Below, one piece after another: positions 1 through 64,000 of a DNA stretch of 64,000 nucleotides. The notes under the pieces were generated by a model, which did not search any database, was not told the DNA's origin, and saw only the letters and a list, made by a program, of their open reading frames with translations. Source of the stretch: a bacterium. Its GTDB lineage: Bacteria > Patescibacteriota > Microgenomatia > UBA1400 > UBA12108. The position numbers and the translations under genes were made by a program. Where the stretch lies: positions 14,754-78,753 of the forward strand of contig JAJYKS010000005.1 of NCBI GenBank assembly GCA_021788365.1. Reading direction: 5' to 3'. How positions within the stretch are numbered: position 1 is the stretch's first letter; the number at the start of each line of letters is the position of its first letter.

Positions 1-1215
1 TACTGGTATGTACGACAACGCGGTTATCTGGGGTACGATGTCACGCCCGCGCGCGCGGATCGAAACTCCCGCTTCCTCGAAATGTGCTCTAATGTTTTCC
101 TCCCACGGTCCCCAGGGGGTAAGGGTCAGGAGGAAGCAGCCGGCAGCGACGGCCTCGTAGGCCATGTCTCCGCTCGGCTTGGTGACGAACCCGTCTGCCC
201 AGGGAAAAACATGTTTTAGCAGTAGCTCATTTGCGTCTACGATGTCAGTGCCCTTGAAAATGCGGAAGGGAGCATGGACATTATCTTCATGTCCCCGAGA
301 GATGTCGTGCTCACGCGCAAATTTGGTAAACATATGGAGGAAATCGTCGTGAACGCCTGCATAGGCAGCGACCGCCACGTGCCCGTTTTTTATTGATGGA
401 GCGAGGTGGTGGAGGAGCTCCTCTATTTCGCCTTTGTTTGTGCCGAGGCCGCCGGTCGTCACGGCAAGGCGCAGGGGGCGGTCGCGAAAAGCGGTTGTCG
501 ACCGGCGTTTTGCGATCGCTTCTAATCGAGGATCTACGGGGCACCCGACTACGGTAACTCGAGACTCGTCTAGTTTATGCCCTAAAATGTAGGCGAGCTC
601 CAGTAGCTCGGCTTTTGTTTTTTCGTCGAAGACTGCATATGACATATGGGGAGAATCGGCGTTGGTCACGTATTGGGGGCGGACGTGCGGGTCGGTCACT
701 ACTTGCAATACCGTTTTTCCGTTTTCCACGAGGATATTCCCCGCTTCGTAATGGAGGGAGATTATGGGGCGAGCGACGCGGCCGGTCACGTAGGAGAGGG
801 GCTCGCGAATGGCGGCGGTTAAGGGGAGCTGGTTCCGCACTCTGGTGTCCATCATGTCTTTGAGTTCTTTGAGGAGGGGATTCCGCGCAATAATGCGGCC
901 CATCTCTTCGGTAAAGAGTACTTTGGGCCAGGCAGCGGCGGATACGTAGTTGGTGGGGTCGATCATCCAGAATGATTTGCGCATGGCTCCGGCTGCTACC
1001 ACGATAGCGTTTGCCATGGAATAGTGGGCGCGGGAGAAGGTGACGTCCGGCGTCTCTTCCATAGGGTGCTCGCCAAATTCCTTTTCGACTTCTTCTTTAA
1101 ACGTGGCAGAGACGGTGACAACCGGTACCTCCACGGTCTCCATGAGGTGGCGTTCTTCGTGAGCCGTGCGGGCAAACGTGAGATCGGTGGGGGCGGGGAC
1201 GTGATCGACGGGCAT
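1..1215 (-). CDS. GT-B glycosyltransferase, UgtP/MGDG-synthase-like (GT28-type); 3' end runs off window start (partial)
   Basis: Uninterrupted minus-strand frame from ATG (revcomp of cat 1213-1215; MPVDHVPAPTDL...) to the window edge. It is absent from the ORF track, apparently because it has no stop inside the window. Translation ends ...LTLTPWGPWEENIRAHFEERG, matching the C-terminal P-x-P-G-Q-E-x-x-N-x-x-F-x-E-x-R-G motif of diacylglycerol glucosyltransferases. Confidence 0.5.
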   Translation of the reverse strand, partial: MPVDHVPAPTDLTFARTAHEERHLMETVEVPVVTVSATFKEEVEKEFGEHPMEETPDVTFSRAHYSMANAIVVAAGAMRKSFWMIDPTNYVSAAAWPKVLFTEEMGRIIARNPLLKELKDMMDTRVRNQLPLTAAIREPLSYVTGRVARPIISLHYEAGNILVENGKTVLQVVTDPHVRPQYVTNADSPHMSYAVFDEKTKAELLELAYILGHKLDESRVTVVGCPVDPRLEAIAKRRSTTAFRDRPLRLAVTTGGLGTNKGEIEELLHHLAPSIKNGHVAVAAYAGVHDDFLHMFTKFAREHDISRGHEDNVHAPFRIFKGTDIVDANELLLKHVFPWADGFVTKPSGDMAYEAVAAGCFLLTLTPWGPWEENIRAHFEEAGVSIRARGRDIVPQITALSYIPV

Positions 1216-1252
1216 GAGACTAGTGTAGTGGATGGCTCACGTTGGTTCAAGA

Positions 1253-3755
1253 CTACATGTGAAAATCTCGGGTTTGGGTCCAGAAGAGCATTCCCTCGTT
1301 ATCAATCGCGAACTCTGCGTCTTGGGGGTGACCCTGACGTTGGCTCAGGGTGCTTAACCCTCTAGCGATCGCGATGAGTTGCGGAATCCCAACGGTACTA
1401 CCTAGATGTTTAGGAAGCTCTTCTGCCGACAAGGGTTTCTCCTTTTTTTCACTGTCGATTAATAAAATTGCGATTTTGCCCTTTTTTGGTTTATCCCTTA
1501 ATACCTCAGTTTCAGGAACAATGACGCGGACAATTTCCTGCCCATCGTTTGCAACGATACCGCCAACACCTCTTTCCATTTCTACGACGATTTCATGTGG
1601 GTTGCCAGAGTATCTGTTGCCGTGCAAAACAACACCTGAGCACATGGCTTCGATCATGGGCATGACCAGGACAGGCATAATCCAATCCCGCAGAACCGCT
1701 TTACGATCGTTTGGTAACTTGCCTGCAATTGACCGTGCTAATTCCTCTGTAAAGGCACTTTTAATTACTTCAAGGATTCCTTCCTCCAGAGAAGGGGATG
1801 AGTCAAATACTACCCCTGTATCCTGCCGCAGCTTCAGATTTGGAACAGACGAAAAAGTGCCGGCGTAATTATTTTCATTTCCGTTATCTTCTAGGATAGC
1901 TGTTGATCTGGCGATGAGTCTAAGCTCTGGTTGGTTGGGGAATTGTCTTTCGATTATCCGGATAAGTAGCTCGGAGATATTTGGCGGTACTATCTTGAGT
2001 TTGTCGGAAATTTCTCGGAATATTTTGGGAATATCTTCTGCAGTAGCATCGGGTAAAGAGTCGTAGATGTCCTGTACTCCATTGGCGATGAGAATTTCGT
2101 AAAAGGCGTCTGCGGAAACGGAAAATGCCGGTGGTGTACGTAAGTCTGCTTTGGCTAAAACTTCGCGTATATTGTGAGCTTTTAGTCCTATTTTAGTGAC
2201 GGGTGGAGTTTCCGGAAGCAAAGTAAGCGCAAGTACGTTCCGGCCGTCACCGATCATTTCCAGATTTGAAAGCCAGAAAGAGCGCGTTTCCGGGCGATAT
2301 GTTAACGAGATCCTATCGCCAACTTGTATAGGGGGGAGTTTTGCGATAGGTTGCCGTTTGATAGAGCTAGGCAGATTATGCAGGGCATTTACGAGGCGGT
2401 GTGCAGCGCCACTTCCGGAGGGAACAAAGAGTATGTTTTCCCACCAATCTCGGTTTCTCCCTGCTGCTATTTTTGCTTTGATTATTCCCCCGAGCTTTTG
2501 GACAGTATCTGTTACTTCGGGCATGGAATAGGCACTCATTCCATCTGGGAAGAAGATGATTCCCGGCAACGTCTCGTCGATGTCGGCGCCTAGCAGTGTT
2601 TCGACGTCTTCCGGCTTAGAGATAATAGCTTGGGTGCGGTATTGGGGAGCTATGCTCTGTCGGTCAATTTCTGGAGGTGGGTCGTACTCGGTCAGCTGGT
2701 TAAAGTAGAATCCGCGAGTGCCCTTGGAGAACTCAACGCGACAGTCATGCTTTAGAGTATTTGTCGCCCCACAGTACGTGAAGGCGGCTATTTTACTCAA
2801 CTCTACGATATCTACTCCAATGGGTCCGGTCTGCATGTGCATCGGCAATTTTGCTTTTGGAATAACTCGACTATCTCTATCTAGGTAGATATATTCCCGT
2901 ATTCCTGACGCATGAGATATAGGATGTATCTGTGGTTTTCCGCCCGTATATTCTGGGGGTGTGACTTGGAATACCACAGTGTCACATATTTCCGGTATTT
3001 CCATTGCGGCTCGATTGTCCCCGTACGCGCATCGTACTGTGATAGTTTGGCCGTCGTCGCTTGTTTCTGCGTAACCGCCGATGGGGGGGGGAGCCATTGT
3101 CAAACACCGGTGCGTTTTGGCCTTCCTCTTTATAATTGAAGCTAAATGTGGATTGCGGATCAGTAAACTCTTGAAGGTTGAGACATACCTCAACTTGGTC
3201 GCGTATTCCGTCCTTGTCCCACGCCATTGTGTCGGCATAGTAGGTATATTGGCGTGTGATTGCGTCCATTACTTTATCTACCGTGTCTAGGCTATTTAAG
3301 GAGTCTCCTTGTGATTGCTTTAACCATGGGGCGGCAACCGCGTGTCGAAGCGATAATTTTTTTGTTTCTGAGTTTTGGAGCCTTATTTCGGCTAGTTCGC
3401 GGAGAGATTCTGTCTCTTTTTCAGTAAATCTTCTTCCTTTATTTAGCCAGTTGAGCCAGAGATTATGTGTGAGGGCGGTAACTTGTGGTGCGTATGTTAC
3501 CATCCCGAATACGTCGAGTGTCTCAATTCTATTTCTCTCGATATCTTTAAAGCCGATGATGCGGTCTGAGTTACCGGCGTACTGGTCGACTGACAAGGCG
3601 AGGCCATTTTCGAAGAGATAGCCTGGAATCTCATAGTCTGGATGCACCACCAATGTCTCTAAAGTCATATTTGCTCGTTCTAATTTTATCCTGATATCTA
3701 TGTGTAATTTGTACGCTTTGGAGCGGGCAAAATTGCACAAACGATAATTATACAA
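1253..3755 (-). pseudogene. Frameshifted or phase-variable gene (ORFs 2982-3755 + 1253-3238) for an ~835-aa protein with C-terminal PEP-utilising (PPDK_N-type) ATP-grasp domain
   Basis: The two ORFs overlap by 256 nt in different frames. The upstream ORF's tail (HRRLRRNKRRRPNYHS...) and the downstream ORF's head (...RKAKTHRCLTMAPPP) are low-complexity read-through. The frames join cleanly if one C is removed from the C9 run (minus strand of 3083-3091): ...NGSPP|IGGYAETSDDG.... The C-terminus (AEFAIDNEGMLFWTQTRDF) resembles the PPDK_N/PEP-synthase nucleotide-binding domain. Confidence 0.45.
3083..3091. repeat. G9/C9 homopolymer at the frameshift site
   Basis: Nine consecutive G in 'atgggggggggagcc', coinciding exactly with the frame change between the two ORFs. 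Confidence 0.9.
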
Positions 3756-3813
3756 TGCAATGCAAGTTATAGGGTTCTAGGAGGAATAAATGAGGGCGAA
3801 AATGGCTATTTAG

Positions 3814-3884
3814 CAGGGGTGGAAGGAATCGAACCTTCGTTACTTCTTTTGGAGAGAAGAGTCCTACCTCTGAACGACACCCCT
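3814..3884 (-). tRNA. trnW: tRNA-Trp (anticodon CCA)
   Basis: Minus-strand sequence AGGGGTGTCGTTCAGAGGTAGGACTCTTCTCTCCAAAAGAAGTAACGAAGGTTCGATTCCTTCCACCCCTG folds as a cloverleaf. Acceptor AGGGGTG/CACCCCT, D-stem GTTC/GGAC with a GG-containing loop, anticodon stem CTTCT/AGAAG with loop CTCCAAA (U33, CCA, A37), T-arm GAAGG-TTCGATT-CCTTC. No encoded CCA. Confidence 0.85.
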
Positions 3885-4616
3885 AAATTGTTCTCCGAAT
3901 GCATTATATATGGCTGTTAATTCTCTGGCAATTTTAACGTCGTAGTATCGAATGGTGATGCATCCCTTGTAATCATGCCGTTTTCTAATCGCTGTGTGCG
4001 GTTTGCAGTAGGGCTTAATGAACTGCACGCGGGGGATTTTGGTTGTCTTTGACCAAAATTCAATGACTTCGTTTGGATTGTGATATTCGTGTAGATGGAC
4101 GGATACGTGGAACTTGCTCTCATCCAGCGTGTAGGACGTGCGTAGTAGTCCAATAAACGTCTTTATCATCCCTGGATCGGAGTTGGTAAACGCGATGTGG
4201 TTGATTTTTTTGGATCCCTCTGCCCAAAATAACATGGAACAGATAATTTTGATAACATTTTGATTTCCCACCTGTTGATCCTGAACTATTAGTTTCGCAA
4301 TGTCGTGATAGTATTTCTTGATGGAAGTCCTCTTTTCCTGCCATCTCTGCGACATCTTGTATCGGTTCACTTCCTTATGTTTTTGCATTCGGACCCTGCC
4401 CGTTTTGGAAATAGGAACATTCCGAAGCCAAACAGAGGAGGAACTTTGAGAAATATTTAGTTTTCGAGCGATTTCTTTAATGGAAAATCCAGACTTACGT
4501 AACTTTAATGCTCGAGTTTTTATCGAAATACCATAAGACATTATGAGACCATAATATATGGTTCGATTAGTGGAATCAAACGGAGGCGTTGCCAACATAG
4601 CGTTGCGAACATGCAT
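3864..4616 (-). CDS. Hypothetical basic protein with N-terminal HTH (sigma-70 region-4/resolvase-like); possible LAGLIDADG-like homing endonuclease
   Basis: 250-aa ORF in a visibly AT-rich islet (~40% GC against ~50% flanks). HTH-like segment SIKEIARKLNISQSSVSVWLRNV. A single LAGLIDADG-like motif (MLFWAEGSKK) is a weak match. Its last 21 nt overlap the 5' end of tRNA-Trp on the same strand. Confidence 0.45.
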   Translation of the reverse strand: MHVRNAMLATPPFDSTNRTIYYGLIMSYGISIKTRALKLRKSGFSIKEIARKLNISQSSSSVWLRNVPISKTGRVRMQKHKEVNRYKMSQRWQEKRTSIKKYYHDIAKLIVQDQQVGNQNVIKIICSMLFWAEGSKKINHIAFTNSDPGMIKTFIGLLRTSYTLDESKFHVSVHLHEYHNPNEVIEFWSKTTKIPRVQFIKPYCKPHTAIRKRHDYKGCITIRYYDVKIARELTAIYNAFGEQFRGVVQR

Positions 4617-4987
4617 GGCGTGGGCGTAGTATGTGGATATGGTAGCGGCCGGAGATCGTATAGTTGTTGGTCAAGGCGGAGATAGCCTGGTTTGCGATAG
4701 AGACGCGATAGTACGCGAGCCTTCGTTCACCGACTACAAGGTATTAACTTTACTAATACCGAACCTTATTTTGTTTACAGGTCTATTTGTGGAGACACTC
4801 TCCCAGTCGGAGTTTGCCCTTCTTTGGCTCTTTGCAACTATCACGTACAACGCAATCCACAACGGTACCACGAACCTTCACAATCTGTGTGTGTCGCCTG
4901 GATCGGTACTATTTGAGGTGACGAAACAAAACGTAGATGCACCTGTTTTACCAGAGGAAAGCGCCGTTCGCGAAACAATCATTTTAC

Positions 4988-5599
4988 CTACAGTAGAAGC
5001 TTGAGGATTCCGCTAATTATCGGAGAAATGAGTGAGGCTATTGCGGAGCTGCCGCCAAACGGGAAGATTAGAAGTATAAGAATGATGGTTCCGTATTGTT
5101 GCATAATACCGGTAAATTCGACAGCTAGGTTGCCTGGTAGGAGACCAAGAAGGATTTTCTCACCGTCTAGAGGATAAACGGGGACGAAGTTGAAGACGGC
5201 GAGCATCACGTTCAGGGCAAGGATGGGGGTTGCGATGGCAAGGAGTAGAGGGTTTGGCACCAGGCGTACGAGCCCAGCCAGCGCTCCCGCTAAAATAAGA
5301 TTGCTTGCCGGCCCGGCAAGCGCTATCAAGGCGCCGTCCCGCTTGGGATTTTGTAGATTGTAGGGGTCGAAGGGTACTGGGCGTCCCCAGCCGAAACCGA
5401 CCAGGAGTAGGGTGAGGGTACCGAGGGGATCGAGATGGGCGAGGGGATTCACCGTGAGCCGTCCCATGGCACGGGCGGTGGGGTCGCCGAGGCGGTCTGC
5501 AACCCAGGCGTGAGCGAATTCATGAATCGATATGGCTACGACCAGTGCGAGGGCGTAGACCACGAAGACGAGGGGGTCGGAAAAAAGAGTAGAGAGCAT
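4988..5599 (-). CDS. Site-2 protease family (M50) zinc metalloprotease, SpoIVFB-like, no PDZ
   Basis: HEFAHA zinc motif in TM helix 1, multi-TM, LDG motif (VYPLDGEKIL). Start moved to ATG at 5599 (MLSTLF...), because the ORF-track N-terminus (to 5719) only translates the intergenic repeat element. Confidence 0.8.
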   Translation of the reverse strand: MLSTLFSDPLVFVVYALALVVAISIHEFAHAWVADRLGDPTARAMGRLTVNPLAHLDPLGTLTLLLVGFGWGRPVPFDPYNLQNPKRDGALIALAGPASNLILAGALAGLVRLVPNPLLLAIATPILALNVMLAVFNFVPVYPLDGEKILLGLLPGNLAVEFTGIMQQYGTIILILLIFPFGGSSAIASLISPIISGILKLLL

Positions 5600-5621
5600 G
5601 TTTCTAGTATAACCCACGGCT

Positions 5622-5723
5622 CGTCGTATTCCCAAGTGAAAAACCGGTCTGTCTGCGACTGGTGTCGCAGCGACCTTGTGCTCGGACCAGTCCTGCGCAA
5701 TATTTTTCTTTGTGAACACGACT
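5622..5723. repeat. Copy 1 of ~100-nt structured intergenic element (candidate ncRNA/cis-RNA)
   Basis: Near-identical to 57202-57303 and homologous to 26949-27078. Contains nested inverted repeats (GGTC..CTGCGAC-tggtg-GTCGCAG..GACC; GGACcaGTCC) enclosed by an outer helix GTCGTATTC/GAACACGAC. Lies 23 nt upstream of the M50 protease start. Confidence 0.75.
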
Positions 5724-5744
5724 TCGCCTCTTCTTTTAGTAGGC

Positions 5745-5766
5745 GGTGCTCATATATCGCAAAAAT
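5745..5766 (+). promoter_or_regulatory. Conserved 22-nt upstream motif GGTGCTCATATATCGCAAAAAT (copy A)
   Basis: Same 22-mer with 0-4 mismatches at 23225-23246 (upstream of mreB) and 58598-58619 (upstream of folD), all upstream of plus-strand genes. Confidence 0.5.
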
Positions 5767-5810
5767 TTATCGCGAACATATTTTCGTATCTAGTCTCTGA
5801 AAATTGAAAA

Positions 5811-5839
5811 TTGACAAATGAAAATTGAATTGGTATACT
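5811..5839 (+). promoter_or_regulatory. Sigma-70-type promoter (TTGACA-17nt-TATACT)
   Basis: Perfect -35 TTGACA (5811-5816), 17-nt spacer, -10 TATACT (5834-5839). The predicted TSS is ~2-3 nt before the ATG at 5849 (near-leaderless). Confidence 0.65.
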
Positions 5840-5848
5840 ATGGGCCAT

Positions 5849-6469
5849 ATGAAAAAACTCTGCGCCGCCTTGGCGGTTCTTTTCGTTAGCATGTTTGTTT
5901 CCACTAGCAAGGTCTCTGCTCACGAGGGTGACATCGCCATGAGTGGGGCAAATGTGTCCTGCACCGCAATATCCCTATGGCAGAGTGGTCAGTATCAGGT
6001 GACCGGCCGATGTGATGGGCTCGTTTATCCATATCAGACACAGTACGACCGCTATATGTTGTGGGCAAAAACTGCCGGAAGTGGTGACATTGTCCCTGTC
6101 GGAGAGATTGCCCGTGGCTATTTCCAAGGTTTTGTTGGCAATGCTTTTACTACGCTTTTCGTAACAGCCGAGACCTCTAGCAATCCACACCGTCCTAGTT
6201 CGTACCAGGTTGCTTCTGGTAGCGTCACACCTTTTACCTTTGAGAAGACAGCCGCTGCTACGCCCGCACCTGCCTCTACCGAAACTACCAATACAAGTAC
6301 GACCATGACCGTGCAGCAAGCGGCTAGTTCTACGAGTACTTCGGGGAGCACCGTAGGCGCAGTTGTGGGCAAGATTGTAACTTCTCTCCTCGTCATTATC
6401 CTCGTTATCGTAGGGGTCGCGATCGGCGCCTCCCTTATCTTCCGCAGCAGGGGTAGCGTTTCCGCCTAA
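5849..6469 (+). CDS. Secreted/membrane-anchored Thr/Ser-rich hypothetical protein
   Basis: N-terminal signal peptide (MKKLCAALAVLFVSMFVSTSKVSA), low-complexity T/S-rich linker, C-terminal TM helix plus basic tail. Start chosen at 5849 downstream of the promoter; the ORF track begins at a TTG at 5825. Confidence 0.6.
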   Translation: MKKLCAALAVLFVSMFVSTSKVSAHEGDIAMSGANVSCTAISLWQSGQYQVTGRCDGLVYPYQTQYDRYMLWAKTAGSGDIVPVGEIARGYFQGFVGNAFTTLFVTAETSSNPHRPSSYQVASGSVTPFTFEKTAAATPAPASTETTNTSTTMTVQQAASSTSTSGSTVGAVVGKIVTSLLVIILVIVGVAIGASLIFRSRGSVSA

Positions 6470-6484
6470 TCTCTGTTAGAATTC

Positions 6485-6700
6485 ATGCCTATGGCATATG
6501 CATGTGATCTTTGTGGTAAACATCGCGACGTGGGGCACAACGTCTCGCACGCCAAAAATCGTACCCGACGTGTTCGTAAACCCAATCTTCATGCTCATCG
6601 CATGAAGCTCGGTGAGTCGACTCTGCGCCTCCGTCTTTGCACCAAGTGCCTGCGCATGGTGAAGGGTAACGTGCGGAAGGTTGGCACTGTCCAACAGTAA
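6485..6700 (+). CDS. rpmB: 50S ribosomal protein L28
   Basis: [34 protein letters not shown]...LRLCTKCLR matches the L28 signature (C-x-x-C...NVSH...R-x-x-P-N-L...C-T-K-C). Confidence 0.85.
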
Positions 6701-6711
6701 GGGGCTTTTAA

Positions 6712-6894
6712 ATGGTTAGTGTCGTTGATCCAGAACATGATACTAGTAGGCCTGACTATATACAGCCAGCTGGTCTTGATCCTCAGTTGCCAAGATCAGA
6801 AATTCTTACCCCACAGATGAAGCGAGCCTTAATACTGGTAGGTGGTATTGCGGCAATACTTCTTGCTGGTGGGCATTTCGTCGGCTTATATTAA
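6712..6894 (+). CDS. Small single-TM membrane protein (hypothetical)
   Basis: 60-aa ORF with a C-terminal TM helix (ALILVGGIAAILLAGGHFVGL), directly upstream of the ATPase. Could supply the membrane anchor that the ATPase lacks. Confidence 0.35.
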   Translation: MVSVVDPEHDTSRPDYIQPAGLDPQLPRSEILTPQMKRALILVGGIAAILLAGGHFVGLY

Positions 6895-6922
6895 CTAGTT
6901 TTTTCCGTTATACTATGGCAGT

Positions 6923-9088
6923 ATGGCTGCCCTGAACTTAACAACACTCCTTGTAACTATTCCCCGCGATACGGAGGTGACGCCGGAGTCGGCCGCTACC
7001 TTCCTCTCGACATTTCCCACCATGCTTACCAAGAGCTGGTTCGACGTGTGGATCAAAGGAGAGCCGCGGCCCACGATCGCACTTGAGGTGGCGGCGACAG
7101 AGCAGCAGATACGATTTCTCGTGACCGTTTCTCCGTGGCTGGTGCAGTTTGTTACGGCCCAAATTAACTCGACTTACCCTCTGGCCATGATCTCACCCAT
7201 CGTTGACCCATTGCCCGCGCTTGCCCCGCACCTCCACGTCGCGGAGTTGCCGCTCTCGCATGCAGGCTTTTATCCCTTGAAGACATGGAGTGACTTTCGC
7301 GACACCGATCCTATGACGGCGTACCTCTCTGTGTTGTCGAAAGCCGAGGCGGGTGAAACCATGTGGGTGCAGTACGCACTTGCTCCGGCAAAGGCTGGCT
7401 GGCAACAGGCAGGCCAGCAGGCAATAGATGCGGGGCGGACAACTGGCTCTCACCAGACCTATATGGCTGGCGGGAAAACGGGATACACTACGCAGCGAGG
7501 GAGCCTCCCCGAGGCGCGGGGGATACAAGAGAAGATCGCCCACGCGGGGTTTGCCGTCACCGTACGTATTGCAGCGAGCCACAAAGCGAGGTTGAAGGAA
7601 CTAGCTGCTGTTTTTGGCGTCTATGGTAGACCGGACGGCAACAGCTTTACCATGCACACGTCGCTCCTCTCACCAAAGGGTTACCAAAAACAACTTGCCG
7701 CGCGTGCCGGGGCTGCTCGCAAAGTGATCAATGTGCCGGAGCTTTCTACCCTGTGGCACTTGCCATCTGACAAAGTAAAGATACCTGGGATCATCTGGGG
7801 TCAGAATGTCTTTTCCGAGCCGCCGGACAATCTACCTACGGCAGAGGGAAAAACCGATGAGGAAAAGGCGAGCATTAACTTTTTTGGCAGAGCCATTTTT
7901 AAGAACCGCGACCTCATTTTTGGGATAAAAGACGTAGACCGGCGGCGACATCTGTGGGCAATAGGTAAAACGGGCACTGGTAAAAGTACCCTCATCGCCA
8001 ACATGGCCATCGACGATCTTAAAAAAGGTCGAGGTGTGGCGATTATTGACCCGCACGGTGATCTATCGGATATTATCCTCAATTATGTGCCTGCCTCACG
8101 TATCAACGATGTCATTTACTTTAATCCGATAGACCATGACCGGCCCGTGCGTCTCAACGTGCTCGAAGTAAAAGACCCGGCGCAGCGGGAACTTGTCGTG
8201 TCTGGTATTGTCGCCATTTTCAACAAGTTATATGGTCACAGTTGGGGGCCGCGACTTGAATATATTCTTCGGAATACGCTTCTGGCTCTGTCAGAGCTAC
8301 CCGGGATGACCTTGGTAGACGTGCCGAGAATACTCACCGACCGGCAGTTTCGTGCCCAGGCAGTCGCGCAGCTAAAAGATCCCATTATCCAGCGATATTT
8401 CACCAATGAATTTGATAAGATGCCGGACAAACTTTTACAGGAATCTATCAGTCCAATCCTGAATAAAGTAGGCCAGTTTGTGTCCTCGCCTATGATCCGC
8501 GCCATTATCGAACGACCGGCCAGCTCTATCGATATGGAAGCCATCATGAACGAGGGAAAGATACTTATAGCCAATTTATCGCAGGGAAAATTGGGAGAGG
8601 ACAACGCGGCTCTCATTGGCGCCATGCTTATCACCAAGTTCCAGCTCGCGGCGATGAATCGGGTCGACCTGCAGGAAGCGTCCCGCCGCGATTTTTATCT
8701 TTATGTAGACGAGTTCCAGAATTTTGCCACGTCTAGCTTTATCAAGATTTTGTCGGAAGCGCGCAAGTACAAACTAAACCTTATGATGGCAAATCAATAT
8801 ATGGCACAGATACCACTCGAGGTGCAGAAAGCCATCCTTGGGAATGCGGGATCAATTGTCAGCTTTACCATAGGGGCAGAGGATGCTCGAATCATTATGA
8901 AAGAGTTTGGCGACGTGTTTACCGACAAGGATCTTGTAAACTTAGAGAATTACCAAATTGCTGTGCGACTCATGGTGGACGCAAAGAGCGGCAGGGCGTT
9001 CCTCGCGCGCACGTTGCCACTACCCTCGTCGTCGAATCAGAATAAAGATAAGGTAATACGCGTAAGTAGGGAGAGGTGGGGGCGCTAG
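6923..9088 (+). CDS. VirD4/TraD/TrwB-like (FtsK-HerA superfamily) P-loop ATPase, T4SS coupling-protein-like, no N-terminal TM
   Basis: Walker A GKTGTGKST followed by IIDPHGD, Walker B YLYVDEFQNF, C-terminal ARKYKLNLMMANQ typical of the TraG/TraD/VirD4 family. ~300-aa unrelated soluble N-terminal region. Confidence 0.6.
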   Translation: MAALNLTTLLVTIPRDTEVTPESAATFLSTFPTMLTKSWFDVWIKGEPRPTIALEVAATEQQIRFLVTVSPWLVQFVTAQINSTYPLAMISPIVDPLPALAPHLHVAELPLSHAGFYPLKTWSDFRDTDPMTAYLSVLSKAEAGETMWVQYALAPAKAGWQQAGQQAIDAGRTTGSHQTYMAGGKTGYTTQRGSLPEARGIQEKIAHAGFAVTVRIAASHKARLKELAAVFGVYGRPDGNSFTMHTSLLSPKGYQKQLAARAGAARKVINVPELSTLWHLPSDKVKIPGIIWGQNVFSEPPDNLPTAEGKTDEEKASINFFGRAIFKNRDLIFGIKDVDRRRHLWAIGKTGTGKSTLIANMAIDDLKKGRGVAIIDPHGDLSDIILNYVPASRINDVIYFNPIDHDRPVRLNVLEVKDPAQRELVVSGIVAIFNKLYGHSWGPRLEYILRNTLLALSELPGMTLVDVPRILTDRQFRAQAVAQLKDPIIQRYFTNEFDKMPDKLLQESISPILNKVGQFVSSPMIRAIIERPASSIDMEAIMNEGKILIANLSQGKLGEDNAALIGAMLITKFQLAAMNRVDLQEASRRDFYLYVDEFQNFATSSFIKILSEARKYKLNLMMANQYMAQIPLEVQKAILGNAGSIVSFTIGAEDARIIMKEFGDVFTDKDLVNLENYQIAVRLMVDAKSGRAFLARTLPLPSSSNQNKDKVIRVSRERWGR

Positions 9089-9318
9089 GCCAGCGTCGCG
9101 GTTGGCGGATGCGTTGTGTGATGCTCTAGGTGGTTTACGCGCTGATTGAGGTTGCCTTGGTTTTTGGTAACAACTTCGAGTAGCTTATCGAGTTTTGCGT
9201 TAATTTTTGTATCCATTGTTTTCAGGTCGCTACGAATGCCAACGACATCCTCTTGGAGCTGACTCACCTTGGTGTTTAGAATATCTGTATTGGAAACGAT
9301 CTTCTTTTTTGCCGGCAT
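9085..9318 (-). CDS. Small coiled-coil hypothetical protein
   Basis: 77-aa ORF, heptad-like hydrophilic sequence, co-directional with fmt. No recognisable domain. Confidence 0.3.
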   Translation of the reverse strand: MPAKKKIVSNTDILNTKVSQLQEDVVGIRSDLKTMDTKINAKLDKLLEVVTKNQGNLNQRVNHLEHHTTHPPTATLA

Positions 9319-9326
9319 AGCTGCAG

Positions 9327-10298
9327 TTAATCATTTAGATAATACTTTGTAAAGTCACCCCAAGTGATGGGTTTGGGTTTACCAGCGATAAGGATCTCGG
9401 GAGTTGCATACCTGGTATGTGATCTGGTGAGGACGAGGGTGAGGCGAAGGTTGCCTTTTTTGGTCGGGCAAATGGTCCAGACACCCGGCCACGGGGTTAG
9501 TGCCCGGCAGAGCCGGGCAATTTCCAATGACCAATTTTCAATTTTCAAGTGTTGTGTTTTTATTTTTGCTAATCGCAATTTGAGGAGCAGGTTGGTGGTT
9601 TCATCAGGGGCAATGGGTTGATTCGCAAGGAGTTTTTGGACAACGGGCCATTCAACATAACCGGAGTCGCGGGTAAAGCGTTTTGCATAGACTAGGACCT
9701 CTTTTTCCTGGTGTTGTGACTGCGCGCTGGGAACGGGTTTACCGCTAATGTAGTCTGCTACGAGCCCTGCACCTCGAGCAAAAAGCTCGGTGAGGAGGTC
9801 TGGAGCTCCTATTCCTGGTGGGGTGGGTATCTTTTCTTGCGCGACGACTTTACCGGTATCCACGCCTTCGTCGATCGTGAAAATGCTGACGCCAGTTGTT
9901 GTGTCGCCTAACGCAAGCGCATAGGGAACAGGTGCTACGCCGCGGTATTGGGGGAGGAGTGAGGGGTGAATGTTGAGAATACTTTTTAGGAATGTTTTGA
10001 TTAGCGGGGAGGGAAGAATGTGACCAAAAGAGGCGACCAAACCATACTCGTAATGATATGATTTGAGCATATCAATAAAATTGCTCATTTCTTCACTTTT
10101 TTCTGGATAATATATTACTTTTATATTTTGCGTGATGGCTAGTTTTTCAACGGGGTTGGGCTCTCGCTTTTGCTCGCGACCTTTGGGTTTCCCTCGGTCG
10201 GTCACCACAGCTAAAATCGCGATGTTTTGATCATCGATTATCCGCTGCAGCACTATCGCAGAATACTGATCGACGCCAAAAAAGATAAGAGAATGCAT
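9327..10298 (-). CDS. fmt: Methionyl-tRNA formyltransferase
   Basis: N-terminal formyltransferase core with NIHPSLLPQYRGVAPV (SLLP..RG motif), ~320 aa with a C-terminal Fmt-type domain. Contains an in-frame (AATTTTC)n stretch at 9533-9550. Confidence 0.85.
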   Translation of the reverse strand: MHSLIFFGVDQYSAIVLQRIIDDQNIAILAVVTDRGKPKGREQKREPNPVEKLAITQNIKVIYYPEKSEEMSNFIDMLKSYHYEYGLVASFGHILPSPLIKTFLKSILNIHPSLLPQYRGVAPVPYALALGDTTTGVSIFTIDEGVDTGKVVAQEKIPTPPGIGAPDLLTELFARGAGLVADYISGKPVPSAQSQHQEKEVLVYAKRFTRDSGYVEWPVVQKLLANQPIAPDETTNLLLKLRLAKIKTQHLKIENWSLEIARLCRALTPWPGVWTICPTKKGNLRLTLVLTRSHTRYATPEILIAGKPKPITWGDFTKYYLND

Positions 10299-10322
10299 AC
10301 TGTGATTATACTAGCCCGAGGA

Positions 10323-10517
10323 TTATTTACCCAATGTTTTCCAGTTCAAGTAAATAGGGGTGAGCGGGGTGCCGTCCTCGTTGACGATCAGCGTGCGACC
10401 GTCCGCGGTTTCGATCTCTTCTAACCCATATAGTTTGAGGAGCTCTGATAGCGTCAGCTCACTTTCGTCGCGACTATCTCCAGTTGCTTCATGATCGGTT
10501 GGGAGAGTTTCGAACAT
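10323..10517 (-). CDS. Small acidic hypothetical protein
   Basis: 64-aa ORF, co-directional with its neighbours. No domain recognised. Confidence 0.3.
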   Translation of the reverse strand: MFETLPTDHEATGDSRDESELTLSELLKLYGLEEIETADGRTLIVNEDGTPLTPIYLNWKTLGK

Positions 10518-10535
10518 ATTACTTGTATTTATATC

Positions 10536-11306
10536 TTATGTAGGATTATCGTGCATGATAGCGGAGTAGAAGAAGACTATTGGGTCTTTTTCTGCCTCTG
10601 GCCTTTGTATGACAAGTCCAAATTTAATTTCATCAAACTCTCGTAGTGAGGTTGCAACAAAATCTTCGTTTGCTGTGAAAACTACTGTTGTATCTGGGGG
10701 ATATGGAGGATGACGATAGGCGGCGATGGGATTTGGACCCTCTGTTTTCACTTGCGCAAGATTGCTATTGAATACCTCCTCATCTGCGACAATGTACACC
10801 TTATTGTTGCTTAGGTCTGTGGCTTGTGCTGGTATAACGCTAAGTAAATGACCGTTGTCATGTTCGTTGGCGATGGCAACACACACGCCTTCTGCGTCGT
10901 CGCGAAGTGACTCGATAACTTCGGTCATGGAATGGACAACCTTTGTTTCTCGACCGGCCATGCTGCTTATACTGCTAATAACAGCAAGCGCTTCGTTTGG
11001 ATTAACTGCCGATGTGTTCCAATCTGGGGGAAGGAAGTCTGGGCCGACAACAAGACTTGCGGCTAAGCCGACACACCCACCGACGACATCGTCCGTCGTA
11101 CTAACTTGTTCAACGTCTGAGGTATATCCTCGGAGATAGTTGTATAACGACGAGGAATTTTGATCGTTGCTTGGTCTACAAAGGTCGGGAATTATGTCTT
11201 TGATATGTTGGCCTTGTGCAAGTCCGAGAGTTGCGGCATCTTTTAGGTGTTGGGCGGCATGATGCGATGCAAAATGGTTTTTTTGATCGCTTTTAGCTTC
11301 TAACAT
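10536..11306 (-). CDS. Hypothetical protein (256 aa)
   Basis: Long clean ORF inside the minus-strand hypothetical block. No motif recognised. Confidence 0.5.
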   Translation of the reverse strand: MLEAKSDQKNHFASHHAAQHLKDAATLGLAQGQHIKDIIPDLCRPSNDQNSSSLYNYLRGYTSDVEQVSTTDDVVGGCVGLAASLVVGPDFLPPDWNTSAVNPNEALAVISSISSMAGRETKVVHSMTEVIESLRDDAEGVCVAIANEHDNGHLLSVIPAQATDLSNNKVYIVADEEVFNSNLAQVKTEGPNPIAAYRHPPYPPDTTVVFTANEDFVATSLREFDEIKFGLVIQRPEAEKDPIVFFYSAIMHDNPT

Positions 11307-11316
11307 AAATGCGACA

Positions 11317-11685
11317 TTATGTAGCTGGAATTAGATTTATTAGACCGATGATATCGTCATCTTCGAGCACTTGGAATTCGTTGCTTTTTCTGCCGTCTGG
11401 TCCAATATCTTCGGAAATGCCACTGGCCGCTATCCCGGCTGCGGCAAGGACTGCAAGGATATCTGTATCTCTGGACTCTGTGGTGAGGCGTATCGACACT
11501 AATTCACAGGAGCTCGCTGCGGCGTTGGGCACGTCGTATACTGCTGCAACGGCTTTGTGTGCAGCCTCCATGTCTACTGGTGGGAACCCTAGTGGGGCAG
11601 GAAGGAGGGGTGTCTCTCCAGGCGGGATGGGATCTGATAGTACAAATTCGCGACTTAGATGATAGTTCATAAGTCTATTATACAT
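11317..11685 (-). CDS. Hypothetical protein (122 aa)
   Basis: Chosen over the fully overlapping plus-strand ORF 11309-11662, whose translation is S/R-rich and low-complexity. Confidence 0.35.
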   Translation of the reverse strand: MYNRLMNYHLSREFVLSDPIPPGETPLLPAPLGFPPVDMEAAHKAVAAVYDVPNAAASSCELVSIRLTTESRDTDILAVLAAAGIAASGISEDIGPDGRKSNEFQVLEDDDIIGLINLIPAT

Positions 11686-11778
11686 CCTATAGCAAGTTTC
11701 TATGGATAATCGGTGATACAGTTTATATGAGATTGTCTATCTTGAACGAATGTTGGGTTTGGGCTTTTAATATTTTTC

Positions 11779-12288
11779 ATGGGGGTGGTGAGAGGCAACG
11801 AAATTCTCAAAGGAACTGCCATCTCTGACCCCCTAGAAGGTTTGGCTTTTCATTTGCTTAATGGGCTTTTTGACGGTGTGGTTATTGGCCACGAGACGGA
11901 ACGAGCTGATGGGCCGGGAGGACTGACGATACCCGATCTCACCTTTAGGGAACACGTTGAAGATGGGAATAGAGTATTAATCGAGGTGACAAAATCCTGG
12001 CTTCTGCCAGACAAAGACCCAAAGGAGGATCAGCGTCGCAAACTGCAGAGCTATGTTAAAGAAACCCCCGGGACGGCCGCGCTCGTATTATATCGACAAA
12101 ATTTTGGGACGGACGACGCCCAGCTAGACTCCCTGAAGCTCGTGGATATGCTCGCGATGGGGGAAATAGATATGATGGAGGCGCAGGCACGAGCTAACCA
12201 GATTGCGCTCGAAAATAGCGCTATGACGCCGCAGAGTGGGGACGACCACATCTGGAATGATATGGTGATGGCGCTTCTTGGCGGGTAG
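11779..12288 (+). CDS. Hypothetical protein (169 aa)
   Basis: Only plus-strand gene inside the otherwise minus-strand block. Followed 1 nt later by the convergent 148-aa gene. Confidence 0.45.
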   Translation: MGVVRGNEILKGTAISDPLEGLAFHLLNGLFDGVVIGHETERADGPGGLTIPDLTFREHVEDGNRVLIEVTKSWLLPDKDPKEDQRRKLQSYVKETPGTAALVLYRQNFGTDDAQLDSLKLVDMLAMGEIDMMEAQARANQIALENSAMTPQSGDDHIWNDMVMALLGG

Positions 12289-12735
12289 TTATTTGGTGAG
12301 GATGTCGCCGAGCATGGTGACGATGTTTATGGATTGATCTCCGGCGTTTATTGCTTCGTTTATCGATAAAGTCTCTTGCATATCAAGGGCCTCTCGGTGA
12401 TGTCTTCGACTATTTTCAGCTACTTCTTCTGGAGATGGGAAGGGTATGCCAAGTACGGCAAATTCGGCACGAGCGATTGGCTCGATGATTGCGTTTACAA
12501 TAAGGTCTAATCCTGGGTGATTTTCTATTGCTCTTGTGATCTGATCCATTACGAGGAGTGGTGGGTAGATGATTTTAGCTTCGGTAAGACCATGGCCGGT
12601 TAGCTCGGGCACAACAACGTGGTCGTGTTCCAGCGCTCTTCCGGTGTACCTAGCCCTAACAAAATCGCTCTCTGCTGCCTGTGCAGAAAGGCTTTGAGCT
12701 AGTGTCGTGGCTTTTTCATGAACGGCGGTATTCAT
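12289..12735 (-). CDS. Hypothetical protein (148 aa)
   Basis: Clean ORF, 9 nt downstream of the 557-aa gene. Confidence 0.45.
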   Translation of the reverse strand: MNTAVHEKATTLAQSLSAQAAESDFVRARYTGRALEHDHVVVPELTGHGLTEAKIIYPPLLVMDQITRAIENHPGLDLIVNAIIEPIARAEFAVLGIPFPSPEEVAENSRRHHREALDMQETLSINEAINAGDQSINIVTMLGDILTK

Positions 12736-12744
12736 AGTACCTGA

Positions 12745-14418
12745 TTAACCCATTGTCATAGCGTCACGCTTTATCCCGAGACCTTGGTCTTGGGCGGCTT
12801 GCATTTTTGTTTTTAACACTTCTAGTGAGTCCATTTTTCTTCCGAGGCTATTGATCACTCGTTTGTGAGCGCCGATTTTTGCCACTAGTTCTCTTTGTGA
12901 TGGGTTGTTAAGTGCTTTATTTTCGTCATATGAGGAACTTGCGGGATCAAAGGCAAATGGATTAATACCAACAGATTCGGCAAGTGCTAGACGACGCAGT
13001 AAACTTTCCATTTCACGGCGTTGAATGGTCCTAATCTCATTTTGTTGGTCGGCAATTTTTTCGAATGCTGGGCTGTAATCGAGGGGACCGGCTCCGCGGT
13101 TGTAGCGTTTCAATGGGTAAGCAGTGGCGCCAAGTGGAAGGAGGTCTATAACTTTGTTGGGACGAATAGGATCTTTATATGCTGGCTCGGAGGAAAAAAC
13201 GGCCGTATCGGCGTGGGATTTTGCAGTATCTGCGGATTTGGCGAGTATGCCAAGGTTACGCAAAAATTGAATGGTGAGTCCCGGGTCACGAACAGCAATC
13301 GTAATGGGATCGTTTGGCGCTTGTAGTTGACGCAATACAATTATACCACCCAGGCCATTTGCGGCCCACCAGTCGATGTTGGTTTCTATAAAACCAGGAC
13401 CTTTTCTACGTAGGTGGTCGATGTATTTGAGTGTGCCATCACTCATTAACGTGTCAGATGCACTTGTGGGAGCGACGGTGAGGGTGGAGAGCTGAATTTT
13501 TCGCGTATCTTCGCGGTCGTCAGCATTTATTATTCGCTTTACAACTAGCTCGCGGGGGGTGACATACCAGTACGTGCTAGCTAAATCTTTTCTTTCCTCG
13601 GGGGTCATCATGATGTGGGCAGTGACCCAGTCGGTGATGTATGCTTTGTCGGCTGGAGTCGCGGCAAGCCTTGCCAGGGAGGCGGTGATTTCGGGACGGT
13701 TTTGCGTCCACATATTACCTATCTGGGTGAGGGCGACGTCACTTGCTCGCCCGAATACATACCGGTACAACTCGCGCGCGATTACTTCTGGTGGAACCCT
13801 TCCAACCTTTAGCATGAGATCGTTTGCAACTTTGATTTCGTCTTCGGTAGGGCTGCCTCCATGCGAGCTGTCTTGTTCGCCCATATAAAGCTGCATTGCC
13901 TTTGTCCTGGCTTGTTGATCGAGGAGTGCGGCTGTTTGTTCTTCACCAACCAATCCATCTGACGAGAGTGACATATATTTGGCTAATATGCCTCGGTATG
14001 TTATGGCGATATGGTCGGGATTGGGTAAGTCTGGTTCGAGACCTCGAATGTCAAGGCGACGTTTTACCTTATGAAAACCTTTTAGAACCCCTTCCTGAAA
14101 GCTATCTGCGACTGGAGGGATATGAATTTCCTTCTTCTTAATGATTGGTATTTCTATTGGTAGGGGGATTCTTGTGTCGTGGGTAAGTGCTTTAGCGTAG
14201 AGAATGTGAGATATTGCGGTGGAAGTTGTTACCTTGTTTGCTCCAGGAGCCGGTAGCTGAGGGGTCTTTTGGTCTGGTGCTATAGTGGCACCCCACATCC
14301 GTGCGATGATCGCGAAATCGTCCTCTTCAACCTGTACGGGTGTATGTCCTTGCGGTGCACCTTCTGGGGATCTACTGCCGCCCCAAGCTAATCCGATATC
14401 TTGCCAAATATCTGCCAT
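12745..14418 (-). CDS. Hypothetical protein (557 aa), no P-loop
   Basis: Large clean ORF. No Walker A, TM or nuclease motifs recognised by eye. Confidence 0.55.
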   Translation of the reverse strand: MADIWQDIGLAWGGSRSPEGAPQGHTPVQVEEDDFAIIARMWGATIAPDQKTPQLPAPGANKVTTSTAISHILYAKALTHDTRIPLPIEIPIIKKKEIHIPPVADSFQEGVLKGFHKVKRRLDIRGLEPDLPNPDHIAITYRGILAKYMSLSSDGLVGEEQTAALLDQQARTKAMQLYMGEQDSSHGGSPTEDEIKVANDLMLKVGRVPPEVIARELYRYVFGRASDVALTQIGNMWTQNRPEITASLARLAATPADKAYITDWVTAHIMMTPEERKDLASTYWYVTPRELVVKRIINADDREDTRKIQLSTLTVAPTSASDTLMSDGTLKYIDHLRRKGPGFIETNIDWWAANGLGGIIVLRQLQAPNDPITIAVRDPGLTIQFLRNLGILAKSADTAKSHADTAVFSSEPAYKDPIRPNKVIDLLPLGATAYPLKRYNRGAGPLDYSPAFEKIADQQNEIRTIQRREMESLLRRLALAESVGINPFAFDPASSSYDENKALNNPSQRELVAKIGAHKRVINSLGRKMDSLEVLKTKMQAAQDQGLGIKRDAMTMG

Positions 14419-14436
14419 ATATATTCTTTCGAGAAA

Positions 14437-14718
14437 TCAATTCCCCCAAAGGGCGTTTAAGAAAAGCGCTTGGGCAGCAGCTTGGTCTGCTGGAAGTTTG
14501 AGGTTGGCGAGTTTTTCTTCATTCCATGCGACTGAGACTTCAAGCATAATGGGGGATATGTCAAGCAACTCTGACAACGTGGGTTGTACGGGAGTGGCCG
14601 GTTCTATGGTCCATGCTTTTGATAGATCTTCGAACGGGTTGGAGGTCATGTTATTTCCCCCCTCCCTCTTTGTTTCCAGAGAGTGCAGTGGTGACCATAG
14701 AAAGTGCTGTCTGGGCAA
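14437..14718 (-). CDS. Hypothetical protein (93 aa)
   Basis: ORF overlapping the upstream gene by 68 nt; the true start of one of the two is probably internal. Confidence 0.35.
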   Translation of the reverse strand: MPRQHFLWSPLHSLETKREGGNNMTSNPFEDLSKAWTIEPATPVQPTLSELLDISPIMLEVSVAWNEEKLANLKLPADQAAAQALFLNALWGN

Positions 14719-15127
14719 GTGCGTTGAGGACCTCTTTTCCCTTTTTAGCCCCGCGATCTACGACGTCTTCGCGATCCGCTTTCATAAAGTTAGGGATATG
14801 ATCTTCGTCGATATTAGTAAAGATATCTTGAAACGGTTCTGTTAAGAAGGCTACAGCTTGGGATTTGAAGGAATTCTCTTTCTCTTTTGCTGCAGCTTCG
14901 TGGGCAGCGGCTTGATCCATGACGCCTTTTTGGTAAGCAGCGGTTGCAGCTTGTACGCTGGCGCCATGTATTGCGAGCCGTGCCAGATCTTCTGGAATGG
15001 AGGGTGGAGCTACACGTTTTGGATCGATAACTTCTCCTTGAGCCGCTTGTGCCCCTTTTGAGCTTGGAGACCATGCGGCGCTAATTTCATCGAACAGTGA
15101 GGTTTCGGTAGCATTGCCTTTTGTCAT
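14651..15127 (-). CDS. Ala-rich hypothetical protein (158 aa)
   Basis: Clean ORF with an A/E/K-rich helical-looking sequence. Confidence 0.45.
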   Translation of the reverse strand: MTKGNATETSLFDEISAAWSPSSKGAQAAQGEVIDPKRVAPPSIPEDLARLAIHGASVQAATAAYQKGVMDQAAAHEAAAKEKENSFKSQAVAFLTEPFQDIFTNIDEDHIPNFMKADREDVVDRGAKKGKEVLNALAQTALSMVTTALSGNKEGGGK

Positions 15128-15326
15128 ATATTCCTTATTTTTATTATGTACGTAATGTGTATTTATTTTACCTTATAGGTCAAGATATGAGAAAGTGACC
15201 CAAAAACGCGCTACGTGTTCAGCCAAAATGGCTGAATTTTGCACGTAGCGCGTGTGGGGGTAAACGAACATGTTCCATGGCCGCCTTGAAGGGCAGGTTT
15301 GGTCGTGTGGGCGGCCATGGTTTTCA

Positions 15327-15995
15327 TTATGGGGCCTTCGTGAGTGCGCTCAGGTGCACACAGACACCAGTGGTGGTCAGACCTCGATTTCCCGCGATAT
15401 TGTGCGATGGCCAGGTTTGCGTGATGGTGACGCTCGTCCCGTAGGGGATCGAGTTGGGATTGGCCAAAGGGTCCGTGTCTGTGCAGATACCTCCCGTTGG
15501 TGTTCGGGCCGTGGCACCGTCGGTCATGCTGACCGTGTAATTTCCGGTAAGGCCGGTAGATGGGGCGGCGAGGGACTGGCCAGTCGTTGTGGGAGCGGGG
15601 GTGATTGTGGGGATGATGGGTCCGGGGGCCGCTTGGGTTGATTGGGGCACACCGATTCCAGGAGGAGGGACGGGAGTAATGCTATCCATTGAATCGCGTA
15701 GCGCACCAAACAGGCTGTTGCCATACTGTGGGACTAATCTGATTCCTATGGGAACTAGGATCAGGAGAACTGCCACAATCAAGGCGCCCCAGAAGGCGAC
15801 CTTTGCGGCCACTTTTGGTCCCATTTTCAGTAGCCCGCCGGCCGTGCGTAACGCCCATCGGAGCACCAGGAAGCCGACCACCGCTGCGATTATGAACCAG
15901 GAGTTGCTTGCGAGGGCCATTAGCCACTGCAGCGCATTTCCTATCCCACCAGCAAAGGTGGTAAAGTAACTTACGATTGTTTGAATAATAGGCAT
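15327..15995 (-). CDS. Membrane protein with N-terminal TM hairpins and Pro/Thr-rich extracellular C-terminal region
   Basis: Three predicted TM helices in the first 90 aa, then a P/T/G-rich region. VirB2/VirB3-like topology is possible but unproven. Confidence 0.5.
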   Translation of the reverse strand: MPIIQTIVSYFTTFAGGIGNALQWLMALASNSWFIIAAVVGFLVLRWALRTAGGLLKMGPKVAAKVAFWGALIVAVLLILVPIGIRLVPQYGNSLFGALRDSMDSITPVPPPGIGVPQSTQAAPGPIIPTITPAPTTTGQSLAAPSTGLTGNYTVSMTDGATARTPTGGICTDTDPLANPNSIPYGTSVTITQTWPSHNIAGNRGLTTTGVCVHLSALTKAP

Positions 15996-16145
15996 ATTTG
16001 CCTCCGTTTGAATTCGCGATTACCATTCGGCGTTGCCGTTTCTGGTTCTCCCTAGGCTCGCGTCTGCCTATACTGCAGGGCCGTCCTTGCTTGGTTGTGT
16101 GCCAAGCGTTAATCACCTCCTCTCATAGGTGAAGGTTATACATCC

Positions 16146-16439
16146 CTACGGTGATGGGATGGGCGATGGGGTAATGCTCTCGACTTGGAGTTGTAGCTCC
16201 CAGACCCTTTCGAGCCTGTATTCCTTGCCTTCATACACTACAATCGTGCCGTAGTTTTCGTTTTTTACTGGCAAGGAATCGTAACTGGAGTACTCCAGGT
16301 ACCATGTGGTTTTGGCGCTGTCTATGTAGACAGTCCAGGGAGTGGTTCCTTTTTCCAGCGTTACGGGAGCTAAAACTTTTGGTGCGAGTGCGTTACATCC
16401 CATGCATAGAATTAGGGATACTAGTAGTATCTTTTTCAT
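16146..16439 (-). CDS. Small secreted lipoprotein-like protein
   Basis: Signal peptide MKKILLVSLILCMGC with lipobox-like cysteines, 97 aa, immediately downstream of the hydrolase gene. Confidence 0.55.
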   Translation of the reverse strand: MKKILLVSLILCMGCNALAPKVLAPVTLEKGTTPWTVYIDSAKTTWYLEYSSYDSLPVKNENYGTIVVYEGKEYRLERVWELQLQVESITPSPIPSP

Positions 16440-16451
16440 CTATAAAATCCT

Positions 16452-19061
16452 TTATGGAGTGAGGTTGGGTATGGGGATGTTATTCCAGGGTGGAACTTGA
16501 AGACTTCGTACTGCTTGGTTGCAGAAGGAATCTCCTGGTTGCCTCCACGCTGAAATGGTTGGCGAACTTTGACCATTACTGGCTTTGAGTTCGTTATACG
16601 CGGGAACCGCAAGGCTCGCGTATTTCTGCGTTTCTGCAGGCCAACTGGACATAGGTCCGGAGACTCCTCCCATACCACCGTTGTAGCAGCCAAACGACCT
16701 TTGTAGGTCGCCTGGGAACGCGGCAAAGCACTGGTTGAGCCAGTCGTACGCTTTGCTAGCGTTTTGTTCAGGATCTTGCATGGTGGCAGTGGTCTGTTGG
16801 TCAGATGGCCAATGGGATGGCATGACCTGAAACAGGCCCTGTGCACCACTAACCGACTCAGCTGTCGGACGGCCGCACGACTCGAAAGTCATAACGACGG
16901 CGCCAACCAGCGGGTCGGTGGTAGCCCCTTTGCCGTACTGGACTGACCATTTGTTGATGTCAGGCAGCCAGTACTGGACGGTGGGTGGGAGCCCTTGGCC
17001 TTGGATAGCCAAAGGGTTGGGGGTAGGAGGGGGCGGCGTAGTCGCACGAGCCATGGTGAAGCCGACGCTTGCAAAAAGCGCCAGGACGAGGCTCGTAGCC
17101 ATAATCCCGTGCAGGATTTGCCCAAAGCAGCCACGCTGCTTTTTTTCCACAACCCAGTATCCACCCATGTCGCGCGTTTGTTTCACGTAAAACCATCGGT
17201 TTAGGAGGCCGTTGGCGACGAAAAATAGCGCGACAATGGTCATGGCCATATGGCTAATCGTTGACTCACCGCCCATCCAGGCTGCAAATCCATATATTCC
17301 TATATGGAAAAGCTCCGGCGTGACGAGAAATGCGAATGCCATGATGCCCAGCCACCAGCGTAATCCCCATTGTATGGACTCGCTCGCGACGCGCCACCAC
17401 ATGGGTAGCGAATCGGTAACCCACATCGTACCAAGCGCGATCCATCCCGGCCGAAGCCAAAGGATGAGAAGAAACACTAGCACCAACATGGCTATGGAAG
17501 CCCAGGTGGCGAATGTCCCATTGCTTGGGAGAATAGGTGCTTGTGGAGCGGGTGTGGCTACCACGGGTGTTCCCTGAGCGGGGACAGGAGTGGGAGCAAC
17601 GTGTGTCGGAGCGGCGATCATGCGCGTAACCCATAGGGTTAGCAAGTCGCCGTCGACCTTCCAGTGGAGCGTAACGGGTGTGGAGTACGTGTTACAAAAA
17701 CGCACGTCTTCGCCGTTCTTCTGGGTGGGATCCGCAACGTCATTTACCGTATTTACGGCAAACGAGAATTGTGGATTAACTCCCGGGATCTGTGTGTGAT
17801 GTCGGGTGGTCGACGTAAAGTCAACTTTGACGCCTGCGCCGTCGAGGGTCTCTGAGACCATCGAGGAAATATCGCAAGCGCCGGCACCTAACCGCACGTC
17901 ACCCACTTCGGCGACTCCCATACCGGCATCTGCCGTATAGGGGCCGAAGAAGCCATTTAACCACCAACACCCTGGTTGGATATCCAGCTGGCCGGAGAAA
18001 CTTGACGGTACCGTGAGGTACGCATCTTTTGTTTTCTTGCCAGGTGATACTGCCCAGAGTGTCGTTAACATGTTTTCTCTATACGTCGAGTAACTTCCGT
18101 AATTGAGTCGCATGTTATACGTGTTGGAAACCAACACATCTTCTCCTGGAGCGGGAGTCGAAGTAGGGGTTGGGCTGGTAACCGACGAATTAGGCTTTTG
18201 ACCTGAATCTACGGTGACCACCCTTTGGCCTGCCACATATTGGTATACGCGGGTGTAGACCTCCCATACGACGTTTGCCCAGTCCTGTGGCGAAGTTGGT
18301 AATGACGAGATGTTGGGGGTTTGGGTTGCTGCTGGTGCCGCACTTGGGGATGGGGGAGCAGAGGAGACGGAACTTGCTGGGGGAGGATTCTGACCGAGAA
18401 TGTCACGGGGATTTTCCCAGATTAGCATCCAGTCAGAAAGAACTTCTGCCTGCAAGTACGGATCTCTGGTTGGCCGCGGTTGCGCGAGGTGCTGCTCGAT
18501 GGCAACCGGGTCGTTGTTCGCGTCGAACAAACCCACGTGAACGTGGGGCTCCGTCCACCGAACACTATTGCCCTTAATAGGCGACATGTATCCGAGTGGC
18601 TGTCCTTGCTGTATCCATTCTCCCAAGTGAATTTCGCTAAATCTCGTCGTATCGAGATGGACGTAAATAAAGAACACCGTCCGACCACGATAGGTTGATT
18701 TAACGATAACTGCGTCACCCCAAGGAGCAGAGAGCCAACTGGGCCAGCTGCCGACGTGAACGATCTCTCCAGGGAGGATCGGATACACCGGTGTATCTGC
18801 TGGCGCGCAGATGTCTATACCCTCATGGCCAGAGCCGTCTCCTACGTTGTTCCCGGGTTTATTGACCTGGGGACTAAACTCGATCACACACGTGACGTGT
18901 GTATCGCTGGAGACGGGCCACTGGGGGGTGGGATCGCTTGTCGGCTGTTGAGCCTGCACTCGTGCCATAGGCACGAGAGATACTAGAAGCGCGATGAGGA
19001 GAATCCCCATCGCGAGCCGTGCTTGCGCGCGAGTACGCATGGGTTTTCTCCTTTCTCGCAA
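16452..19061 (-). CDS. Cell-wall hydrolase fusion: signal peptide + M23 (LytM) peptidase + polytopic TM region + C-terminal lytic transglycosylase (SLT) domain
   Basis: M23 motifs GHEGIDICAPADTPVYP...HLGEW...HVHVGL; Pro-rich linker; ~6 TM helices; SLT motif ESCGRPTAESVSGAQGLFQVMPSHW. SD AAGGAGA 8 nt upstream of the ATG at 19061. Confidence 0.8.
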   Translation of the reverse strand: MRERRKPMRTRAQARLAMGILLIALLVSLVPMARVQAQQPTSDPTPQWPVSSDTHVTCVIEFSPQVNKPGNNVGDGSGHEGIDICAPADTPVYPILPGEIVHVGSWPSWLSAPWGDAVIVKSTYRGRTVFFIYVHLDTTRFSEIHLGEWIQQGQPLGYMSPIKGNSVRWTEPHVHVGLFDANNDPVAIEQHLAQPRPTRDPYLQAEVLSDWMLIWENPRDILGQNPPPASSVSSAPPSPSAAPAATQTPNISSLPTSPQDWANVVWEVYTRVYQYVAGQRVVTVDSGQKPNSSVTSPTPTSTPAPGEDVLVSNTYNMRLNYGSYSTYRENMLTTLWAVSPGKKTKDAYLTVPSSFSGQLDIQPGCWWLNGFFGPYTADAGMGVAEVGDVRLGAGACDISSMVSETLDGAGVKVDFTSTTRHHTQIPGVNPQFSFAVNTVNDVADPTQKNGEDVRFCNTYSTPVTLHWKVDGDLLTLWVTRMIAAPTHVAPTPVPAQGTPVVATPAPQAPILPSNGTFATWASIAMLVLVFLLILWLRPGWIALGTMWVTDSLPMWWRVASESIQWGLRWWLGIMAFAFLVTPELFHIGIYGFAAWMGGESTISHMAMTIVALFFVANGLLNRWFYVKQTRDMGGYWVVEKKQRGCFGQILHGIMATSLVLALFASVGFTMARATTPPPPTPNPLAIQGQGLPPTVQYWLPDINKWSVQYGKGATTDPLVGAVVMTFESCGRPTAESVSGAQGLFQVMPSHWPSDQQTTATMQDPEQNASKAYDWLNQCFAAFPGDLQRSFGCYNGGMGGVSGPMSSWPAETQKYASLAVPAYNELKASNGQSSPTISAWRQPGDSFCNQAVRSLQVPPWNNIPIPNLTP

Positions 19062-19407
19062 AAATTTGGAACCAACTCAGGGGTAGCGACTATGTCGCGA
19101 CGCCGGTGTTGGCTCCAATTCGTACGAGGTGAGCGCTTCTTGTATTTGTAACAGAAATAAGTTTATAGGACTTTTATACCTATTATTGTTCGTTTACCCT
19201 TGTTAAGGTGCGCTGCTTCCACAACCTCAACCCCGCAATGGGGCAGGCTGACAAAGCAGACACTTGGGCAGGGCGTAGCTATGATGTAGCTGACATCGCG
19301 CAAAGCGACAGGCTACATGTGTAGCTAGTGCGTCATATTATACCCCTGATGGTCAAGTTATGGGCTGAATTTATGTGCTTTAAGTTGTAATAGTCTATTG
19401 AAAGCGC

Positions 19408-19704
19408 CTACGATTTGATTAAAAGCTGTTCGTCCACGTATGTAATTGCTGGAGTAGCCAAGAGTTCGCCAAGTTGGTTGGCCATATTTTCGAGCATGTG
19501 ACTTTGTATCGCGGTTGCGACACCGGCTCCGTCAACTGCACCCATGGGCGCAGCAAGTGGTCCGCCACCTAATCCAACGGTAAAACCTACGGCGGCTACC
19601 GCTAGGCGTGCAATACCAACGTTGCGCTGTAGCTCTTCAATTTGCTCGAGCGTAGCTTCTATTGCTGCTTCACGTGCTGGGTTGATCAGTACTATTTCTG
19701 GCAT
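19408..19704 (-). CDS. Gly/Ala-rich hypothetical protein (98 aa)
   Basis: Clean ORF with a G/A-rich central segment. Confidence 0.4.
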   Translation of the reverse strand: MPEIVLINPAREAAIEATLEQIEELQRNVGIARLAVAAVGFTVGLGGGPLAAPMGAVDGAGVATAIQSHMLENMANQLGELLATPAITYVDEQLLIKS

Positions 19705-19725
19705 GGTAATAGTATATCTTGTCGG

Positions 19726-19932
19726 TCAAGCATCGATAGTTTCATCGAACTGAATAATATCTAGCAACGAAAGTTCGTTCAGTGGGATGCCGGTGCGTTG
19801 CGAAATAAGCGTGGCCTTGAGCATGAGCGCGTCTAACCCGTTTGCGTCGACGCGCATGACTTCTTTGCCCGCAATCTCTTCGACGGTAGTGTTCTTTAGT
19901 TTTTCTGTGAGAACTACCTCAATTTTGACCAT
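19726..19932 (-). CDS. Small hypothetical protein (~68 aa from internal Met)
   Basis: ORF 19726-20034; start placed at MVKIEVVLTEK..., because the upstream part is C/R-rich read-through. Confidence 0.35.
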   Translation of the reverse strand: MVKIEVVLTEKLKNTTVEEIAGKEVMRVDANGLDALMLKATLISQRTGIPLNELSLLDIIQFDETIDA

Positions 19933-20238
19933 GTATGTATTGTATACGCTATGACAAGTGCCCTGCTTGTTGCGCCTTGGGCGTATACTACAGGTCGTGA
20001 GTGGAAATAAAAAGGAGTTGACGTTTACGGACATGGTAAACCCCTATTGTACCGAAGGCGGGGTGGGGTGGAGCGTAGCACGGATCGTCGAAGCGGGTCT
20101 ATTAACATTTTTGTTTATTCTGGGACTCGGACAAGTGGGGATAGAGAACCCCTTGCCTTATGTGGGCGGCGCGATATTTTTTCTTTCAACGATAGTCGTC
20201 CAGACTCGGCGTTTTCCCACACTGCATTAGTGACTACG

Positions 20239-20790
20239 CTACCATTTGATAACTGAGCCGGGGTCTTTGATCTCTATAAATTGGTCTTTTTCGCGGTCGA
20301 GGAAATAGAGAGGTAAGCTCTCTTTTTTGGTGTAGTCGGTGAAGAGCACTCCTTCGAGGTGGTCGTATTCGTGCTGGAACAGCCTGGCCGGGAAGCTCGT
20401 CAGAATTTTCGTGAACTCTTTGCCGTGCTCGTCTATGGCTCTCACCTTGATGCGTTTGCTCCGCCACACGGGGCCGTAGAGCCAGGGGATCGACAGGCAG
20501 CCTTCGAGTGTGGGCCGCTCTGGCTTGCCGCCAAGGGTGAGCGACTCGTCCATATCTAATACTTCGGGGTTGAGGTAGACCTTCATGCGTTCGTCGAGGT
20601 ACGTCACGAAGCCGCGGATGTTGTAGCCGATCTGGGGGAAGGAGAGGCCGACGCCCTCGGGATTCTTGGCGTCTTTCATGGAGGCTTTTAGCTCGTCGAC
20701 CTTTGCCTGTAGCTCGGTGTCCACGCGCATAATCCGCGCGGACTTGCGGCGGAGAGTGTCGTGTGGTACGGTCAAGATAGGTTTGTCCAT
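20239..20790 (-). CDS. def: Peptide deformylase
   Basis: The three PDF motifs are present: GVGLSFPQIG, EGCLSIP, HEYDHLEG. Confidence 0.9.
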   Translation of the reverse strand: MDKPILTVPHDTLRRKSARIMRVDTELQAKVDELKASMKDAKNPEGVGLSFPQIGYNIRGFVTYLDERMKVYLNPEVLDMDESLTLGGKPERPTLEGCLSIPWLYGPVWRSKRIKVRAIDEHGKEFTKILTSFPARLFQHEYDHLEGVLFTDYTKKESLPLYFLDREKDQFIEIKDPGSVIKW

Positions 20791-20816
20791 AGGAGAATTA
20801 TAACAAAAGGAGATGT

Positions 20817-21029
20817 ATGGCGATGTCGGATTGGCTAAATGAGTTAGGTAGACTCAGAGTTCTTATGAGTAAGGGTCATATTTCGTTTTCTGAATTTATT
20901 GCTAGAAAAGGAATAATAGAAGGGAATAATGCCACTAATAACATGGAAGGCTTAGATTCGAGCGGAAGACTTCATGCTATAGAAAGTGACTCAAGACGGG
21001 TTGAAACAATAAAGGGGCGACGGACTTAG
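20817..21029 (+). CDS. Small hypothetical protein (70 aa)
   Basis: SD AAAGGAG 5 nt upstream of the ATG. Confidence 0.35.
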   Translation: MAMSDWLNELGRLRVLMSKGHISFSEFIARKGIIEGNNATNNMEGLDSSGRLHAIESDSRRVETIKGRRT

Positions 21030-21030
21030 A

Positions 21031-23103
21031 TTATTTGAGGTATTTGTCTATCTTTTCTTTTAGTTGTCCAGAGTAGGTGGCGAGGTGGGACTTGGCGTCT
21101 TTGAGGAGCGCCGGGATTTTGTCCGCCTGTTTCGTCTGCTCGTAGAGGAGGGTGAGCGCATAGTATGGCTCTTCGTAATCCGGTTTTAGTGAGATGGCGT
21201 CTTGTAGCTGCCCTTCGGCACCAGTAAGGTTGCCGAGACGCGTATCTAAGAGTCCTAGATTATAGGCCAATTTTGGGTCGGTGGGGGCAAGCTCGCGGGC
21301 CTTTTTCAACTCGTCGTAGGCCTGATTGTTGTACGAGGGCTTATACGTGGCGAGCGTCAGGTATATTTTTGCCCGAGATTTGTAGTAGTTGAGGTGCCAG
21401 GGGTTTTCTTCTTTGGTCAGCAAGGCTTCTTGTAGCGCTAAGTCTTCATATTTTTGTGTGGTGGCCTTTACCAGGTCATTTTTGCTTTCGGCGGCGGCTA
21501 GGGCTACGGTGGCATAGGCTTCGCCCAAAGCACTATGGAATAGCGGCTCGGCGGGTCTATCGGCGACAGCACGCGAGAGCAGTGGTATAGCTGTGCCAAC
21601 AATGTTTGCATCTAGATAGGCTTTACCTTTGGCGTAGTCTAGGTCGGCGAGGTAAAGGCGGATCGGCCAGGAGAGAGCAACGGCGGAGAGGGTGAACAAT
21701 ATCGCATAATGGGTAAATGTATATGTACCTTCGGTGCTCAAATCGTTCGCGTCTAATTCTTTTGCAACAGTGGATCCGAGTGCGGCGAGCACCGTCATCA
21801 CAAAGTAGACGGGGATCACCGAAAATCCAAAAAAGTTGGTTACAAAAAACCCAATTATGGCTGCCAGGAGTATGGGGTAATAGGTACGACGTGCATCGCC
21901 ATCCTCCTGTCGTACTTTTTTCGATTTTGCGATTTTCGTAAAAGCAACTGCAGCGCAGGCGAGGTGCCACCACAAATAGGCAGCTAGTCCTACGAGCCCC
22001 GCGCCGGCGGCAATATTTAGATATTCGTTGTGGGCCTTGTTATACAGGAAATCCCACTCGCTCGTCAGATTGTGAGCAACGGGCCGTACCCAGTAGTAGG
22101 TGTACGCAAACGTCTCCGGTCCGGTGCCCAAAATGGGGTGTTCTTCTATGAGTTTGAGCGCTCCAGTCCACACGATTTTGCGGATGGTGCCTGACTCCGT
22201 GCCGCCCTCTTCGAGCGCTGTGTTGCCTGCTACGACAGCAGGGGGTGGGGGCGTGAGGTCTTTCTTTATGAGAGTAAAAAGTGACGGTGTCGCAACGGTG
22301 CCGGTCACTATGGGTACTATAACGATGAGCAACGTGTGGTGGATGATGTATGCACGCATGCTCTCCCAAGAAAAATTACGAATGAGGAGTGCTATATAGG
22401 CAACATAGGCTAATGCGAATCCGAGGAGACCCGAACGCGATTTGGAGAGATACAGCGCAGCAAGGAGAAGGGAATAGGAAATGGTATAGGGGAGATGGGA
22501 AGATTGATTTTTTTTATAGTTTGCCATAGAGAGGTACAGCACAAGAAAGAGGTTGGGGATCACATATGCGGCGAGCCAGTTAGGTTGGCCGAGGGTGCTG
22601 AAAGGGCGGTTGACCACGTCCTGTACCCACAGACTTTTGTCTATCCCAAAGCGCTCTGTAATGGCGTACATGCTAACGAGAAAAGCTGTTCCAATAGATA
22701 TTTTTATTATTTTATGGGTACTTTTTTTGTCCAGCCATTTTACCGCTGCAAAGTAGATGATCGTGTAGCAAATAGTGGTAAGGAGTCCTTGGTGGAAGCG
22801 AGAGTAATAGCCCCAAAATGAGGTATAGGGATTTATCGAAAAAATGGTGGCGAGTGTTTGGGTGGCGAGCACAGCGAGTATGCTCCAATGCATGAAACGA
22901 AGGGTGCTCGGCGTGTCACTTCTCCACACCTTCCAGTCGTGTGACACTGCGATATGGATAGCCCAGGCGATGGTGATCACGAGTGTGCCGGATAGGAGAA
23001 GAATAAACTTGGGGAACTCGAAGAGCTCGGAGTTATAAATGGTAAAGGTGAGGGGGATGAAAATGGAGAGCAAGTAGAGAGTCCAGACGATAATTTTCCG
23101 CAT
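21031..23103 (-). CDS. Polytopic membrane protein with O-antigen-ligase-like core and C-terminal TPR repeats
   Basis: ~12 TM helices in the N-terminal 450 aa, then TPR-like repeats (AYNLGLLDTRLGNLTGAEGQLQDAISLKPDYEEPYYAL). Confidence 0.55.
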   Translation of the reverse strand: MRKIIVWTLYLLSIFIPLTFTIYNSELFEFPKFILLLSGTLVITIAWAIHIAVSHDWKVWRSDTPSTLRFMHWSILAVLATQTLATIFSINPYTSFWGYYSRFHQGLLTTICYTIIYFAAVKWLDKKSTHKIIKISIGTAFLVSMYAITERFGIDKSLWVQDVVNRPFSTLGQPNWLAAYVIPNLFLVLYLSMANYKKNQSSHLPYTISYSLLLAALYLSKSRSGLLGFALAYVAYIALLIRNFSWESMRAYIIHHTLLIVIVPIVTGTVATPSLFTLIKKDLTPPPPAVVAGNTALEEGGTESGTIRKIVWTGALKLIEEHPILGTGPETFAYTYYWVRPVAHNLTSEWDFLYNKAHNEYLNIAAGAGLVGLAAYLWWHLACAAVAFTKIAKSKKVRQEDGDARRTYYPILLAAIIGFFVTNFFGFSVIPVYFVMTVLAALGSTVAKELDANDLSTEGTYTFTHYAILFTLSAVALSWPIRLYLADLDYAKGKAYLDANIVGTAIPLLSRAVADRPAEPLFHSALGEAYATVALAAAESKNDLVKATTQKYEDLALQEALLTKEENPWHLNYYKSRAKIYLTLATYKPSYNNQAYDELKKARELAPTDPKLAYNLGLLDTRLGNLTGAEGQLQDAISLKPDYEEPYYALTLLYEQTKQADKIPALLKDAKSHLATYSGQLKEKIDKYLK

Positions 23104-23164
23104 GGGTAGAGTATATCAGGATTATTTGTTGGGGATTGCTTGTACTATTTTTTACTAGGATTGC

Positions 23165-23246
23165 GCTCCTTTCAGGAAAAATATGCTTGCATGACAAGCG
23201 CGCTACGCATATTTTTCTTGAATAGGTGCTCGTATACGTAAAAAAT
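23165..23246 (+). promoter_or_regulatory. ~80-nt conserved upstream element (copy B): GCTCCTTTCAGGAAAAAT ...60 nt... GGTGCTCGTATACGTAAAAAAT
   Basis: Both sub-motifs, and the internal CG.ATTTTyCTTG, recur with the same ~59-60-nt spacing at 58539-58619 upstream of folD. Lies 89 nt upstream of the mreB start. Confidence 0.5.
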
Positions 23247-23334
23247 CCCACTCACAATCTCCCTGATATTCTTTGATGTTTTATGATTGGGTAAAATGAC
23301 GATAATTACCAGATATGTTATCATGCAAACGCTT

Positions 23335-24387
23335 ATGTTAAACACGCTTCTCGGCTTTTTTTCACAGGACATGGGGATCGATCTCGGCACAGCAAACACG
23401 CTCGTATTTGTAAAAGGTAAGGGTATCCTCATCCGTGAGCCATCGTACGTTGCGCGCCACAAGCGCAGTGGTTCGGTCTTGGCAATTGGCTCGGAAGCAA
23501 AGCTCATGGCTGGGAAGACACCGGAGGCGATCGAGGCGATACGCCCCCTACGCGACGGAGTGATCGCCGATTTCGACGCTGCGGAGGCAATGCTCGACTA
23601 CTATATCAAACTAGTTCATCAACACAGTCCATGGGTCTCCAGAGTACCGCGACCGCGAGTCATCGTGGGGATCCCATCGGGTGTGACGGAAGTGGAACGG
23701 CGAGCGGTACAAGAGGCCGCAATCGAGGCCGGGGCGCGGGAGGCATATCTCGTGGAGGAGCCTATGGCGGCTGCAATCGGCGCGGGACTCCCCATCGATG
23801 AGCCACAGGGGCAGATGATCATCGATATTGGTGGTGGCACCACGGAGATTGCGGTGTTGTCCTTGGGGGGAATTGTTCTCAACAAATCGCTGCGAATCGC
23901 GGGAGATGAGCTGACTGAAGCGATTATCCATTTTGCTCGGGTGAAATATGGCCTGCTTTTGGGGGATGCCTCGGCGGAAGAGGTAAAAATAGCCGTGGGG
24001 AGCGCGACCGCCGATCCCTCCCACAAAGAATTACAAACGGTGGTACGCGGTCGAGACCTTGGGTCTGGACTACCCAAATCGCTCAAGTTCTCGGCTTCGG
24101 AAGTGCGGGAGGCGCTCTCGCCGACCCTGCAATCTATAACTCGTGCAGTAATGGACGTTCTCGAGGAGACACCGCCAGAGCTTGTGGCCGATATTCTTCA
24201 ACACGGGATAACTATGGCGGGCGGCGGCTCACTCATTCGTGGTATAGACAAGATGATTGCGGAGGAAACAAAGATGCCGGTCTGGATTACCGACGAGCCA
24301 ATGGCCGCAGTCGTGCGTGGGTGTGGAAAGCTATTGTCTGATGATCGCTTGCTGCGGAAAGTGAAGGTTGGGGCTCGCCTGCGGTAG
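23335..24387 (+). CDS. mreB: Rod-shape-determining protein MreB
   Basis: MLNTLLGFFSQDMGIDLGTANTLV..., IGGGTTEIAV and C-terminal actin-fold motifs. Start at 23335 gives the same N-terminal spacing as E. coli MreB; the ORF track starts at a TTG at 23287. Confidence 0.9.
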   Translation: MLNTLLGFFSQDMGIDLGTANTLVFVKGKGILIREPSYVARHKRSGSVLAIGSEAKLMAGKTPEAIEAIRPLRDGVIADFDAAEAMLDYYIKLVHQHSPWVSRVPRPRVIVGIPSGVTEVERRAVQEAAIEAGAREAYLVEEPMAAAIGAGLPIDEPQGQMIIDIGGGTTEIAVLSLGGIVLNKSLRIAGDELTEAIIHFARVKYGLLLGDASAEEVKIAVGSATADPSHKELQTVVRGRDLGSGLPKSLKFSASEVREALSPTLQSITRAVMDVLEETPPELVADILQHGITMAGGGSLIRGIDKMIAEETKMPVWITDEPMAAVVRGCGKLLSDDRLLRKVKVGARLR

Positions 24388-25435
24388 AATAGTGCTTGTG
24401 AAAACGTTCCAAAAACTAAAACAAAATCCAGCGTTGTGGCGGCCGTATTTCGTGCGGGAACAGGTTATCGATGCCACGCGCGCCTATTTGAAGGGTCGCG
24501 GGTTTCATGAGGTGGAGACGCCGCTTCTTTTGCCAACGCCCTCTACCGAGCCATTCCTCGAAGTTTTCCGAACTGAGCTCAAGAATGATGTTGGCCGCAC
24601 GTGGCCGGCGTTCCTCCCTACGAGTCCGGAATATGCGCTAAAGAAACTTCTTGCTGCGGGATCAGGTTCGATATTCGAGATCACCAAAAGCTTTAGGAAT
24701 GGTGAGGGGAAGAGCAGCCGGCACAACCCCGAGTTCACCATTCTTGAATGGTATGAGGTCGGTGGGGATTATATGAGTGTTGCAAAAGACATGGAAGCGC
24801 TTCTTTTGTATATCAATAGAAAAGTGCATGGGCGAGATACCACAACACTCCAATACCAGGGTAAAAAATACTCACTTGCGGTACCGTGGGAGAAAATCTC
24901 GGTTGCTGAGGCGTTCCAGAAGTACGCGGGGATCGATACGGAGACGATGCTCGATGGCAAACGGCTTATGGCCTACGGCCTACAACATGGATATCAAGTG
25001 CGAGAAGATACAACGTGGGAGGAAATCTGGAACCAGATCATGGCGAACGAGATAGAGCCACACCTTGGAGTTGGTGGGCCGACTATTTTGTACGACTATC
25101 CAGTGGCACAGGCAGTACTCTCGAGACATGCGGCCGACTCACGATTTGCCGAGCGGTGGGAGCTGTACCTCGCGGGGCTCGAACTCGCCAATTGTTATGG
25201 CGAACTCACCGATTCGGCGGAAGTGGAGCGGCGCAGCTGGCGTGACCTCGCAGCGCGGAAGCAGCTTGGTAAAACAAACTTTCCTATAGATGAAGATTTT
25301 ATCGAGGCGCTCAAAATGGGCATGCCTTCTTCTGGTGGAGTGGCGGTGGGGATGGACAGGCTTGCGATGCTCTTTGCCGATGTGACAACTATTGGGGATG
25401 TGCGATTTTTTCCAGCAGCAGAACTTTTTACCTAG
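24368..25435 (+). CDS. epmA: EF-P--(R)-beta-lysine ligase (EpmA/PoxA/GenX; class II LysRS paralog lacking anticodon-binding domain)
   Basis: TSPEYALKKLLAAGSGSIFEITKSFRNGEGKSSRHNPEFTILEWY, ERWELYLAGLELANCYGELTD and IEALKMGMPSSGGVAVGMDRLAML align with E. coli EpmA motifs 1-3. Start uncertain; 24368 overlaps the mreB stop by 20 nt. Confidence 0.85.
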   Translation: MGLACGRIVLVKTFQKLKQNPALWRPYFVREQVIDATRAYLKGRGFHEVETPLLLPTPSTEPFLEVFRTELKNDVGRTWPAFLPTSPEYALKKLLAAGSGSIFEITKSFRNGEGKSSRHNPEFTILEWYEVGGDYMSVAKDMEALLLYINRKVHGRDTTTLQYQGKKYSLAVPWEKISVAEAFQKYAGIDTETMLDGKRLMAYGLQHGYQVREDTTWEEIWNQIMANEIEPHLGVGGPTILYDYPVAQAVLSRHAADSRFAERWELYLAGLELANCYGELTDSAEVERRSWRDLAARKQLGKTNFPIDEDFIEALKMGMPSSGGVAVGMDRLAMLFADVTTIGDVRFFPAAELFT

Positions 25436-26330
25436 TGTATGGCGGGTCCGAGAGACCGCAGAGAAAATCAGGTTCGACACATCCGAGGGTGGGTGAGTTT
25501 GGGTGTTTTGCCGCCCATTCTTCGAGGCGTGTGTAGAGCCCGTCGATCAAGTCCTGCGGGTTGGAGTGAATATCTCCCAAGGCGCGTATGCCCTCACAAC
25601 ACGCGTTCACCGAGCCGTCGCTCATCAAAGATAATTCGTAGCAACCAAGGCTGCGCGGCGGGAAGACGGCTTTGTTTTCGGCGAGAGATTTTACTTGCGC
25701 TTTTTGGGGGAAGTCGAAACCAGCAATCGTTCCCACTTGGTTGGAGATGGGATGGTTTTCGAGATATGTCATGGGCTTCCGAGGATGGTAGGTAATGTCG
25801 GGGAGCGCCCCCAGTTCTTTGGTAAGCAGTGCCTCAAAGGCGGGGATAAGGGGTATATTCTCGTGCGTTGCGATTGAGTAAACCTCGAGGTGGAAGCCGA
25901 GACTCTGTGCTTTTTTGAGAAAGGTGAGGCTTTTCTCAAAGTTGCCGGCGCCGCGATTCTTGTCGTGGTATTCGGGTAGCCCGTCGAGGGAGACGATGAT
26001 GTTGACACTGTTTGGCGTCGTAAACTCTGCTAGTCGGTCGGCGGTGCCGTTGGTTATAACTTGGATGAAAAGCCCTTGGTCTGTTAGCTTGTTCACGAGG
26101 TTCGGGAAAACGCGGAGAAGCATCACCTCGCCCCCGCAAAAAGTGATCGAGGAGAGGCGATGGACTTTCTGGTATCGGCTCACAAAGTCGAGGATCGCCT
26201 CTGGAGTCAAAATATCACTGCTCTTGACAGTGTAGCAAATTTTGCAGCAGAGGTTGCAGCGCTCGAGGGGGGTCACGTAGAGATGATCGAGGACGGCTTC
26301 GATGTGTGACTGTATTGTGGGTGCGAGCAT
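25428..26330 (-). CDS. Radical SAM enzyme (N-terminal CxxxCxxC at residues ~25-32, Cys-rich C-terminal region); not KamA/EpmB-like
   Basis: From ATG 26330: MLAPTIQSHIEAVLDHLYVTPLERCNLCCKICY...FCGGEVMLL (radical-SAM core) with C-terminal cysteines (CYELS...NACCEG...GCVEPDFLCG). The ATG lies 1 nt after the efp stop (TAA-C-ATG on the minus strand). The ORF track extends to 26384. Confidence 0.7.
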   Translation of the reverse strand: MLAPTIQSHIEAVLDHLYVTPLERCNLCCKICYTVKSSDILTPEAILDFVSRYQKVHRLSSITFCGGEVMLLRVFPNLVNKLTDQGLFIQVITNGTADRLAEFTTPNSVNIIVSLDGLPEYHDKNRGAGNFEKSLTFLKKAQSLGFHLEVYSIATHENIPLIPAFEALLTKELGALPDITYHPRKPMTYLENHPISNQVGTIAGFDFPQKAQVKSLAENKAVFPPRSLGCYELSLMSDGSVNACCEGIRALGDIHSNPQDLIDGLYTRLEEWAAKHPNSPTLGCVEPDFLCGLSDPPYTR

Positions 26331-26331
26331 G

Positions 26332-26895
26332 TTAGGCGCGGCCGACGTAGGTATCAGTCTCGGTGTCGACGATAATTGTCTCACCTTGTTTTACAAAGAG
26401 GGGGGCCAAAACTTCGACACCTCCTTCGACGACAACCGTCTTCTTTGGTGCGTTTACCGTGTTGCCAGCAACGGCTTCCTGGGCTTCGATGACCTTTACC
26501 GTCACTTTCGGGGGGAAACGTACGCCCATGGCCTCACCCTCGTAGAAACTGAAGAACATCTTTGCTTCGGGGAGTAGCCATTTTTGTTTGCCGTCGAAAA
26601 TGGATGCCGGGATCTCGAATTGATCGTAGGTGCGGGGGTCCATAAAGTAATAGATGTCGCCGTCGGCGTAGAGGTACTGCAGCTCGCGTGTCTCGACGTC
26701 GACTACCTCGACGCTGTCGCTACTCTTGTAGGTGTAGTCATAGACGTTGCCGGTTTTGACGTTCTTGAGACGGGTGCGGGCGAAAGCAGATCCCTTGCCG
26801 GGAAAGTAGAACTCGCACTTGAGGACGGCGTGAGGTTGGTTTTTGTACAGCACGAACATGTCGCGCTTTAGTTGGTTGGCTTTAATGCTTGGCAT
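26332..26895 (-). CDS. efp: Elongation factor P
   Basis: 187 aa with three OB-like domains. Modification loop FPGKGSAFARTRLKN carries the Lys of the PGKG motif, i.e. the EpmA-type lysylation target. Confidence 0.95.
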   Translation of the reverse strand: MPSIKANQLKRDMFVLYKNQPHAVLKCEFYFPGKGSAFARTRLKNVKTGNVYDYTYKSSDSVEVVDVETRELQYLYADGDIYYFMDPRTYDQFEIPASIFDGKQKWLLPEAKMFFSFYEGEAMGVRFPPKVTVKVIEAQEAVAGNTVNAPKKTVVVEGGVEVLAPLFVKQGETIIVDTETDTYVGRA

Positions 26896-26948
26896 ACTGC
26901 GAGATTATACCGCTGGTGTACGAGTTTCGGCAATATTATCTACTTATC

Positions 26949-27078
26949 ACGGTTTACCAAATTCCCAAGTGAAAAACCGGTCTGTCTGCGCCTGCTGGCG
27001 CAGCGACCTTATGCTCGCCCAGCCGTTCGCGAGCAGCTGGGCTGCGCAATATTTTTATTGTGAATATTGGTAAACCGT
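26949..27078. repeat. Copy 2 of structured intergenic element (with extra internal helix and perfect 12-bp outer stem)
   Basis: Shares TTCCCAAGTGAAAAACCGGTCTGTCTGCG...GCGCAATATTTTT with copies 1 and 3. Hairpin 1 is CTGCGCC-tgct-GGCGCAG (compensated). Hairpin 2 is replaced by GCCCAGC-cgttcgcgagca-GCTGGGC. Outer stem ACGGTTTACCAA/TTGGTAAACCGT. Lies ~70 nt upstream of efp and overlaps the stop of gene 27078-27653. Confidence 0.75.
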
Positions 27079-27653
27079 TATCTCTCAGCTGTGAGCGTGA
27101 GCCACGTGTCGGAAGTGGTGGAGCAGGCGGCGGGCTGCGTCTGGACTTTGAGGTAATCAAGACCGGAGACGGACTTTAACGTACCTGATCCGGAAATCTG
27201 GGTCTGGGCGATGACTTCCTCACCATTACTCTTCCAGGCCGTCACGTTAGCACTGTAGCCGTCTTTTAGCGAGTACTTGAGGGTGAGGGGTCCGGTTATA
27301 TCCTTAATTTCTGTCATGTAACTTTGTGAGCAGTCACTCGTTTTCACCAGGGTGAGAGTGAGGTGCGTTGTCGTGGTTGTTGTTGTCGTGACAGTACTTG
27401 TGGAGGCACCTTTAACGAGACCACCTTTGGTTGTAGGTACGTAGGTTCGTGCTGGGACATAGGGTGTTGCGGTGGGGGTAGGCGTGGGGGTGGGTGTTGG
27501 AGTTGGGGAGGGGGTCGCTGATACCATGGGCGACGGTGAGGGGGAAGTAAATCTGCTCACGAGTGAGGGGGCAAAGCGTACCGCACCGTAGAGCGCTATC
27601 GCAACAACGAGTACTCCAAAGAAGCCGACGAAGACATATTGTAGTGATTTCAT
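27078..27653 (-). CDS. N-terminally anchored protein with PT-repeat linker (hypothetical, extracellular)
   Basis: N-terminal TM/signal anchor, (PT)n linker, T-rich stretch, and a C-terminal ~110-aa domain with two Cys. Confidence 0.5.
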   Translation of the reverse strand: MKSLQYVFVGFFGVLVVAIALYGAVRFAPSLVSRFTSPSPSPMVSATPSPTPTPTPTPTPTATPYVPARTYVPTTKGGLVKGASTSTVTTTTTTTTHLTLTLVKTSDCSQSYMTEIKDITGPLTLKYSLKDGYSANVTAWKSNGEEVIAQTQISGSGTLKSVSGLDYLKVQTQPAACSTTSDTWLTLTAER

Positions 27654-27708
27654 GTCCTATATTATATACCGTATGGTCAAGTGCGCCAAACTATGCTACG
27701 GTTTATCT

Positions 27709-29136
27709 ATGCAAACTCCGTCGAAACAGTATCTCAAGAAACACTGGAGACCGCTCGCTCTTGTAGTGCTCCTCCTCGTGACGCTCCCGCTCTCACTTCC
27801 CCTGGCGCAGCACGCGTGGGAGTGGGTAACGGGTGCCAGCTATCAGGCGGCAGCGATTGTCGTCGATACCTCACACCAGAACGGGCCGGTGCGTCCTATA
27901 TGGATGGGTGTCGCGCAGGGATTTGAGAAAAAGGAAGGTGAAGATTTTCGTCTCACTGCTACGGTGCCCTATATGCGGGCTGTGGGGGTGAAGTATGTGC
28001 GCATTGACCACCTGTACGATGGGTACGGGGTGGTGTCGCGCGGCGCGGACGGGCGCCTTACCTACAATTGGACCAAGTTGGACGCGATGGTGTCCGATAT
28101 CGTTTCTGCGGGGGCAACGCCATACTTTTCCTTGTCCTACATGCCAGATGTCATATCCCATAGCGACATCCTGGACTATCCCAACAATTGGGGTGAGTGG
28201 GGGCAAGTAGTTGGTGCGACGGTTGCTCACTATAGTCGCGACTACCGTGGGGGATTGCCAAACGTCATCTATGAGGTGTGGAACGAACCGGACCTATTTG
28301 GCGGGTGGAAAGCCTCTTATACTGATAAAAACTATCAGCAACTCTATTCGGTGGCGTCGAATGCGGCAGTATCGGTTCGCGGAGCGAAGCCGTTCCAGAT
28401 AGGCGGCCCGGCTACCACGGGATTTTATACATCTTGGGTAGATGGGTTTTATAACAAACTCGACTCGACCGTTCGTATCGATTTCTTTAGCTGGCACCGC
28501 TACAGTACCGATGTACAGCAATTTGTGTCAGACGTACAGCAGGCACAGCAGCTCATTGCCCCGAAGATATCGAAGGCGCAGAGTATCTACATCTCCGAAT
28601 CGGGCGTGAGCTCGGATAAGGGTTCACAGTACGACGGGCGGTGGGCGGCAGCGCACTACCTGGCGGTAAACCTGGCACTTGAGAATTCTGTTGCGGATAT
28701 GGTAATGCCGTTTGAGGTGATGGATGATGCCAATGGCCAGGGTCAGTTCCACGGTGGGTGGGGTATGCTCACCAATCCGGCGTATGGCGCCGTTGTCCCC
28801 AAGCCGCGATACCGTGCTATGCAGCTACTGTCCCAGATGACGGGGATGCAGCTTCCCCACGTCGGAGATGGGACGTATGTGACGGCACTCGCCGCGCGTG
28901 ATCCATCTGGTGTTGTCCGTGTCCTAGCGGTCAATTATGACCCGTCCGGCACGCACCAGGAGATCTTTCCACTCGCGCTCGCTAATCTTGCGGATGGCGT
29001 CTATACGGTGCAAGAACAATACCTCTCTGGTAGGACAGTGTCGAATGATATATCGATAAGTAGTGGAGTAGCGCTGCAGCGGCAGATTGTCCTCACCCCG
29101 TCCGACGCGGTCCTCGTGACGGTCACCAAGCGATAG
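27709..29136 (+). CDS. Secreted glycoside hydrolase, clan GH-A (GH39/GH5-like)
   Basis: Signal/TM (LALVVLLLVTLPLSLPLA), acid/base motif EVWNEPDL, nucleophile-like ISESGV. Start at internal ATG 27709. Confidence 0.6.
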   Translation: MQTPSKQYLKKHWRPLALVVLLLVTLPLSLPLAQHAWEWVTGASYQAAAIVVDTSHQNGPVRPIWMGVAQGFEKKEGEDFRLTATVPYMRAVGVKYVRIDHLYDGYGVVSRGADGRLTYNWTKLDAMVSDIVSAGATPYFSLSYMPDVISHSDILDYPNNWGEWGQVVGATVAHYSRDYRGGLPNVIYEVWNEPDLFGGWKASYTDKNYQQLYSVASNAAVSVRGAKPFQIGGPATTGFYTSWVDGFYNKLDSTVRIDFFSWHRYSTDVQQFVSDVQQAQQLIAPKISKAQSIYISESGVSSDKGSQYDGRWAAAHYLAVNLALENSVADMVMPFEVMDDANGQGQFHGGWGMLTNPAYGAVVPKPRYRAMQLLSQMTGMQLPHVGDGTYVTALAARDPSGVVRVLAVNYDPSGTHQEIFPLALANLADGVYTVQEQYLSGRTVSNDISISSGVALQRQIVLTPSDAVLVTVTKR

Positions 29137-29150
29137 GCTATACTCAGCCC

Positions 29151-30263
29151 ATGCAACCGACAGATAAAGATTTTCAACTCGCGCGAATTTTTCTCACCCA
29201 TAGTGTGAAGGTGAAGCCAAAAGAGAAAATACTCATCTCTTTGTCGGACGAACAAGGTCTTCGTTTGGGTAAAGCGGTGTATATCGAGGCCTTGAAGCTG
29301 GGGGCGTGGCCGATGGTGGACTTTGACCTGGCCAACATGCAGGGTCGGTCGAATATCGGCGGACTGAACTACCAATTTTTCGCGCTTGCCAACGAATGGC
29401 AGCTCAATTACTTTCCAAAAGAGGTCTTGCAACCTAAGGTGGACTGGGCAGACGCGTTTATCCGGATCGTGACCCAGGATAATCCGCGTGAATTGTCGGG
29501 AATACCGAGCAAAAAGCTCACCGTGCGCAGCAAACAAATCATGCCGATTTTGGACCCCATGATCGATAAAAACCGGTGGGTGCTGACCTATTATCCCACG
29601 CAATCGATGGCGATAGACGCGGACATGAGCTATGACGAGCTTGTCGATTTTTACTACGACGCATGTATCGTGGATTACGGCAAAATGGAGCGGGAGCTGA
29701 AGGCTTTGGAAAAGCTCATGGACGAGGGGAGCGAGATCCACGTGGTGGGAAAGATGACGGATTTATACGTCAATATAAAAGGTCGCCTCGCGGAGGCGTG
29801 CTACGGCGAGGCAAACGTGCCGGACGGAGAATGCTTCCTCGCTCCTGTTACCGACGGCGTCGAAGGTGAAGTGTATTTTGACCTGCCAACACTCGCCAAT
29901 GGGAGAGTAGTGTCCGGTATTCACTTACAGTTTAAAAAAGGTAAGGTAATCTCGGCTCGCGCGGAAGTGGGGGACGAAGCGCTCCAAGCGATGCTCGCCA
30001 CCGACGACGGCGCACGGCACCTCGGCGAATTTGCTGTGGGCGCCAACTATCACGTGACGCGGGCGATGCTCAACACACTTTTCGACGAGAAGATCGGGGG
30101 GACTATTCATATGGCGCTTGGGCGTGCGTATAAATCGGAGCGAGGCGGGGGAGAAAATGAGAGCTCGATACACTGGGATATCGTGAAGGATATGCGACTG
30201 CCGGGGAGTACGCTGACCATCGATGACAAGGTAGTACTAAAGGACGGTATACTTTTGATGTGA
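29151..30263 (+). CDS. Aminopeptidase, M29 (AmpS/PepS) family
   Basis: 370 aa. ECFLAPV...GEVYFD...GGTIHMALGRAY resembles thermophilic-metalloprotease M29 motifs. Confidence 0.7.
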   Translation: MQPTDKDFQLARIFLTHSVKVKPKEKILISLSDEQGLRLGKAVYIEALKLGAWPMVDFDLANMQGRSNIGGLNYQFFALANEWQLNYFPKEVLQPKVDWADAFIRIVTQDNPRELSGIPSKKLTVRSKQIMPILDPMIDKNRWVLTYYPTQSMAIDADMSYDELVDFYYDACIVDYGKMERELKALEKLMDEGSEIHVVGKMTDLYVNIKGRLAEACYGEANVPDGECFLAPVTDGVEGEVYFDLPTLANGRVVSGIHLQFKKGKVISARAEVGDEALQAMLATDDGARHLGEFAVGANYHVTRAMLNTLFDEKIGGTIHMALGRAYKSERGGGENESSIHWDIVKDMRLPGSTLTIDDKVVLKDGILLM

Positions 30264-30283
30264 TATAGCCTATAATAGAAGTC

Positions 30284-30541
30284 ATGGGAGAGCATCAATT
30301 AAATGCAGCACAACAGGCCATAATAGAGAAAGCTCTGGCCCTGTCGCGTGAAGGAGGCGAGCAATGTATTGGCTGCCAGACCATGTATGCGCCTAGAGTA
30401 TGCCATGTATTGGCTATGCTGATTGAAAACAATGCGGCTGGAATGTGGGATCCGACTACGGAAAGGATGATTAAGAGTTGCGCACGCCCAGTTGCACAGG
30501 AACTTGCCCTTCTCTTTCTAGCTGCAGGAGACCAGATTTAA
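30284..30541 (+). CDS. Small Cys-containing hypothetical protein (85 aa)
   Basis: ORF in an otherwise intergenic gap. Its 3' end overlaps the convergent glycosylase gene by 70 nt. Confidence 0.3.
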   Translation: MGEHQLNAAQQAIIEKALALSREGGEQCIGCQTMYAPRVCHVLAMLIENNAAGMWDPTTERMIKSCARPVAQELALLFLAAGDQI

Positions 30542-31376
30542 TTTCCGTAATAAGTTGTTCTTTTTTTAGTTGGGTAATAATGAGATCTAGTTTTTTAGGT
30601 GAAGTATTTAGCTGCTTGTAGAGGATTGATGGGGTTAACGGAGCAGTAGCCAGGACGCGAAGGATTGCGCCGCGGAGCTGGCGCGTAGATCCCTCGAATT
30701 TTGACTGTTTCGCGTAGCTTTTACTTTGGCGGGTGAGGTTGCCGACTGTCGCTTTGAGGTAGGTACCGTAATCCATGAGCGCGCTATACCAGCGGCGCGG
30801 GTTATCGCGATCCATGGTTACTTCTACAAGTGAAAGTATATCTTTGTCCTTTACAGCCGACTTTGCCCCAAAAAAGTGGTGGATGTAGACGGTACGAATA
30901 TTTGTCTCTATGACGGGGAGGGGTAGGTTGTAGGCGAAGGCAAGGATGGCGGCGCCGGTGTACGGGCCGATGCCGGGGAGGGTGGTGATCTCCTCGAGTG
31001 TGCGAGGCAGCTCGCCACCATATTTGTCGACGATCTCGCGCGCGGCGAGGTGGAGGAAACGAGCGCGGCGGTTGTAACCCAGGCCCACCCAGTGGCGGAT
31101 AACGTCACTTTGCGGCGCCTTGGCAAGCGCGGCAGCTGTGGGATATGCGGCTACAAATTCGAGAAATTTGGGGATGACACGTTCTACCTGCGTCTGCTGC
31201 AGCATGATCTCGGAAACCATAATGTGGTAGGGAGAGGTGTCGTGGGTACGCCACGGCAGGGTGTGGCGGCCATGCTCGCGGTAAAAATCGAGAATGGTTT
31301 TTTGGAAATCGGCGACTTTAGTTGGTGAAAGACGCATGAGGGTATTGTAGGGTAGAATGTTTTTATGGCGCAACAT
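30471..31376 (-). CDS. HhH-GPD superfamily DNA glycosylase (MutY/Nth-like) lacking the 4Fe-4S cysteine cluster
   Basis: HhH-GPD motif LTTLPGIGPYTGAAILAFAYNLPLPVIETNIRTV. No C-x6-C-x2-C-x5-C downstream. Confidence 0.7.
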   Translation of the reverse strand: MLRHKNILPYNTLMRLSPTKVADFQKTILDFYREHGRHTLPWRTHDTSPYHIMVSEIMLQQTQVERVIPKFLEFVAAYPTAAALAKAPQSDVIRHWVGLGYNRRARFLHLAAREIVDKYGGELPRTLEEITTLPGIGPYTGAAILAFAYNLPLPVIETNIRTVYIHHFFGAKSAVKDKDILSLVEVTMDRDNPRRWYSALMDYGTYLKATVGNLTRQSKSYAKQSKFEGSTRQLRGAILRVLATAPLTPSILYKQLNTSPKKLDLIITQLKKEQLITEIKSGLLQLEREGQVPVQLGVRNS

Positions 31377-32303
31377 GTTCTACAAGATTTTATCGGGGAG
31401 TACAAAGGGAAAATAGACGCAGCAATTGCGGCGGAATTTAGCAATCGCGAAAAAGAGGTGGCGGCGATATCGACGGAACTCGTAAGCATTGTACAGGCCA
31501 TGCGAGAGCTGTCGGTTGGGGGGAAGCGGCTGCGGGGACTCCTCACTATTTTAGGGTATGAGATCGCCGGTGGAGAGAAAAGTAGTGAGATTGTGAAAGC
31601 TACCGTGGTTATGGAGCTATTTCACCTCGGACTCCTTATTCAAGATGATGTGATGGATCGAGATACCTTGCGCCGCGGTGTGGCGACTATTCACACTCGC
31701 TATACCGATCTTCATATTGGCGAATCGGTTGCGATGTGTGCAGGGGACTTTACGTACGGGTGGGGGATGGAGACCTTAGCAAAGCTCTCGGCCAAAGGCC
31801 GATCCGCCTATGGCGGAAATTTCTCCAATTTTCAAATAACACAAGCGATGGCTGTGTGGGCAAGGTATTTTTACCGAGTTGGCTATGGGCAAGTGCTTGA
31901 TGTAGTGAAGGTAGCTGACGACAAGACGCTGCTTACGATCCTTGCACTTAAGAGTGGTGAATACAGCTGCGCCTTACCACTCCAGTTTGGGGCAGCGCTT
32001 GCCGGAGCAGATGAGAAGACCTTGCAGTTCCTCTATGATTTTGGCATGGAGTTGGGGTGGGTATTCCAGCTGCGGGACGATTGGCTCGGGGAGTATGGGG
32101 ATAGCACTAAGACGGGGAAACCAGTGGGAAACGATTCCAGGGAGGGGAAGCACACCTACGCGACCATGTATGGACGGGAGAAAACGGAGATGGCGATTGC
32201 AGAACACATGGCAAAGGGAAAAGAATTGCTTAGGAGACGGACCTCTAAGTATGGGGAAATAATGAGTGAGTTGCTCACGTGGATGGCGACGAGGGAAGAT
32301 TGA
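31365..32303 (+). CDS. Polyprenyl diphosphate synthase (trans-isoprenyl diphosphate synthase family)
   Basis: First Asp-rich motif LLIQDDVMDRD and second FQLRDDWLGEYGD. Confidence 0.85.
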   Translation: MAQHVLQDFIGEYKGKIDAAIAAEFSNREKEVAAISTELVSIVQAMRELSVGGKRLRGLLTILGYEIAGGEKSSEIVKATVVMELFHLGLLIQDDVMDRDTLRRGVATIHTRYTDLHIGESVAMCAGDFTYGWGMETLAKLSAKGRSAYGGNFSNFQITQAMAVWARYFYRVGYGQVLDVVKVADDKTLLTILALKSGEYSCALPLQFGAALAGADEKTLQFLYDFGMELGWVFQLRDDWLGEYGDSTKTGKPVGNDSREGKHTYATMYGREKTEMAIAEHMAKGKELLRRRTSKYGEIMSELLTWMATRED

Positions 32304-32317
32304 CAAAGGGTACCCAT

Positions 32318-32367
32318 AGGGTCTGACCTGCCCTTCGGGTTGGGCACTTCCGTACAGGTCAGACCCT
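32318..32367 (+). terminator. Long perfect hairpin (13-bp stem) after polyprenyl synthase gene; putative terminator/RNA structure
   Basis: AGGGTCTGACCTG-(24 nt incl. CCCTTCGGG mini-hairpin)-CAGGTCAGACCCT, 15 nt after the stop. A T-rich tract follows 15 nt later, not an immediate U-run. Confidence 0.4.
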
Positions 32368-32535
32368 CTCACCGCTGTGCTATTTTCTCGATTGGGTATT
32401 GCACGTCTTCCGACCTATGTAGTAGAATCGTTTGGTTATGTCGAGAACTTATCGTTTTATCATTTCCGTCAGCCACCTCCTTATTTGGGAGGCAGCGGGT
32501 TTGGTGTAAACGTAAGTTACTTACAAAAGATACAC

Positions 32536-32563
32536 AAACCCGCAGAAGAAGCGGGTTTTTTTG
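32536..32563 (+). terminator. Rho-independent terminator
   Basis: AAACCCGC-agaagaa-GCGGGTTT followed by TTTTTT. Confidence 0.7.
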
Positions 32564-32582
32564 TGGAGAGGAGGTGAATGAA

Positions 32583-32729
32583 ATGACAGGAATGCAAGCT
32601 GAATCTGAACCAACGCAAATACCAAATGGTACCGATATGGACCCAACAGATCCGGGGACTTGGACTAAAGAGGGTTCTGATGGAGGATCTGTGGCGGTTG
32701 AATCCTTGATAGCTATGACAATGTGGTAA
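32583..32729 (+). CDS. Small acidic protein (48 aa), hypothetical
   Basis: Strong SD GGAGGTG 7 nt upstream of ATG 32583; flanked by a terminator upstream and a 12-bp hairpin downstream. MTGMQAESEPTQIPNGTDMDPTDPGTWTKEGSDGGSVAVESLIAMTMW. Confidence 0.4.
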   Translation: MTGMQAESEPTQIPNGTDMDPTDPGTWTKEGSDGGSVAVESLIAMTMW

Positions 32730-32736
32730 TTCTCAA

Positions 32737-32775
32737 ACACCCTCCTCCGAAACGCTTAGGCTTGGAGGAGGGTGT
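32737..32775 (+). terminator. Strong hairpin (12-bp stem) downstream of small ORF
   Basis: ACACCCTCCTCC-gaaacgcttaggctt-GGAGGAGGGTGT. No clean U-run, so function as a terminator is uncertain. Confidence 0.4.
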
Positions 32776-33398
32776 TGCCGCATATTATAAACTTCTTTCT
32801 ACTGTATGATAAATGTGTGAGTAATTTGTATTTGCTTGGTGATACCCAGTGCTTGCGGGAGAAGTGCATCGCGGTCGTGGGGACGCGGCGGGTGTCCGCG
32901 TACGGGGCGCGGGTGACAAAACAATTTACCGAGGGGCTGGTACGAAATGGCTGGTGTATAGTCTCTGGCTTGGCCCGCGGGGTGGATGGGATCGCGCACC
33001 GAACAGCGCTAGCGAATGGGGGTAAAACTATTGCGGTCCTCGCCCATGGGCTGGACTACTGCTACCCGCCGGAGCATGCAGGGCTGAAGGAAGAGATACT
33101 TGCAAAGGGTGGGCTACTGGTTTCGGAGTATGAGAACGGCGTGCGGCCCACGCCGGACAAATTCCGGGCGCGAAACCGAATACTGGTGGCACTGTCACGT
33201 GCGGTACTCGTGACGGCAGCGCCGCACAAGAGTGGGACGAAGATAACCGTGGGCTATGCGGCAGACGCGGGCAAAGATGTGTATGTGGTGCCGGGACCGG
33301 TGGACGATGTTACCTGCAATGGGGCAACGGAGATACTGCGAGACGGAGGAGTGCCGGTCGCGACGGCGAACGATCTAATCGATTTTTTGACTAATTAG
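32772..33398 (+). CDS. dprA: DNA processing protein DprA/Smf (Rossmann-fold core only, short form)
   Basis: IAVVGTRRVSAYGARV...IVSGLARGVDGIAHRTAL...IAVLAHGLDYCYPPEH matches the DprA core. The N-terminal SAM-like domain is absent. Confidence 0.75.
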   Translation: MLPHIINFFLLYDKCVSNLYLLGDTQCLREKCIAVVGTRRVSAYGARVTKQFTEGLVRNGWCIVSGLARGVDGIAHRTALANGGKTIAVLAHGLDYCYPPEHAGLKEEILAKGGLLVSEYENGVRPTPDKFRARNRILVALSRAVLVTAAPHKSGTKITVGYAADAGKDVYVVPGPVDDVTCNGATEILRDGGVPVATANDLIDFLTN

Positions 33399-33662
33399 TG
33401 GTAGTGGTATCGTCTTCCCCGTTTTCGCTTGTGAGTTTATCCATAGCAGTTTGGATTGCAGCGAATGTTGGCTGATTTTTTTTAGCTTTAAGTGGATCGG
33501 ATTCTAGTGACTGGAATAATCGTGCGAGATAACCAACCAATGACTGGGGTGTGGGCTCTCCGTCTGGATATACAAAACCGTCTTTAGATGTTGGCATACC
33601 TGAGGGTTTTATCACTTCGAGACAGAGAGGTCAAGTATAGGATTTGTATTATACTGTGCAGT

Positions 33663-34199
33663 ATGAAACTCATCGTTGGTCTCGGGAATCCGGGAGAGAA
33701 GTATCAAAATAATCGGCACAATGCAGGATTTATGGTCGTCGACGCGCTAGCAAAGCTGGCGCAATTTTCAATTTTCAATTTTCAATTTTCAAAAAAATTT
33801 GATTCAGAAGTGATGCAAACACCTGATATTTTGTTGGCGAAGCCACAGACATTTATGAACGACAGCGGAGTTGCGGTCGCGGCACTTTGCCACTTTTATA
33901 AAGTGAAGTATGAAGACCTCTATATTGTCCACGACGATCTTGATATACAGCTCGGTAACTACAAGATCCAGCATGGCAAGGGGCCAAAGGTACACAATGG
34001 GTTGCGATCGGTAGAAGAGAAGTTGGGTACGGAAAAATTTTGGAACGTACGGATAGGGGTAGAGAACCGAGCGGTGCGGGGGAACAAAGGGGTGCCGGGA
34101 GTGGTATATAGCTTGCAGGATTTTACGGAGGATGAGCGGGTTATATTGAACGGTGTTGTTCGAGATGCAGCTGGGGAGTTGTTGACACACCTTCGGTAG
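33663..34199 (+). CDS. pth: Peptidyl-tRNA hydrolase
   Basis: MKLIVGLGNPGEKYQNNRHNAGF...HNGLRS motifs. -10-like TATACT (33650-33655) sits 7 nt upstream of the ATG (leaderless candidate). Contains an in-frame (CAATTTT)4 insertion encoding FSIFNFQFS. Confidence 0.9.
   Translation: MKLIVGLGNPGEKYQNNRHNAGFMVVDALAKLAQFSIFNFQFSKKFDSEVMQTPDILLAKPQTFMNDSGVAVAALCHFYKVKYEDLYIVHDDLDIQLGNYKIQHGKGPKVHNGLRSVEEKLGTEKFWNVRIGVENRAVRGNKGVPGVVYSLQDFTEDERVILNGVVRDAAGELLTHLR
33762..33785. repeat. (CAATTTT)n tandem microsatellite inside pth
   Basis: caattttcaattttcaattttcaa. Related arrays occur at 9533-9550 (inside fmt) and, as the reverse complement tgaaaattgaaaattga, at 5798-5833 (promoter region). Confidence 0.8.
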
Positions 34200-34219
34200 A
34201 GCGCGTATTTTGGAACAAT

Positions 34220-36163
34220 ATGGATTTAGTCATTGTCGAGTCTCCTACTAAAGCAAAGACGCTGTCGCGGTTTTTGGGTAGCGGCTACAAGGTAGAGGCA
34301 TCTATGGGCCACGTGCGCGACCTGCCGGAAAAGGGCGGGGGGCTGGCTATAGACGTGGAGCACGATTTTGCACCGAACTATGTCGTACTCTCCAAGAAGA
34401 AAGACGTCATCACTAAGCTTAAAAAACTGGCTACCGACGCTAAAACTATCTATCTCGCGACCGACCCGGACCGGGAGGGTGAGGCGATTTCGTACCATAT
34501 CCAGTATCTTTTGGGTAAGCACGATTTCCGACGAGTGACGTTCCACGAAATTACGAAGAGTGCCATCGAAGAGTCACTGAAGCATCCGGGTCAGGTTGAT
34601 ATGCAGCTTGTGGACGCACAGACGGCGCGGCGAGTCCTCGACCGACTGGTTGGCTATACGCTCTCACCGGTTTTGTGGAAAAAAATACGGCGTGGGCTCT
34701 CGGCTGGCAGAGTGCAGAGTGTTGCAGTACGTTTAATCGTCGAGCGAGAAAAAGAAATAAAAGCGTTCGTACCGGAAGAGTACTGGGAAATATATGTTGA
34801 TTTGCAGAGTAAATCTCAAGATCTGCGGGTGGAACTCGTAAAGATTGACGGAAAGACTGCAAATGTAACGAACGGAGTGGACGCAGAGAGAATAGTCGGT
34901 AATCTCTTACGGGCAACCTACACCGTATCCGACGTTACGAAGGAAGAGCAAAAAAGCTCGCCGTACCCGCCGTTTACCACCTCGCTCCTGCAGCGGTCAG
35001 CCTCTAATATGTTTGGATGGAGCGCCAAGCAGACCATGAGCCTCGCCCAGTCCCTGTACGAGCATGGCTATATTACCTATCATCGTACCGACTCATACAA
35101 CCTCGCCGCTGAGGCAATTGCTGCAGGACGCGCGTATATTGCGAAGGCATATGGCGACATGTATGTACCTCCCGCTCCCCGCTACTACAAGACAAATGCA
35201 AAGAGTGCCCAAGAAGCGCACGAGGCGATCCGGCCTACTGATCCGGCACGCGCAGGTGGTGACTTGACTGGTGAAAAGATTACACCAAAACATGTGAAGT
35301 TGTACGAGCTTATTCGCAGTAGATTCCTGCAGTGTCAGATGTCTGACGCGCGGTTTGATAAGACGACCGTACTTGTTTCTGCCGACAAATATATATTGAA
35401 AGCGGACGGGAAGCGTATCATCTTCGATGGCTGGCTCAAACTCGGCAAGCCAGCAGAGGAAACATTTTTGCCGGAGCTATCAGCGGGAGAAACACTTTCT
35501 TTGATTAAAGTGGACCCGCAACAGAAGTTTACCCAGCCGCCAGCGAGGTATAGTGAAGCGGGACTTATCAAAGAGCTCGAGAAGCGGGGAATTGGTCGGC
35601 CCAGTACCTATGCGACCATCATTTCGACGATCCAGGACAGAGGATACGTGGTGAAGGAAGAGAAGCGCTTGCATCCCACGGCAATCGGGGACGCTGTGAC
35701 CGAGTTCCTTGTTGCCAACTTTCCCAAAGAGCTCGCCTATGAGTTTACCGCAGAAATGGAAAATGATCTCGACGAGATCGCAGAGGGCAAGCGGCAATGG
35801 GTGCCCACGGTCAGAGAATTCTGGAAACCGTTTAGTGAAAAAGTGAAGACGGTGGAGGAGACAGGGGCACGGGTGAAGGTGGCCGTTGAGTCGACGGGGG
35901 AGAAGTGTCCGGATTGTGGCGAGGGAGAGGTGGTTATACGTACCGGACGATTCGGTAAGTTCTACTCCTGCTCTACGTATCCCGAGTGTAAGTATACGAA
36001 GCAGTACAAGGAATATGCAGAGGGCTACACCTGTCCCGATTGTGGGGGCAAGGTAGTCATAAAGAAAAGCAAACGGGGCAAGTTTTATGGGTGCGAGAAC
36101 TATCCGAAGTGTAAGTGGGCGGCATGGAAACTACCGAAAAAAGAAACCCAAACGGGCGCATAG
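34220..36163 (+). CDS. topA: DNA topoisomerase I
   Basis: TOPRIM start MDLVIVESPTKAKTL, active-site region, C-terminal zinc ribbons (CPDCGEGEVVIRTGRFGKFYSCSTYPECKY; CPDCGGKVV...CENYPKC). Confidence 0.95.
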   Translation: MDLVIVESPTKAKTLSRFLGSGYKVEASMGHVRDLPEKGGGLAIDVEHDFAPNYVVLSKKKDVITKLKKLATDAKTIYLATDPDREGEAISYHIQYLLGKHDFRRVTFHEITKSAIEESLKHPGQVDMQLVDAQTARRVLDRLVGYTLSPVLWKKIRRGLSAGRVQSVAVRLIVEREKEIKAFVPEEYWEIYVDLQSKSQDLRVELVKIDGKTANVTNGVDAERIVGNLLRATYTVSDVTKEEQKSSPYPPFTTSLLQRSASNMFGWSAKQTMSLAQSLYEHGYITYHRTDSYNLAAEAIAAGRAYIAKAYGDMYVPPAPRYYKTNAKSAQEAHEAIRPTDPARAGGDLTGEKITPKHVKLYELIRSRFLQCQMSDARFDKTTVLVSADKYILKADGKRIIFDGWLKLGKPAEETFLPELSAGETLSLIKVDPQQKFTQPPARYSEAGLIKELEKRGIGRPSTYATIISTIQDRGYVVKEEKRLHPTAIGDAVTEFLVANFPKELAYEFTAEMENDLDEIAEGKRQWVPTVREFWKPFSEKVKTVEETGARVKVAVESTGEKCPDCGEGEVVIRTGRFGKFYSCSTYPECKYTKQYKEYAEGYTCPDCGGKVVIKKSKRGKFYGCENYPKCKWAAWKLPKKETQTGA

Positions 36164-36357
36164 ATATTTTGGACTCTTTTTACATTTTTCTTTCATGTTC
36201 GACGCGTTCGACCGCTTTGCTCGCTCGCTAACGTCTCACTTGAGCGAAAAATGTATATCGTCAAAATCTCCATGCGCCCGCATAATGCGATTCGTGTATT
36301 TGCTGTTCTAGTTTGCAGTATTCACAGGATAGTGAATTTTAGGTAGGATGGAGGGCG

Positions 36358-38544
36358 ATGAAGGAAAAGGTTTTACACGTACTAAAAAGGGATGAGAAAG
36401 ACGAAGTCTTGGATGTCGCCAAGATTGCGGACTCCATATTTCTTGCGGCGCAGGATGTTGGTGGGACGGATGACAAACTGGCACTCGAGATTGCTAAAGA
36501 AGTAGTGGAGCATATAAAGAAGCAATATGGCAGGATGGGGCGCGTGTCCTCGGCTGAGATTGGCGACATGGTAGAGCGAATCCTCCTTACGCGTACGCAC
36601 TACAAAACGGCAAAAGCGTACATTCTCAATCGTGAAAAGAAACGCCAGGTAGAGGCTAGCAAACGAGCACTCGGTGTCATGGACGACGTGGGTCTTTCGT
36701 ACAACGCCCTCGTGGTCGCCAAGGAGAAATATTTATTAAAAGACGTAGAGGGAGAGGCTACTGAGACCGTGGGGGGAATGTTCAATCGGGCCGCAAAGTT
36801 TTTAGCGAAGAGTGAAAAAGTGAACGAAAGAAAAAATTGGGAAGCCAAATTTGCAAAGGTAATGCGGGAACAACGTTTTATTCCTGGTGGGCGAACACTC
36901 GCCAATGCCGGCACACCCAACAATCAGCTCGCCAACTGTTTTGTGATGCCTATGCCGGACGATATCGAAGGGATATTCGAGAGCGTCAAGGAATCGTCTG
37001 TTCTCAAAAAATACGGTGGTGGAGTCGGCTTTACCTTTGGCCATATCCGGCCGAAGGGAGACCGTGTCGCGACGACGTCGGGCGCGGCCTCAGGGCCTGT
37101 TGCCCTCATGCAGCTCGTGAACGATGCCTCTGATATCTACCTCCAGGCGGGAAAGCGCCGATCCGGCAATATGGTGACACTGCCCGTGACCCATCCTGAT
37201 ATTATCGACTTTATCCACTGCAAAGAATCGGGGTACAACCTGCCGCACATCAACTACTCTATAGCCGCAACCCGCAAGTTTATGGAAGCAGCAAAGAAGG
37301 GGCAGGAGTGGGAATTGGTGAACCCGCGAAATGGGGCTGTCACGGCGCGTGTCTCGGCGCGGGGCATACTGGAAGAGGCGGCGCGCATGGCGTGGCGGAA
37401 CGGCGACCCGGGAATTATATTTGTCGACCGCATTAACGAAGATAATCCTACCCCGCACGTGGGCGTTCTCGAAACCGTGAACCTTTGTGGGGAGCAGCCG
37501 CTCCTCTCGTACGAGGCTTGCAACTTGGGATCGGTAAATTTGGCAGTACACGTTGCCGGCACCAATGGTGACTCGAAAGTGGACTGGAAGAAACTCAAGG
37601 AAACGGTGGAACTAGGAGTTAGGATGCTGGACGATGTGGTATCTGTGTGCGGCTATCCTTTACAGAAAGTTGCCGATACGGTGCACGGGAACCGGAAAAT
37701 AGGGCTCGGCGTCATGGGCTGGGCTGACATGCTGGTGAAATTACATGTGCCATACAATTCGCCGAAAGCGCTGAAGCTTGCCGAAGAAGTCATGAAGTTT
37801 GTCCAGGAGACGGGACACAAGGCGTCTGAGCAGCTCGGGAAAGAGAAGGGGAATTTCCCCACCTTTAAGGGCAGTAGTTGGCAGAAGAAGGGATATAAGC
37901 ACTTCCGGAACGCCACGGTGACGACTATCGCCCCGACCGGCAGCATCTCGATGATGGCTGGCGCCTCGTCGGGTATCGAGCCGCACTTTGCACTTGCCTA
38001 CTATCGCAAATCCATGGGGCAGTACAACCTACCCGAAGTGAATACTGACTTGGTGCGGGCGATAAAACACGTAAACGGCCTGTACTCCGCGGAGCTCATG
38101 GACGAGATAGCGCGCAAAGGTAGTATCCAGCACCTAGAGGCCATACCGAAAGCCATACGCGAGGTATTTGTGACCGCCATGGATATTACCCCCGAGACGC
38201 ATGTGCGGATGCTCGCCGCTTTCCAGAAATATACGGACAACGCTGTCAGTAAGACCATCAACCTTCCCGGGAGTGCGACAGTGGACGACGTCATCGCCGT
38301 GTTTTACCTTGCCAGCGAGCTTCGGTGCAAGGGGATCACCGTGTATCGAGATGGGAGCAGGGGCGAGCAAGTCTTGAATGTCGGCACGTCAGAAAAGCCA
38401 GAAAGTCAGAAGACGCAGGTCACTCGAAAGTCGGAAAAATCGGAGGGTCAGATAGGAAATACTTGCCCGAATTGCGGGGGGAAATTGGTCCGGGAAGAAG
38501 GCTGCCGTAAATGTTATTCGTGTGGTTTCGCAGTTTGTGGATAA
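36358..38544 (+). CDS. nrdJ: Adenosylcobalamin-dependent ribonucleotide reductase (class II, NrdJ) with N-terminal ATP-cone and C-terminal Zn-ribbon
   Basis: Class II signature CGEQPLLSYEACNLGSVNL, N-terminal ATP-cone, C-terminal CPNCGGKLV...CRKCYSCGF. Confidence 0.9.
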   Translation: MKEKVLHVLKRDEKDEVLDVAKIADSIFLAAQDVGGTDDKLALEIAKEVVEHIKKQYGRMGRVSSAEIGDMVERILLTRTHYKTAKAYILNREKKRQVEASKRALGVMDDVGLSYNALVVAKEKYLLKDVEGEATETVGGMFNRAAKFLAKSEKVNERKNWEAKFAKVMREQRFIPGGRTLANAGTPNNQLANCFVMPMPDDIEGIFESVKESSVLKKYGGGVGFTFGHIRPKGDRVATTSGAASGPVALMQLVNDASDIYLQAGKRRSGNMVTLPVTHPDIIDFIHCKESGYNLPHINYSIAATRKFMEAAKKGQEWELVNPRNGAVTARVSARGILEEAARMAWRNGDPGIIFVDRINEDNPTPHVGVLETVNLCGEQPLLSYEACNLGSVNLAVHVAGTNGDSKVDWKKLKETVELGVRMLDDVVSVCGYPLQKVADTVHGNRKIGLGVMGWADMLVKLHVPYNSPKALKLAEEVMKFVQETGHKASEQLGKEKGNFPTFKGSSWQKKGYKHFRNATVTTIAPTGSISMMAGASSGIEPHFALAYYRKSMGQYNLPEVNTDLVRAIKHVNGLYSAELMDEIARKGSIQHLEAIPKAIREVFVTAMDITPETHVRMLAAFQKYTDNAVSKTINLPGSATVDDVIAVFYLASELRCKGITVYRDGSRGEQVLNVGTSEKPESQKTQVTRKSEKSEGQIGNTCPNCGGKLVREEGCRKCYSCGFAVCG

Positions 38545-38635
38545 GGTTGCGGCCCACCTACGCTAAAGCTTCGGCGGGTAAATGTGTGGTTGACACTCTT
38601 TGATCCGCTAGGCGAAGACCTCCACCTTTGGTATC

Positions 38636-40231
38636 ATGGACGGCATGGCAAGCGCGAAAAAATCTGCACATGTGACTCCGATTGAGAACTGGCCAAAGCT
38701 CTATCACGATATATTAAAAGTAAAAGATCCCACCAATCATGTGGGGGTGTGTACTCTTTGGACGGAGCGAAATGTTGTCGAAAAAATGATCGGCGACCTG
38801 CCGTATAACGTCATTGGCAATCTGTACAGCGCACAGGGGATAAACGCGATGATGCGCAACGTCTTTGCCAATCCCAATATTCGCACGATCGTCATATGGG
38901 GCAGTGAAATGTCTTTGTCTGGCCACAGCCTCCTCATGTTTATGAAAAACGGGGTGGACGAGAACCGAAAAATCATCAAGGGTCGCGGAGAAATAGAGGC
39001 GGAGATACCGGACGCGGCGATCGCCATGTTTCGCGAGCAGGTCGAGATAGTTGATTTACGCGGACGCACCAAAGACGAGCTCGTGAAAAAACTCGAGGAG
39101 CTCTCCAAAATCCACAAAGAACCATTCCTCCCCGCGCCGCGCGAGTTTCCCAAAGCGGAGCCAAAAGTAAACGTCTATCCGTCGGAGCAGACGGGTTTTT
39201 ACGTGCATGGCAAGACGGTGGCGCAGACCTGGCTGAAACTATTGAACGAAATCTATAAATACGGGCGGCCCAAACACACCCGATATAGCAAAGATAATTC
39301 GCTCAAAGAAATCCTCAACCTCACCGCGGTCGTTGAGGAAGAAGATCCCACGAGCGTATATTTCCCCGAGTATCTGCCGTTTGAGCGGAGCGAGCTCGAG
39401 GCGTACTATGCCGAGATCATGACCAGCCGCGAGGTACCTGGTGTCGCCTATAACTACGGGCGGCGAATGCGCCTCCACTTTGGCGTGGACCAGATACAGC
39501 AGATGAAAGAACTCCTTAAAAATCGGCCGGATAGCAAGAAAATGCTCGCCATCACCACCGACCCCAAACTGGACTGGAGCCGGGCCAACAACGGCGACAC
39601 GCCATGTTTGGTTATGGTCCTCGGGTCGGTGCAGGACAGCAAATTTTTCTTGACAGCTCACTTTCGTTCGCAAGACATGGTTCATGGCTGGCCGCGGAAT
39701 ACCTTTGCTCTGCGCAAGTTGCAGAAAGATATTGCCGACAGTGCGGGGTACGGCATGGGGCCGCTAACCATGATCACCCACAGCGCGCACATGTACAGCG
39801 ACGACTGGGAGCTTGTCGAAAACCTGCTTATGGACTGGTACGAAAAGGAGTCCGGCTACACCCCGGCGGTGCACTTTGATTTCGATAAGCGCGCGAACTT
39901 TGTCGTGGAAGTCATAGACGTGCAGGATGCTCAGGTGTGGCCGACATGGAGCTTGCGATATAAGGGCCAGCCGGTGGGATTGGCGGTCGCGAGAGAGCTG
40001 AAGCGGATGCCTCGGGAGGTGAAAAAACTGATCAGGGTGACATTGGCGGATCCGGATGGCGGTGCACCCTTGAAAGTTTTTGAGGGCAGGACCGCACAAG
40101 AGGTGGCTTGGCAGATAACGGATTGGGAGTACGTGAAGATCCCTGCACATGCGATGTATGTGGGGACGGAACTGCAGCGGGCAGAGGAGGCGATTGCGCG
40201 CGGCGAGGGGTACTCGCAAGATCCGGCCTAG
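38636..40231 (+). CDS. thyA: Thymidylate synthase (ThyA-fold) with ~230-aa N-terminal extension of unknown function
   Basis: ThyA motifs YNYGRRMR...GVDQIQQMKELLKNRPDSKKMLAITTDP; DTPCLVMVLGSVQDSKFFLTAHFRSQDMVHGWPRNTFALRKL (catalytic Cys); MITHSAHMY. The N-terminal 230 aa is not DHFR-like. Confidence 0.65.
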   Translation: MDGMASAKKSAHVTPIENWPKLYHDILKVKDPTNHVGVCTLWTERNVVEKMIGDLPYNVIGNLYSAQGINAMMRNVFANPNIRTIVIWGSEMSLSGHSLLMFMKNGVDENRKIIKGRGEIEAEIPDAAIAMFREQVEIVDLRGRTKDELVKKLEELSKIHKEPFLPAPREFPKAEPKVNVYPSEQTGFYVHGKTVAQTWLKLLNEIYKYGRPKHTRYSKDNSLKEILNLTAVVEEEDPTSVYFPEYLPFERSELEAYYAEIMTSREVPGVAYNYGRRMRLHFGVDQIQQMKELLKNRPDSKKMLAITTDPKLDWSRANNGDTPCLVMVLGSVQDSKFFLTAHFRSQDMVHGWPRNTFALRKLQKDIADSAGYGMGPLTMITHSAHMYSDDWELVENLLMDWYEKESGYTPAVHFDFDKRANFVVEVIDVQDAQVWPTWSLRYKGQPVGLAVARELKRMPREVKKLIRVTLADPDGGAPLKVFEGRTAQEVAWQITDWEYVKIPAHAMYVGTELQRAEEAIARGEGYSQDPA

Positions 40232-40996
40232 TTTACAAGGATGATTCCTGTACCCTTTAAGGTGGCTACTCTAAGACTAAGTATTTATTGCCGGACTTTA
40301 GATCGAGCGGCTCCTCGACAAAATGTTGGTACGAATTCTTGGGATTCGTTTTCGAAAAGTATGTGAGGATGTTTTCGGGATGTACCCAGGGTTGATGTAT
40401 ATAGCCTAGGTAGTTTTTGTAGCTTGAATACGGATAACCGGCTAATTTACAGGGATCATCCTTGTAAGATGCCAGTTTTAGGGGGTTGCGGTGGATATAT
40501 TTTGTGAGCCATAGAAATTGGTTTTCTTGCTCTACCATTACTGCCTTGTAGATGCCTTGGAATAAATGCCCGACTCGGGAGTATTTTTTATTGAAATACA
40601 TGGAGTAGCGAGTTCCTAGTGAGCGCATAAAACGGTTCATGGAGTCCTTGTTTACTTGTCGTAACAGAAGATGAAAGTGGTTGGGCATGAGGCAGTAGGA
40701 GACGAGCTCGATAGTTTTTTCGTGGTTATTTGGTTGGCGAGAGGGGGCGTAGATTACTTTTTGGATATCTGACAGGGATGATCCTTGTAAAGTGCGGGCA
40801 AGGCGATGGTCTACTGGTTTTGATGGGGTAAGGTAGAGCTTAAGACACCCTAGGAAAGTAACGTAATCTTTTTCGTCGAGAAAAATATCGCGTTTCTCCA
40901 CCCCGCGGTTGTAGATGTGATAATAGGTGTGATCGACGTAGGTTTTTTGACTGTTCTTTGGTGGCATGATAGTTTACAGGGATCATCCCTGTAAAC
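40232..40996. mobile_element. RAYT (REP-associated tyrosine transposase) unit with flanking REP palindromes
   Basis: The Y1-HuH transposase gene is flanked by TTACAAGGATGATTCCTGTA (40233-40252) and the perfect palindrome TTTACAGGGATCATCCCTGTAAA (40974-40996). Further copies occur inside the gene (40447-40467, 40771-40792) and at 45734-45755. Confidence 0.7.
40266..40967 (-). CDS. IS200/IS605-family Y1 (HuH) transposase, RAYT-type
   Basis: YHIYNRG...YCLMPNHFHLL (HuH)...YIHRNP plus a C-terminal extension with the YPYSSY motif typical of REP-associated tyrosine transposases. 233 aa. Confidence 0.75.
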   Translation of the reverse strand: MPPKNSQKTYVDHTYYHIYNRGVEKRDIFLDEKDYVTFLGCLKLYLTPSKPVDHRLARTLQGSSLSDIQKVIYAPSRQPNNHEKTIELVSYCLMPNHFHLLLRQVNKDSMNRFMRSLGTRYSMYFNKKYSRVGHLFQGIYKAVMVEQENQFLWLTKYIHRNPLKLASYKDDPCKLAGYPYSSYKNYLGYIHQPWVHPENILTYFSKTNPKNSYQHFVEEPLDLKSGNKYLVLE

Positions 40997-41014
40997 TATG
41001 GTATAGTCTTTACG

Positions 41015-41674
41015 ATGAGTGATGTCAAACTACATAATAAATTTGCGAGTATAAAGGCGGTGGGGTTTGATGTGGACGGGACACTGTACCACTCCTCCGA
41101 AGAACTACAGTCGGCGGTGGGGATGGATATCATCGCCGAGGCGGCCAGGCGGCTGGGGAAGCAGCCCGACGATATCGTCGAGGAGTATCTTGCCAGGCGG
41201 GAGGAACTTCGCAGCAATACGATGACACTGAACAGTTTTGGCCTACCTGGGGAGGAGATATTTCAGAAGATTTGGGATGAGATACCTATTGAAAAGTACG
41301 TAAAGCGCGATGCGAAACTCGTCACGCTTATGGGCGGGCTGCGGAAGCAATACCGATTGTTTATTATATCGAACGGGAGGGGTGAGCAAATTGAGCGGAA
41401 ATTCCGGCATCTCGGGCTGCGGCCAGCGTGGTTTGACCCATTTATTTCTTGTTATGACCACGGGTGGGTGAAGCCGGAGCCGGCACCATTCCTCGCCGCG
41501 ATCGAAGCTCTGAAATTAAAACCAGAGGAGATTGTGTACGTCGGTGACCGGACGGATGTGGATGTGGATGCTGCAAAAGCCGTCGGCATGAGGACGATAT
41601 TCGTGGGTGGAGAATACGCAGGTGCGGACGCGTCTTGCGAGACGGTGTATGATGTGGGACTAATGCTCGAGTAG
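41015..41674 (+). CDS. HAD-superfamily hydrolase
   Basis: Motif I FDVDGTLY, motif III/IV region (VGDRTDVDVDAAKAVGM). Confidence 0.8.
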   Translation: MSDVKLHNKFASIKAVGFDVDGTLYHSSEELQSAVGMDIIAEAARRLGKQPDDIVEEYLARREELRSNTMTLNSFGLPGEEIFQKIWDEIPIEKYVKRDAKLVTLMGGLRKQYRLFIISNGRGEQIERKFRHLGLRPAWFDPFISCYDHGWVKPEPAPFLAAIEALKLKPEEIVYVGDRTDVDVDAAKAVGMRTIFVGGEYAGADASCETVYDVGLMLE

Positions 41675-41675
41675 T

Positions 41676-42806
41676 TTGGGTACGTGCAAAAAAATGGTAC
41701 TTGGACATGTAGAGACTTTGGTGAATGTCAACCCTGCTGAAATTCCCTCGACAGTGCAGTTTCCTCTTGAAGAAATACTGGTGAGATATCCTGATAGGTG
41801 GGGAGAGGTGAATGGGAAGTGGATGCGGCACGGGCGGGGTAGGTTGTGGGACATGGGCTTTGGGCCGGCGAGTGACGCAGAACGTCTCCATAACCTTGGT
41901 TTTACGATGGGTGGATACGAGATAAACCCACACGCTGTTGATGCAGCCCGCCGAAGAATGGATTTTTTTGGATCACAAGGCGATGTACGATTTTTTGGTC
42001 TGGGTGCCCCAGAAATAGCTTGGGATACTTTGACCTATTTAGAGGCTGTTGACGCTATACGATTTCAAGCGGTATTTCCGAGTCTGCTGGGAGATAGTTG
42101 GAAGATGGCACTTGAGGCTGCCGATATGATGCTAGTACCAGGGAAATATCTATTTATCGCAGACTTTATGCAGGCCGATCAAGTGTATACGGAGCTGTAT
42201 AGTCGGAAAGATTTATTGGTTGCTCAAGTCTGGGCAGAGTCATCTCGGCGTTGGAGAAGAAGGTATGAGGTAAATCAAGAAGCGTTTGGGGGTTTGGGGT
42301 TGCCGTGGGGAGCATTTGCCGTTGGGGCCGTTGGGCCACATAAGTTTGAGGTGGACTGGACGGAAGATGTGGAGCTTTTGAGAACGTTGTATAAGCTTCG
42401 GGAGGTGTTGCCGGAGGGTTTTGAGCGTTTTGCTGGACATCTTGATGTAAACGAACTTGTTTTACATCTGCTTGATCTGGGCTATGCGATAGAAGATCTC
42501 CAATTTGTCCCGCGAAGATCCAGGGCGACGACAAGAGAAAGAAGATGGACGGTGGCACCTGGATTCTGGTTGGTGGCACGGAAGGGTGAGGAATATAAAT
42601 ACGATCCGTTTAAGATCGGACTGTCCGCAAGAAACCCAAAAAGAGTCTACGAAATTTCTCAGGAAAGAAAAAGAAAATGCGAACGAGAAACAGGGAATTT
42701 GGCTGAGTATTGGCAAGCGTATTATCGAGGGCTACTTCCACGAGTACCTAAAAGCCAATTGCCGGTGTTTTTGGATCTGGCGCGTAAAGTTGGTGTTAAT
42801 GTTTGA
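41676..42806 (+). CDS. Hypothetical protein, possible class I SAM-dependent methyltransferase fold
   Basis: Starts 2 nt after the HAD stop. GRLWDMGFGPASDAERL...GYEINPHAVDAARRRM resembles methyltransferase motifs I/II (weak). Confidence 0.4.
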   Translation: MGTCKKMVLGHVETLVNVNPAEIPSTVQFPLEEILVRYPDRWGEVNGKWMRHGRGRLWDMGFGPASDAERLHNLGFTMGGYEINPHAVDAARRRMDFFGSQGDVRFFGLGAPEIAWDTLTYLEAVDAIRFQAVFPSLLGDSWKMALEAADMMLVPGKYLFIADFMQADQVYTELYSRKDLLVAQVWAESSRRWRRRYEVNQEAFGGLGLPWGAFAVGAVGPHKFEVDWTEDVELLRTLYKLREVLPEGFERFAGHLDVNELVLHLLDLGYAIEDLQFVPRRSRATTRERRWTVAPGFWLVARKGEEYKYDPFKIGLSARNPKRVYEISQERKRKCERETGNLAEYWQAYYRGLLPRVPKSQLPVFLDLARKVGVNV

Positions 42807-42849
42807 TCTGGTTGCTATTAAACTTCCGGAATAGTACTATAGGGAGGTT

Positions 42850-43956
42850 ATGAAGGTTTATTTTGGCGCGTCGTTTAGTTTAGACAGGTCATTGTTACCT
42901 GTGTATCAAGAGGTTGTGGCGTCGATAAAGAAACTAGGGCATACGATTATCTCGGAACAAGTTGTTGATCCCCTTACCCCTGTGGGGGATGGCCTTTCAC
43001 CACAAGAACTTTTTGAGCGAGAAGCCAAGAGGATAGATGAGGCAGACGCTATGGTTGCAGACGTGACACTGCCCTCGTGGGGCACAGCTTTCCTCATGGA
43101 GCAGGCACTGTCCAAGAACAAGCCAGTGCTCGCGCTTTACTATAAGGATGCGACAACACCAATACCAATCATGATTGCCGGGCATCCTGAACTATATGTG
43201 GCTCACTACACCAGGGGTAACGTGCGCACCGTCTTAAAGCAGAATCTCGACTACTTTGCCTCGATGAACCACCGGAAGGGGAAGCTCGTCGTTATAGACG
43301 GAACGGACGGCTCGGGCAAGGGGACGCAGACGGAGCTACTCCTCAAGTACCTCGATGAGCACAAGAAAAAGAATAAATACATCGACTTTCCCCGGTACTA
43401 CACCTCTTTCCACGGCCGCATGGTGGGGCGGTACCTGAAGGGGGAGTTCGGTGGGTTGAACGCTGCCTCGCCATACCTCACCTCGCTTTTCTACGCCATG
43501 GACCGGCTGACTGCCAGGGACGAGCTCATCGACTGGCTGGAAGAGGGAAACGTGGTTGTCGCCAACCGCTACACGACCTCTAGTATGGCCTTCCAGACTG
43601 CCCGGATGCCCAAGGATAAGCGGGAAGAATTCCTCAAGTGGCTGTACGAGATGGAGTACAAGGAGCACAAACTACCCAAAGAGGATGTGGTCATATTCCT
43701 CTACGTGCCGGTCGAGATAAGTCAGAAGCTCCTAGAAAAGAAGGCGGGACGTGGATATATGAAGGGGAAAGGGAAAGATATCAACGAGGCCGATGTAAGC
43801 TACCAAAAAGAGGTGCTGAGGCTCTATCTGTCGCTTGCTAAAAAATATCCTCACTGGGAAGTTATCAAGTGTACCGATGCTCGGGGGAAGCTCTTATCTA
43901 TAGAGAAGGTACAGGGGAAGATACTGGCGGCGCTGAAGAAACATAAAATTATTTGA
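42850..43956 (+). CDS. tmk: Fusion protein: nucleoside 2-deoxyribosyltransferase-like N-domain + thymidylate kinase
   Basis: C-terminal half has the dTMP-kinase P-loop VIDGTDGSGKGTQ, DRY-like DRLTARD and lid motifs. N-terminal ~150 aa (MKVYFGASFS...DEADAMVADVT...GTAFLMEQALSKNKPVLALY) resembles PF05014-type deoxyribosyltransferases. Confidence 0.7.
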   Translation: MKVYFGASFSLDRSLLPVYQEVVASIKKLGHTIISEQVVDPLTPVGDGLSPQELFEREAKRIDEADAMVADVTLPSWGTAFLMEQALSKNKPVLALYYKDATTPIPIMIAGHPELYVAHYTRGNVRTVLKQNLDYFASMNHRKGKLVVIDGTDGSGKGTQTELLLKYLDEHKKKNKYIDFPRYYTSFHGRMVGRYLKGEFGGLNAASPYLTSLFYAMDRLTARDELIDWLEEGNVVVANRYTTSSMAFQTARMPKDKREEFLKWLYEMEYKEHKLPKEDVVIFLYVPVEISQKLLEKKAGRGYMKGKGKDINEADVSYQKEVLRLYLSLAKKYPHWEVIKCTDARGKLLSIEKVQGKILAALKKHKII

Positions 43957-43962
43957 GGTTGT

Positions 43963-44049
43963 GCCGACAAGCGCCACAATTTTGCAGTGCTCACAGCTTA
44001 CTGGCGACCAGTTCGACGCTCCGCGCTGAAAATTGCTCTGCTTGTCGGC
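43963..44049. other. ~87-nt long imperfect hairpin (10-bp terminal arms GCCGACAAGC/GCTTGTCGGC) between tmk fusion and sortase
   Basis: Arms at 43963-43972 and 44040-44049, with further internal complementarity (CAATTTTGCAG / CTGAAAATTGC). Confidence 0.5.
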
Positions 44050-44166
44050 TTTCCCGGTACGACTTTTCTTAAAGCGTACGAAAAAATTGTTTCACACTCG
44101 CCTTAATACTTTTTGCAACTTGAGACACACCTCATCCGCTTTGTATTTCTACGCTACAATGGTCAT

Positions 44167-44883
44167 ATGAAATTCTTGGCGAAGTGGAAGCGGAAGATAG
44201 ATAAGAAATATCGCATCATCTACAAGCGGGGACCGTCGACGGTCGCGGCTGTATTCCTGGGCGTGGCGGTACTCGCGTGGGGGCTATTCCTGGTCATTAC
44301 CGGCTTCCCTGTGGCCGCGTACGCGTACTACACCGTGCGGCCGGCCACATCACAGATATTGTCACAAGCCTTGGCGGATACCGCCCTGCGCTCTAGCGAG
44401 CTTCGGAGCGGCACGGCGGGGCATGCCGCGATAGATGTACCAGTGTCGACGGACATTGGGCGGGATGTGTCCCTCCCTGAAGGCCACTACGTGACCATAC
44501 CCTCGATAGGGGTGGATACCGTTATATGGGAGGCGCCGTACAGTGACTATGAGACTGCTCTCAAAAAAGGTGTGTGGCGGGTACCGGACTTTGCTGCTCC
44601 GGGAGATGGGAGCGGCAAACCGGTGATCTTAGCAGCGCACCGGTTCGGATATCTCGATTGGAGCCAAGACTTTCGGGTAAAAAATTCGTTCTATAACCTG
44701 CCCAACGTGAAGGCAGGGGATAAGATCCGCGTGATTTGGGATCAGCACCAATATGTCTACGAAGTGCAGGCACTAACAGAGGGGACGGAGATAACTGATT
44801 ACTCTGCCGATCTTATTCTCTACACCTGTAAATTCCTGGTCTCGCCGGTGCGGTACTTTGTGTACGCAAAGCTCTTAAACTAA
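44167..44883 (+). CDS. Sortase-family transpeptidase
   Basis: N-terminal TM anchor, His-containing motif (LAAHRFGY) and TLxTC-type active site LILYTCKF. TACAAT at 44155-44160 lies 6 nt upstream of the ATG (leaderless candidate). Confidence 0.8.
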   Translation: MKFLAKWKRKIDKKYRIIYKRGPSTVAAVFLGVAVLAWGLFLVITGFPVAAYAYYTVRPATSQILSQALADTALRSSELRSGTAGHAAIDVPVSTDIGRDVSLPEGHYVTIPSIGVDTVIWEAPYSDYETALKKGVWRVPDFAAPGDGSGKPVILAAHRFGYLDWSQDFRVKNSFYNLPNVKAGDKIRVIWDQHQYVYEVQALTEGTEITDYSADLILYTCKFLVSPVRYFVYAKLLN

Positions 44884-44934
44884 TATTATCCTATAACACT
44901 TGACAAATCTCCCTGGATTGCTATAATCCGCAGC

Positions 44935-45204
44935 ATGAAACGACTTATAGCGATGTCACTTTTGGTTGCCGGCCTCGTTGCCGCAACTCCCGTTCACGCA
45001 GAGACTGTATCGACTTGCACTACCGTATACGGTGGCGGGTCTGTTTGTGGCGAGACCACGACAACCGTGACGGTCGAGCACCAGCCCGTAAACACTGCTG
45101 TAGATCCGGTACTATTTTGGAAAGTCGTACTAATCGTCGGTGGCGTGGCTGCGGTCGCTACCATCCTCTATAAATTTTCGTACCGCTGGTATATTCTCGG
45201 CTAA
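44935..45204 (+). CDS. Small secreted protein with signal peptide and C-terminal TM helix
   Basis: MKRLIAMSLLVAGLVAATPVHA signal peptide, T-rich middle, C-terminal TM (VVLIVGGVAAVATIL) plus basic tail. No LPXTG. Confidence 0.5.
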   Translation: MKRLIAMSLLVAGLVAATPVHAETVSTCTTVYGGGSVCGETTTTVTVEHQPVNTAVDPVLFWKVVLIVGGVAAVATILYKFSYRWYILG

Positions 45205-45329
45205 TTTTTCTCGACCACTTGGAGGCTTTGCCCTGGGCCCACTTACAACATTCCCACTCAGCGCAAAACCCCTGAGCACTTGGCTGTGCTTAACAATTGA
45301 ATAGCTATAGGCTATTGGCACCTTGAAAA

Positions 45330-45620
45330 TTAAAGAGCTGGTTGCGGAATGTCTAGAACACCGTAAAGATGTTTTAGCTGGCGTTGCAATTTCGGTACGT
45401 CTTCACCTAGATCGTGGTGGAGCTGCGAATGGGCAGCATCATCCTCGGCCTTTTTGTTAATGGCAGCTAGTAACTCTAGTTTGTCTGCAACCATTTCTTC
45501 TTTTGAAGGTAGTTGTTTGACTAAATCTGCGATTGCCTGACCAAGTTCTTCTTTGGTGACGAAAACTTCTTTCATCTCTTCAACCAACCTTGTGCGATCA
45601 GATTTGGTGAGCGTCATAGC
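45330..45620 (-). CDS. Hypothetical protein (~96 aa from internal Met)
   Basis: ORF 45330-45761. The N-terminal part only translates the REP palindrome at 45734-45755, so the start was placed at MTLTKSDRTRL. Confidence 0.35.
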   Translation of the reverse strand, partial: AMTLTKSDRTRLVEEMKEVFVTKEELGQAIADLVKQLPSKEEMVADKLELLAAINKKAEDDAAHSQLHHDLGEDVPKLQRQLKHLYGVLDIPQPAL

Positions 45621-45733
45621 TGTAGTAAAGCATTTTAAATAGGCGTTTGCAACGCGGCAAACGGTATCAGATACCCGCCTACGAGGACAGTCCTCGCAGG
45701 CTCGGATACCTGCTACCTGATTAGCGGCACATC

Positions 45734-45755
45734 TTACAGGGATGATCCCTGTAAA
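45734..45755. repeat. REP palindrome TTACAGGGATGATCCCTGTAAA (orphan copy)
   Basis: Same palindrome family as the RAYT-flanking REPs 4.7 kb upstream. Confidence 0.75.
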
Positions 45756-45809
45756 GTGCAAGCCTCTTGACCTTGGAAATCTGGGCTACACGAGGGCAGG
45801 TTGTAACCC

Positions 45810-47795
45810 TTATTTTTGGGAACTAATTAAAAGAATATCTCCAGGGTAATTGGCGGCCTTTAGTGTTTGAACGTCTTCTGAGCTTTTTACGATAATCGGT
45901 GCGGTACTTTGGACGATCACTCCGGTGAAGTGGAGTACTGGAGTCAAATAAGGCTGGGCAGCATTTACAATAGCCGATAGGTAGCTGTCGGTATCGGTAG
46001 CGGTTGTTATTACTGCCCCGGTAAAGCCGAGGTCGGCAAGCGCTTTAGATTTCTCTTGCGTGGCGGCTGCGGCTTCGCCTGCCGACTTGAAAAACTCGCG
46101 GGTAGGAGCAAGTACCCAGGGGATGGTATTGCCCGTACCTCCGTCTTGGAAAGTAATTATAAGTGTATGGGGAAGTGACGACCTGAGTTTTTGGAGCAAT
46201 GATTGTAGATCTTTTGAATTTTGGAAGTTCTCCTTGGTTACTAGTACTGCATATGGATGGCTAGCAGCTAATTTCGTGAGGAAGGCTGGATCGTTGGTGT
46301 CGAAAGTAAGGACTGATTTTACGGATCCTATAGTGTCATTGCCAAGGTAATACAGACTAAGGTATTCGTTTGTATAAGGCGGAACTATCTCTCCTGGCGA
46401 TAACTGACGGCCAAACGTTTGTGGTTTGGCTTTTTCCGGTATAAGGCTTTGTAAGTAAGGTAATTCACCGCCAGCGAGCGAGCGAGAGAATTGCTCATCT
46501 ACGAGGATGTGGGTGATTGGGGGCATGTTGGAGCGGACAGTTTGATCAGACTCGACTTTTTGGTACCACTCAATCGTCCTCTTTGGATTATTTAAGTACG
46601 TGTCAAGATATACATATTCAGGGGCGACGATTGCAGAACTTGCGGGTAGTTCTTTGAGTGCTACAAGGCTCTGTAGCTGGGGTGCGGTAGCATTGGTAGT
46701 AAAGATATATGTGGCCGTCGCGCCGTTGTAGGTAAGCAGAGAGGCAAGAAGAAGATAGGGAATTGCGGGGAGGTTGGTTTTTTGTGCGAGGCCCTTTACT
46801 GCAAGGGTTATGTCTAAAGCTAGGAGTGGTAAGAGCGGGATCACATAGAAGTCGTAGATTTGGCCGCCGCGGGCGAGGAAGACAAGGAAAAAAGGGGTAA
46901 ATAGGGATAGGATTTTGTATTTTAGTTCAGTTTGAGGTAGACATAGCCAGATTGTGGCGATAACTCCAAGAATAGGTAGGAACGGGTCGATTCCGAGCCA
47001 TATGGGGAGCATAGTGCGAAACTGAGAACCGACCTGCCAGAAGAATTTACCTGTCCCCCTGCTTGCCTGAAACGCGATAGTTCCTAGGAGGGATACCTGG
47101 CCTGTGTGCGGAACAAGTTCGCCTTTTAAGAGTGCGAGAAGGGGGAAGAAGGCGAGAAGAAAGGAGGCAGTTAATAAGCTTATCATGAGAGCGTATCGAC
47201 GATTGAAGTTGTCTTTGTTGAGGGTCCAAACCAACAGTAAATAGGGGGGGAGGTAAAAAAGTAGCGATTCTTTTGTCAAAACTGCGACGGCCATGGATAG
47301 GGCGGAAAAAGAAATATACTTGATCCGTTGTGGATCTTTGACGAGAAGTAACAGGCTAAGGAGCAGCCAGAAAACGGCGAGATTGTCGAGAAGTACCATC
47401 CGACCAAAGGTCAAGGTGAGAGGGCTTGTTATAAAAAGCGTGGTGGCAATGAGTCCGTACTTAACTGAGTGAGTAAATTGACGAGTAAGTGAGTAGAGCA
47501 ATGTGGCTGTACCTGCAAGCGCTAGGCCCGTAAAAACCCGCACAGAGAGGACGCTACTTCCGAAGAATGTTGCTACGCTGGCGAGGCGCTCCCAGAGACC
47601 GATTTGCAACCAACCAAGGGGAAAGTGGTCGTACCAATAGGTATAGGGGCCGAGCTTGCCAAGGAACGTGAGCCAGTAGGCTTGGGAAACGTAGATACCC
47701 TCGTCGCCCACCATTTTGGGAAAATGAGCAATGTTATAGAGCGCGAGCGCGGAGGCTGTGACAAAAACCACTAAGACGAGAAGCCACTTTTTCAT
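45810..47795 (-). CDS. Polytopic membrane glycosyltransferase, GT39/PMT-ArnT-like (GT-C fold)
   Basis: ~11 N-terminal TM helices with an early DE-containing loop (MVGDEGIYVSQAYW), and a large C-terminal extracytoplasmic domain. Confidence 0.65.
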   Translation of the reverse strand: MKKWLLVLVVFVTASALALYNIAHFPKMVGDEGIYVSQAYWLTFLGKLGPYTYWYDHFPLGWLQIGLWERLASVATFFGSSVLSVRVFTGLALAGTATLLYSLTRQFTHSVKYGLIATTLFITSPLTLTFGRMVLLDNLAVFWLLLSLLLLVKDPQRIKYISFSALSMAVAVLTKESLLFYLPPYLLLVWTLNKDNFNRRYALMISLLTASFLLAFFPLLALLKGELVPHTGQVSLLGTIAFQASRGTGKFFWQVGSQFRTMLPIWLGIDPFLPILGVIATIWLCLPQTELKYKILSLFTPFFLVFLARGGQIYDFYVIPLLPLLALDITLAVKGLAQKTNLPAIPYLLLASLLTYNGATATYIFTTNATAPQLQSLVALKELPASSAIVAPEYVYLDTYLNNPKRTIEWYQKVESDQTVRSNMPPITHILVDEQFSRSLAGGELPYLQSLIPEKAKPQTFGRQLSPGEIVPPYTNEYLSLYYLGNDTIGSVKSVLTFDTNDPAFLTKLAASHPYAVLVTKENFQNSKDLQSLLQKLRSSLPHTLIITFQDGGTGNTIPWVLAPTREFFKSAGEAAAATQEKSKALADLGFTGAVITTATDTDSYLSAIVNAAQPYLTPVLHFTGVIVQSTAPIIVKSSEDVQTLKAANYPGDILLISSQK

Positions 47796-50305
47796 GCTTC
47801 TAGTATAGCAAGGGGGCGGTGAGCGTTAACGTGTTCTGTTTTGTCCCAGTTTCTGTCGCCAAGTACTGATTTGCCGACGGCGCGAGTAGTCCCTAATGCT
47901 AGGAGTGCTTGATAGGGAATGAAGCCAATGATCAGGGCTAGATATCGCCATATCGAGAGATGGAGGTGGTGCAGTTTGGCGAGGTCGCTAAGGCCAAGGA
48001 GATAGAGGCCGAATTGCATAAGGAGAAAGTAGCTCGGTAAGAAAGAAATAAGTGCAACCCAGAGGGGGATATACCCCAGACTCGCAAGAAGCGGGCAAAG
48101 CACCATATTGAGGAAGCTTAGGTGGCGAAAGATGGGTTGGGTAAGAGTGTAGAGTGCGTAAAGCTTGCCGTTTCCGTCCAGTGTTTCCCAGTTCCCTTTT
48201 TCTACCACCTGGAGATACCCTTGGTCCCAACGGGCACGCTGACGGATAACACCAACCTCGCTTTCCGGAGTTTCCTCTTTTGTTGCGAGCGCCGGGTCAT
48301 CGATCACCGCAACCGGGATTTTGGCAGCAGCTAGACGGATACCGAGGTCAGCATCCTCGGTGAGGCAGTTTTCGTCGTATCCGCCGAGTTCTTGGATGGT
48401 CGTTTTTTTGATGAAGACGGTGTTTCCACCCAGGGGGACGGCGCCTTTTTGGGAAAGATATGGCAAGACGGAGCGGAACCAGAAGTAGTACTCGACTGCG
48501 TTTAGCCCGGAGAACCACGAGCCATTGAGGTTTACTAGGTGTACTGGCGCTTGGATAACCTTTGCCTGGGGATTGGCCAGGAGTTGGCTATTCACCGCTC
48601 GAAGGATGGCGGGTGAGGGTTCGTCTTCGGCGTCAAAGATGCCGATAACCTCATTTTTGGCAAAATGAGCCCCAAGGTTCAGAGAATAGGCTTTGTTGTT
48701 GGCGTCGCCGTCTATAGCTACAATGCGGATGTTGCCTGCACCACTTCTTTTGATGGCCTGTGCAGCTACCTCGTGGGTCGTATGGTCATCGGCACGGATC
48801 ATAACCAGGACTTCATATAGGTTGTGGGGGTAGTCAAGGTGGGAGAGCGAGGCAATTGTGTTACCGATGACGCTCTCTTCGTTCCTGGCCGGCACAATGA
48901 GCGAAAAGGTTTTTTGTGGCTCTCGCGGGGGGATCGCTTTCGTTTTGCGAGAACTAAAACCATAAAGCATAGCACGGGTGACGAGATATCCCTGTAGAGC
49001 TAGAAAAATGGTAATTGCCAAGATAGTCCCAGGGACTATTCCAAGCCAGAGAGTGATACCGATTAAAGCTATGCCGCAGACAAGACCAGTGAGCGCCAAT
49101 AAAAGTGGCCTTAGGTTATTGCGACGCATGGTGGCAACTATTGCGCGTAGAGCCATGGGCAGAGCGCACGCGGCTGTCGCTATGAGGGGAATGAGAGCAG
49201 GTAGGAGATAACGATTCCAGCCGACAGAAAGATAGCTTAGCGTAATAGCCAAATTCCCAATTGTAAAAATGGCCCAAAGACTGCGTTTTTTATCTAGGAG
49301 CAGCAGGAGCAATCCCATCACTATGAGCCCGGCAAACCAAGGAGCAAGGACGGTTTGCTGGTTCCACGATCCTGCGAGTTCGTGGTAGCTATAGACGAGG
49401 CGCGAGGTAAGGGTGGGGAGTGCGGCAGACGGATTGGCCGCAATTTCTTGCTGGGACTGGGAGAGCCGCCAGGACATCATACTCTCCAGGCGAGTGACTG
49501 GGTTTGGCCACAGGTACGGGTTTAGCACTACAAAAATGGTGAGGGCAAGCACGCCGCTTGCGAATAATTTGCCAAGAGTATGGCGGTTTTGGAGAAACGA
49601 GAGGGCGAAGATGAGGAACACGACGGGGGCGGCGCTTAGCTTGGTGGCGAGTGCGAGGCCGGCGCTAAGCGTGAGAAGTGCGAAAGTAGCGAGGTTGCCA
49701 CGACCGCGCCACAAGCGCAGCGCGGCAAGGAGCATAAGGTTTGTAAACAGCAAGAGGATTTGATCCATCATGGTCATAGTGCTTAGGTTCTTGAAAAATG
49801 AGTACCAACCGAGCATGAGGGCGGCGAGAACGCCGGCTACTGGCCCGGCGAGCGCAAGACCGATGAGATAGGTGGTGGCGATGACGAGTGACGAGATGCC
49901 AAGGGCAAGGGCACGGGCACGAATGACCATAGTCTTTAGTGGGGAAGAATCCCAGGAAGACAGAGGTTTGCCGTCGAGGCACGACCAGGTGTTGTAAAAC
50001 GAAGTACCAGAGTCATTGCATGGTGAGTTCTGGGGGGATAGCAGGGAGCGGTCGCCGGGGACGGCGGCGTAAATATAGTTCGTGAGTTGGGGCTGGTCGT
50101 AGGCGCCCCACTCGGACCAGATAGGATTCTTGAAGTCGCCGTGGACGAAGGCATCCCAGTAGACCGAGCGGGAGAGGTAGATGAGTTCGTCGCTGTTGAA
50201 GTTGTAGTCACTGGTTATGCGAGGGATACTCCAGACAAAAAACGCCCCTGCGAGTACCAGGGGAAGAATGAGGTATTTGGTAATGCTCCACATTGTTTGT
50301 TTCAT
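47792..50305 (-). CDS. Membrane glycosyltransferase fusion: GT-C-like polytopic N-terminal region + GT2 (DXD) catalytic domain + C-terminal TMs
   Basis: GT2 motifs FSLIVPARNEESVIGNTIASL...VIGIFDAEDEP, flanked by many TM helices. Stop overlaps the start of the downstream GT39-like gene by 4 nt. Confidence 0.65.
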   Translation of the reverse strand: MKQTMWSITKYLILPLVLAGAFFVWSIPRITSDYNFNSDELIYLSRSVYWDAFVHGDFKNPIWSEWGAYDQPQLTNYIYAAVPGDRSLLSPQNSPCNDSGTSFYNTWSCLDGKPLSSWDSSPLKTMVIRARALALGISSLVIATTYLIGLALAGPVAGVLAALMLGWYSFFKNLSTMTMMDQILLLFTNLMLLAALRLWRGRGNLATFALLTLSAGLALATKLSAAPVVFLIFALSFLQNRHTLGKLFASGVLALTIFVVLNPYLWPNPVTRLESMMSWRLSQSQQEIAANPSAALPTLTSRLVYSYHELAGSWNQQTVLAPWFAGLIVMGLLLLLLDKKRSLWAIFTIGNLAITLSYLSVGWNRYLLPALIPLIATAACALPMALRAIVATMRRNNLRPLLLALTGLVCGIALIGITLWLGIVPGTILAITIFLALQGYLVTRAMLYGFSSRKTKAIPPREPQKTFSLIVPARNEESVIGNTIASLSHLDYPHNLYEVLVMIRADDHTTHEVAAQAIKRSGAGNIRIVAIDGDANNKAYSLNLGAHFAKNEVIGIFDAEDEPSPAILRAVNSQLLANPQAKVIQAPVHLVNLNGSWFSGLNAVEYYFWFRSVLPYLSQKGAVPLGGNTVFIKKTTIQELGGYDENCLTEDADLGIRLAAAKIPVAVIDDPALATKEETPESEVGVIRQRARWDQGYLQVVEKGNWETLDGNGKLYALYTLTQPIFRHLSFLNMVLCPLLASLGYIPLWVALISFLPSYFLLMQFGLYLLGLSDLAKLHHLHLSIWRYLALIIGFIPYQALLALGTTRAVGKSVLGDRNWDKTEHVNAHRPLAILEA

Positions 50306-50423
50306 TGTTTGTAAGCTTATAAAACTTATTTATAAACTTGCAAACAAAAGCGAGATACGGTACGTGACCCATGGGGTCAGCGTAGCATTCGCTACACTGA
50401 CCCTCCGGGCCGCTTTTGTTTGT

Positions 50424-51242
50424 TTACTTTTTGGTGAAAATCTGATGAATTTCGAGGTTTTGGCTTAGCGATACTTGCGGAGCGACTGAGATCAAGTCTT
50501 GAAGGACATTGAAATCAGCGGTCATATCCGCAGGAATGTTGTATGCCGAAACTTCAGTAAATGTCACCATTTCTCCACCAGGGGTTCCCAGCCAACTTCC
50601 TGGATCACCAGAATCGTTTTGCCAGCCCGTTATGCCGTTTGAATCTCCTTGGATATAACTCGTCAGCATGAATTGCTGTCGAGACGCAAGGAAATAATGC
50701 CAAACGCCATACGAATCTGGGCAAGCGACGATTTGGCTACCGCCACCATCATTGAGGGCTTCCCAATCTGCGGGAATTTTGTAGGTATGCCCATTGATGG
50801 TGATGGAATTCTTTCCAGTCATATTGACCTGGCTCCAGAATTCTTGGAGAGGCATCCCTTTCTCCAACGCAGCTGCGTCATAATAGCCGCCCAGCTCGAT
50901 GCCAACATTACCGGTAAGCATGCGGCCACCAACAAAGGCGCAAACGGGGAGCTGAGAATTGGAGGGGAAGCTTTTTGGCTGGTCTTGCTGTGGTTGGACG
51001 TTATCGTTGGGGGCGGCGTTGGATGAGTTGCTTGGCGCGACCGGTGCGACTGAGAGGGGATTAGCCGTCTCGAAGTGCATCAGAGCGTTCAGCTTGGGTG
51101 ACAGGTACCAAAGTGCGGTACCAGCGGCTCCGCAAAAGCAGCAAAGAATAACTGCAATTGTGATGCCGATAAGGATCCACCGTCCGTTGTGGTTGGTGGT
51201 TTGCGCCTGGGGCGCGGAAATGGGGGTTGATGTGTCGTTCAT
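50424..51242 (-). CDS. N-terminally anchored hypothetical protein (272 aa)
   Basis: Single N-terminal TM (ILIGITIAVILCCFCGAAGTALWY), then a soluble domain. Confidence 0.5.
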   Translation of the reverse strand: MNDTSTPISAPQAQTTNHNGRWILIGITIAVILCCFCGAAGTALWYLSPKLNALMHFETANPLSVAPVAPSNSSNAAPNDNVQPQQDQPKSFPSNSQLPVCAFVGGRMLTGNVGIELGGYYDAAALEKGMPLQEFWSQVNMTGKNSITINGHTYKIPADWEALNDGGGSQIVACPDSYGVWHYFLASRQQFMLTSYIQGDSNGITGWQNDSGDPGSWLGTPGGEMVTFTEVSAYNIPADMTADFNVLQDLISVAPQVSLSQNLEIHQIFTKK

Positions 51243-51679
51243 TTCAAACTCCTTAGGGGGATACGGGCTAACCGTGGGGAGCAGAGCTCCTTAAACAGGG
51301 GACAAAATTTATCCACTATTTGGGGAGCTCTCTCCCGGAGGGAGAGTTCCATGAACTATTTAGTACCCTCACCAAAACTAGTGCTCTGGTGAGTAGCAGC
51401 ACATTACTGTACTGCTGTATCTCGCTTGTTAAGGTGCTATGCACTGGGTGACAACACTTGACGCAGTGTCAAAGTGTCACTTTGTACATATCCGCTTTTG
51501 TGAGCGGAGTTAAAGGGGCGTAAGCAAAAATTGCTTTAACAGGCCGCCCCTTTAACTCCTGCCCGCTACTGCGGTAGGTCTTTAACAGGTACTTTCTAAG
51601 AAAAATTTGTGTGTAGTGACTATGCCTGTTAAAGCGCACGAATCATAACACGCTATAGGCTAGATGTCAAGTTATAGGA
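51243..51679. other. 437-nt hairpin-dense intergenic region (candidate structured RNA or regulatory region)
   Basis: Many inverted repeats: AAAGGGGCG-(24 nt containing GCAAAAATTGC)-CGCCCCTTT; CTTTAACAGG x2 facing CCTGTTAAAG; CTCACCA..TGGTGAG; CAGCA..TGCTG; CTCTCCC-gga-GGGAGAG. Confidence 0.3.
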
Positions 51680-53092
51680 CTACTTTTGAAAATAAACATT
51701 GCTGAGGGATAACGGGGTGGGATCTGGTATCGTGCCTTTGGTTTCGATGAGTATGCCGGAAATGGAGGCGAGGTTGATCGCGGAAGTGGGAACGGTGTTC
51801 TCGCTATTTTTGAGGTCAAAGGTATTTGACAGCTGATTATCGTAGGATTTGAACCGCAAGGTGAAGAGTTCAGGATGGGGAGTATCCAGCGTGAGATGGA
51901 AAGTTTGATAATCGGTAGGGACAATACGGCGGGAGGTATTGAAGTAAAGCCCGGCGTCATTGTGAAAGTTGGTGGTCACCGTACTTCCTAGGCTAAGTGA
52001 GAGCCCCCAGGAGTAGTCGGCAAATCCCGATTCGAGAAAATGGGAGTAGACATAGAGCTTGCTGGGATCGTTATTAAACGTAGGCTGGGGGTATGGATAC
52101 GTCGTGCCGGCAAGCGCGGCTTTGACAACTTGACCATAGGCAGAGGGGGTAAAGCTGCTTTCGTTCGAGAGCAGACATGGGCAGCCGGTGGCCGTAAAGT
52201 GCCAGGCAGTCCAGCTAAGATGAAGATCGTTTGCGTACCCTAAGAGGTTTTTGACGTCGGGGAGTGTCATGCTGAGGTCGTTTTCGGTACCGAACTCACC
52301 GATAAAAACGGGATACTTTTCTGCAATACGGCCAAAGTAACTCTCGAACTCGCCGGTTTTGTTGTAGGGATTGGTGCGATAGACGATGTTCTCAAACGGC
52401 AGAGGGTTGGCGAGCCAGGCGTTTACGTCGCGACCCCAATCGAGACCTGTGACCATGATGAGGGAATTGGGGGCGACCGCGCGGATCTTGGGGATGAGCC
52501 GCATATATTCGTCGCGTAGTTGCTGAAACGTAGCATCGCGGGGTTCGGCCAGGAGATCATAGATGATGTGGGGATCACTCTCGTAGCGCTTGGCGACAGC
52601 GAGCCACATGGCTTCGCCATTTTTGTCGGGGAAGGAATCGTTTTGCCCGAACCATGGGTGGATAACTACGTACATTCCATTTTGACGGGCTGGGGCGAGA
52701 ATTTCACGTTCAAGATCGAGGAAGAACTGGCCGTAGCCAGCGGAATATTCACTTTCGTAAATCCTGGTACGGATGACGTTGACATGCCAGTCCTGGGCGG
52801 CTGTGGCCATCGCTTGCGGATTCCAGGTGGCGTACTTACTACCCCAGTTGGTGCTGATTAGGTTGACGCCGCGGAGAAGAACAGGCTTGCCGTTACTATC
52901 GACAATGTTCGTACCCTCTGTATGGAGCGGTGAAAGTGTTGGGTATTGTGCATTTCGGTGAGCATAATCGTATTGAGCAAGAGCTATTTCTGGAGAAAAG
53001 TGCTTGAACCCTAGATATAAAAGCGGAGAAAAGACGAGAAGAACAATCAAAAGGATTTCGAGACGCACAAGGAACACTTTCATACGTTCCAT
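51680..53092 (-). CDS. Secreted glycoside hydrolase, clan GH-A (cellulase-like, GH5-type) with C-terminal extra domain
   Basis: Signal anchor, catalytic nucleophile motif IGEFGTEND, acid/base-region LLAEPRD (N-to-A variant of NEP), Trp-rich substrate-binding motifs. Confidence 0.55.
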   Translation of the reverse strand: MERMKVFLVRLEILLIVLLVFSPLLYLGFKHFSPEIALAQYDYAHRNAQYPTLSPLHTEGTNIVDSNGKPVLLRGVNLISTNWGSKYATWNPQAMATAAQDWHVNVIRTRIYESEYSAGYGQFFLDLEREILAPARQNGMYVVIHPWFGQNDSFPDKNGEAMWLAVAKRYESDPHIIYDLLAEPRDATFQQLRDEYMRLIPKIRAVAPNSLIMVTGLDWGRDVNAWLANPLPFENIVYRTNPYNKTGEFESYFGRIAEKYPVFIGEFGTENDLSMTLPDVKNLLGYANDLHLSWTAWHFTATGCPCLLSNESSFTPSAYGQVVKAALAGTTYPYPQPTFNNDPSKLYVYSHFLESGFADYSWGLSLSLGSTVTTNFHNDAGLYFNTSRRIVPTDYQTFHLTLDTPHPELFTLRFKSYDNQLSNTFDLKNSENTVPTSAINLASISGILIETKGTIPDPTPLSLSNVYFQK

Positions 53093-53180
53093 GATAGCAG
53101 AGTTCGATAAAATTTTGCCCTAGTTTGAGTGGGAAAGTTGGCTTGCGCGAGAAAACCTATTTGCGGTACGGTAGGGAGGT

Positions 53181-53750
53181 ATGGCAAAGCGAGGGAAGCT
53201 GACGGTTGTATATGGGCCGATGTTTGCGGGGAAGACGACGTGGCTGGTGCGGCATACGGAGAAATTGCAGAAAGCCGGAAAACAGGTATCGGTGTTTAGT
53301 CCGAAATTGGACGACCGATATGGGAAGGACGCTCATCTCCACGCCCACAGCGGACTCTCGACTGCGGCTACTCTAGTGGATGAAAAGCATGTGGGAGCGA
53401 TGCGTGACGAATTTGCGAGACTGGGAGCGGGGGCGACGGCAATATTCGACGAGGCAATGTTTTTTGCGACGGATATTGTGGATACGGTTACGAGTCTACT
53501 GGAGCAAGGGGTGGATGTCGTGGCCGCTGGACTCGATCTCGACTATCGTAGGCAACCATTTGGCGTGATGCCAACCCTCATGGCTATGGCTGACGAAGCG
53601 GTGCCGCTCACTGCGCAATGCTACAAGTGTGGGGAAACTGCTGCCTATACGGAGCGGCTTGCCGGCGGTGAAGGGGAGATAGTTGTGGGTGCAGCAGATA
53701 AATATCAGCCGGCGTGCGAGCGCTGTCACCAGGTGTATGCAGAGGCATAG
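53181..53750 (+). CDS. tdk: Thymidine kinase (TK1 type)
   Basis: P-loop GPMFAGKTT, FDEAMFF, C-terminal zinc ribbon CYKCGETA...CERCHQ. Confidence 0.85.
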   Translation: MAKRGKLTVVYGPMFAGKTTWLVRHTEKLQKAGKQVSVFSPKLDDRYGKDAHLHAHSGLSTAATLVDEKHVGAMRDEFARLGAGATAIFDEAMFFATDIVDTVTSLLEQGVDVVAAGLDLDYRRQPFGVMPTLMAMADEAVPLTAQCYKCGETAAYTERLAGGEGEIVVGAADKYQPACERCHQVYAEA

Positions 53751-54417
53751 CGATTTCCCGTATTTGCGTAGGCGACGGCAGGGGGCGGGGCTGCGTATTG
53801 AAATAGCCGCAGACTCTATGCGAGTGGGGAAGACCACGGCGGTGAAAGTGCTGGCGGAGGGACTACAAAAGCTAGGACATGAGGTCACCGAGAGCTACGA
53901 GGACTGGGCACACAACCCGTACCTAAAGGGTAGCTATAGCGACCCGGCGAAGAATTTCTTGGAAAGCCAAAAATGGTTTGTCCACCGGAAATGGGAACAG
54001 ATACGGGATGGAGGAGGTAACGGAATCTTTATTCAGGACGTGGCGCCGGAGATGGACTATTGCTACGCCGAAACGAACCGGCGACTTGCGCGAATGAGCG
54101 AGGAGCACTTTGGCGAGTATCGAAAATTCTTCTATGAGCTGGATTGGGGCGCGGCGCCGGCGCCCCACCTCCTCGTGTATCTGACCGCGAGCGACGACGT
54201 GCTCCTCGCGCGCGCGATGAGTGCGCGGCGCGAGTTCGAGACAGTGGACGAAGCGTATTTCCTCACGATGAAACGGGTGAACAGGGAGTGGGTGGAGGGA
54301 GCAAGGGAGCGGTATAGGGTACTTATGGTGGACACAGATGCACTCGATTATGCTCATAACCAGATGGCAAAAAATAAACTCGTCGAAAAAGTAGCTAGTA
54401 CTCTGGAAATGACCTAG
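53737..54417 (+). CDS. Deoxynucleoside kinase (dAK/dGK/dCK family)
   Basis: P-loop IEIAADSMRVGKTT, ERE/DRY-like region, lid Arg motifs. Start set at ATG 53737; it overlaps the tdk 3' end. Confidence 0.65.
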   Translation: MQRHSDFPYLRRRRQGAGLRIEIAADSMRVGKTTAVKVLAEGLQKLGHEVTESYEDWAHNPYLKGSYSDPAKNFLESQKWFVHRKWEQIRDGGGNGIFIQDVAPEMDYCYAETNRRLARMSEEHFGEYRKFFYELDWGAAPAPHLLVYLTASDDVLLARAMSARREFETVDEAYFLTMKRVNREWVEGARERYRVLMVDTDALDYAHNQMAKNKLVEKVASTLEMT

Positions 54418-54456
54418 TTTGATACATTCACAAAATATGTAATAAGTGAGTATAAT

Positions 54457-54496
54457 GAGCTCTCAATGAGAGACGAAAGTAGCTCGTTGTTTTTTT
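54457..54496 (+). terminator. Hairpin + T7 run after the tdk/dNK operon
   Basis: GAGCTCTCAATGAGAGACGAAAGTAGCTC then GTTGTTTTTTT. Promoter-like TTCACA-17-TATAAT (54428-54456) lies immediately upstream. Confidence 0.5.
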
Positions 54497-54578
54497 GTAA
54501 CGAAATTATGCCTTATTACGGCCGCCTTGCGGTCGTTTTTGTAGATGAAGGAGGACCCCGCTAGGCGGGGTTTCTTGT

Positions 54579-55667
54579 ATGGTGCTCGCGGCATATATTG
54601 AAACTCCTACTGAAATGTTTTTGGCACAACCGTTGTACTTTACCGGCACGCCGTGGAAGGCAACGAGGGCGGATCAAAATATAAGTAGATTGTGGAAATC
54701 GCATAAATCTAGGTTTTCGACTAGATTTCAACGAGGAATCGGTTTTCCTGACAGTGTAAAAATGCTTCCTTTCTCTGTAAAAGAGGCTGATACGATGATA
54801 GCTCAACATGATTTGCTGGGAGATAAAGCTGCAAAGCAAATTGCTGCCATGTGGTTGCAGCTTTCTGGTGTGCCTCTCAGTGATACAGCTGATGAAGTTT
54901 ATATGCCAGAGGAAGTCGTGAGTGCTGTCCTTAGTGGTTCAGTCTTGGCAGCCCTTTCCGGTGACACTGCTGTGAGTGAGATAGCAGAGGGCCATAATGG
55001 CAACACGTTGAGACGGCTCAACGTGTATTTCCCTGAAATCAAGAGGGGTACGACTGCGAGTGATCGCAAAAGTGACTTAAGAGATTTTGTTCTAGATAAG
55101 TGGGAAGTTTTGTTTGGGGGATTGGGTGAGAATGAACCGGTAACTCGTGCTATTGTCTCTGGGTTTGCATTGAGTACATTTAGGTTTGAACCTGTTGCAG
55201 CTGTAACAGCCCGTTGTAAAGTAGCAAAAATTAAGCAACGCGAGCCAGAAATATACACAGGTACAACTGCAGCTGGTGTACACATGAATCGACACCCCTT
55301 AGCTACGGAAAAAGGTAGAAAAGAGATGCTAAATTTTGTCATCCGTTCCCGTAAAGAGGAGTCGGGTATGTCGGCGGAGGAAGCACTGCAAGATTTGCAT
55401 GGTAGACCTGATGCGTTGAAATTTGGAGACTTTTTGGCATTTTTGGGGTGGGTAGGAATAAAGCATGAGACATTACTTGATGTTCCAAATGGGATGACGG
55501 AGCGGGCTGCAATCGAAGAGATTGGTGAGAATGGCAATTATGACTTGTTTAGGGATTTCTTGCTGGCAATACATACTCGAGCGAAGAATGGTTCGTTAGT
55601 CCCAGGTGCTGTTATACGTTCATATCCGAATCATTCAGACGCGAGGAAATATTTGCCGGCATGTTGA
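54579..55667 (+). CDS. Hypothetical protein (362 aa; start uncertain)
   Basis: Clean ORF. SD-like GAAGGAGGA at 54547-54555 is separated from the ATG by a GC hairpin (ACCCCGC-tag-GCGGGGT). Alternative starts at 54615 or 54762. Confidence 0.45.
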   Translation: MVLAAYIETPTEMFLAQPLYFTGTPWKATRADQNISRLWKSHKSRFSTRFQRGIGFPDSVKMLPFSVKEADTMIAQHDLLGDKAAKQIAAMWLQLSGVPLSDTADEVYMPEEVVSAVLSGSVLAALSGDTAVSEIAEGHNGNTLRRLNVYFPEIKRGTTASDRKSDLRDFVLDKWEVLFGGLGENEPVTRAIVSGFALSTFRFEPVAAVTARCKVAKIKQREPEIYTGTTAAGVHMNRHPLATEKGRKEMLNFVIRSRKEESGMSAEEALQDLHGRPDALKFGDFLAFLGWVGIKHETLLDVPNGMTERAAIEEIGENGNYDLFRDFLLAIHTRAKNGSLVPGAVIRSYPNHSDARKYLPAC

Positions 55668-55697
55668 TTTTTGGCTGAAAGGAGATAGAATCCTCAC

Positions 55698-55928
55698 ATG
55701 ATTACAATTGAAGAGGCTATATCAAGGGGGGCGTTGGTAGATCCACCAGGTGAAACTCCCTATGACCAAATCCCGGCTGAATTTCGTTTGCTAACACCAA
55801 TCGGGAGAGGTCTTTTTCAAGTTGTGGATATTCGTTATTGTCAGAACGGAGCGATGGAGCACGGCCATATGGTGCAATGCGATAACGTTCAGGCTCAGGA
55901 AGATTTAGAAGACCACATACACGGCTAA
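55698..55928 (+). CDS. Small hypothetical protein (76 aa)
   Basis: ORF between the hypothetical gene and the convergent glyA; SD-like GAAAGGAGA upstream. Confidence 0.35.
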   Translation: MITIEEAISRGALVDPPGETPYDQIPAEFRLLTPIGRGLFQVVDIRYCQNGAMEHGHMVQCDNVQAQEDLEDHIHG

Positions 55929-55936
55929 GTAAGTTG

Positions 55937-57154
55937 TCAATTTTTCGCTAGTATTTCTGCAATTTTTCTTGCAACTTCAAGGAAGTCATTCTCTTTGTAA
56001 CCGCGGGTGGTGAGGAATGGGGAGCCGAGGCGGAGGCCGGAAGGGTTCCACGGCTTGCCGGACTCGAGGGGGACGGTATTTTTGTTCGCAATGATCTCGA
56101 CTTTTTCCAACGCGTTTTGGGCGTCTTTGCCGGTCCAGCCGCGGGAGCGGAGGTCGACGAGCACGAGATGTTTATCCGTGCCGCCGGAGACCACGTCGAA
56201 GCCGAGCTTCATGAGCTCGTCGGCTAGGGCCTGTGCGTTTTTGACGCACTGAGCTGCGTACCGCTTGAACTCCGGTTGCATGGCTTCGTGGAGCGCCACG
56301 CCGATGCCGGCAATTGAGTGGTTTTGTGGGCCGCCCTGCAGGCCAGGGAAAACGGCAAAGTCGATCTTGTCGGCGATGTCGTCACCAAGGAGTTTTTTAC
56401 TGGCGAAAATCATGGCGCCCACTGGGCCGCGGAGCGTTTTCCTGGTGGTCATCGTGACGAGGTGGGCGTAGGGGAAGGGACTACTGTTTGCGCCGCCCGC
56501 CACGAGGCCGGCTTCGTGGGCAATGTCGGCCATGTAGAGGGCACCGACCGTGTCGGCGATCTCGCGCATTTTTTTATGATCGATCTCTCGGGGGTAGGCG
56601 GTGCCGCCGGAGATGAGGATCTTGGGCTGTACCGCTTTGGCACGCGCCAGCACTTCGCCGTAATCAAAAACACGGGTTTCTTTGTTTACCGTATAAAAAT
56701 GGGTGTCATAGAGGCGGGAGGTGAAGCTAATAGGCTTACCTGTATCCGGCAGCTTCCAGCCGTGGGAGAGGTGGCCGCCGTCGTAAAGATTCATGCCCAG
56801 CATGCGATCACCGGGATTCATGACCGCCGTATAGGTGGCAAAGTTGGCGATCGCGCCGGTCGGGGGCTGCACGTTCACGTGCCACTCCGTATCTGCCAGG
56901 CCGAAAGCCTGCAAGGCACGGGACTCGGTTAAGCTTTCGATTTGATCGATGAACTGGTTGCCGGGATAGTAGCGCTTGTACGGCTGACCCTCGCTGTATT
57001 TGTTCATGAGCACAGAGCCGACCGCTTCTCGTACCGCGTCGGAGACCACGTTCTCGGAGGGGATGAGCTCGAGATCTTTTTCTTGGCGAGCCTCTTCGGA
57101 CTGTATGAGATTGTAGATTTCGGGGTCGGTTTTTTGCAGTGCGGAGTTGGTCAT
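55937..57154 (-). CDS. glyA: Serine hydroxymethyltransferase
   Basis: Full-length SHMT including the PLP-lysine region VTMTTRKTLRGP (cf. canonical TTTHKTLRGPRGG). Confidence 0.95.
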   Translation of the reverse strand: MTNSALQKTDPEIYNLIQSEEARQEKDLELIPSENVVSDAVREAVGSVLMNKYSEGQPYKRYYPGNQFIDQIESLTESRALQAFGLADTEWHVNVQPPTGAIANFATYTAVMNPGDRMLGMNLYDGGHLSHGWKLPDTGKPISFTSRLYDTHFYTVNKETRVFDYGEVLARAKAVQPKILISGGTAYPREIDHKKMREIADTVGALYMADIAHEAGLVAGGANSSPFPYAHLVTMTTRKTLRGPVGAMIFASKKLLGDDIADKIDFAVFPGLQGGPQNHSIAGIGVALHEAMQPEFKRYAAQCVKNAQALADELMKLGFDVVSGGTDKHLVLVDLRSRGWTGKDAQNALEKVEIIANKNTVPLESGKPWNPSGLRLGSPFLTTRGYKENDFLEVARKIAEILAKN

Positions 57155-57201
57155 GATGATTATTATACCTCGTGATATTTTGCTTTCACGCTACAAAAGC
57201 T

Positions 57202-57303
57202 CGCCGTATTCCCAAGTGAAAAACCGATCTGTCTGCGGCTGGTGCCGCAGCGATCTTGTGCTCGGATCAATCCTGCGCAATATTTTTCTTTGTGAACACG
57301 GCT
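57202..57303. repeat. Copy 3 of structured intergenic element
   Basis: ~90% identical to copy 1, with compensated changes in every helix: outer GCCGTATTC/GAACACGGC, GATC/GATC, CTGCGGC/GCCGCAG, GGATcaATCC. Lies ~50 nt upstream of the glyA start and is followed on the plus strand by CTTTTTT. Confidence 0.75.
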
Positions 57304-57387
57304 TCGCTTTTTTAACGCTACCGTTGCGAGACATACCAACATGTTTCAGGAATGTGTATTGGGGCAGGGCGTACAATAACTCATAGT

Positions 57388-58494
57388 ATGAACGATCAAG
57401 TTTTGCCAGTACCAAAGTGGAATATCCCCATAGATTCTCCATTTCTTGGGAAGCGGGATTTCTTGCGGGACGACGGGCAGCCGTTTTGGGAATATCTTTC
57501 GGCGCATGAGATACCCTTTGATAAAGACGATTTTCCTTTCCTCACCAACCACAAGGTGCCCAAGGTAAAGGAACTCTTTGATTTTTCCCAATTTATGGCG
57601 CTTACGGGTAAGGGTGAAGCACTTTCACGTCTCTATGGCTCGATGGGTAGAGCGTGGGACTATGTGGGACCTGTCCTCGATTCTGAGTTTAAGCATGGGT
57701 TTAACGATCATACCGATCGGCACACATTGTGGGTAACGCAAAATACGGTGGAGCTCTTACAACGCGCGGGTCATAGTTGGGGCAACCACGGGGGTAAGTA
57801 CGACGCAGAGACGGAAGTCTTGGCAACGCTCGTGGGGATGACCCATGACCTTGGTAATTTTGTATCGCGAAAAGTACACTCCATGTACTCTGCGTGGCTC
57901 CTGACGCGGCTTTTTTACAACACCGCAGCGCGGCAGCAAGAGTGGAACGCTGCGATGTTTACTATTCTCTTTCACGAAGAGCCAATGCTTGCGGACCTCC
58001 ACGTAAATCTCTCAGACGGTTTGCCCTTGCAATGGGCCCTCGTGGCTGCAGACAAGATGCATGTCGGGCGAGACCGCATAGGCGACAGGTCGTATGAGTC
58101 GGGGGTACGGAACCATGCTTTGGAGGAAGATGTTCACATTCTTCTCAACGCGCTTGTTGCCCGTAGTGCGTGGGTACTGTCGGCCTCGGCCTTTGTATGG
58201 CACCTGGACTTTGAGGTAGAGCAACTTGAGGAAAAGTTTGCAAGCTTTACCCGGAACGGCAAAATCTGGATGCCGCCTGACTTTTACGACAAATATCGCG
58301 CCGGGCAGCCGTATCGTGAGATTTTTGCAGAACTCTTTCTATCAGTGTACGAAGCGCGGATACGGATGGCAGCGACGTCTATTTTTCTTTTATTTCCCTA
58401 TATTAACAAGTTTCAAGTGTTCTTGTCGGACGCAAAACGAAGTCCAGGGACGACGCCACCTGGGGAAATGTTGGTTTGTGAAGTCGTAAGATAA
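57388..58494 (+). CDS. HD-domain phosphohydrolase-like protein
   Basis: H...HD pattern (DHTDRHTLWV ... THDLGN). Start at internal ATG 57388. Confidence 0.45.
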   Translation: MNDQVLPVPKWNIPIDSPFLGKRDFLRDDGQPFWEYLSAHEIPFDKDDFPFLTNHKVPKVKELFDFSQFMALTGKGEALSRLYGSMGRAWDYVGPVLDSEFKHGFNDHTDRHTLWVTQNTVELLQRAGHSWGNHGGKYDAETEVLATLVGMTHDLGNFVSRKVHSMYSAWLLTRLFYNTAARQQEWNAAMFTILFHEEPMLADLHVNLSDGLPLQWALVAADKMHVGRDRIGDRSYESGVRNHALEEDVHILLNALVARSAWVLSASAFVWHLDFEVEQLEEKFASFTRNGKIWMPPDFYDKYRAGQPYREIFAELFLSVYEARIRMAATSIFLLFPYINKFQVFLSDAKRSPGTTPPGEMLVCEVVR

Positions 58495-58538
58495 GTGATT
58501 TGCCTGTTAATATTGCGTATATTTTTGCTAACGACTCC

Positions 58539-58619
58539 GCTCCTTTCAGGGAAAATCTTCCTTACTCGCTTTGCTTGTGCGTCGATTTTCCTTGGGCGGT
58601 GCTCATATATCGCAAAAAT
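58539..58619 (+). promoter_or_regulatory. ~80-nt conserved upstream element (copy C) ending 34 nt before folD
   Basis: GCTCCTTTCAGGGAAAAT ...59 nt... GGTGCTCATATATCGCAAAAAT, co-linear with 23165-23246. TATAAT at 58641-58646 lies 6 nt before the folD ATG (leaderless candidate). Confidence 0.5.
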
Positions 58620-58652
58620 ACATGCAATATTACATGGCGATATAATGGAGGT

Positions 58653-59438
58653 ATGTTATTTGATGGGAAACAGTTTGCACGTGAGATAGAAGAACAGGTG
58701 GGTGCGCACGTAACCAGTCTTGTACGGGCACCGAAGGTGGTAAGTATTCTTGTGGGAGACGACCCAGCGAGCGAACTCTATACACGACTCAAGAAACAGG
58801 CAGCGGAGCGAGTGGGGGTAGACTTTGCAGTAAAAAAATACACCACTGAAAAAGTGAAAAATTTGGAAGCAGAGATCGCGGAATTGGGGGCGCGGGAGGA
58901 TGTGACTGGCGTGATGGTGCAACTGCCGCTGCCAGAGCCACTTAGGGGTTTCTCCTCTAAGTATATCAAAATGATACCACTTACAAAAGACGTCGACGGA
59001 TTACGATGGGAAGAATCCAAGATTATGCCGGCGACGGTGCGCGCAATTCTTTCCGTTCTGGAAAGAATTGCTAAGGATTCTAGAAGAGAGATACTAGATT
59101 CTAGATTTGTCGTCGTGGGAGCAAGAGGCTCTGTGGGGAGACCGCTGGCGCACTACTTGCGAGAGCGGAGGATAGAGGTTGCGGAGGTGGAGTGGGACAC
59201 GCCGGATCCGGCGAAGATAACGCGAGGGGGCGATGTTGTTATTTCTTGTACAGGGAAGGCGGGGATAGTTACGGGGGGAATGGTAAAAAACGGTGTTGTA
59301 GCTCTCGATGTTGGCTCGCCAAAGGGAGATATGACACAAGAAGTGTATGAGAAGGCGTCGGTTGCTGTACCTGTGCCTGGTGGGGTGGGGCCGGTGACGA
59401 TCGCTTGCCTTATGGCAAATGCTTTAGATCTATTTTGA
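58653..59438 (+). CDS. folD: Bifunctional methylenetetrahydrofolate dehydrogenase/cyclohydrolase
   Basis: ASELYTRLKKQAAERVG, MVQLPLPEP, VVGARGSVGRPLA Rossmann motif, PVPGGVGPVT. Confidence 0.9.
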   Translation: MLFDGKQFAREIEEQVGAHVTSLVRAPKVVSILVGDDPASELYTRLKKQAAERVGVDFAVKKYTTEKVKNLEAEIAELGAREDVTGVMVQLPLPEPLRGFSSKYIKMIPLTKDVDGLRWEESKIMPATVRAILSVLERIAKDSRREILDSRFVVVGARGSVGRPLAHYLRERRIEVAEVEWDTPDPAKITRGGDVVISCTGKAGIVTGGMVKNGVVALDVGSPKGDMTQEVYEKASVAVPVPGGVGPVTIACLMANALDLF

Positions 59439-59462
59439 TTTCTTTTGATATTTTTGTAACTA

Positions 59463-59491
59463 TTGACCGATGTGTATTTATTACGCATAAT
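59463..59491 (+). promoter_or_regulatory. Sigma-70-type promoter TTGACC-17-CATAAT
   Basis: -35 at 59463-59468, 17-nt spacer, -10 at 59486-59491. Drives the small ORF at 59528. Confidence 0.5.
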
Positions 59492-59527
59492 TCTGTTTCG
59501 TCACATGTCTAGTGAAAGGAGTTTTTT

Positions 59528-59764
59528 ATGTTATTTGCAGTGGAATTTCAACATTTAGCGAACACGTACCAGGATCCTAATACCCAACCGGGTAGCGCTA
59601 ATGATGGTGGCGGGATTGGTAGAGCTGGTGGCTATAGAGATCACGGCCCAAAAGATAAGTTCTGTAGTTTCTTTTTGGAGCCAATCGCTCCAGCGTTAAT
59701 ATGGGCTTTATCCCCGATCGCGGAAAATTTGCACCTTCCACCCATGAACCCACGGACATTGTGA
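59528..59764 (+). CDS. Small Gly-rich hypothetical protein (78 aa)
   Basis: SD AAAGGAG 7 nt upstream of the ATG, with its own promoter upstream. No known domain. Confidence 0.4.
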   Translation: MLFAVEFQHLANTYQDPNTQPGSANDGGGIGRAGGYRDHGPKDKFCSFFLEPIAPALIWALSPIAENLHLPPMNPRTL

Positions 59765-59769
59765 TATAA
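59761..59769 (+). promoter_or_regulatory. Extended -10 promoter element (TGaTATAAT) for rpsB, followed by structured ~85-nt leader
   Basis: TGATATAAT at 59761-59769. The leader contains hairpin GTCCTCC-caa-GGAGGAC (59829-59845) just 5' of SD AAGGAGA (59849-59855). Confidence 0.45.
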
Positions 59770-59859
59770 TTCCAGGGTTATTTATTTCGCATCTAGAGAT
59801 GATCTCCTGACAAAGAATCTCTAGAGAGGGTCCTCCCAAGGAGGACAGAAGGAGACACT

Positions 59860-60717
59860 ATGCCAGCAAAGAAAGCTGCTGTAAAACCGAAGGCCGAGAA
59901 GGTCACCAAACCGAAAGTTGAGAAAGCTGTAAAGACCGTTGTCGAAGTGAAGAAGGATGGGGAAGCGGAAGTAGCCAAGGTTGCCAAACAGGAAGCTCCA
60001 AAGAAAGTGTCGTACGATGTTGCCGACTTGCCCAGTCTCAAGGATATGCTTGAGGCAGGGGTACATTTTGGGCACTCTGTGAAGCGTCGTAACCCCAGAA
60101 TGGACGAGTATGTGTACGCGGTGAAAAACGGTGTACAGATTTTTGATCTCATAAAGACTCGTGACATGCTTGCCGAGGCGTGCGGATATCTCATGCAGAC
60201 GGTAGCAGACGGGGGGCAAGTCCTCTTGGTAGGTACCAAGGGTCAGGCTGCTGAAACGGTGAAATCTGAGGCGGAACGCTTGGGAATACCGTTTATTACT
60301 ACCCGTTGGGTTGGTGGGCTTTTTACCAATTGGGATCAGCTTAAGAATCGTATAACCAGGCTTGTAGATATGCGTAAGAAAATGGAAGCGGGTGACTATA
60401 AAAAATACACGAAAAAGGAGCAAGTGCTCCTCAAACGTGAGATAGACCGTCTTACTCGCATGTATGGTGGCCTCGTTCCCATGGAAAAGCTACCGGCGGC
60501 AATATTTATTGTAGATCCCAACCGTGAGATAACGGCTGTGCGTGAGTCTATTGCCCGTGGTGTACCTATTGTGGCCATTGCCGATTCTAACGCTAACCCC
60601 CAGCCTCTGACGCGCGTTATCCCTGCAAATGACGACGCCTTAAAATCGGTCGTCATGCTCGTGAAAGCGGTGACCGGCGCAATCGAGCGGGGGCAGAAAG
60701 CACAGAAAAAAGCATAA
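59860..60717 (+). CDS. rpsB: 30S ribosomal protein S2 with ~50-aa Lys/Ala-rich N-terminal extension
   Basis: MLEAGVHFGH, RWVGGLFTNW, IADSNANP. The N-terminal PAKKAAVKPKAEKVTKPKVEKAVK extension is histone-H1-like. Confidence 0.95.
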   Translation: MPAKKAAVKPKAEKVTKPKVEKAVKTVVEVKKDGEAEVAKVAKQEAPKKVSYDVADLPSLKDMLEAGVHFGHSVKRRNPRMDEYVYAVKNGVQIFDLIKTRDMLAEACGYLMQTVADGGQVLLVGTKGQAAETVKSEAERLGIPFITTRWVGGLFTNWDQLKNRITRLVDMRKKMEAGDYKKYTKKEQVLLKREIDRLTRMYGGLVPMEKLPAAIFIVDPNREITAVRESIARGVPIVAIADSNANPQPLTRVIPANDDALKSVVMLVKAVTGAIERGQKAQKKA

Positions 60718-60760
60718 TAGATTTCTCGGGGAGAGAATCTAGAAAATAGGAGAACAAGAT

Positions 60761-61207
60761 ATGCAGATAACCATGGAACAGATAAAGAAACTTCGTGAAG
60801 AGACAGGCGCTGGTGTCATGGACGTGCGAAAAGCCCTGACCGAGAGTAAAGGCGACGAGGCGAAAGCTCGCGAGTGGATCAAACAAAAAGCGATGGTGCG
60901 TGCAGAGGAGAAGTCCGAGCGCGAGACCGCCGAGGGCTACGTCTTTTCCTATGTGCACTTTAACGGCAAGGTGGGTGCACTGATTAAGCTTGCGTGCGAG
61001 ACAGACTTTGTAGCCAAGACCGAGGACTTTCAGCACCTGGGCAAAGAACTTGCGATGCAAGTTGCTTCGATGAAACCCAAAGATGTTACAGAACTTCTTT
61101 CACAAGACTATCTCCGCAACCCTGGCGAGACCGTGGAGCAGCTTGTGAAAGCCGTTTCCGGTAAAACGGGTGAGAACGTAAAAATCCTCGCCATCTCGAT
61201 GTTATAA
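60761..61207 (+). CDS. tsf: Elongation factor Ts (short form)
   Basis: N-terminal UBA-like LREETGAGVMDVRKALTES and C-terminal dimerisation-core remnant. 148 aa. Confidence 0.9.
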   Translation: MQITMEQIKKLREETGAGVMDVRKALTESKGDEAKAREWIKQKAMVRAEEKSERETAEGYVFSYVHFNGKVGALIKLACETDFVAKTEDFQHLGKELAMQVASMKPKDVTELLSQDYLRNPGETVEQLVKAVSGKTGENVKILAISML

Positions 61208-61243
61208 CGAGTAGACGCAGGGGTTCATGGTATTATTGGTGAC

Positions 61244-62323
61244 ATGATCGTCACGATTATTGTTTTATCCCTGTTGGTATTGTTGCATGAGCTGGGTCAT
61301 TTTCTTATCGCGAAGCTGTTTGGCATAAAGGTAGAAGAGTTTGGTATAGGTTTACCTCCAAAAGCCATGACGATTACCAGGCTTGGTGAAACCGAGTATA
61401 CCCTCAACTGGCTCCCCATCGGTGGGTTTGTGCGGCTTATGGGGGAGACAGAGGACCCTACACTCTTCCAACGACTTAATCCTGCAACTCGATCGCGCGC
61501 TTTTTTCGCAAAACCGGCGTGGCAGCGTACCTTGGTTCTTTTGGCTGGCGTCACGATGAATATCCTTATCGGGATCGTTCTTTTTTCCGTCATTTATGCG
61601 CGCCTGGGGGTTCCGCAGTACGCCGGGAGCCAAGTCGTTGTGGCGGATGTTGTTAGGGGAACTCCGGCGGATCTTGCAGGTCTTAAGCAAGGCGATGTTG
61701 TGACCGGGATCGCCGACGGGGCAGCTACGACGGCTGATCAATTTGTGCGATACGTGAACGCACATAAAGGACAGCTGACTACCTTTTATGTCGCCCCCTT
61801 GCTTGCAGACGGGACCGTATCTCCTTCGTCTAAACAAGTCCAAGTAATACCGAGAGAGAATCCACCGGCGGGGCAGGGAGCCCTTGGAGTCTCCGTAGAG
61901 AGTCTCCCGATTGTGACGTACAAACATTTTCCTTGGTACCAGGCGCCGTTTTACGGTACCGTGGAGGGACTTAAAGAGACGTATGGGTGGACAGTAATGT
62001 TTATCGGTATCCTTTCACATCCTAAAGAACTACTGTCGAATGTGGGTGGGCCGGTAAAGGTAGTTCAGGTGGGATCACAGGCCGTTGCCGAGGGATGGGT
62101 CGCTCTTTTGCGATTTGCCGCTATCATCTCGCTCAACCTTGGTATTTTTAATTTGCTCCCCATTCCAGCCTTGGATGGTGGGCGGGTCGCGATGGTCATT
62201 CTAGAAAAGTTTATCGGTCGCAAACGTGTCGCGAAGGTTGAGGGCTATGTGAATGCTGTGGGGATGGGCTTCCTTATACTGCTCCTCGTCGCGGTTACGG
62301 TGAAAGATGTGTTTTTTGGGTAG
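61244..62323 (+). CDS. rseP: RIP metalloprotease RseP (M50 with PDZ)
   Basis: HELGH in TM1, PDZ domain (GDVVTGIADG), C-terminal NLLPIPALDGG. Confidence 0.9.
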   Translation: MIVTIIVLSLLVLLHELGHFLIAKLFGIKVEEFGIGLPPKAMTITRLGETEYTLNWLPIGGFVRLMGETEDPTLFQRLNPATRSRAFFAKPAWQRTLVLLAGVTMNILIGIVLFSVIYARLGVPQYAGSQVVVADVVRGTPADLAGLKQGDVVTGIADGAATTADQFVRYVNAHKGQLTTFYVAPLLADGTVSPSSKQVQVIPRENPPAGQGALGVSVESLPIVTYKHFPWYQAPFYGTVEGLKETYGWTVMFIGILSHPKELLSNVGGPVKVVQVGSQAVAEGWVALLRFAAIISLNLGIFNLLPIPALDGGRVAMVILEKFIGRKRVAKVEGYVNAVGMGFLILLLVAVTVKDVFFG

Positions 62324-62335
62324 TAAAATAAACGT

Positions 62336-63178
62336 ATGTCTAAGACGATAGTGACCCACCAACATCCAGATCTAGACGCTATCATGAGCGCGTGGATACT
62401 CTTTCGATTTGATCAGCCTACGTATGGCGACGCGGAGTTTGCGTTTATCCCAGCTTCGACTACGTATAAAAACGAACCAGTGGATAGTAATCCTGACGTT
62501 GTGCATGTGGATGTCGGCTTTGGGCGCTACGACCATCACCAACCAGGTGCACCAACTAAAACCTGTGCGAGCGAGCTGGTGTGGAAAGACCTTGTTTTGC
62601 AGGGAAAGGTTTCGTCGGTTGATGTGTCACTCTCAGAGATGGTGCACCACGCTTTGGAGATAGATTTGTTTCATGACTGTTTTTGGCCCGAAGCGGCGGA
62701 GCCCCGTTTTGCCTTTACTTTGTCCGAGATTATCCCGGCCTTGCACCGACTACAACTCCATGACAATGAAGCGGTTCTCCGGATGGCGTTTGTCATGCTC
62801 GACGGGGTGTATCAACGTCTTAAAGACATTCACAAGGGTACCGAGGCTATTGCTGCAGGGCGGGAGTTAGCGACTGCCTGGGGCAAGACGCTCGTGGTTG
62901 AAACAGGTGCGGATGATGTCTCAAAAATTGCTCAGAAAATGGGATATGCGATGGTTGTGATACACGACTCTGAAAAGGGATATCTCAAGATCAAGTTACG
63001 GCCGGACGTATCGCGAAATTTAGACCCAATCTATGATAAAATACAGCAATTGGAACCGGAGCGATGGTTTTATCATAACTCTGGTCTCATGCTCTTTTCT
63101 GGGTCAGATAAGGGTGCGGCGAGGAAGCCGACTCAGCTTACTATTGAAGACCTAGTGAAGATAATCGAGGGGGTGTAG
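62336..63178 (+). CDS. DHH-family phosphoesterase (NrnA-like)
   Basis: HQHPDLDAIMSAW (motif I/II), VDVGFGRYDHHQ (DHH motif III). Confidence 0.5.
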   Translation: MSKTIVTHQHPDLDAIMSAWILFRFDQPTYGDAEFAFIPASTTYKNEPVDSNPDVVHVDVGFGRYDHHQPGAPTKTCASELVWKDLVLQGKVSSVDVSLSEMVHHALEIDLFHDCFWPEAAEPRFAFTLSEIIPALHRLQLHDNEAVLRMAFVMLDGVYQRLKDIHKGTEAIAAGRELATAWGKTLVVETGADDVSKIAQKMGYAMVVIHDSEKGYLKIKLRPDVSRNLDPIYDKIQQLEPERWFYHNSGLMLFSGSDKGAARKPTQLTIEDLVKIIEGV

Positions 63179-63185
63179 TTAGTTT

Positions 63186-63401
63186 ATGCCAATCGTGGTT
63201 AAAGCAAAAAAAGACGATAGTACTGATGCTGTTATCCGCCGTTTTAAGAAAAAAGTTTTGGCGGAGGATGTCCTCGGGGAGGTGCGTAAGCGTGAATTCC
63301 ACGTGACCGCTGCCATGAAGCGCAAAGAAAAGAACAACGAGATCAAGCGCAAAAAATACATCGAGCGTATGCAAAAGCTGTCGCAATCGAGGAAAAAATG
63401 A
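63186..63401 (+). CDS. rpsU: 30S ribosomal protein S21
   Basis: MPIVVKAKKDDSTDAVIRRFKKKVLAEDVLGEVRKREFH matches the S21 N-terminal consensus. 71 aa, basic. Confidence 0.85.
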   Translation: MPIVVKAKKDDSTDAVIRRFKKKVLAEDVLGEVRKREFHVTAAMKRKEKNNEIKRKKYIERMQKLSQSRKK

Positions 63402-63829
63402 GCGTTTTAGATACCTTGCAAGCTGACATGAAGACCGCGATGAAGGCTGGTGACGCGAAGCGTCTCTCGGCTATCCGTATGCTTATCTCCGCTGTGCGGT
63501 ATGTAACTATAGACAAGCCAGACATGACCGATGCGGATATGCTTGACGTATTGCGACGTGAAGCTAAAAAGCGACGTGAGAGTGTTCAAGCCTATACGGA
63601 TGCGGGACGTACGGAGCAGGCCGAGGCGGAGCAATTTGAGCTCGCGCTTATCGAGAGCTATTTGCCCGCTCAAATGGATGAGCGTGTGGTGCGCACGAAG
63701 GTGCAAGAGGTGCTCGGTGCCACCCACTACGACAATTTTGGATTGGCTATGCAAGCTGTCATGAAGGAGCTCAAGGGTAAAGCGGATGGCGGATTGGTTT
63801 CGCGAATTGTAAAAGAGCTTTATACGTAG
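63398..63829 (+). CDS. yqeY: GatB/YqeY-domain protein
   Basis: Overlaps the rpsU stop by 4 nt, the conserved rpsU-yqeY arrangement. 143 aa with YqeY-like helical sequence. Confidence 0.8.
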   Translation: MSVLDTLQADMKTAMKAGDAKRLSAIRMLISAVRYVTIDKPDMTDADMLDVLRREAKKRRESVQAYTDAGRTEQAEAEQFELALIESYLPAQMDERVVRTKVQEVLGATHYDNFGLAMQAVMKELKGKADGGLVSRIVKELYT

Positions 63830-63842
63830 TCATCTGGTTGCT

Positions 63843-64000
63843 ATGATAACGATCAATATTTTGGCTGATGCAAAATTTCCTCTGGATCGTGCTGCGCTTC
63901 GTAACCATCTCACTAGCGTGCTCGCCAAGTACCGTCTTACCGATGGGGTAGAGATGGCGGTGTCGGTGGTTGGGAAGCGAAAGATGACGGAGCTGCACAT
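63843..64000 (+). CDS. ybeY: rRNA maturation endoribonuclease YbeY (N-terminal fragment; continues past window end)
   Basis: MITINILADAKFPLDRAALRNHLTSVLAKYRLTDGVEMAVSVVGKRKMTEL resembles the YbeY N-terminus (...I.fvd...i..LN..YRgkd.pTDVLSF). Truncated by the window end. Confidence 0.55.
   Translation, partial: MITINILADAKFPLDRAALRNHLTSVLAKYRLTDGVEMAVSVVGKRKMTELH

What the first reader, a model, noticed from the sequence alone, without database searches (positions are those of the whole stretch)
26949..27078. Copy 2 of the element: extra helix, perfect 12-bp closing stem, overlaps a gene stop and sits 70 nt upstream of efp
This copy replaces hairpin 2 with a longer GC-rich helix (GCCCAGC-cgttcgcgagca-GCTGGGC) and is closed by a perfect 12-bp inverted repeat. 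Its 3' arm (27067-27078) overlaps the stop codon of the upstream minus-strand gene 27078-27653. In that sense the element could act as that gene's terminator while also forming the 5' leader of the efp-radical SAM operon. Helix swapping with a preserved overall architecture is typical of structured RNAs.
Basis: seen in the sequence. Interest (0 to 1): 0.6.

Follow-up and report, generated by a model that had tools for sequence, protein, structure and literature searches.

The report
Replication-oriented structured intergenic repeat of Microgenomates
The hairpin upstream of efp is one copy of an undescribed, roughly 125-base folded element found about every 17 kb between genes in one group of tiny uncultured bacteria, and every copy found points the same way relative to the strand (GC-skew) asymmetry that marks DNA replication direction, which no ordinary gene-control element does.

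Summary
26949-27078 carries a perfect 12-bp closing inverted repeat, an enlarged GC hairpin, and touches the stop codon of gene 27078-27653. It lies 53 nt from the efp ATG, not 70.

It is the most derived of three window copies (5612-5735, 26945-27083, 57192-57315) of a three-way-junction element. The family has no Rfam match. I found about 130 copies in Microgenomates-group (CPR) genomes and metagenomes.

- **Structure:** 91% of cells pair, and 34-37 of 43 pairs show double changes.
- **Strand:** G-U outnumbers A-C 152 to 23, so the folding strand is the window minus strand.
- **Polarity:** that strand is the C-rich strand in 111 of 111 loci, whatever the orientation of neighbouring genes.
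- **Selection:** orthologous copies are better conserved than the flanking genes.
- **Not mobile in the classic sense:** no target-site duplications, no conserved termini.
- **No fixed promoter.**

It is not an efp leader. A promoter conserved in a related strain lies between the element and the ATG, and relatives lack the element there.

The core looks like an asymmetric two-way terminator. My best guess, at about 0.3, is a polarity-fixed terminator/insulator that ends the upstream gene's transcript. An ssDNA recombination or transposition substrate is almost as likely.

The parts
26945..27083 (-). Copy 2 of the element. This is the whole match to the family covariance models; the helix-closed core is 26949-27078.
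   Evidence: R1 scores 114 bits and R2 scores 95 bits. The fold is -62.7 kcal/mol with z -7.2.
27067..27078 (-). 5' arm of the closing stem (P1), ACGGUUUACCAA. Its first base is the last base of the TAA stop of gene 27078-27653.
26949..26960 (-). 3' arm of the closing stem (P1), UUGGUAAACCGU.
27051..27057 (-). A-tract (UAAAAAU). It pairs with the U-tract. The three central A-U pairs never vary in the family.
27018..27041 (-). P3, the variable peripheral hairpin, enlarged in this copy (9 bp with an 8-nt loop). Other members have 4-5 bp with a G-N-G-Y-A loop, or inserts of 40-80 nt.
26979..27008 (-). P2, a GC-rich hairpin built from a 4-bp lower helix, a small internal loop and a 7-bp upper helix. 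The loop here is AGCA (26996-26993); the family loop is ACCA.
   Evidence: 99% of cells pair, and 10-12 of 12 pairs covary.
26971..26978 (-). GGUUUUUC, the U-tract directly after P2. Together they look like an intrinsic terminator in the minus direction.
5612..5735 (-). Copy 1. It lies between the start of an M50-type protease gene (ATG 5600, minus) and a divergent plus-strand gene.
57192..57315 (-). Copy 3. It lies between the start of glyA (ATG 57154, minus) and a divergent plus-strand gene.
26904..26933 (-). Promoter-like site for efp (TTGCCG, 18 nt, TATAAT). It lies downstream of the element and 8 nt before the ATG.
   Evidence: Found. The 42 nt before the ATG are identical in strain L046, whose 40 nt further upstream (to the contig start) carry none of the element.
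27078..27653 (-). Upstream 191-aa gene whose stop codon abuts the element. A syntenic 188-aa homologue in L002 has the same C-terminus.
26332..26895 (-). efp, shown for context. It is not part of the element.

Best explanation
**Shown.** Copy 2 is a derived member of an undescribed family of elements about 125 nt long.
- The fold is a long closing stem (P1), an invariant A-tract/U-tract helix, a variable hairpin (P3), and a GC-rich 11-12-bp hairpin (P2) with an ACCA loop. Conserved unpaired bases are CGCAG, CGAG, AGGU and ACCG.
- The family is dispersed at roughly one copy per 17 kb in the intergenic regions of Microgenomates-group (CPR) bacteria.
- It folds in one strand only, the window minus strand.
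- That strand is always the C-rich, lagging-type strand of the chromosome, independent of neighbouring gene orientation.
- Individual copies are under purifying selection.

**Inferred, and my committed guess.** The element works in cis in single-stranded form, most likely as RNA, as an asymmetric two-way terminator/insulator placed at gene ends.
- Its stronger terminator face is P2 plus the U-tract. That face always points at transcription running against the replication fork.
- Its weaker face is the complement of P3 plus a U-tract. That face points at co-directional transcripts.
- At copy 2 this would end the transcript of gene 27078-27653 at its stop codon and shield the separate, leaderless-type efp promoter from read-through.
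- The conserved junction and loops would serve an unknown partner, for example a protein.
For: **Family and structure.**
- There are three window copies.
- Homologues occur in relatives, in 37 of 39 genome loci and in 71 of 73 metagenome loci.
- Pairing is 91.4% and 91.0%. Pairs with changes on both sides number 34 and 37 of 43. In both sets 0 of 500 shuffles reach the observed values, and slid controls give only 30-51% paired.

**Strand.**
- G-U to A-C is 152:23 in the genome set.
- In the metagenome set the ratios are 51:6 (P1b), 24:5 (P1d) and 19:0 (P2).
- The sense fold is more stable than the antisense fold in 48 of 54 copies.

**Polarity.**
- GC skew on the element's strand is negative in 40 of 40 and 71 of 71 loci.
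- All multi-copy loci have every copy on one strand.
- The skew is the same in genes of either orientation: -0.20 and -0.21.

**Terminator anatomy.**
- P2 averages -13.7 kcal/mol with 5.1 U in the next 9 nt.
- In the opposite direction P3 averages -7.6 kcal/mol with 6.4 U in the next 9 nt.
- The three A-U pairs of the tract helix never covary (AU 55-56 of 56), while neighbouring pairs do.

**Placement.**
- The median gap is 7-12 nt to stop codons and 24-27 nt to start codons.
- 74 of 85 copies follow at least one gene end.

**Selection.** Orthologous copies are 93-98% identical against 64-81% for flanks.

**Copy 2.** The stop codon sits in the stem, and efp's own promoter lies downstream of the element.
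Against: - A terminator needs neither a three-way junction nor the invariant CGCAG, CGAG, AGGU and ACCA bases.
- The 3' arm of P1 lies beyond the U-tract yet shows RNA-type covariation. Termination at that tract therefore cannot be complete.
- No positioned promoter lies upstream in the sense direction. In the commonest context, between two leading-strand genes (47 of 85), the sense RNA could arise only from antisense or divergent transcription.
- Placement among intergenic-region types looks random once the polarity is fixed, and 11 of 85 copies lie between divergent starts.
- I know of no precedent for terminators oriented by replication rather than by genes.
- No transcript data were available.
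- Calling the G-rich strand the leading strand rests on the general rule and on 65% of coding sequence lying on that strand. It does not rest on a mapped origin.
Confidence: 0.3

Rival explanations
1. The element is a substrate of a single-stranded-DNA recombination or transposition system, in the manner of REP/REPIN-RAYT elements, IS200/IS605-derived palindrome-associated elements, or integron attC sites. The folded DNA strand would be recognised by an HUH or tyrosine enzyme. The replication polarity would reflect where ssDNA is or is not exposed, with the surviving copies sitting on the leading-strand template, where folding is rare.
For: - Polarity is absolute. This is the hallmark of fork-coupled ssDNA mechanisms: IS608 acts at the lagging-strand template (PMC3333891 introduction; PMC5027513).
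- 25 of 30 sedentary integrons keep the recombinogenic attC strand on the leading-strand template (PMC5371416).
- There are no target-site duplications and no promoter.
- The copy number is high.
- Presence and absence differ between relatives: the efp site is filled only in the window, while the Wzy_C site is filled in L002 and L003.
- One orthologous site is occupied by different subfamilies.
- Unpaired bases are conserved and the fold is strand-specific.
Against: - The folding strand is on the leading-strand template, the opposite of the IS608 rule.
- There is no conserved cleavage tetranucleotide or terminus; the outermost columns of the model are not conserved.
- No transposase or recombinase was seen next to any copy inspected.
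- Orthologous copies are better conserved than neighbouring genes, which is unexpected for decaying non-autonomous copies.
- Subfamilies are shared across distant genomes.
- None was found in viral contigs.
Confidence: 0.24
2. The family encodes independent trans-acting small RNAs, protein-binding RNAs, or a new self-cleaving ribozyme. Each copy would be its own gene.
For: - Covariation is of RNA type, with about 9% G-U pairs.
- Conserved junction and loop bases are purine-rich.
- The peripheral arm varies in length.
- Paralogous subfamilies coexist within genomes.
- Each copy is under purifying selection.
- There is no consistent gene association, as with small ribozymes.
Against: - No positioned -10 box lies upstream.
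- Every copy would be transcribed head-on to replication, the opposite of what is seen for expressed stable RNA genes.
- Copies are squeezed 7-12 nt from convergent stop codons.
- There is no match to any Rfam ribozyme or sRNA even at E<=10.
Confidence: 0.16
3. The element is a replication- or repair-related polar DNA signal, such as a fork-pausing or restart site, or an orientation signal for a translocase or recombination enzyme in the manner of Chi, KOPS or Ter.
For: - Polarity is absolute and independent of genes.
- Spacing of roughly one copy per 17 kb resembles that of polar chromosome motifs.
- The invariant loop complement CTGGTG lies on the G-rich strand and equals the core of E. coli Chi (read; the Chi sequence is from my own knowledge).
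Against: - Known polar signals are 5-23 bp of duplex DNA, lie mostly inside genes, and need no 125-nt fold.
- The G-U to A-C asymmetry shows that a single-stranded fold is selected.
- Copies are strictly intergenic.
Confidence: 0.12
4. The element is a cis-regulatory 5' leader or riboswitch of the efp-radical SAM operon.
For: All three window copies lie 12-53 nt upstream of minus-strand genes and in the same orientation as those genes.
Against: - Promoter-like sites lie between the element and the ATG at the efp and glyA copies; at copy 1 the -10 box lies in that gap and the -35 hexamer falls inside the element.
- The efp promoter is conserved in a strain whose available 40 nt further upstream lack the element.
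- L002 has no element at efp.
- Only 22 of 85 copies have a same-direction gene downstream, and the genes involved are unrelated.
Confidence: 0.03
5. The element is a classic miniature inverted-repeat transposable element moved by a DDE transposase.
For: It is a dispersed repeat closed by inverted repeats. Short direct repeats flank copy 2 (AGATAA, with the downstream repeat 13 nt beyond the stem) and copy 3 (GTAGCGT).
Against: - Flanking direct repeats are no longer or more frequent than in shuffled-partner controls: 5.2 against 5.1, and 10 against about 15 expected.
- The terminal stems differ completely between copies while the interior is conserved.
- Orientation is absolute.
- Each copy is under purifying selection.
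Confidence: 0.04

Closest known systems
REP/BIME and REPIN elements with their RAYT (Y1 HUH) transposases
   Same: Both are high-copy, strictly intergenic, hairpin-forming repeats that often sit just after stop codons. Both lack target duplications, persist for long periods, and can act as terminators or mRNA stabilisers.
   Different: - REPs are 20-40-nt simple palindromes with a conserved 5' tetranucleotide, and they occur in both orientations within BIMEs.
- This element is a 125-nt three-way junction with conserved unpaired bases.
- It shows absolute strand polarity and is conserved across order-level lineages.
- No RAYT was identified.
IS200/IS605 family ends and their non-autonomous palindrome-associated derivatives
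   Same: Both have strand-specific folded structures, no target duplication, and an orientation tied to the replication fork.
   Different: - Those elements put the active strand on the lagging-strand template; here the folding strand is on the other strand.
- Here there is no conserved cleavage site or guide sequence at the ends.
- Here there is no transposase nearby.
Integron attC sites in sedentary chromosomal integrons
   Same: Both have a conserved structure with variable sequence and a single-strand fold with a variable terminal structure. Both abut stop codons. In both, the fold-competent strand is kept on the leading-strand template (PMC5371416).
   Different: - attC sites are arrayed with cassettes next to an integrase and carry RYYYAAC/GTTRRRY boxes.
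- These copies are scattered among housekeeping genes 3-30 kb apart and have no such boxes.
Bidirectional intrinsic terminators (A-tract, GC hairpin, U-tract)
   Same: Both have an A-tract and a U-tract flanking GC-rich hairpins, lie a few nucleotides after stop codons, and have invariant tracts.
   Different: - This element has two different hairpins in a three-way junction plus an outer stem of about 25 bp.
- Its loop and junction bases are conserved.
- Its orientation is fixed by replication, not by the gene it follows.
Polar chromosome motifs (Chi, KOPS, Ter)
   Same: Both show near-absolute orientation relative to the replication direction and a comparable density.
   Different: Those are short duplex motifs, mostly within genes. 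This is a long intergenic element selected for single-strand folding.

Membership tests
Any Rfam 15 family | A match to a curated covariance model | tested here: not met
   A gathering-threshold scan of the window found only one tRNA. Scans at E<=10 of copies 1 and 2 and of two distant members gave only chance hits below gathering scores.
Riboswitch / cis-regulatory 5' leader | Lies within the 5' UTR, between the promoter and the start codon of the regulated gene | tested here: not met
   At the efp and glyA copies the promoter-like sites are downstream of the element; at copy 1 the -35 hexamer falls inside it. The efp promoter is conserved in L046, whose available upstream 40 nt lack the element.
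Riboswitch / cis-regulatory 5' leader | Consistent orientation and association with a functionally related set of downstream genes | tested here: not met
   A same-direction downstream gene is present in only 22 of 85 copies. The neighbours are unrelated: M50 protease, efp, glyA, Wzy_C, cysS and others.
MITE (DDE-type) | Terminal inverted repeats conserved in sequence among copies | tested here: not met
   The outer stems differ entirely between copies while the core is conserved.
MITE (DDE-type) | Target-site duplications of fixed length | tested here: not met
   There is no excess over controls.
REP/BIME-RAYT | A 20-40-nt imperfect palindrome with a conserved 5' tetranucleotide (GTAG-like) | tested here: not met
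   The element is a 125-nt three-way junction, and its flanking columns are not conserved.
REP/BIME-RAYT | A cognate RAYT gene in the genome, flanked by the repeats | not testable with these tools
   Only 2-20-kb pieces of the MAGs were available. None of the inspected neighbours is a transposase.
IS200/IS605-type ssDNA element | Active (folding) strand on the lagging-strand template | tested here: not met
   The folding strand is the C-rich strand in 111 of 111 loci. That is the leading-strand template if the G-rich strand is the leading strand.
IS200/IS605-type ssDNA element | No target duplication, and a strand-specific structure | tested here: met
Integron attC | R''/R' boxes (RYYYAAC...GTTRRRY), and an array of cassettes next to intI | tested here: not met
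   The stem ends read GGU...ACC or are variable. Copies are 21 and 30 kb apart among housekeeping genes.
Intrinsic terminator | A GC-rich hairpin followed within 0-2 nt by a U-tract | tested here: met
   P2 averages -13.7 kcal/mol with 5.1 U in the next 9 nt. In the reverse direction P3 averages -7.6 kcal/mol with 6.4 U in the next 9 nt. The simple scanner did not call P2 because of its internal loop.
Intrinsic terminator | Actual 3' ends of transcripts at the U-tract | not testable with these tools
   No transcript data were available.

The most novel reading that the evidence does not exclude
The family is a new class of host-maintained, replication-oriented structured element. In this reading, a single-stranded fold (RNA or DNA) is placed about 50 times per genome with absolute polarity to manage conflicts between replication and transcription, or to direct a replication or repair activity, in ultra-small CPR bacteria. 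It would be neither a mobile repeat nor a gene-specific regulator.
Probability: 0.3. Interest if true: 0.9.

Novelty: new variant of a known kind. Interest (0 to 1): 0.72.

Why it matters
Almost nothing is known about non-coding elements in the Candidate Phyla Radiation. This family would take up roughly 0.7% of a ~1-Mb genome (about 125 nt per 17 kb). It is conserved across Collierbacteria- and Woesebacteria-like lineages and evolves more slowly than the genes beside it.

Its orientation follows the replication strand in 111 of 111 loci, whatever the genes around it do. I know of no other structured intergenic element for which that combination (fold, selection on each copy, absolute polarity, no transposon hallmarks) has been described.

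- If it is RNA, it points to a way of handling head-on transcription.
- If it is ssDNA, it points to an unknown recombination or replication activity in organisms that cannot be cultured.

In practice it also gives a strand-of-replication marker and explains contig breaks in these metagenome assemblies.

Tried and rejected
- **First DNA pattern.** CCAAGTGAAAAAC..TGCGCAATATT, taken from the window copies, found nothing in genome or metagenome contigs. It was too lineage-specific. The pattern built from six diverged copies worked.
- **Rfam.** No match at the gathering threshold or at E<=10.
- **Literature.** Full-text searches for a CPR/Microgenomates structured repeat found nothing relevant.
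- **Target-site duplications.** Two tests showed no excess, although copies 2 and 3 and a few others have 5-8-nt flanking repeats.
- **Dedicated promoter.** There is no positional TAnnnT peak upstream in the sense direction.
- **tRNA gene orientation as an independent replication marker.** It was uninformative: 7 on the element's strand against 4 on the other.
- **Phage origin.** There are no matches in viral contigs.
- **Small-protein coding on the plus strand.** Copies 1 and 2 are open in different frames, so this was rejected.
- **Pseudoknot between the ACCA loop and UGG in the 3' arm.** The UGG is absent in many members, so this was rejected.
- **K-turn reading of the GAA/GA internal loop.** The register conflicts with six Watson-Crick pairs, so this was rejected.
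- **GC skew as a by-product of gene orientation.** The skew is equal for genes on either strand, so this was rejected.
- **G-U excess as a by-product of composition or mutation bias.** The sense strand is G-poor, and skew-generating transitions would give A-C there rather than G-U, so this was rejected (inference).

Full report
**1. The observation**

- At 26949-26960 the plus strand reads ACGGTTTACCAA, and at 27067-27078 it reads the exact reverse complement. These are the only exact occurrences in the window.
- The extra helix is present: GCCCAGC at 27017-27023, a 12-nt loop, and GCTGGGC at 27036-27042.
- The TAA stop of the minus-strand ORF 27078-27653 shares one base with the stem.
- The efp ATG is at 26895, which is 53 nt from the element rather than 70.
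- The 130 nt fold at -62.7 kcal/mol on the minus strand and -61.1 kcal/mol on the plus strand. Z-scores are about -7.3, and none of 200 shuffles folds as well.
- A single copy therefore cannot reveal which strand carries the structure.

**2. Three copies, one architecture**

- Direct-repeat search and alignment give three co-oriented copies: 5612-5735, 26945-27083 and 57192-57315. They are 86-91% identical in the core but have unrelated outer stems.
- Joint folding on either strand gives the same three-way junction, with 8 pairs already showing compensatory changes among the three copies. Copy 2's extra bases sit in one peripheral hairpin.
- Copy 2 is the most derived copy. Its P2 loop is AGCA instead of ACCA, its closing stem is perfect and lacks the GAA/GA internal loop, and it has the lowest model score.

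**3. The family outside the window**

- EF-P homologues place the organism near Candidatus Collierbacteria, in the CPR Microgenomates group.
- A covariance model built from the three copies (R1) found diverged homologues in two relatives, at other positions.
- A pattern from the conserved bases (CGAG-N4-AGGT-N9-ACCA-N10-11-ACCG-N1-2-TTTT) hit 39 loci in species-representative genomes.
  - Nearly all are Microgenomates or Woesebacteria MAGs, often with 5-7 hits per MAG.
  - Several are labelled 'uncultured Pseudomonadales', which I take to be a mislabel.
- The same pattern hit 73 metagenome loci and no viral contigs.
- The models confirm 52 and 79 full-length copies. The only unconfirmed genome loci are a Gracilibacteria and a Saccharibacteria contig.
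- In sequence not selected for containing the element (the window, L002 and L003) there are 6 copies in 103 kb.
- There is no Rfam 15 match, even at E<=10, and I found no description in the literature.

**4. Structure and strand**

| Measure | 42 genomic copies | 56 distinct metagenomic copies |
|---|---|---|
| Cells forming a standard pair | 91.4% | 91.0% |
| Pairs (of 43) with changes on both sides | 34 | 37 |
| Shuffles (of 500) reaching the observed values | 0 | 0 |
| Pairing with partners slid by 1-3 columns | 30-45% | 37-51% |

- These alignments were fitted to the model, so the counts lean towards the structure. However, P2 covaries at 10-12 of 12 pairs between GC-rich and AU-rich versions.
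- G-U pairs outnumber A-C mismatches 152 to 23.
- By helix in the second set the ratios are 51:6, 24:5 and 19:0. Only the outermost 5 bp are symmetric, at 12:16.
- The sense strand is G-poor in its surroundings. Transitions that create the skew would produce A-C on that strand, not G-U. The asymmetry therefore reflects selection for folding of this strand, which is the window minus strand (inference).
- The sense fold is more stable than the antisense fold in 48 of 54 copies.
- Conserved unpaired or invariant bases are CGCAG, CGAG, AGGU, the ACCA loop, ACCG, and an AAA/UUU helix that never covaries.

**5. Not an efp leader**

- A TTGCCG-18-TATAAT site at 26933-26904 lies between the element and the ATG. 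A similar site lies in that gap at copy 3; at copy 1 the -10 box lies there and the -35 hexamer falls inside the element.
- Four assemblies of a strain with 99% identical EF-P share exactly the 42 nt before the ATG, including that promoter. Upstream of that, the 40 nt up to the contig start differ from the window and carry none of the element's 3' part, and the neighbouring genes differ.
- L002 (EF-P 80% identical) has the same upstream gene with the same C-terminus, a 47-nt spacer and no element.

**6. Genomic context**

The table covers 85 non-redundant copies with both neighbours called.

| Context | Copies |
|---|---|
| Between two genes on the opposite strand | 47 |
| Between convergent gene ends | 16 |
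| Between two same-strand genes (as copy 2) | 11 |
| Between divergent gene starts (as copies 1 and 3) | 11 |

- The median gap is 7-12 nt to stop codons and 24-27 nt to start codons.
- Neighbouring genes are unrelated to one another.
- There is no positioned -10 box upstream in the sense direction.
- Flanking direct repeats are not enriched.

**7. Polarity: the main new result**

- GC skew measured on the element's sense strand is negative in 40 of 40 genomic loci, with a mean of -0.21.
- It is negative in 71 of 71 metagenomic loci, 48 of them non-redundant, with a mean of -0.23 and the elements masked.
- In every locus with 2-3 copies, all copies are on one strand.
- The skew is -0.20 in genes on the element's strand, -0.21 in genes on the other strand, and -0.16 in intergenic DNA. 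It is therefore a chromosome-strand property and not a gene-orientation property.
- In the window every 4-kb bin has positive plus-strand skew, and all three copies are on the minus strand.
- 65% of coding sequence lies on the G-rich strand.
- By the general rule that leading strands are G-rich (my own knowledge), the folding strand has the lagging-strand sequence, which makes it the leading-strand template.
- tRNA orientation did not help to confirm this.

**8. Selection and turnover**

- At orthologous loci the element is 94%, 93% and 98% identical, against 69-81%, 64-75% and 85-96% for the flanks, which are mostly coding.
- Subfamilies defined by their P1 and P2 sequences coexist within a genome and recur across genomes.
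- One orthologous site, downstream of a conserved 170-aa gene, holds different subfamilies in different contigs.
- The site between mreB and Wzy_C is filled in L002 and L003. In the window that site holds only a short A-tract/hairpin/U-tract with similar flanks, which may be a remnant.

**9. How it may work**

- In the sense direction the core reads A-tract, P3, P2 (mean -13.7 kcal/mol), then G plus a U-tract with 5.1 U in 9 nt.
- In the other direction it reads P2', P3' (mean -7.6 kcal/mol), then a U-tract with 6.4 U in 9 nt.
- This is the anatomy of an asymmetric bidirectional intrinsic terminator. The non-covarying tracts fit that reading.
- I therefore commit, at about 0.3, to a terminator/insulator whose strong face always meets transcription running against replication. 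At copy 2 it would end the 191-aa gene's transcript and insulate the efp promoter.
- Four things count against this:
  - the conserved junction is unexplained;
  - the P1 3' arm lies beyond the U-tract yet covaries;
  - no sense promoter was found;
  - replication-set terminator polarity has no precedent that I know of.
- Almost as likely, at about 0.24, is a single-stranded-DNA recombination or transposition substrate kept on the strand where it rarely folds. The folded attC strand in sedentary integrons is a parallel: 25 of 30 sit on the leading-strand template (PMC5371416). This polarity is the opposite of the IS608 rule (PMC3333891).
- Less likely explanations are a trans-acting RNA or ribozyme (0.16), a polar replication or repair signal (0.12), a DDE-type MITE (0.04) and an efp leader (0.03).

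**10. Verdict**

- The 'structured RNA with a swapped helix' reading is supported.
- The terminator reading is plausible.
- The efp-leader reading is not supported.
- The family appears undescribed. Its absolute replication polarity, combined with selection on each copy, is unusual enough to merit experimental follow-up.

Noticed in passing
window 24368-26895: efp is followed by a radical-SAM gene (25428-26384, minus) and faces a PoxA/EpmA-like tRNA-synt_2 gene (24368-25435, plus). This looks like an EF-P lysylation gene cluster in a CPR genome.
   Followed up: no
window 5606-5611, 26904-26909, 57162-57167: TATAAT-type -10 boxes lie only 5-8 nt before the ATG of the M50 protease, efp and glyA genes, which suggests leaderless or near-leaderless mRNAs. 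The median element-to-start gap of about 25 nt family-wide leaves room for little more than such a promoter.
   Followed up: partly
window 1-64000 and loci L002-L122: GC skew is very strong and independent of gene orientation. It is about 0.14 in the window and 0.2-0.3 in relatives.
   Followed up: partly
window 40444-40472, 40767-40795, 40971-40999, 45731-45759: There are four copies of a 29-nt palindromic repeat (ACAGGGATSATCCYTGTAA core). It is unrelated to the element (family D3).
   Followed up: no
window 5742-5766 and 58595-58619; 23146-23182 and 58520-58556: An identical 25-mer (GGCGGTGCTCATATATCGCAAAAAT) abuts copy 1 and recurs upstream of a folD-like gene. A 37-mer is shared between the mreB upstream region and the same folD upstream region (families D5 and D10).
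   Followed up: no
window 5790-5830, 9517-9553, 33761-33792: GAAAATTGAAAATTGA-type short tandem motifs lie next to promoter-like sites.
   Followed up: no
L046-L049, positions 1-82: Four independent assemblies of a strain with 99% identical EF-P all start 82 nt upstream of efp and have different genes on both sides. This points to a rearrangement or repeat-induced contig break at this spot.
   Followed up: partly
window 23165-23225: Between Wzy_C and mreB, where L002 and L003 carry a full element, the window has only AAAAATATGC-N20-GCATATTTTT with similar flanks. This may be a decayed copy.
   Followed up: partly
P2 of all copies, e.g. window 5657-5670 and 57237-57250: The upper P2 helix is always 7 bp closed by ACCA and usually followed by G, like a tRNA acceptor end joined head to tail. 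Its complement CTGGTG, on the G-rich strand, equals the core of E. coli Chi. Both may be coincidence.
   Followed up: no
L040 3756-4006: An element copy lies 40 nt downstream of a tRNA-Ser gene on the same strand.
   Followed up: no
L026, L014, L031, L016, L025, L022 flanks: Several copies of one subfamily carry GCGAG or AGCGAG a few nucleotides outside both ends of the closing stem. Copy 3 has GTAGCGT on both sides. This was not significant overall, but it may mark a preferred site or an extra motif.
   Followed up: partly

What the first reader, a model, noticed from the sequence alone, without database searches (positions are those of the whole stretch)
40232..40996. RAYT transposase with REP palindromes, including REP copies embedded in-frame inside its own coding sequence
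The HuH-Y1 transposase (HFHLL, YIHRNP, C-terminal YPYSSY) is flanked by REP palindromes (TTTACAGGGATCATCCCTGTAAA and a degenerate copy), and an orphan REP lies at 45734-45755. Two further copies of the same palindrome lie inside the gene (40447-40467 encoding YKDDPCK; 40771-40792 encoding LQGSSLSD, in different frames) without disrupting the ORF. REP/RAYT systems are described mainly in Proteobacteria. A REP family in a CPR-like genome, with REPs domesticated as coding sequence in the cognate transposase, is unusual.
Basis: partly seen in the sequence, partly recalled or inferred. Interest (0 to 1): 0.55.

Follow-up and report, generated by a model that had tools for sequence, protein, structure and literature searches.

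The report
Transposase gene carrying its own hairpins
A single-copy transposase-like gene of an ultra-small (CPR) bacterium is flanked by the same 23-base DNA hairpin and also carries it twice in-frame within its coding sequence; the same four-site layout, with a different hairpin in each genome, recurs in dozens of related genomes, has not been described for such systems in the literature I could search, and gives a handle on how these repeats are made and kept alike.

Summary
The gene at 40266-40967 (-) encodes a 233-aa HUH/Y1 protein. Its closest solved structure is E. coli RayT bound to a REP hairpin. The palindrome TTTACAGGGATSATCCCTGTAAA occurs five times in 64 kb, against 0 expected. 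Four copies sit at this gene: upstream, two inside the coding sequence, and downstream. One orphan lies at 45733-45755.

The new result is that this layout is family-wide. In 55 related loci a genome-specific palindrome sits at the same four positions. In 30 of 52 loci an internal copy matches that locus's own flanking palindrome, against 11 of 2652 cross-pairings. Internal copies are read in all three frames. Synonymous sites in the stems are conserved (90% identical codons against 47% elsewhere). Among close relatives the 5-nt loop changes in concert in every copy of a genome.

Some truncated alleles break at the hairpins. Orphans are rare, about 1 per 48 kb. Many lie inside other genes, adding 0 to 4 amino acids where a plain insertion would add 7-8. 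E. coli rayT has no internal REP.

I read this as a RAYT/REP-like system of a new CPR clade. Its recognition hairpins are kept, at the DNA level, inside the enzyme's own gene. How the copies are kept alike is inferred, not shown. I found no prior report.

The parts
40266..40967 (-). RAYT-like HUH/Y1 endonuclease gene, 233 aa. HUH at residues 97-99; catalytic Tyr157 in YIHRNP; YPYSSY at 178-183.
   Evidence: ORF. Pfam Y1_Tnp E 3.8e-11. NCBIfam REP_Tyr_transpos 42.9 bits, below the cut-off of 80. H97, F98, H99, Y157 and N161-P162 are invariant in 30 homologs. AF2 model. Top fold match 4ER8.
40969..40999 (.). Upstream hairpin (UP). Perfect 31-nt palindrome, core 40973-40995. It ends 1 nt before the ATG of the gene and lies in the 47-nt gap to the divergent HAD hydrolase gene.
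   Evidence: ssDNA fold -12.7 kcal/mol, z -6.7. RNA fold -19.8 kcal/mol, with the stem abutting the AUG.
40769..40791 (.). Internal hairpin 1 (I1), read as T-LQGSSLS-D. It lies in the disordered insertion between helix 1 and the HUH strand.
   Evidence: pLDDT is below 50 for residues 53-77. The same position holds the genome's own palindrome in 25 of 55 related loci.
40446..40468 (.). Internal hairpin 2 (I2), read as S-YKDDPCK. It lies in the linker between YIHRNP and YPYSSY.
   Evidence: It aligns with a 4-aa gap in E. coli RayT. The same position holds the palindrome in 26 of 55 related loci, in all three frames.
40231..40253 (.). Downstream hairpin (DOWN), degenerate here. It begins 13 nt after the stop codon and its other end (40231) coincides with the last base of the stop codon of the convergent 531-aa gene (38636..40231).
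   Evidence: (2 mismatches in the 17-nt core). A better copy is present in the 97%-identical strains L109 and L111. A downstream copy is present in 53 instances across 55 loci.
45733..45755 (.). Orphan copy of the same hairpin. It is intergenic, 55 nt after the stop of the 661-aa gene (45810..47795, -).
   Evidence: Fold -10.8 kcal/mol, z -4.5. It is absent from the closely related strain L109.
45678..45700 (.). Second, different REP-like palindrome, CCTGCGAGGACTGTCCTCGTAGG, 32 nt from the orphan. It is the palindrome type that flanks a 55%-identical ortholog in another genome (L004).
   Evidence: L004 palindrome. Fold -11.4 kcal/mol.

Best explanation
This is a REPtron-like unit of a CPR-specific clade of RAYT-like HUH/Y1 endonucleases. 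It consists of one enzyme gene plus its cognate DNA stem-loop, which has a 9-11 bp stem, a conserved RGG/CCY stem top and a variable 5-nt loop.

I infer that the enzyme binds and nicks this hairpin in single-stranded DNA, as E. coli RayT does with REPs. What is unusual is the hairpin's placement. It sits at both ends of the gene and also at two permissive places inside the coding sequence: a disordered insertion after helix 1, and the linker after the catalytic-Tyr helix.

All copies in a genome are kept alike at the nucleotide level. I infer this happens either by enzyme-mediated cleavage and rejoining or short-patch conversion between copies, or by selection to stay recognisable as the enzyme's specificity drifts.

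Three likely consequences follow, all inferred:
- self-limitation of expression, because the hairpin abuts the start codon and the mRNA carries hairpins;
- occasional breakage of the gene at the hairpins;
- low-rate seeding of copies elsewhere, often inside other genes.

Shown here: the anatomy, family-wide conservation, co-variation, frame independence, synonymous-site conservation, concerted loop change, and breakpoints at hairpins. Inferred: binding and cleavage, the homogenising mechanism, and regulation.
For: 1. The enzyme is intact and RAYT-like. HUH and Tyr are invariant. The fold is nearest to 4ER8 RayT-REP. The RayT-type tail aligns.
2. The window holds five copies against 0 expected, four of them at the gene.
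3. In 55 of about 74 related loci a genome-specific palindrome sits at the same positions: UP 57, I1 25, I2 26 and DOWN 53 instances.
4. The flank-defined 17-mer matches the locus's own coding interior within 2 mismatches in 30 of 52 loci. Across loci the figure is 11 of 2652.
5. I1 is read in 2 frames and I2 in all 3, giving YKDDPCK, PAGPGPAG or SKGQAFQ. The invariant Gly62 is explained by the conserved GG of the stem.
6. Among 8 close relatives, identical codons at invariant residues reach 126/140 in hairpin columns and 1523/3220 elsewhere.
7. The same relatives share the stem TTTACAGGG/CCCTGTAAA, but the loop is ATGAT, AGACT, ACGGA or CCAGG, identical in all copies within each genome. I1 always keeps TGTCAG, because TGTAAA would create a stop codon. 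Some loops are not palindromic, which favours a hairpin over a symmetric duplex operator.
8. Hairpins mark rearrangements. In L117 homology to orthologs begins at the 5' foot of I1, while the HAD neighbour is retained. The L048 ORF ends in its cognate hairpin right after YIHR. A 7-nt duplication at the hairpin foot separates 97%-identical strains.
9. Orphans exist: 7 in 339 kb, plus 7 copies in one Woesebacteria genome.
10. Control: E. coli rayT has REP-rich flanks, but no 11-mer is shared between them and its coding sequence.
Against: - No biochemical evidence shows that this protein binds or cuts the hairpin.
- The protein fails the curated RAYT model cut-off. By sequence profile it hits only ISDra2 TnpA, at E 0.0045.
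- Copy number outside the gene is very low. The source genome itself could not be surveyed because it is not in the genome collection.
- In this window I1 and DOWN fold poorly as hairpins.
- 18 of 55 loci have flanking copies only.
- The Woesebacteria copies could not be linked to a RAYT gene in that genome.
- The intragenic copies tested add 0, 0, +1 and +4 aa, where a plain insertion would add 7-8. A simple cut-and-paste insertion model does not explain this.
- The truncated alleles are single metagenomic contigs.
Confidence: 0.7

Rival explanations
1. It is an ordinary autonomous IS200/IS605-type insertion sequence, and the palindromes are its left-end and right-end structures.
For: The unit is compact, about 770 bp, with hairpins at both ends, and 4 of the 5 copies in the window are at the gene. 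Pfam calls it 'Transposase IS200 like'. The only sequence-profile PDB hit is ISDra2 TnpA.
Against: - The IS200 equivalog model scores 14.1 bits against a cut-off of 55.
- The top fold hit is RayT.
- There is one copy in 64 kb, and homolog clusters are seen on only 1-3 contigs each.
- Neighbours are conserved within subclades: L112/L113 have TatC-TatA, and L114/L115 have AsxRS and MreB.
- Both ends carry the same symmetric hairpin, not distinct LE and RE structures.
- Orphan hairpins occur without the gene.
- Internal copies have no place in an IS end model.
Confidence: 0.06
2. The palindromes are double-stranded operator sites for a dimeric regulator, either the protein itself or a host factor. 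They control this gene and a few others, with no DNA cleavage or mobility involved.
For: The palindromes are near-perfect through to the centre in many genomes. The upstream copy overlaps the promoter/start region of two divergent genes, and its TTTACA arms score as -35-like boxes on both strands. Co-variation with the protein is what a co-evolving operator-regulator pair would show.
Against: - Several genomes have non-palindromic 5-nt centres (ACGGA, TTTCT, TCTCT), and copies occur in either orientation.
- The HUH and Tyr catalytic residues are invariant.
- Sites at the 3' end of the gene and in the interior of unrelated housekeeping genes are odd places for operators.
- Breakpoints and foot duplications at hairpins point to action on DNA.
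Confidence: 0.12
3. The hairpins act as RNA elements that control mRNA stability or translation of this gene, and their link to the enzyme is only through expression control.
For: The 14-bp stem ends 1-5 nt before the AUG. This resembles the IS200 5' stem-loop that blocks translation (my own knowledge; also raised in PMC3733652). All four copies lie within or next to the transcript.
Against: - There is no strand bias in folding energy.
- Mismatches in the internal copies are A.C on the sense strand, not G.U.
- Copies occur in either orientation, and in other genes on either strand.
- RNA function alone does not explain why the sequence is genome-specific and identical at all sites.
Confidence: 0.07
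4. The internal 'copies' are a by-product of conserved peptide motifs (LQGxSLK, YKDDPCK), or chance resemblance.
For: LQG is widely conserved and G62 is invariant in the protein alignment.
Against: - The same DNA palindrome is read in different frames in different orthologs.
- It tracks each genome's own flanking sequence: 30/52 against 11/2652.
- Synonymous sites are conserved: 90% against 47%.
- None of the shuffles reaches the observed counts.
Confidence: 0.01

Closest known systems
E. coli RayT (TnpA-REP) with REP/BIME sequences: the 'REPtron' (PDB 4ER8; PMC3479197; PMC3733652)
   Same: It is a single-copy Y1 HUH enzyme with HUH plus one Tyr. Its tail is NPxK...(W/Y)P(F/Y)S(S/T)(F/Y). The gene is flanked on both sides by the palindromes the enzyme recognises, and the same palindromes occur elsewhere in the genome. 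It is the top structural match and aligns over residues 83-183.
   Different: - E. coli rayT has no REP inside its coding sequence.
- Its REPs number in the hundreds and carry a 5' GTAG tag.
- Here copy number is about 1 per 48 kb.
- Here the feet are (C/G)TA(C/G) on both sides rather than a one-sided GTAG.
- The protein is 68 aa longer, with a disordered insertion and a longer C-terminal part.
- It scores below the curated RAYT cut-off.
REPIN-RAYT systems of Pseudomonas and enterobacteria, and the low-copy RAYT groups 1 and 4 (PMC3116915, PMC5581495)
   Same: RAYTs there are vertically inherited and single-copy, and each has its own co-evolving repeat family. Groups 1 and 4 are associated with only about 12-14 copies of the flanking 16-mer. 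Inverted hairpin doublets lie upstream of some distant orthologs here (L044, L053, L059, L063, L073).
   Different: I found no report of repeats inside the RAYT coding sequence, of a conserved four-site layout, or of CPR hosts.
Intragenic REPs and Rickettsia palindromic elements (PMC3733652)
   Same: These are short palindromic repeats found in-frame inside functional genes, often DNA-metabolism genes, and sometimes at the same site in related species.
   Different: - Those are described as insertions that add 20-30 or more residues to assorted genes.
- Here the host gene is the cognate enzyme's own gene.
- The two sites are conserved across a large family.
- The copies co-vary with the flanks.
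- Copies in other genes add 0 to 4 aa, where a plain insertion would add 7-8.
IS200/IS608/ISDra2 TnpA insertion sequences
   Same: They share the Y1 HUH fold and the recognition of subterminal DNA hairpins in single-stranded DNA. In IS200 a 5' stem-loop limits translation (my own knowledge).
   Different: They are multi-copy mobile units with distinct left and right ends and shorter proteins without the NP...YPxSS tail. The IS200 model scores 14.1 bits against a cut-off of 55.

Membership tests
RAYT / REPtron | Y1 HUH nuclease fold with an HUH motif and a single catalytic Tyr | tested here: met
   Pfam Y1_Tnp E 3.8e-11. H97-F-H99 and Y157 are invariant in 30 homologs. AF2 model. The top 20 Foldseek hits are all RayT, ISDra2, IS608 or other IS200-family transposases.
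RAYT / REPtron | Scores above the curated RAYT protein model (NCBIfam NF047646, cut-off 80 bits) | tested here: not met
   42.9 bits over residues 81-165 only. It is still the best-scoring family, ahead of IS200 at 14.1 bits.
RAYT / REPtron | Closer to RayT than to IS200-family TnpA, with a RayT-type C-terminal tail | tested here: inconclusive
   By fold, 4ER8 is first (E 8.5e-5, TM 0.65 on the target). Pairwise alignment with E. coli RayT covers HUH, WQxRF/FQGIY and YIxxNP...(W/Y)P(F/Y)S(S/T)(F/Y). A sequence profile against PDB, however, finds only ISDra2 TnpA, E 0.0045.
RAYT / REPtron | Gene flanked on both sides by the palindromic repeat | tested here: met
   In the window, 40969-40999 and 40231-40253. 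Across 55 related loci there are 57 UP and 53 DOWN instances.
RAYT / REPtron | The same repeat is dispersed through the genome at high copy number | tested here: not met
   One orphan in 64 kb. Seven orphans in 339 kb of related flanks. At least 7 copies in one Woesebacteria genome. The repeat is dispersed, but at low copy. The source genome was not available for a census.
RAYT / REPtron | Single copy, vertically inherited (not IS-like) | tested here: inconclusive
   One copy in the window. Homolog clusters lie on 1-3 contigs each. Synteny is shared within subclades but not between them. No complete genome was examined.
RAYT / REPtron | One-sided GTAG tag at the 5' foot of the repeat (GTAG-REP superfamily, PMC3733652) | tested here: not met
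   The feet are usually TAC/TAG...GTA/CTA on both sides, as part of the extended palindrome. A true 5' GTAG was seen only in L115 DOWN.
RAYT / REPtron | The enzyme binds and cleaves its repeat as single-stranded DNA | not testable with these tools
   This needs biochemistry. The only indirect hints are breakpoints and a foot duplication at hairpins.
IS200/IS605 insertion sequence | Scores above the curated IS200 transposase model (NF033573, cut-off 55 bits) | tested here: not met
   14.1 bits.
IS200/IS605 insertion sequence | Multi-copy unit with distinct left-end and right-end hairpins | tested here: not met
   Single copy in the window. The same hairpin sits at both ends, inside the gene and as orphans.
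Intragenic REP / RPE-type in-frame insertions | The palindrome adds residues relative to orthologs that lack it | tested here: inconclusive
   I2 adds 6 aa relative to P0023 and P0027, and 4 aa relative to E. coli RayT. In EndoIII and GDH of a Woesebacteria genome the alignment is gap-free. Transketolase shows +1 aa and a LysRS-like gene +4 aa.

The most novel reading that the evidence does not exclude
The hairpins are not inserted like transposons. They are written over existing sequence by an enzyme-driven conversion process. The RAYT-like nuclease nicks hairpin-like sites, and the lesion is repaired or rejoined using another copy. This would explain three things: all copies in a genome share the same loop; copies appear inside housekeeping genes with little or no length change; and the enzyme's own gene, the DNA nearest to where the enzyme is made, carries four copies at the only places it can tolerate them. 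That would make this a self-referential 'sequence-writing' system that is widespread in CPR bacteria, and a direct model for how REP families are created and homogenised.
Probability: 0.25. Interest if true: 0.9.

Novelty: new variant of a known kind. Interest (0 to 1): 0.78.

Why it matters
What RAYTs do, and how REP families arise and stay homogeneous, has been open since the 1980s-2010s. There is still no demonstrated transposition mechanism.

Here the enzyme's own gene serves as a natural reporter. Two of its recognition hairpins lie in coding sequence, so protein constraint, reading frame and stop-codon avoidance can be used to separate three possibilities: whole-element replacement, short-patch conversion and point mutation. 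The finding that I1 keeps TGTCAG while its loop changes in concert already argues against whole-element replacement.

The work also extends RAYT/REP-like systems to the Candidate Phyla Radiation. There this clade has 307 clusters (50% identity) at E <= 1e-30, and more than 7,800 homologs at E <= 1e-5 among the 8,000 candidates scored, drawn from 90%-identity clusters. It further shows that short palindromes can sit inside housekeeping genes with almost no length change.

There is a practical point for annotation. Invariant 'protein motifs' in this family, such as the LQG Gly, are imposed by DNA.

Tried and rejected
- **Census of the source genome.** I scanned genome contigs with TNACARGGATSATCCYTGTNA. 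The source genome is not in that collection. About 17 single hits in unrelated genomes are at chance level and were ignored.
- **Rfam and tRNA scans of the window.** These found only one tRNA-Trp, far from the locus. The hairpin is not a known RNA family.
- **Intrinsic terminator reading.** There are no terminator-like sites in 39900-41300, and no T-runs follow the hairpins.
- **Promoter reading.** The TTTACA arms score as -35 boxes on both strands. For the RAYT gene, however, the -10 would overlap the ATG, so I rejected it as that gene's promoter. It remains possible for the HAD gene.
- **Strand asymmetry of hairpin stability**. None was found.
- **Fixed orientation of the four copies.** It is not conserved between genomes.
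- **One-sided GTAG tag.** Not present in general.
- **P0083 as an N-terminally truncated allele.** This is a gene-calling artefact; the full gene is present.
- **Sequence search of PDB with the single protein.** It gave only noise.
- **Literature.** I found no paper on RAYT/REP in CPR bacteria or on REPs inside a RAYT coding sequence.
Full report
**1. Checking the observation**

The region contains one long ORF, 40266..40967 on the minus strand, 233 aa. The palindrome TTTACAGGGATSATCCCTGTAAA is found at 40446-40468, 40769-40791, 40973-40995 and 45733-45755 with up to 3 mismatches. None of 100 shuffles gives a match. The 17-nt core adds the degenerate copy at 40235-40251. A 21-nt search allowing up to 6 mismatches finds these five sites and nothing else in 64 kb.

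The upstream copy is a perfect 31-nt palindrome (40969-40999) that ends 1 nt before the ATG. On the gene strand the two internal copies read TLQGSSLSD and SYKDDPCK, in different frames and without stops.

As single-stranded DNA the upstream, I2 and orphan copies fold well (-12.7, -7.1 and -10.8 kcal/mol). In this genome I1 and the downstream copy are eroded.

**2. The protein**

- Pfam gives Y1_Tnp over residues 82-161.
- NCBIfam gives REP_Tyr_transpos at 42.9 bits, below its cut-off of 80, and IS200 at only 14.1 bits.
- In an alignment of 30 homologs (54-78% identity to the query) the HUH histidines (H97, H99), Y157 and N161-P162 are invariant.
- An AlphaFold model (pLDDT 74.8) shows the Y1 fold. 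Residues 53-77 form a low-confidence loop that contains I1.
- Foldseek against PDB puts 4ER8, E. coli RayT bound to a REP hairpin, first (E 8.5e-5), followed by ISDra2 and IS608 TnpA.
- A pairwise alignment with E. coli RayT covers the HUH strand, the WQxRF-like strand and the tail YIxxNPxK...(W/Y)P(F/Y)S(S/T)(F/Y). I2 falls at a 4-residue gap in that tail.
- A sequence profile against PDB sequences finds only ISDra2 TnpA, weakly.

I therefore call it RAYT-like, a separate clade, and not a filed RAYT. The clade is large. More than 7,800 of the 8,000 scored candidates have E <= 1e-5, all about 220-235 aa. Those with source names are Microgenomates, Patescibacteria, Beckwithbacteria or unclassified 'bacterium'. 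In the 50%-identity representative library, 307 clusters have E <= 1e-30.

**3. Orthologous loci**

I fetched 80 related loci from metagenomes and later seven more close relatives. A palindrome scan of each gene plus or minus 200 nt gave the key result. Most loci carry a palindrome of the same build, and the sequence differs from genome to genome. It repeats at the same four places:

- 25-70 nt upstream of the start (UP);
- about nt +146 to +190 (I1);
- about nt +435 to +510 (I2);
- at or just after the stop (DOWN).

Examples with four copies are L005 (CCTGCAGGGCCAGGCCCTGCAGG), L016 (CTTTCGGGAGACTCCCGAAAG), L038 (CCTGCGAGGAGACTCCTCGCAGG) and L027 (TGACAGGGTCTCGCCCTGTCA).

Among 55 loci with at least two copies, there are 57 UP, 25 I1, 26 I2 and 53 DOWN instances. 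Fourteen loci have both internal copies, 23 have one and 18 have none.

I then defined each locus's palindrome from its flanks only. The locus's own coding interior contains a match within 2 mismatches of 17 nt in 30 of 52 loci. For cross-locus pairings the figure is 11 of 2652.

**4. DNA, not peptide**

I1 is read in two frames (20 and 5 loci). I2 is read in all three (11, 10 and 5 loci), giving unrelated peptides such as YKDDPCK, PAGPGPAG, PARSDLAG and SKGQAFQ. The 'conserved' LQGxSLK motif and the invariant Gly62 follow from the conserved RGG...CCY top of the stem.

Among eight close relatives (70-79% protein identity to the query), codons at invariant residues are identical in 126 of 140 pairs within the hairpin columns. 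Elsewhere in the gene the figure is 1523 of 3220.

**5. Concerted change**

These close relatives share the stem TTTACAGGG/CCCTGTAAA and differ in the central five bases:

| Locus | Loop |
|---|---|
| window, L112, L116 | ATGAT |
| L001 | AGACT |
| L113 | ACGGA |
| L114 | CCAGG |

Within a genome the same loop is present at every position, and also in orphans (L112 at -6194, L114 at -515).

I1 always keeps the 3' arm TGTCAG, because TGTAAA would put a TAA stop in frame. So the loop changed in concert without wholesale replacement of the element. Some loops (ACGGA, TTTCT, TCTCT) are not palindromic, which fits a stem-loop better than a symmetric duplex site.

Two loci are mixed. In L096 and L115, UP and I1 carry the same (L096) or a near-identical (L115) loop in opposite orientation, while I2 and DOWN carry a second, ATGAT-type loop.

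**6. Signs of action on DNA**

- **L117.** Similarity to all orthologs begins 2-4 nt before the I1 stem. The region upstream is about 550 nt of unrelated DNA with a small membrane-protein ORF. The HAD neighbour on the far side is the ortholog of the window's neighbour, so the contig is not a chimera.
- **L048.** The ORF ends inside its cognate hairpin directly after YIHR, and the C-terminal third is absent.
- **Strains L109 and L111** (97% identical). They differ from the window by a 7-nt duplication (CTGTAAA) at the 3' foot of the upstream hairpin, and they carry a better downstream copy.
- **The orphan at 45733.** It is absent from L109, and collinearity with that strain ends about 400 nt away.
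- **Representative library.** Nine of 150 listed proteins stop matching at query residues 161-167, the I2 position. This is suggestive only, because no DNA is available for them.

**7. Dispersal**

Outside the gene, copies are rare: one in this window, and 7 in 339 kb of related flanks, about 1 per 48 kb.

The genome-collection scan did not contain the source genome. It did find seven copies of TGACAAGGATSATCCTTGTCA on five contigs of one Woesebacteria genome. All seven lie inside long ORFs, in the same frame, reading (L/M/V)T(R/G)(M/I)I(L/P)V. The ORFs include genes for endonuclease III, glutamate dehydrogenase and a transketolase C-terminal part.

I aligned three of these Woesebacteria genes, plus a LysRS-like gene that carries an orphan next to the RAYT gene of L114, to solved homologs:

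| Gene | Length change |
|---|---|
| Endonuclease III (Woesebacteria) | none (gap-free) |
| Glutamate dehydrogenase (Woesebacteria) | none (gap-free) |
| Transketolase C-terminal part (Woesebacteria) | +1 aa |
| LysRS-like gene beside the RAYT of L114 | +4 aa |

A 21-23-nt element that adds 0 to 4 codons is not a simple insertion. No RAYT gene lies within those Woesebacteria loci, so the link to an enzyme in that genome is not shown. Several orphans in other loci also lie in long ORFs.

**8. Context**

Neighbours differ between subclades and are shared within them:

- window, L117 and L118: HAD hydrolase;
- L112/L113: TatC-TatA;
- L114/L115: AsxRS-like gene and MreB.

. This fits a single-copy, mostly vertically inherited gene, not an active IS.

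**9. Control and literature**

E. coli K-12 rayT has REP-rich flanks, but no 11-mer is shared between them and its coding sequence.

Intragenic REPs and Rickettsia palindromic elements are known, as are REPtrons and RAYT groups with low-copy repeats (PMC3733652, PMC5581495). I found nothing on repeats inside a RAYT coding sequence or on such systems in CPR bacteria.

**10. Interpretation**

The best-supported reading is a RAYT/REP-like system of a new CPR clade. The enzyme's recognition hairpins are maintained, at the DNA level, at both ends of its gene and at two permissive sites within it.

That the enzyme binds and nicks these hairpins is inferred from the family and from breakpoints. It is not shown. 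How the copies stay alike is open. Enzyme-mediated exchange or short-patch conversion, or selection to remain recognisable, both fit. Whole-element re-insertion fits poorly at I1.

The hairpin abutting the start codon probably limits translation, as in IS200, but this is untested.

Rivals are unsupported or refuted. An IS200-type element and a peptide-level motif are contradicted by the data. A duplex operator and an RNA-only role are not excluded, but explain less.

Noticed in passing
window 45678-45700: A second, different REP-like palindrome (CCTGCGAGGACTGTCCTCGTAGG) lies 32 nt from the orphan copy. It differs by 1 nt from the palindrome that flanks a 55%-identical RAYT ortholog in another metagenome (L004). 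This suggests a second RAYT paralog or hairpin family in this genome, and clustering of different hairpin types in one intergenic spot.
   Followed up: partly
L081, L084, L092, L094, L099, L100, L107 (Cand. Woesebacteria RIFCSPLOWO2_01_FULL_39_10): Seven copies of TGACAAGGATSATCCTTGTCA all lie inside long ORFs (including EndoIII, GDH and a transketolase C-terminal part), in one frame. In the three genes tested against solved homologs they change length by 0 to 1 aa. No RAYT gene lies within these loci.
   Followed up: partly
L109 9969-10000 and L111 (strains 97% identical to window 40962-41006): A 7-nt tandem duplication (CTGTAAA) sits at the 3' foot of the upstream hairpin relative to the window. 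The downstream copy shows a similar partial arm duplication (TACAGGG TACAGGG).
   Followed up: partly
window ~45330-45810 compared with L109: Collinearity with the closely related genome GCA_021839925.1 ends near 45330, and the orphan hairpin is absent from that strain. The orphan therefore sits next to a strain-variable region.
   Followed up: partly
L096 and L115 (gene region): Mixed loci. UP and I1 carry the same (L096) or a near-identical (L115) loop in opposite orientation (TCTCT or TTTCT against AGAGA). I2 and DOWN carry an ATGAT-type loop (ATGAT with ATCAT or ATCAA). The four sites behave as two pairs.
   Followed up: partly
55 related loci: Spacing is regular: UP to I1 median 210 nt, I2 to DOWN median 215 nt, I1 to I2 median 305 nt. 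The two outer intervals are nearly equal. I could not tell whether this means anything beyond protein architecture.
   Followed up: no
window 40966-41002: The TTTACA arms of the upstream hairpin score as -35-like boxes on both strands, with 18-nt spacers to TATCAT (minus strand) and TATGGT (plus strand). The plus-strand one could serve the HAD gene at 41015 with a very short leader.
   Followed up: no
L044, L053, L057/L073, L059, L063 (upstream of the gene): More distant orthologs carry two adjacent inverted hairpins, giving 30-42-nt compound palindromes. This is reminiscent of REPIN doublets.
   Followed up: no
L096, P0004: In some orthologs the ORF reads through into the downstream hairpin, adding a tail such as TLQGSSL or TLRGSSL. 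The 3' hairpin can therefore become coding.
   Followed up: no
L087, L096 (CAZBML01) and L083: Two MAGs labelled 'uncultured Pseudomonadales' carry this hairpin pattern. One of them (CAZBML01; L087, L096) also carries a 78%-identical copy of this CPR-type gene. The taxonomic labels look doubtful.
   Followed up: no
P0157, P0165, P0170, P0179, P0180, P0221, P0223, P0243, P0268; P0172: Nine of 150 cluster representatives stop matching the query at residues 161-167 (the I2 position), and one starts at residue 59 (I1). This could reflect breaks or stops at the hairpins, or contig ends. No DNA was available to check.
   Followed up: no

What the first reader, a model, noticed from the sequence alone, without database searches (positions are those of the whole stretch)
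57202..57303. Copy 3 of the element between divergent glyA and an HD-domain gene
~90% identical to copy 1, yet every difference inside a helix is compensated. It lies ~50 nt upstream of glyA. On the plus strand the closing stem is followed by CTTTTTT, so it could also terminate or insulate the divergent region. glyA leaders often carry regulatory RNAs, but this sequence does not resemble the ZTP/pfl or glycine riboswitch consensus, and the same element precedes efp and a protease.
Basis: partly seen in the sequence, partly recalled or inferred. Interest (0 to 1): 0.55.

Follow-up and report, generated by a model that had tools for sequence, protein, structure and literature searches.

The report
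Dispersed structured RNA-like repeat, not glyA switch
The sequence upstream of glyA is a real copy of a small family of about 120-base elements found only in a few related Microgenomates (CPR) genomes, whose three-armed fold is kept intact by matched mutations, but it lies outside the predicted glyA mRNA and is missing at glyA in a close relative, so it is not a glyA-specific regulator.

Summary
Window 57195-57312 is one of three copies in the window (also 5615-5732 and 26948-27078). It is 91% identical to copy 1, and nearly every difference is compensated.

I found the family at three more loci in related Microgenomates assemblies. Across 7 sequences, 22 of 43 pairs change on both sides and 95% of cells stay paired. 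G-U pairs outnumber A-C mismatches 20 to 7, which points to the window's minus strand, the sense of the gene that follows.

The fold is a three-way junction:
- P1 is a long closing helix that covaries.
- P2 is a hairpin of variable length.
- P3 is a bulged hairpin that is almost invariant in sequence.

The glyA-leader reading fails on three counts:
- A sigma-70-like promoter lies between the element and the glyA ATG, and genes here are mostly leaderless.
- A relative with 96% identical glyA lacks the element there, yet keeps it upstream of the M50 protease gene.
- Rfam has no match, and the junction has almost no unpaired bases.

My best reading is a lineage-restricted, oriented, dispersed structured RNA module at boundaries between transcription units. 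It behaves like REP, ERIC, BOX or Correia repeats. Its biochemical role (termination, processing or insulation) is inferred, not shown.

The "HD-domain" label on the neighbouring gene is unsupported. The family is new, the kind is known, and interest is moderate.

The parts
57195..57312 (-). Element copy 3 (the finding), read on the minus strand, which is the sense of glyA. It folds as a three-way junction.
   Evidence: Model hit of 147 bits, E 6e-38. Fold energy -50.6 kcal/mol, z -5.5. Repeat family D1/D2.
57282..57310 (-). P1 5' strand of copy 3: outer helix AAAGC, a GAA internal loop, then GCCGUGUUC.CAA.GAAAAAU.
   Evidence: Consensus structure. P1 pairs covary across the family (helices 1-3).
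57256..57280 (-). P2, the variable hairpin (UUGCGCAGG-AUUGAU-CCGAGCACAA). It is 16 nt longer in copy 2.
   Evidence: The CGCAG...CCGAG flanks are conserved while the tip varies with compensation.
57226..57255 (-). P3, the sequence-conserved bulged hairpin GAUCGCUGCGGC-ACCA-GCCGCAGACAGAUC. It has two bulged A's.
   Evidence: 9 of 12 P3 pairs are invariant in 7 sequences and 2 covary. The pattern GGTCGCTGCGnCAnCAGnCGCAGAnAGACC is present in the L020, L025 and L026 copies; copy 3 itself has A-U in place of the second G-C pair (GAUC...GAUC).
57196..57224 (-). P1 3' strand of copy 3 (GUUUUUC..UUG.GAAUACGGC, GA loop, GCUUU).
57162..57189 (-). Predicted glyA promoter (GTGAAA-16-TATAAT), lying between the element and the ATG. 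The -10 box ends 7 nt before the ATG, so the mRNA is leaderless.
   Evidence: TATAAT is kept in front of glyA in three relatives.
55937..57154 (-). glyA (serine hydroxymethyltransferase), the gene downstream of copy 3.
   Evidence: Pfam SHMT, 1.4e-153.
57388..58494 (+). Divergent 368-aa gene with no recognisable domain. It is not an HD-domain protein by Pfam or NCBIfam.
   Evidence: Start inferred from TACAAT 10 nt before the ATG and the 368-aa orthologue in L004.
5615..5732 (-). Element copy 1, upstream of the M50 peptidase gene (4988-5599, minus strand). This is the copy conserved at the same locus in relatives.
   Evidence: 143 bits. Orthologous copies: L025:9060-9183 (1 nt different), L019, and L020:3998-4127.
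26948..27078 (-). Element copy 2. It begins right after the TAA stop (27078-27080) of a 191-aa gene and ends about 14 nt before the efp promoter.
   Evidence: 112 bits. Sequence. Promoter TTGCCG-18-TATAAT at 26933-26904.

Best explanation
Copy 3 belongs to a small family of dispersed intergenic elements, about 120-135 nt long, restricted to a narrow Microgenomates (CPR) lineage.

Shown:
- The elements fold on the strand co-directional with the gene that follows (the window's minus strand).
- The fold is an almost loop-free three-way junction. P1 is a long closing helix of about 22-25 bp that covaries freely, P2 is a hairpin of variable length, and P3 is a bulged hairpin with nearly invariant sequence.
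- Pairing is maintained by selection.
- Copies come and go between close relatives. The M50-linked copy is old, while the glyA and efp copies are absent from a close relative.
- The element lies upstream of the predicted promoter of the next gene, so it is not part of the glyA mRNA made from that promoter.

Inferred:
- It works as a self-contained RNA module at the boundary between transcription units.
- It would fold on transcripts that read in from upstream. In tandem loci these come from the preceding gene, because the element starts at that gene's stop codon. In divergent spacers they would come from divergent or pervasive transcription.
- It would then end, process or stabilise those transcripts before they cross the next, mostly leaderless, promoter. 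Possible means are hairpin-dependent termination, RNase III-type cleavage of the long P1, or a protein bound to P3.
- In genomic behaviour it resembles REP/BIME, ERIC, BOX and Correia repeats.
For: Family and structure:
- There are three copies in the window and four more in relatives: L025:9060, 14181 and 19007, and L020:3998.
- 22 of 43 pairs change on both sides and 95% of cells are paired. 0 of 500 shuffles reach this, and slid controls give 31-44% paired.
- In pairwise comparisons, L020 vs L025:19007 shows 15 compensated pairs and 0 uncompensated double changes.

Strand:
- 20 G-U cells on the sense strand against 7 A-C cells. The 6 A-C cells in P2 sit in its base, where the model probably misaligns the diverged subtype.
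- The sense strand folds better (-63 kcal/mol, z -8.1) than the antisense strand (-60, z -6.0) in L020.

Position:
- Promoters predicted between the element and the next gene at glyA, efp and the 215-aa gene, and overlapping the element's 3' end at the window's M50 copy.
- The upstream stop codon abuts the element at the 191aa-efp and secE-nusG loci.
- Leaderless architecture is dominant in the window.

Not gene-specific: absent at glyA in L004-L007, L016 and L017, and absent next to the efp promoter in L012-L015. The same MAG as L004 keeps the M50 copy.

A second structured repeat family, with a fragment of it beside copy 1, gives the spacers a mosaic (BIME-like) make-up.
Against: - There are no expression data, so transcription of the sense strand is inferred only.
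- In four of six loci the element lies between divergent genes, with no annotated transcript reading into it.
- In L020 and at L025:14181 it fills the space between the two back-to-back core promoters.
- No conserved U-tract follows P1 on the sense strand, and the terminator scan finds nothing at the element ends.
- Most leaderless promoters in the window have no such element, so it cannot be a general requirement.
- Only 6 distinct loci were found, and the alignment used for pair counts was fitted to the model.
- One strain (L019) carries an uncompensated G-to-C change in the base of P3.
Confidence: 0.4

Rival explanations
1. A multi-copy family of small independent non-coding RNA genes of about 120 nt. 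Each copy would be transcribed from its own weak promoter. The RNA would act in trans or as a protein-binding RNA, with P3 as the functional hairpin.
For: - Covariation is as strong as in established structured RNAs, and the core is conserved in sequence while the closing helix varies.
- G-U asymmetry points to an RNA strand.
- Every copy keeps its structure, so none looks like a decaying pseudogene.
- In L020 a sense promoter-like site (TTCATA-16-TACAAT) lies about 15 nt upstream of the element.
- An A/T-rich stretch precedes every copy.
Against: - No promoter is conserved in sequence or spacing upstream of the six loci, and the L020 site is not conserved in the window.
- In two loci the upstream stop codon touches the element, leaving no non-coding room for a promoter.
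- There is no terminator on the sense strand.
- Copies at glyA and efp are dispensable in a close relative.
Confidence: 0.25
2. A selfish, non-autonomous mobile DNA element of the MITE, REPIN or IS200/605 hairpin type. The hairpin would be needed as single-stranded DNA for mobilisation, or kept by palindrome self-correction during replication. It would have no function for the host.
For: - Copies are dispersed in intergenic DNA, and presence differs between genomes that are 96-99% identical in the flanking genes.
- Subfamilies exist.
- Assemblies of relatives break at one such spacer.
- The window encodes a RAYT-like Y1 transposase at 40266-40967.
- G-T wobbles are also tolerated in single-stranded DNA, so the strand asymmetry does not exclude DNA.
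Against: - The termini are the least conserved part and the internal P3 hairpin the most conserved. This is the opposite of MITEs defined by terminal inverted repeats.
- No target-site duplication is visible, and there is no clean empty site. The relatives' spacers are replaced wholesale, within recombination-like mosaic tracts where glyA is 92% identical against 98% for its flanks.
- The palindromes flanking the RAYT-like gene are a different sequence.
- Conserved bulges, G-U pairs and the branched shape argue against simple palindrome homogenisation.
- The folding strand is the C-rich strand by GC skew. If the skew marks replication direction, that is the leading-strand template, not the strand exposed as lagging template. 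This last point is a weak inference.
- No copy shows random decay.
Confidence: 0.2
3. A cis-regulatory leader (riboswitch-like or protein-binding) that controls glyA, efp, M50 and nusG from a distal promoter in response to a common signal.
For: - Every copy is in the sense of the gene immediately downstream and within about 15-95 nt of its start.
- The M50 association is conserved across three lineages.
- No confident promoter was predicted between the element and the Shine-Dalgarno-led nusG.
Against: - Promoters are predicted between the element and the start codon at glyA and efp, and overlapping the element's 3' end at M50, in a mostly leaderless genome.
- No Rfam family matches even at E<=10.
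- The junction has only 0-2 unpaired bases per strand, and P1 is too long and stable to act as a switch helix.
- The downstream genes are functionally unrelated.
- The element is absent at glyA in all four relatives examined.
Confidence: 0.07

Closest known systems
ERIC/IRU, BOX and Correia (CREE) elements: dispersed intergenic imperfect palindromes of 100-150 nt that act as RNA hairpins
   Same: Similar size, strictly intergenic, several copies per genome, and presence or absence varying between close strains. All fold into long stem-loops when transcribed. They sit at gene boundaries, where they can affect mRNA ends, stability or processing (established knowledge of those families, recalled from memory).
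   Different: There is no sequence similarity: no match in E. coli genomes, plasmids or phages and none in Rfam. The shape is a branched three-way junction rather than a simple hairpin. The internal hairpin is the conserved part and the ends vary. All copies seen have the orientation of the downstream gene. Copy number is low and the host is a CPR bacterium.
REP/BIME and REPIN elements with their RAYT transposases
   Same: Structured extragenic repeats whose pairing is preserved. The spacers are mosaics of different repeat types. A RAYT-like gene is present in the same window.
   Different: REPs are palindromes of 20-40 nt with a 5' GTAG, and REPINs are symmetric doublets. This element is an asymmetric three-armed fold of about 120 nt. 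The palindromes next to the RAYT-like gene (TTTACAGGGATCATCCCTGTAAA) are unrelated to it.
Riboswitch and leader RNAs of one-carbon genes (ZTP/pfl, glycine, THF)
   Same: Located next to glyA, in the sense orientation, with a three-way junction closed by P1 and strong covariation.
   Different: No match to any Rfam model. It is predicted to lie upstream of the promoter. It is not conserved at glyA. It is found at unrelated genes. The junction has almost no unpaired nucleotides to form a ligand pocket.
Intrinsic (including bidirectional) transcription terminators
   Same: A stable hairpin placed right after a stop codon in two loci. Copy 3 has an A-tract and T-tract flanking the stem on both strands.
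   Different: It is much larger and branched, with a conserved internal sequence. The U-tract is not conserved in the family, and the consensus scan does not call it. Four of six loci have no gene reading into it.

Membership tests
Known riboswitch or RNA families (Rfam 15, including ZTP/pfl, glycine, THF) | Match to the family covariance model | tested here: not met
   The whole window at gathering score gives only a tRNA. Region 57100-57400 at E<=10 gives 0 matches.
Riboswitch or cis-regulatory leader | Lies within the 5' UTR, between the transcription start and the start codon of the regulated gene | tested here: not met
   Predicted promoters lie between the element and the ATG at glyA and efp and overlap its 3' end at M50. 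The -10 box sits 6-9 nt before the ATG in most genes. This rests on prediction only, with no start-site mapping.
Riboswitch or cis-regulatory leader | Conserved association with the same gene class in relatives | tested here: not met
   Absent at glyA in L004-L007 (96% aa) and in L016 and L017 (about 80%). Conserved only at M50, and absent there at about 65% identity.
MITE (derived from a transposon with terminal inverted repeats) | Conserved terminal inverted repeats and a target-site duplication | tested here: not met
   The outer P1 is the most variable part, with all 5 outer pairs covarying. No direct repeat flanks the copies by inspection.
MITE or mobile element | A clean empty site in a relative | tested here: not met
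   At glyA about 175 nt, including the promoter, are replaced by about 90 nt of unrelated sequence. At efp, homology stops at the -35 box and the relatives' contigs end 82 nt upstream of the ATG.
MITE or dispersed repeat | Several dispersed copies, with copy content varying between close genomes | tested here: met
   3 copies in 64 kb of the window and 3 in 20 kb of L025. The glyA copy, and by the available sequence the efp copy, are missing in relatives 96-99% identical in those proteins.
REP/REPIN-RAYT | Short palindromes of the same sequence flanking a RAYT gene | tested here: not met
   The RAYT-like gene at 40266-40967 is flanked by unrelated 22-nt palindromes. The same holds for the L020 homologue.
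Intrinsic terminator | A G+C-rich stem followed directly by a U-tract, conserved among copies | tested here: not met
   No site is called at the element ends in the six loci scanned. The plus-strand CTTTTTT of copy 3 is not conserved. The scan only counts simple hairpins, so termination activity itself remains untested.
Independent small RNA gene | Own promoter and defined 3' end | tested here: inconclusive
   The only promoter-like site upstream in sense is in L020. None is found in the window or L025 loci. No expression data are available.
Structured RNA in general | Covariation supporting the helices, with a strand-specific G-U signature | tested here: met
   22 of 43 pairs covary, 95% of cells are paired, and 0 of 500 shuffles reach this. 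G-U 20 against A-C 7.
Integron attC array | Closely spaced same-orientation sites separating promoterless cassettes next to intI | tested here: not met
   Copies are 21 and 30 kb apart, among housekeeping genes that have their own promoters.

The most novel reading that the evidence does not exclude
The family is a previously undescribed class of functional small RNA specific to a Microgenomates (CPR) lineage. It would be a compact three-way-junction RNA whose invariant bulged hairpin P3 binds a protein or has its own activity. It would be kept in several copies per genome under purifying selection and able to seed new copies, possibly through an RNA intermediate.
Probability: 0.25. Interest if true: 0.65.

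Novelty: new member of a known kind. Interest (0 to 1): 0.4.

Why it matters
CPR bacteria have tiny genomes with little non-coding DNA, and almost nothing is known about their non-coding RNAs or how they separate transcription units.

A multi-copy element whose three-armed fold is preserved by many compensatory changes is a well-supported candidate for a functional RNA module in these organisms. It sits exactly between transcription units in a genome that mostly uses leaderless mRNAs.

It also has practical consequences. Public gene calls extend the M50 protease ORF by 40 codons through the element. Four assemblies of a close relative also break in the corresponding efp spacer, although no copy was seen in the sequence that remains there.

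For glyA regulation it matters in the negative sense, because this is not a new one-carbon riboswitch.

Tried and rejected
**Database searches**
- The 19-mer CGGTTTTTCACTTGGGAAT was scanned against the genome collection (3 hits), the metagenome collection (4 hits) and viral contigs (0 hits). All hits were chance matches with no further similarity.
- The P3 core pattern found nothing in viral contigs.
- BLAST against plasmids, phages and E. coli genomes gave no match.

**Riboswitch or known RNA**
- Rfam at gathering score and at E<=10 gave nothing.

**Small ORF or type I toxin**
- The reading frames through the element are broken by the 16-nt P2 insertion in copy 2, and the differences are not synonymous-biased (by inspection).
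- The 243-aa 'M50' ORF is a gene-calling artefact.

**Structural motifs**
- A K-turn at the GAA/GA internal loop of P1 was rejected. The loop is 3x2, not 5x2, and it is replaced by a continuous helix in two loci.
- A P2-P3 kissing loop is possible in copy 1 (CUGG with CCAG) but is not conserved in copy 3 or copy 2.

**Other element types**
- DGR template/variable repeats and integron attC sites do not fit the position or the substitution pattern.
- Target-site duplications and a GTAG signature were looked for. Only a few GTAGs occur in the flanks, and not consistently.

**Dedicated promoter**
- No promoter is conserved upstream on either strand.

**More copies in relatives**
- None were found in L004-L007, L012-L018 or L021-L024.
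- The window's own contig could not be retrieved outside the window.

Full report
**1. Observation**

The stretch 57202-57303 lies inside a repeat of about 118 nt (57195-57312). The repeat finder and a mismatch search recover three copies in the window, all in one orientation: 5615-5732, 26948-27078 and 57195-57312. Shuffled sequence gives no such matches.

Copy 3 is 91% identical to copy 1. Both strands fold far better than dinucleotide shuffles, with z about -5.4.

Pfam confirms that the minus-strand genes next to the three copies are an M50 peptidase, efp and glyA. The divergent 368-aa gene beside copy 3 has no HD domain, and no other family, in Pfam or NCBIfam.

Copies 1 and 3 differ at 12 positions:
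- five compensated pairs, one of them in the tip of P2;
- one change that keeps a pair through G-U;
- one difference at the outermost pair.

**2. Organism and gene architecture**

The glyA, efp and M50 homologues place the window in the Microgenomates group of the CPR, near Collierbacteria.

In the window, most genes that follow a spacer carry a TATAAT- or TATACT-like hexamer ending 6-9 nt before the ATG, with no Shine-Dalgarno sequence. The same holds in front of glyA in three relatives. This is the signature of leaderless mRNAs.

The promoter scan places sigma-70-like promoters as follows:
- glyA: 57189-57162, between the element and the ATG.
- efp: 26933-26904, between the element and the ATG.
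- M50: 5635-5606, with the -35 box inside the end of the element.

On these predictions the element is upstream of the glyA promoter, not in a glyA leader.

**3. Relatives**

Both large pattern scans (genome and metagenome collections) used an invariant 19-mer and returned only chance hits. Relatives were therefore reached through proteins.

*glyA locus.* MAG GCA_021839925.1 (L004) and three sister contigs have glyA 96% identical in protein, flanks 98% identical in DNA and the same gene order. Their glyA spacer holds unrelated sequence and no element. Two relatives with about 80% identical glyA also lack it.

*efp locus.* In the relative with 99% identical efp, homology to the window stops at the -35 box. 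Four independent assemblies all break 82 nt upstream of the ATG.

*M50 locus.* Here the picture is the opposite.
- The same MAG (L025) has the element, with one loop difference from the window's copy.
- A relative with 79% identical M50 (L020) has a diverged but clearly homologous copy at the same place.
- Relatives at about 65% identity have no room for it or lack it.

*Further copies.* L025 carries two more diverged copies. One lies between rpmG and a 215-aa gene. The other starts at the secE stop codon and precedes nusG. By synteny these loci fall just beyond coordinate 1 of the window.

The divergence between the window and L004 is mosaic, with glyA at 92% and its neighbours at 98%. The missing glyA copy may therefore reflect allele replacement by recombination rather than a recent insertion. 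Consistent with this, copy 3 differs from copy 1 far more than the two genomes differ at the M50 copy.

**4. Structure**

The seven sequences (six loci) align to a common three-way junction:
- **P1** is a closing helix of about 22-25 bp with small internal loops.
- **P2** is a hairpin of variable length and sequence, 16 nt longer in copy 2. Its conserved flanks are CGCAG...CCGAG.
- **P3** has the sequence GGUCGCUGCG-n-CAsCAG-n-CGCAGAyAGACC, with two bulged A's. It is almost invariant except for one fully covarying pair.

Pair counts:
- 22 of 43 pairs change on both sides.
- 95% of cells are standard pairs.
- No shuffle out of 500 reaches any of the five measures.
- Sliding the partners drops pairing to 31-44%.

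Caveat: this alignment was fitted to the model. However, MAFFT alignments of the window copies show the same compensations.

Strand evidence:
- There are 20 G-U cells on the sense strand against 7 A-C cells. The 6 A-C cells in P2 sit in its base, where the diverged subtype probably pairs differently.
- One-sided changes such as G-U to A-U and G-C to G-U keep pairing only on this strand.
- The sense strand also folds better (vs 6, and 64 vs 65).

The folding strand is thus the window's minus strand, the sense of the gene that follows. G-T wobbles are also tolerated in single-stranded DNA, so this favours RNA but does not prove it.

**5. What it is not**

*Not a known RNA family*.

*Not a riboswitch-like aptamer.* The junction strands are 0-2 nt long, P1 is too long and stable to switch, the downstream genes are unrelated, and it is not conserved at glyA.

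*Not a classical MITE with terminal inverted repeats.* The ends are the most variable part and the interior is the most conserved. No target duplication or clean empty site is seen.

*Not the cognate repeat of the RAYT-like Y1 transposase at 40266-40967.* The palindromes flanking that gene are different.

*Not a canonical intrinsic terminator.* The plus-strand T-run of copy 3 is not a family feature, and the scan calls nothing at the element ends.

*Not coding.* The P2 insertion in copy 2 breaks the frame, and the public 243-aa M50 ORF is an over-extension through the element.

**6. Most likely mechanism**

Shown:
- A dispersed, oriented, structure-constrained element family.
- Placement between a stop codon, or a divergent promoter, and the promoter of the next gene.
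- Turnover of copies between close relatives.

Inferred: the element acts as an RNA module on transcripts entering from upstream.
- In the two tandem loci it would be the immediate 3' UTR of the preceding gene.
- In divergent spacers it could only be transcribed by divergent or pervasive initiation from the neighbour's promoter, or from a weak promoter of its own. One candidate exists in L020.
- A long, stable P1 (fold energies of -50 to -63 kcal/mol for the whole element) and a conserved bulged hairpin suit hairpin-dependent termination, double-strand-specific cleavage or protein binding.
- Any of these would stop read-through from crossing a leaderless promoter, where a leadered transcript without a Shine-Dalgarno sequence would be of little use.

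This is the behaviour known for REP/BIME, ERIC, BOX and Correia repeats (from memory, not tested here). A second structured repeat family in the same spacers, with a fragment of it beside copy 1, adds to the BIME-like picture.

I give this reading a confidence of 0.4. The rivals are:
- an independent multi-copy small RNA (0.25);
- a selfish hairpin-dependent mobile DNA (0.2);
- a true cis leader (0.07).

**7. Novelty and verdict**

The family is absent from Rfam and from every collection I could search, so it is new. Its kind, structured dispersed intergenic repeats or candidate non-coding RNA motifs, is known.

The specific claim attached to copy 3, a possible glyA leader regulator, is not supported. 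The structural observation is fully supported, and it becomes stronger once relatives are added.

Interest is moderate. This is a well-supported candidate structured RNA in a poorly known phylum, with function still open and only six loci in hand.

Noticed in passing
window 58515-58625 (+), about 23140-23250, 5742-5766; L017:4630-4809 (rc): A second family of structured intergenic hairpins of about 100 nt. The conserved parts are CGCTCCTTyCAGGrAAwAT ... ATTTTyCTTGrry GGTGCTCrTATA. It occurs upstream of folD in both the window and a relative with about 80% identical glyA, and in the 23.1-23.3 kb spacer. A 25-nt fragment, 100% identical, lies right beside element copy 1. The folD copy folds at -33.8 kcal/mol, z -5.3, and Rfam has no match. 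It could be a folD-linked regulatory RNA or another dispersed repeat.
   Followed up: partly
window 40266-40967 (-); palindromes at 40444-40472, 40767-40795, 40971-40999, 45731-45759; L020:9636-10395: A RAYT-like Y1 (IS200-like) transposase gene. Pfam Y1_Tnp scores 3.8e-11. NCBIfam REP-associated tyrosine transposase scores 4.4e-11, below its cut-off. It is associated with 22-29-nt perfect or near-perfect palindromes (TTTACAGGGATCATCCCTGTAAA). A homologue in L020 sits next to a tRNA and is flanked by CTTTAAGGGAACATCCCTTAAAG. REP/RAYT systems in CPR bacteria may deserve their own look.
   Followed up: partly
window-wide, e.g. 57162-57154, 26904-26895, 5839-5849, 58640-58655: Most genes that follow a spacer have TATAAT or TATACT ending 6-9 nt before the ATG and no Shine-Dalgarno sequence, so leaderless mRNAs appear to be the main mode. 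Genes inside operons, and nusG in L025, have GGAG-type sites.
   Followed up: partly
window 4988-5719 (-); proteins P0241, P0362, P0363: Public gene calls start the M50 peptidase at a GTG 40 codons upstream, so they translate the structured element (243 aa instead of 203 aa). The ATG at 5599 with its -10 box is the likely true start.
   Followed up: yes
window 5798-5829, 9517-9548, 33761-33792: Phased (GAAAATT)n tracts lie next to promoters, for example directly overlapping the TTGACA -35 box of the 5849 gene. They may be UP-element-like or curved DNA.
   Followed up: no
L012-L015 position 1; window 26936: Four independent assemblies of the relative with 99% identical efp all end at the same base, 82 nt upstream of efp. 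Homology to the window stops exactly at the efp -35 box. This suggests a repeat or strain polymorphism in that spacer.
   Followed up: partly
window 55953-57155 compared with 57335-62197; L004: Divergence from GCA_021839925.1 is mosaic. glyA is 92% identical in DNA while adjacent genes are 98%, and further blocks are 82-93% or unalignable. This points to frequent recombination with diverged alleles, and spacers are replaced wholesale.
   Followed up: no
L019:1229-1374 (ERZ27233560): A strain otherwise 99.9% identical to the window carries a single uncompensated G-to-C change in the base of P3 (GACAGACC to GACACACC) in the M50-linked copy. It is either a polymorphism or an assembly error.
   Followed up: no
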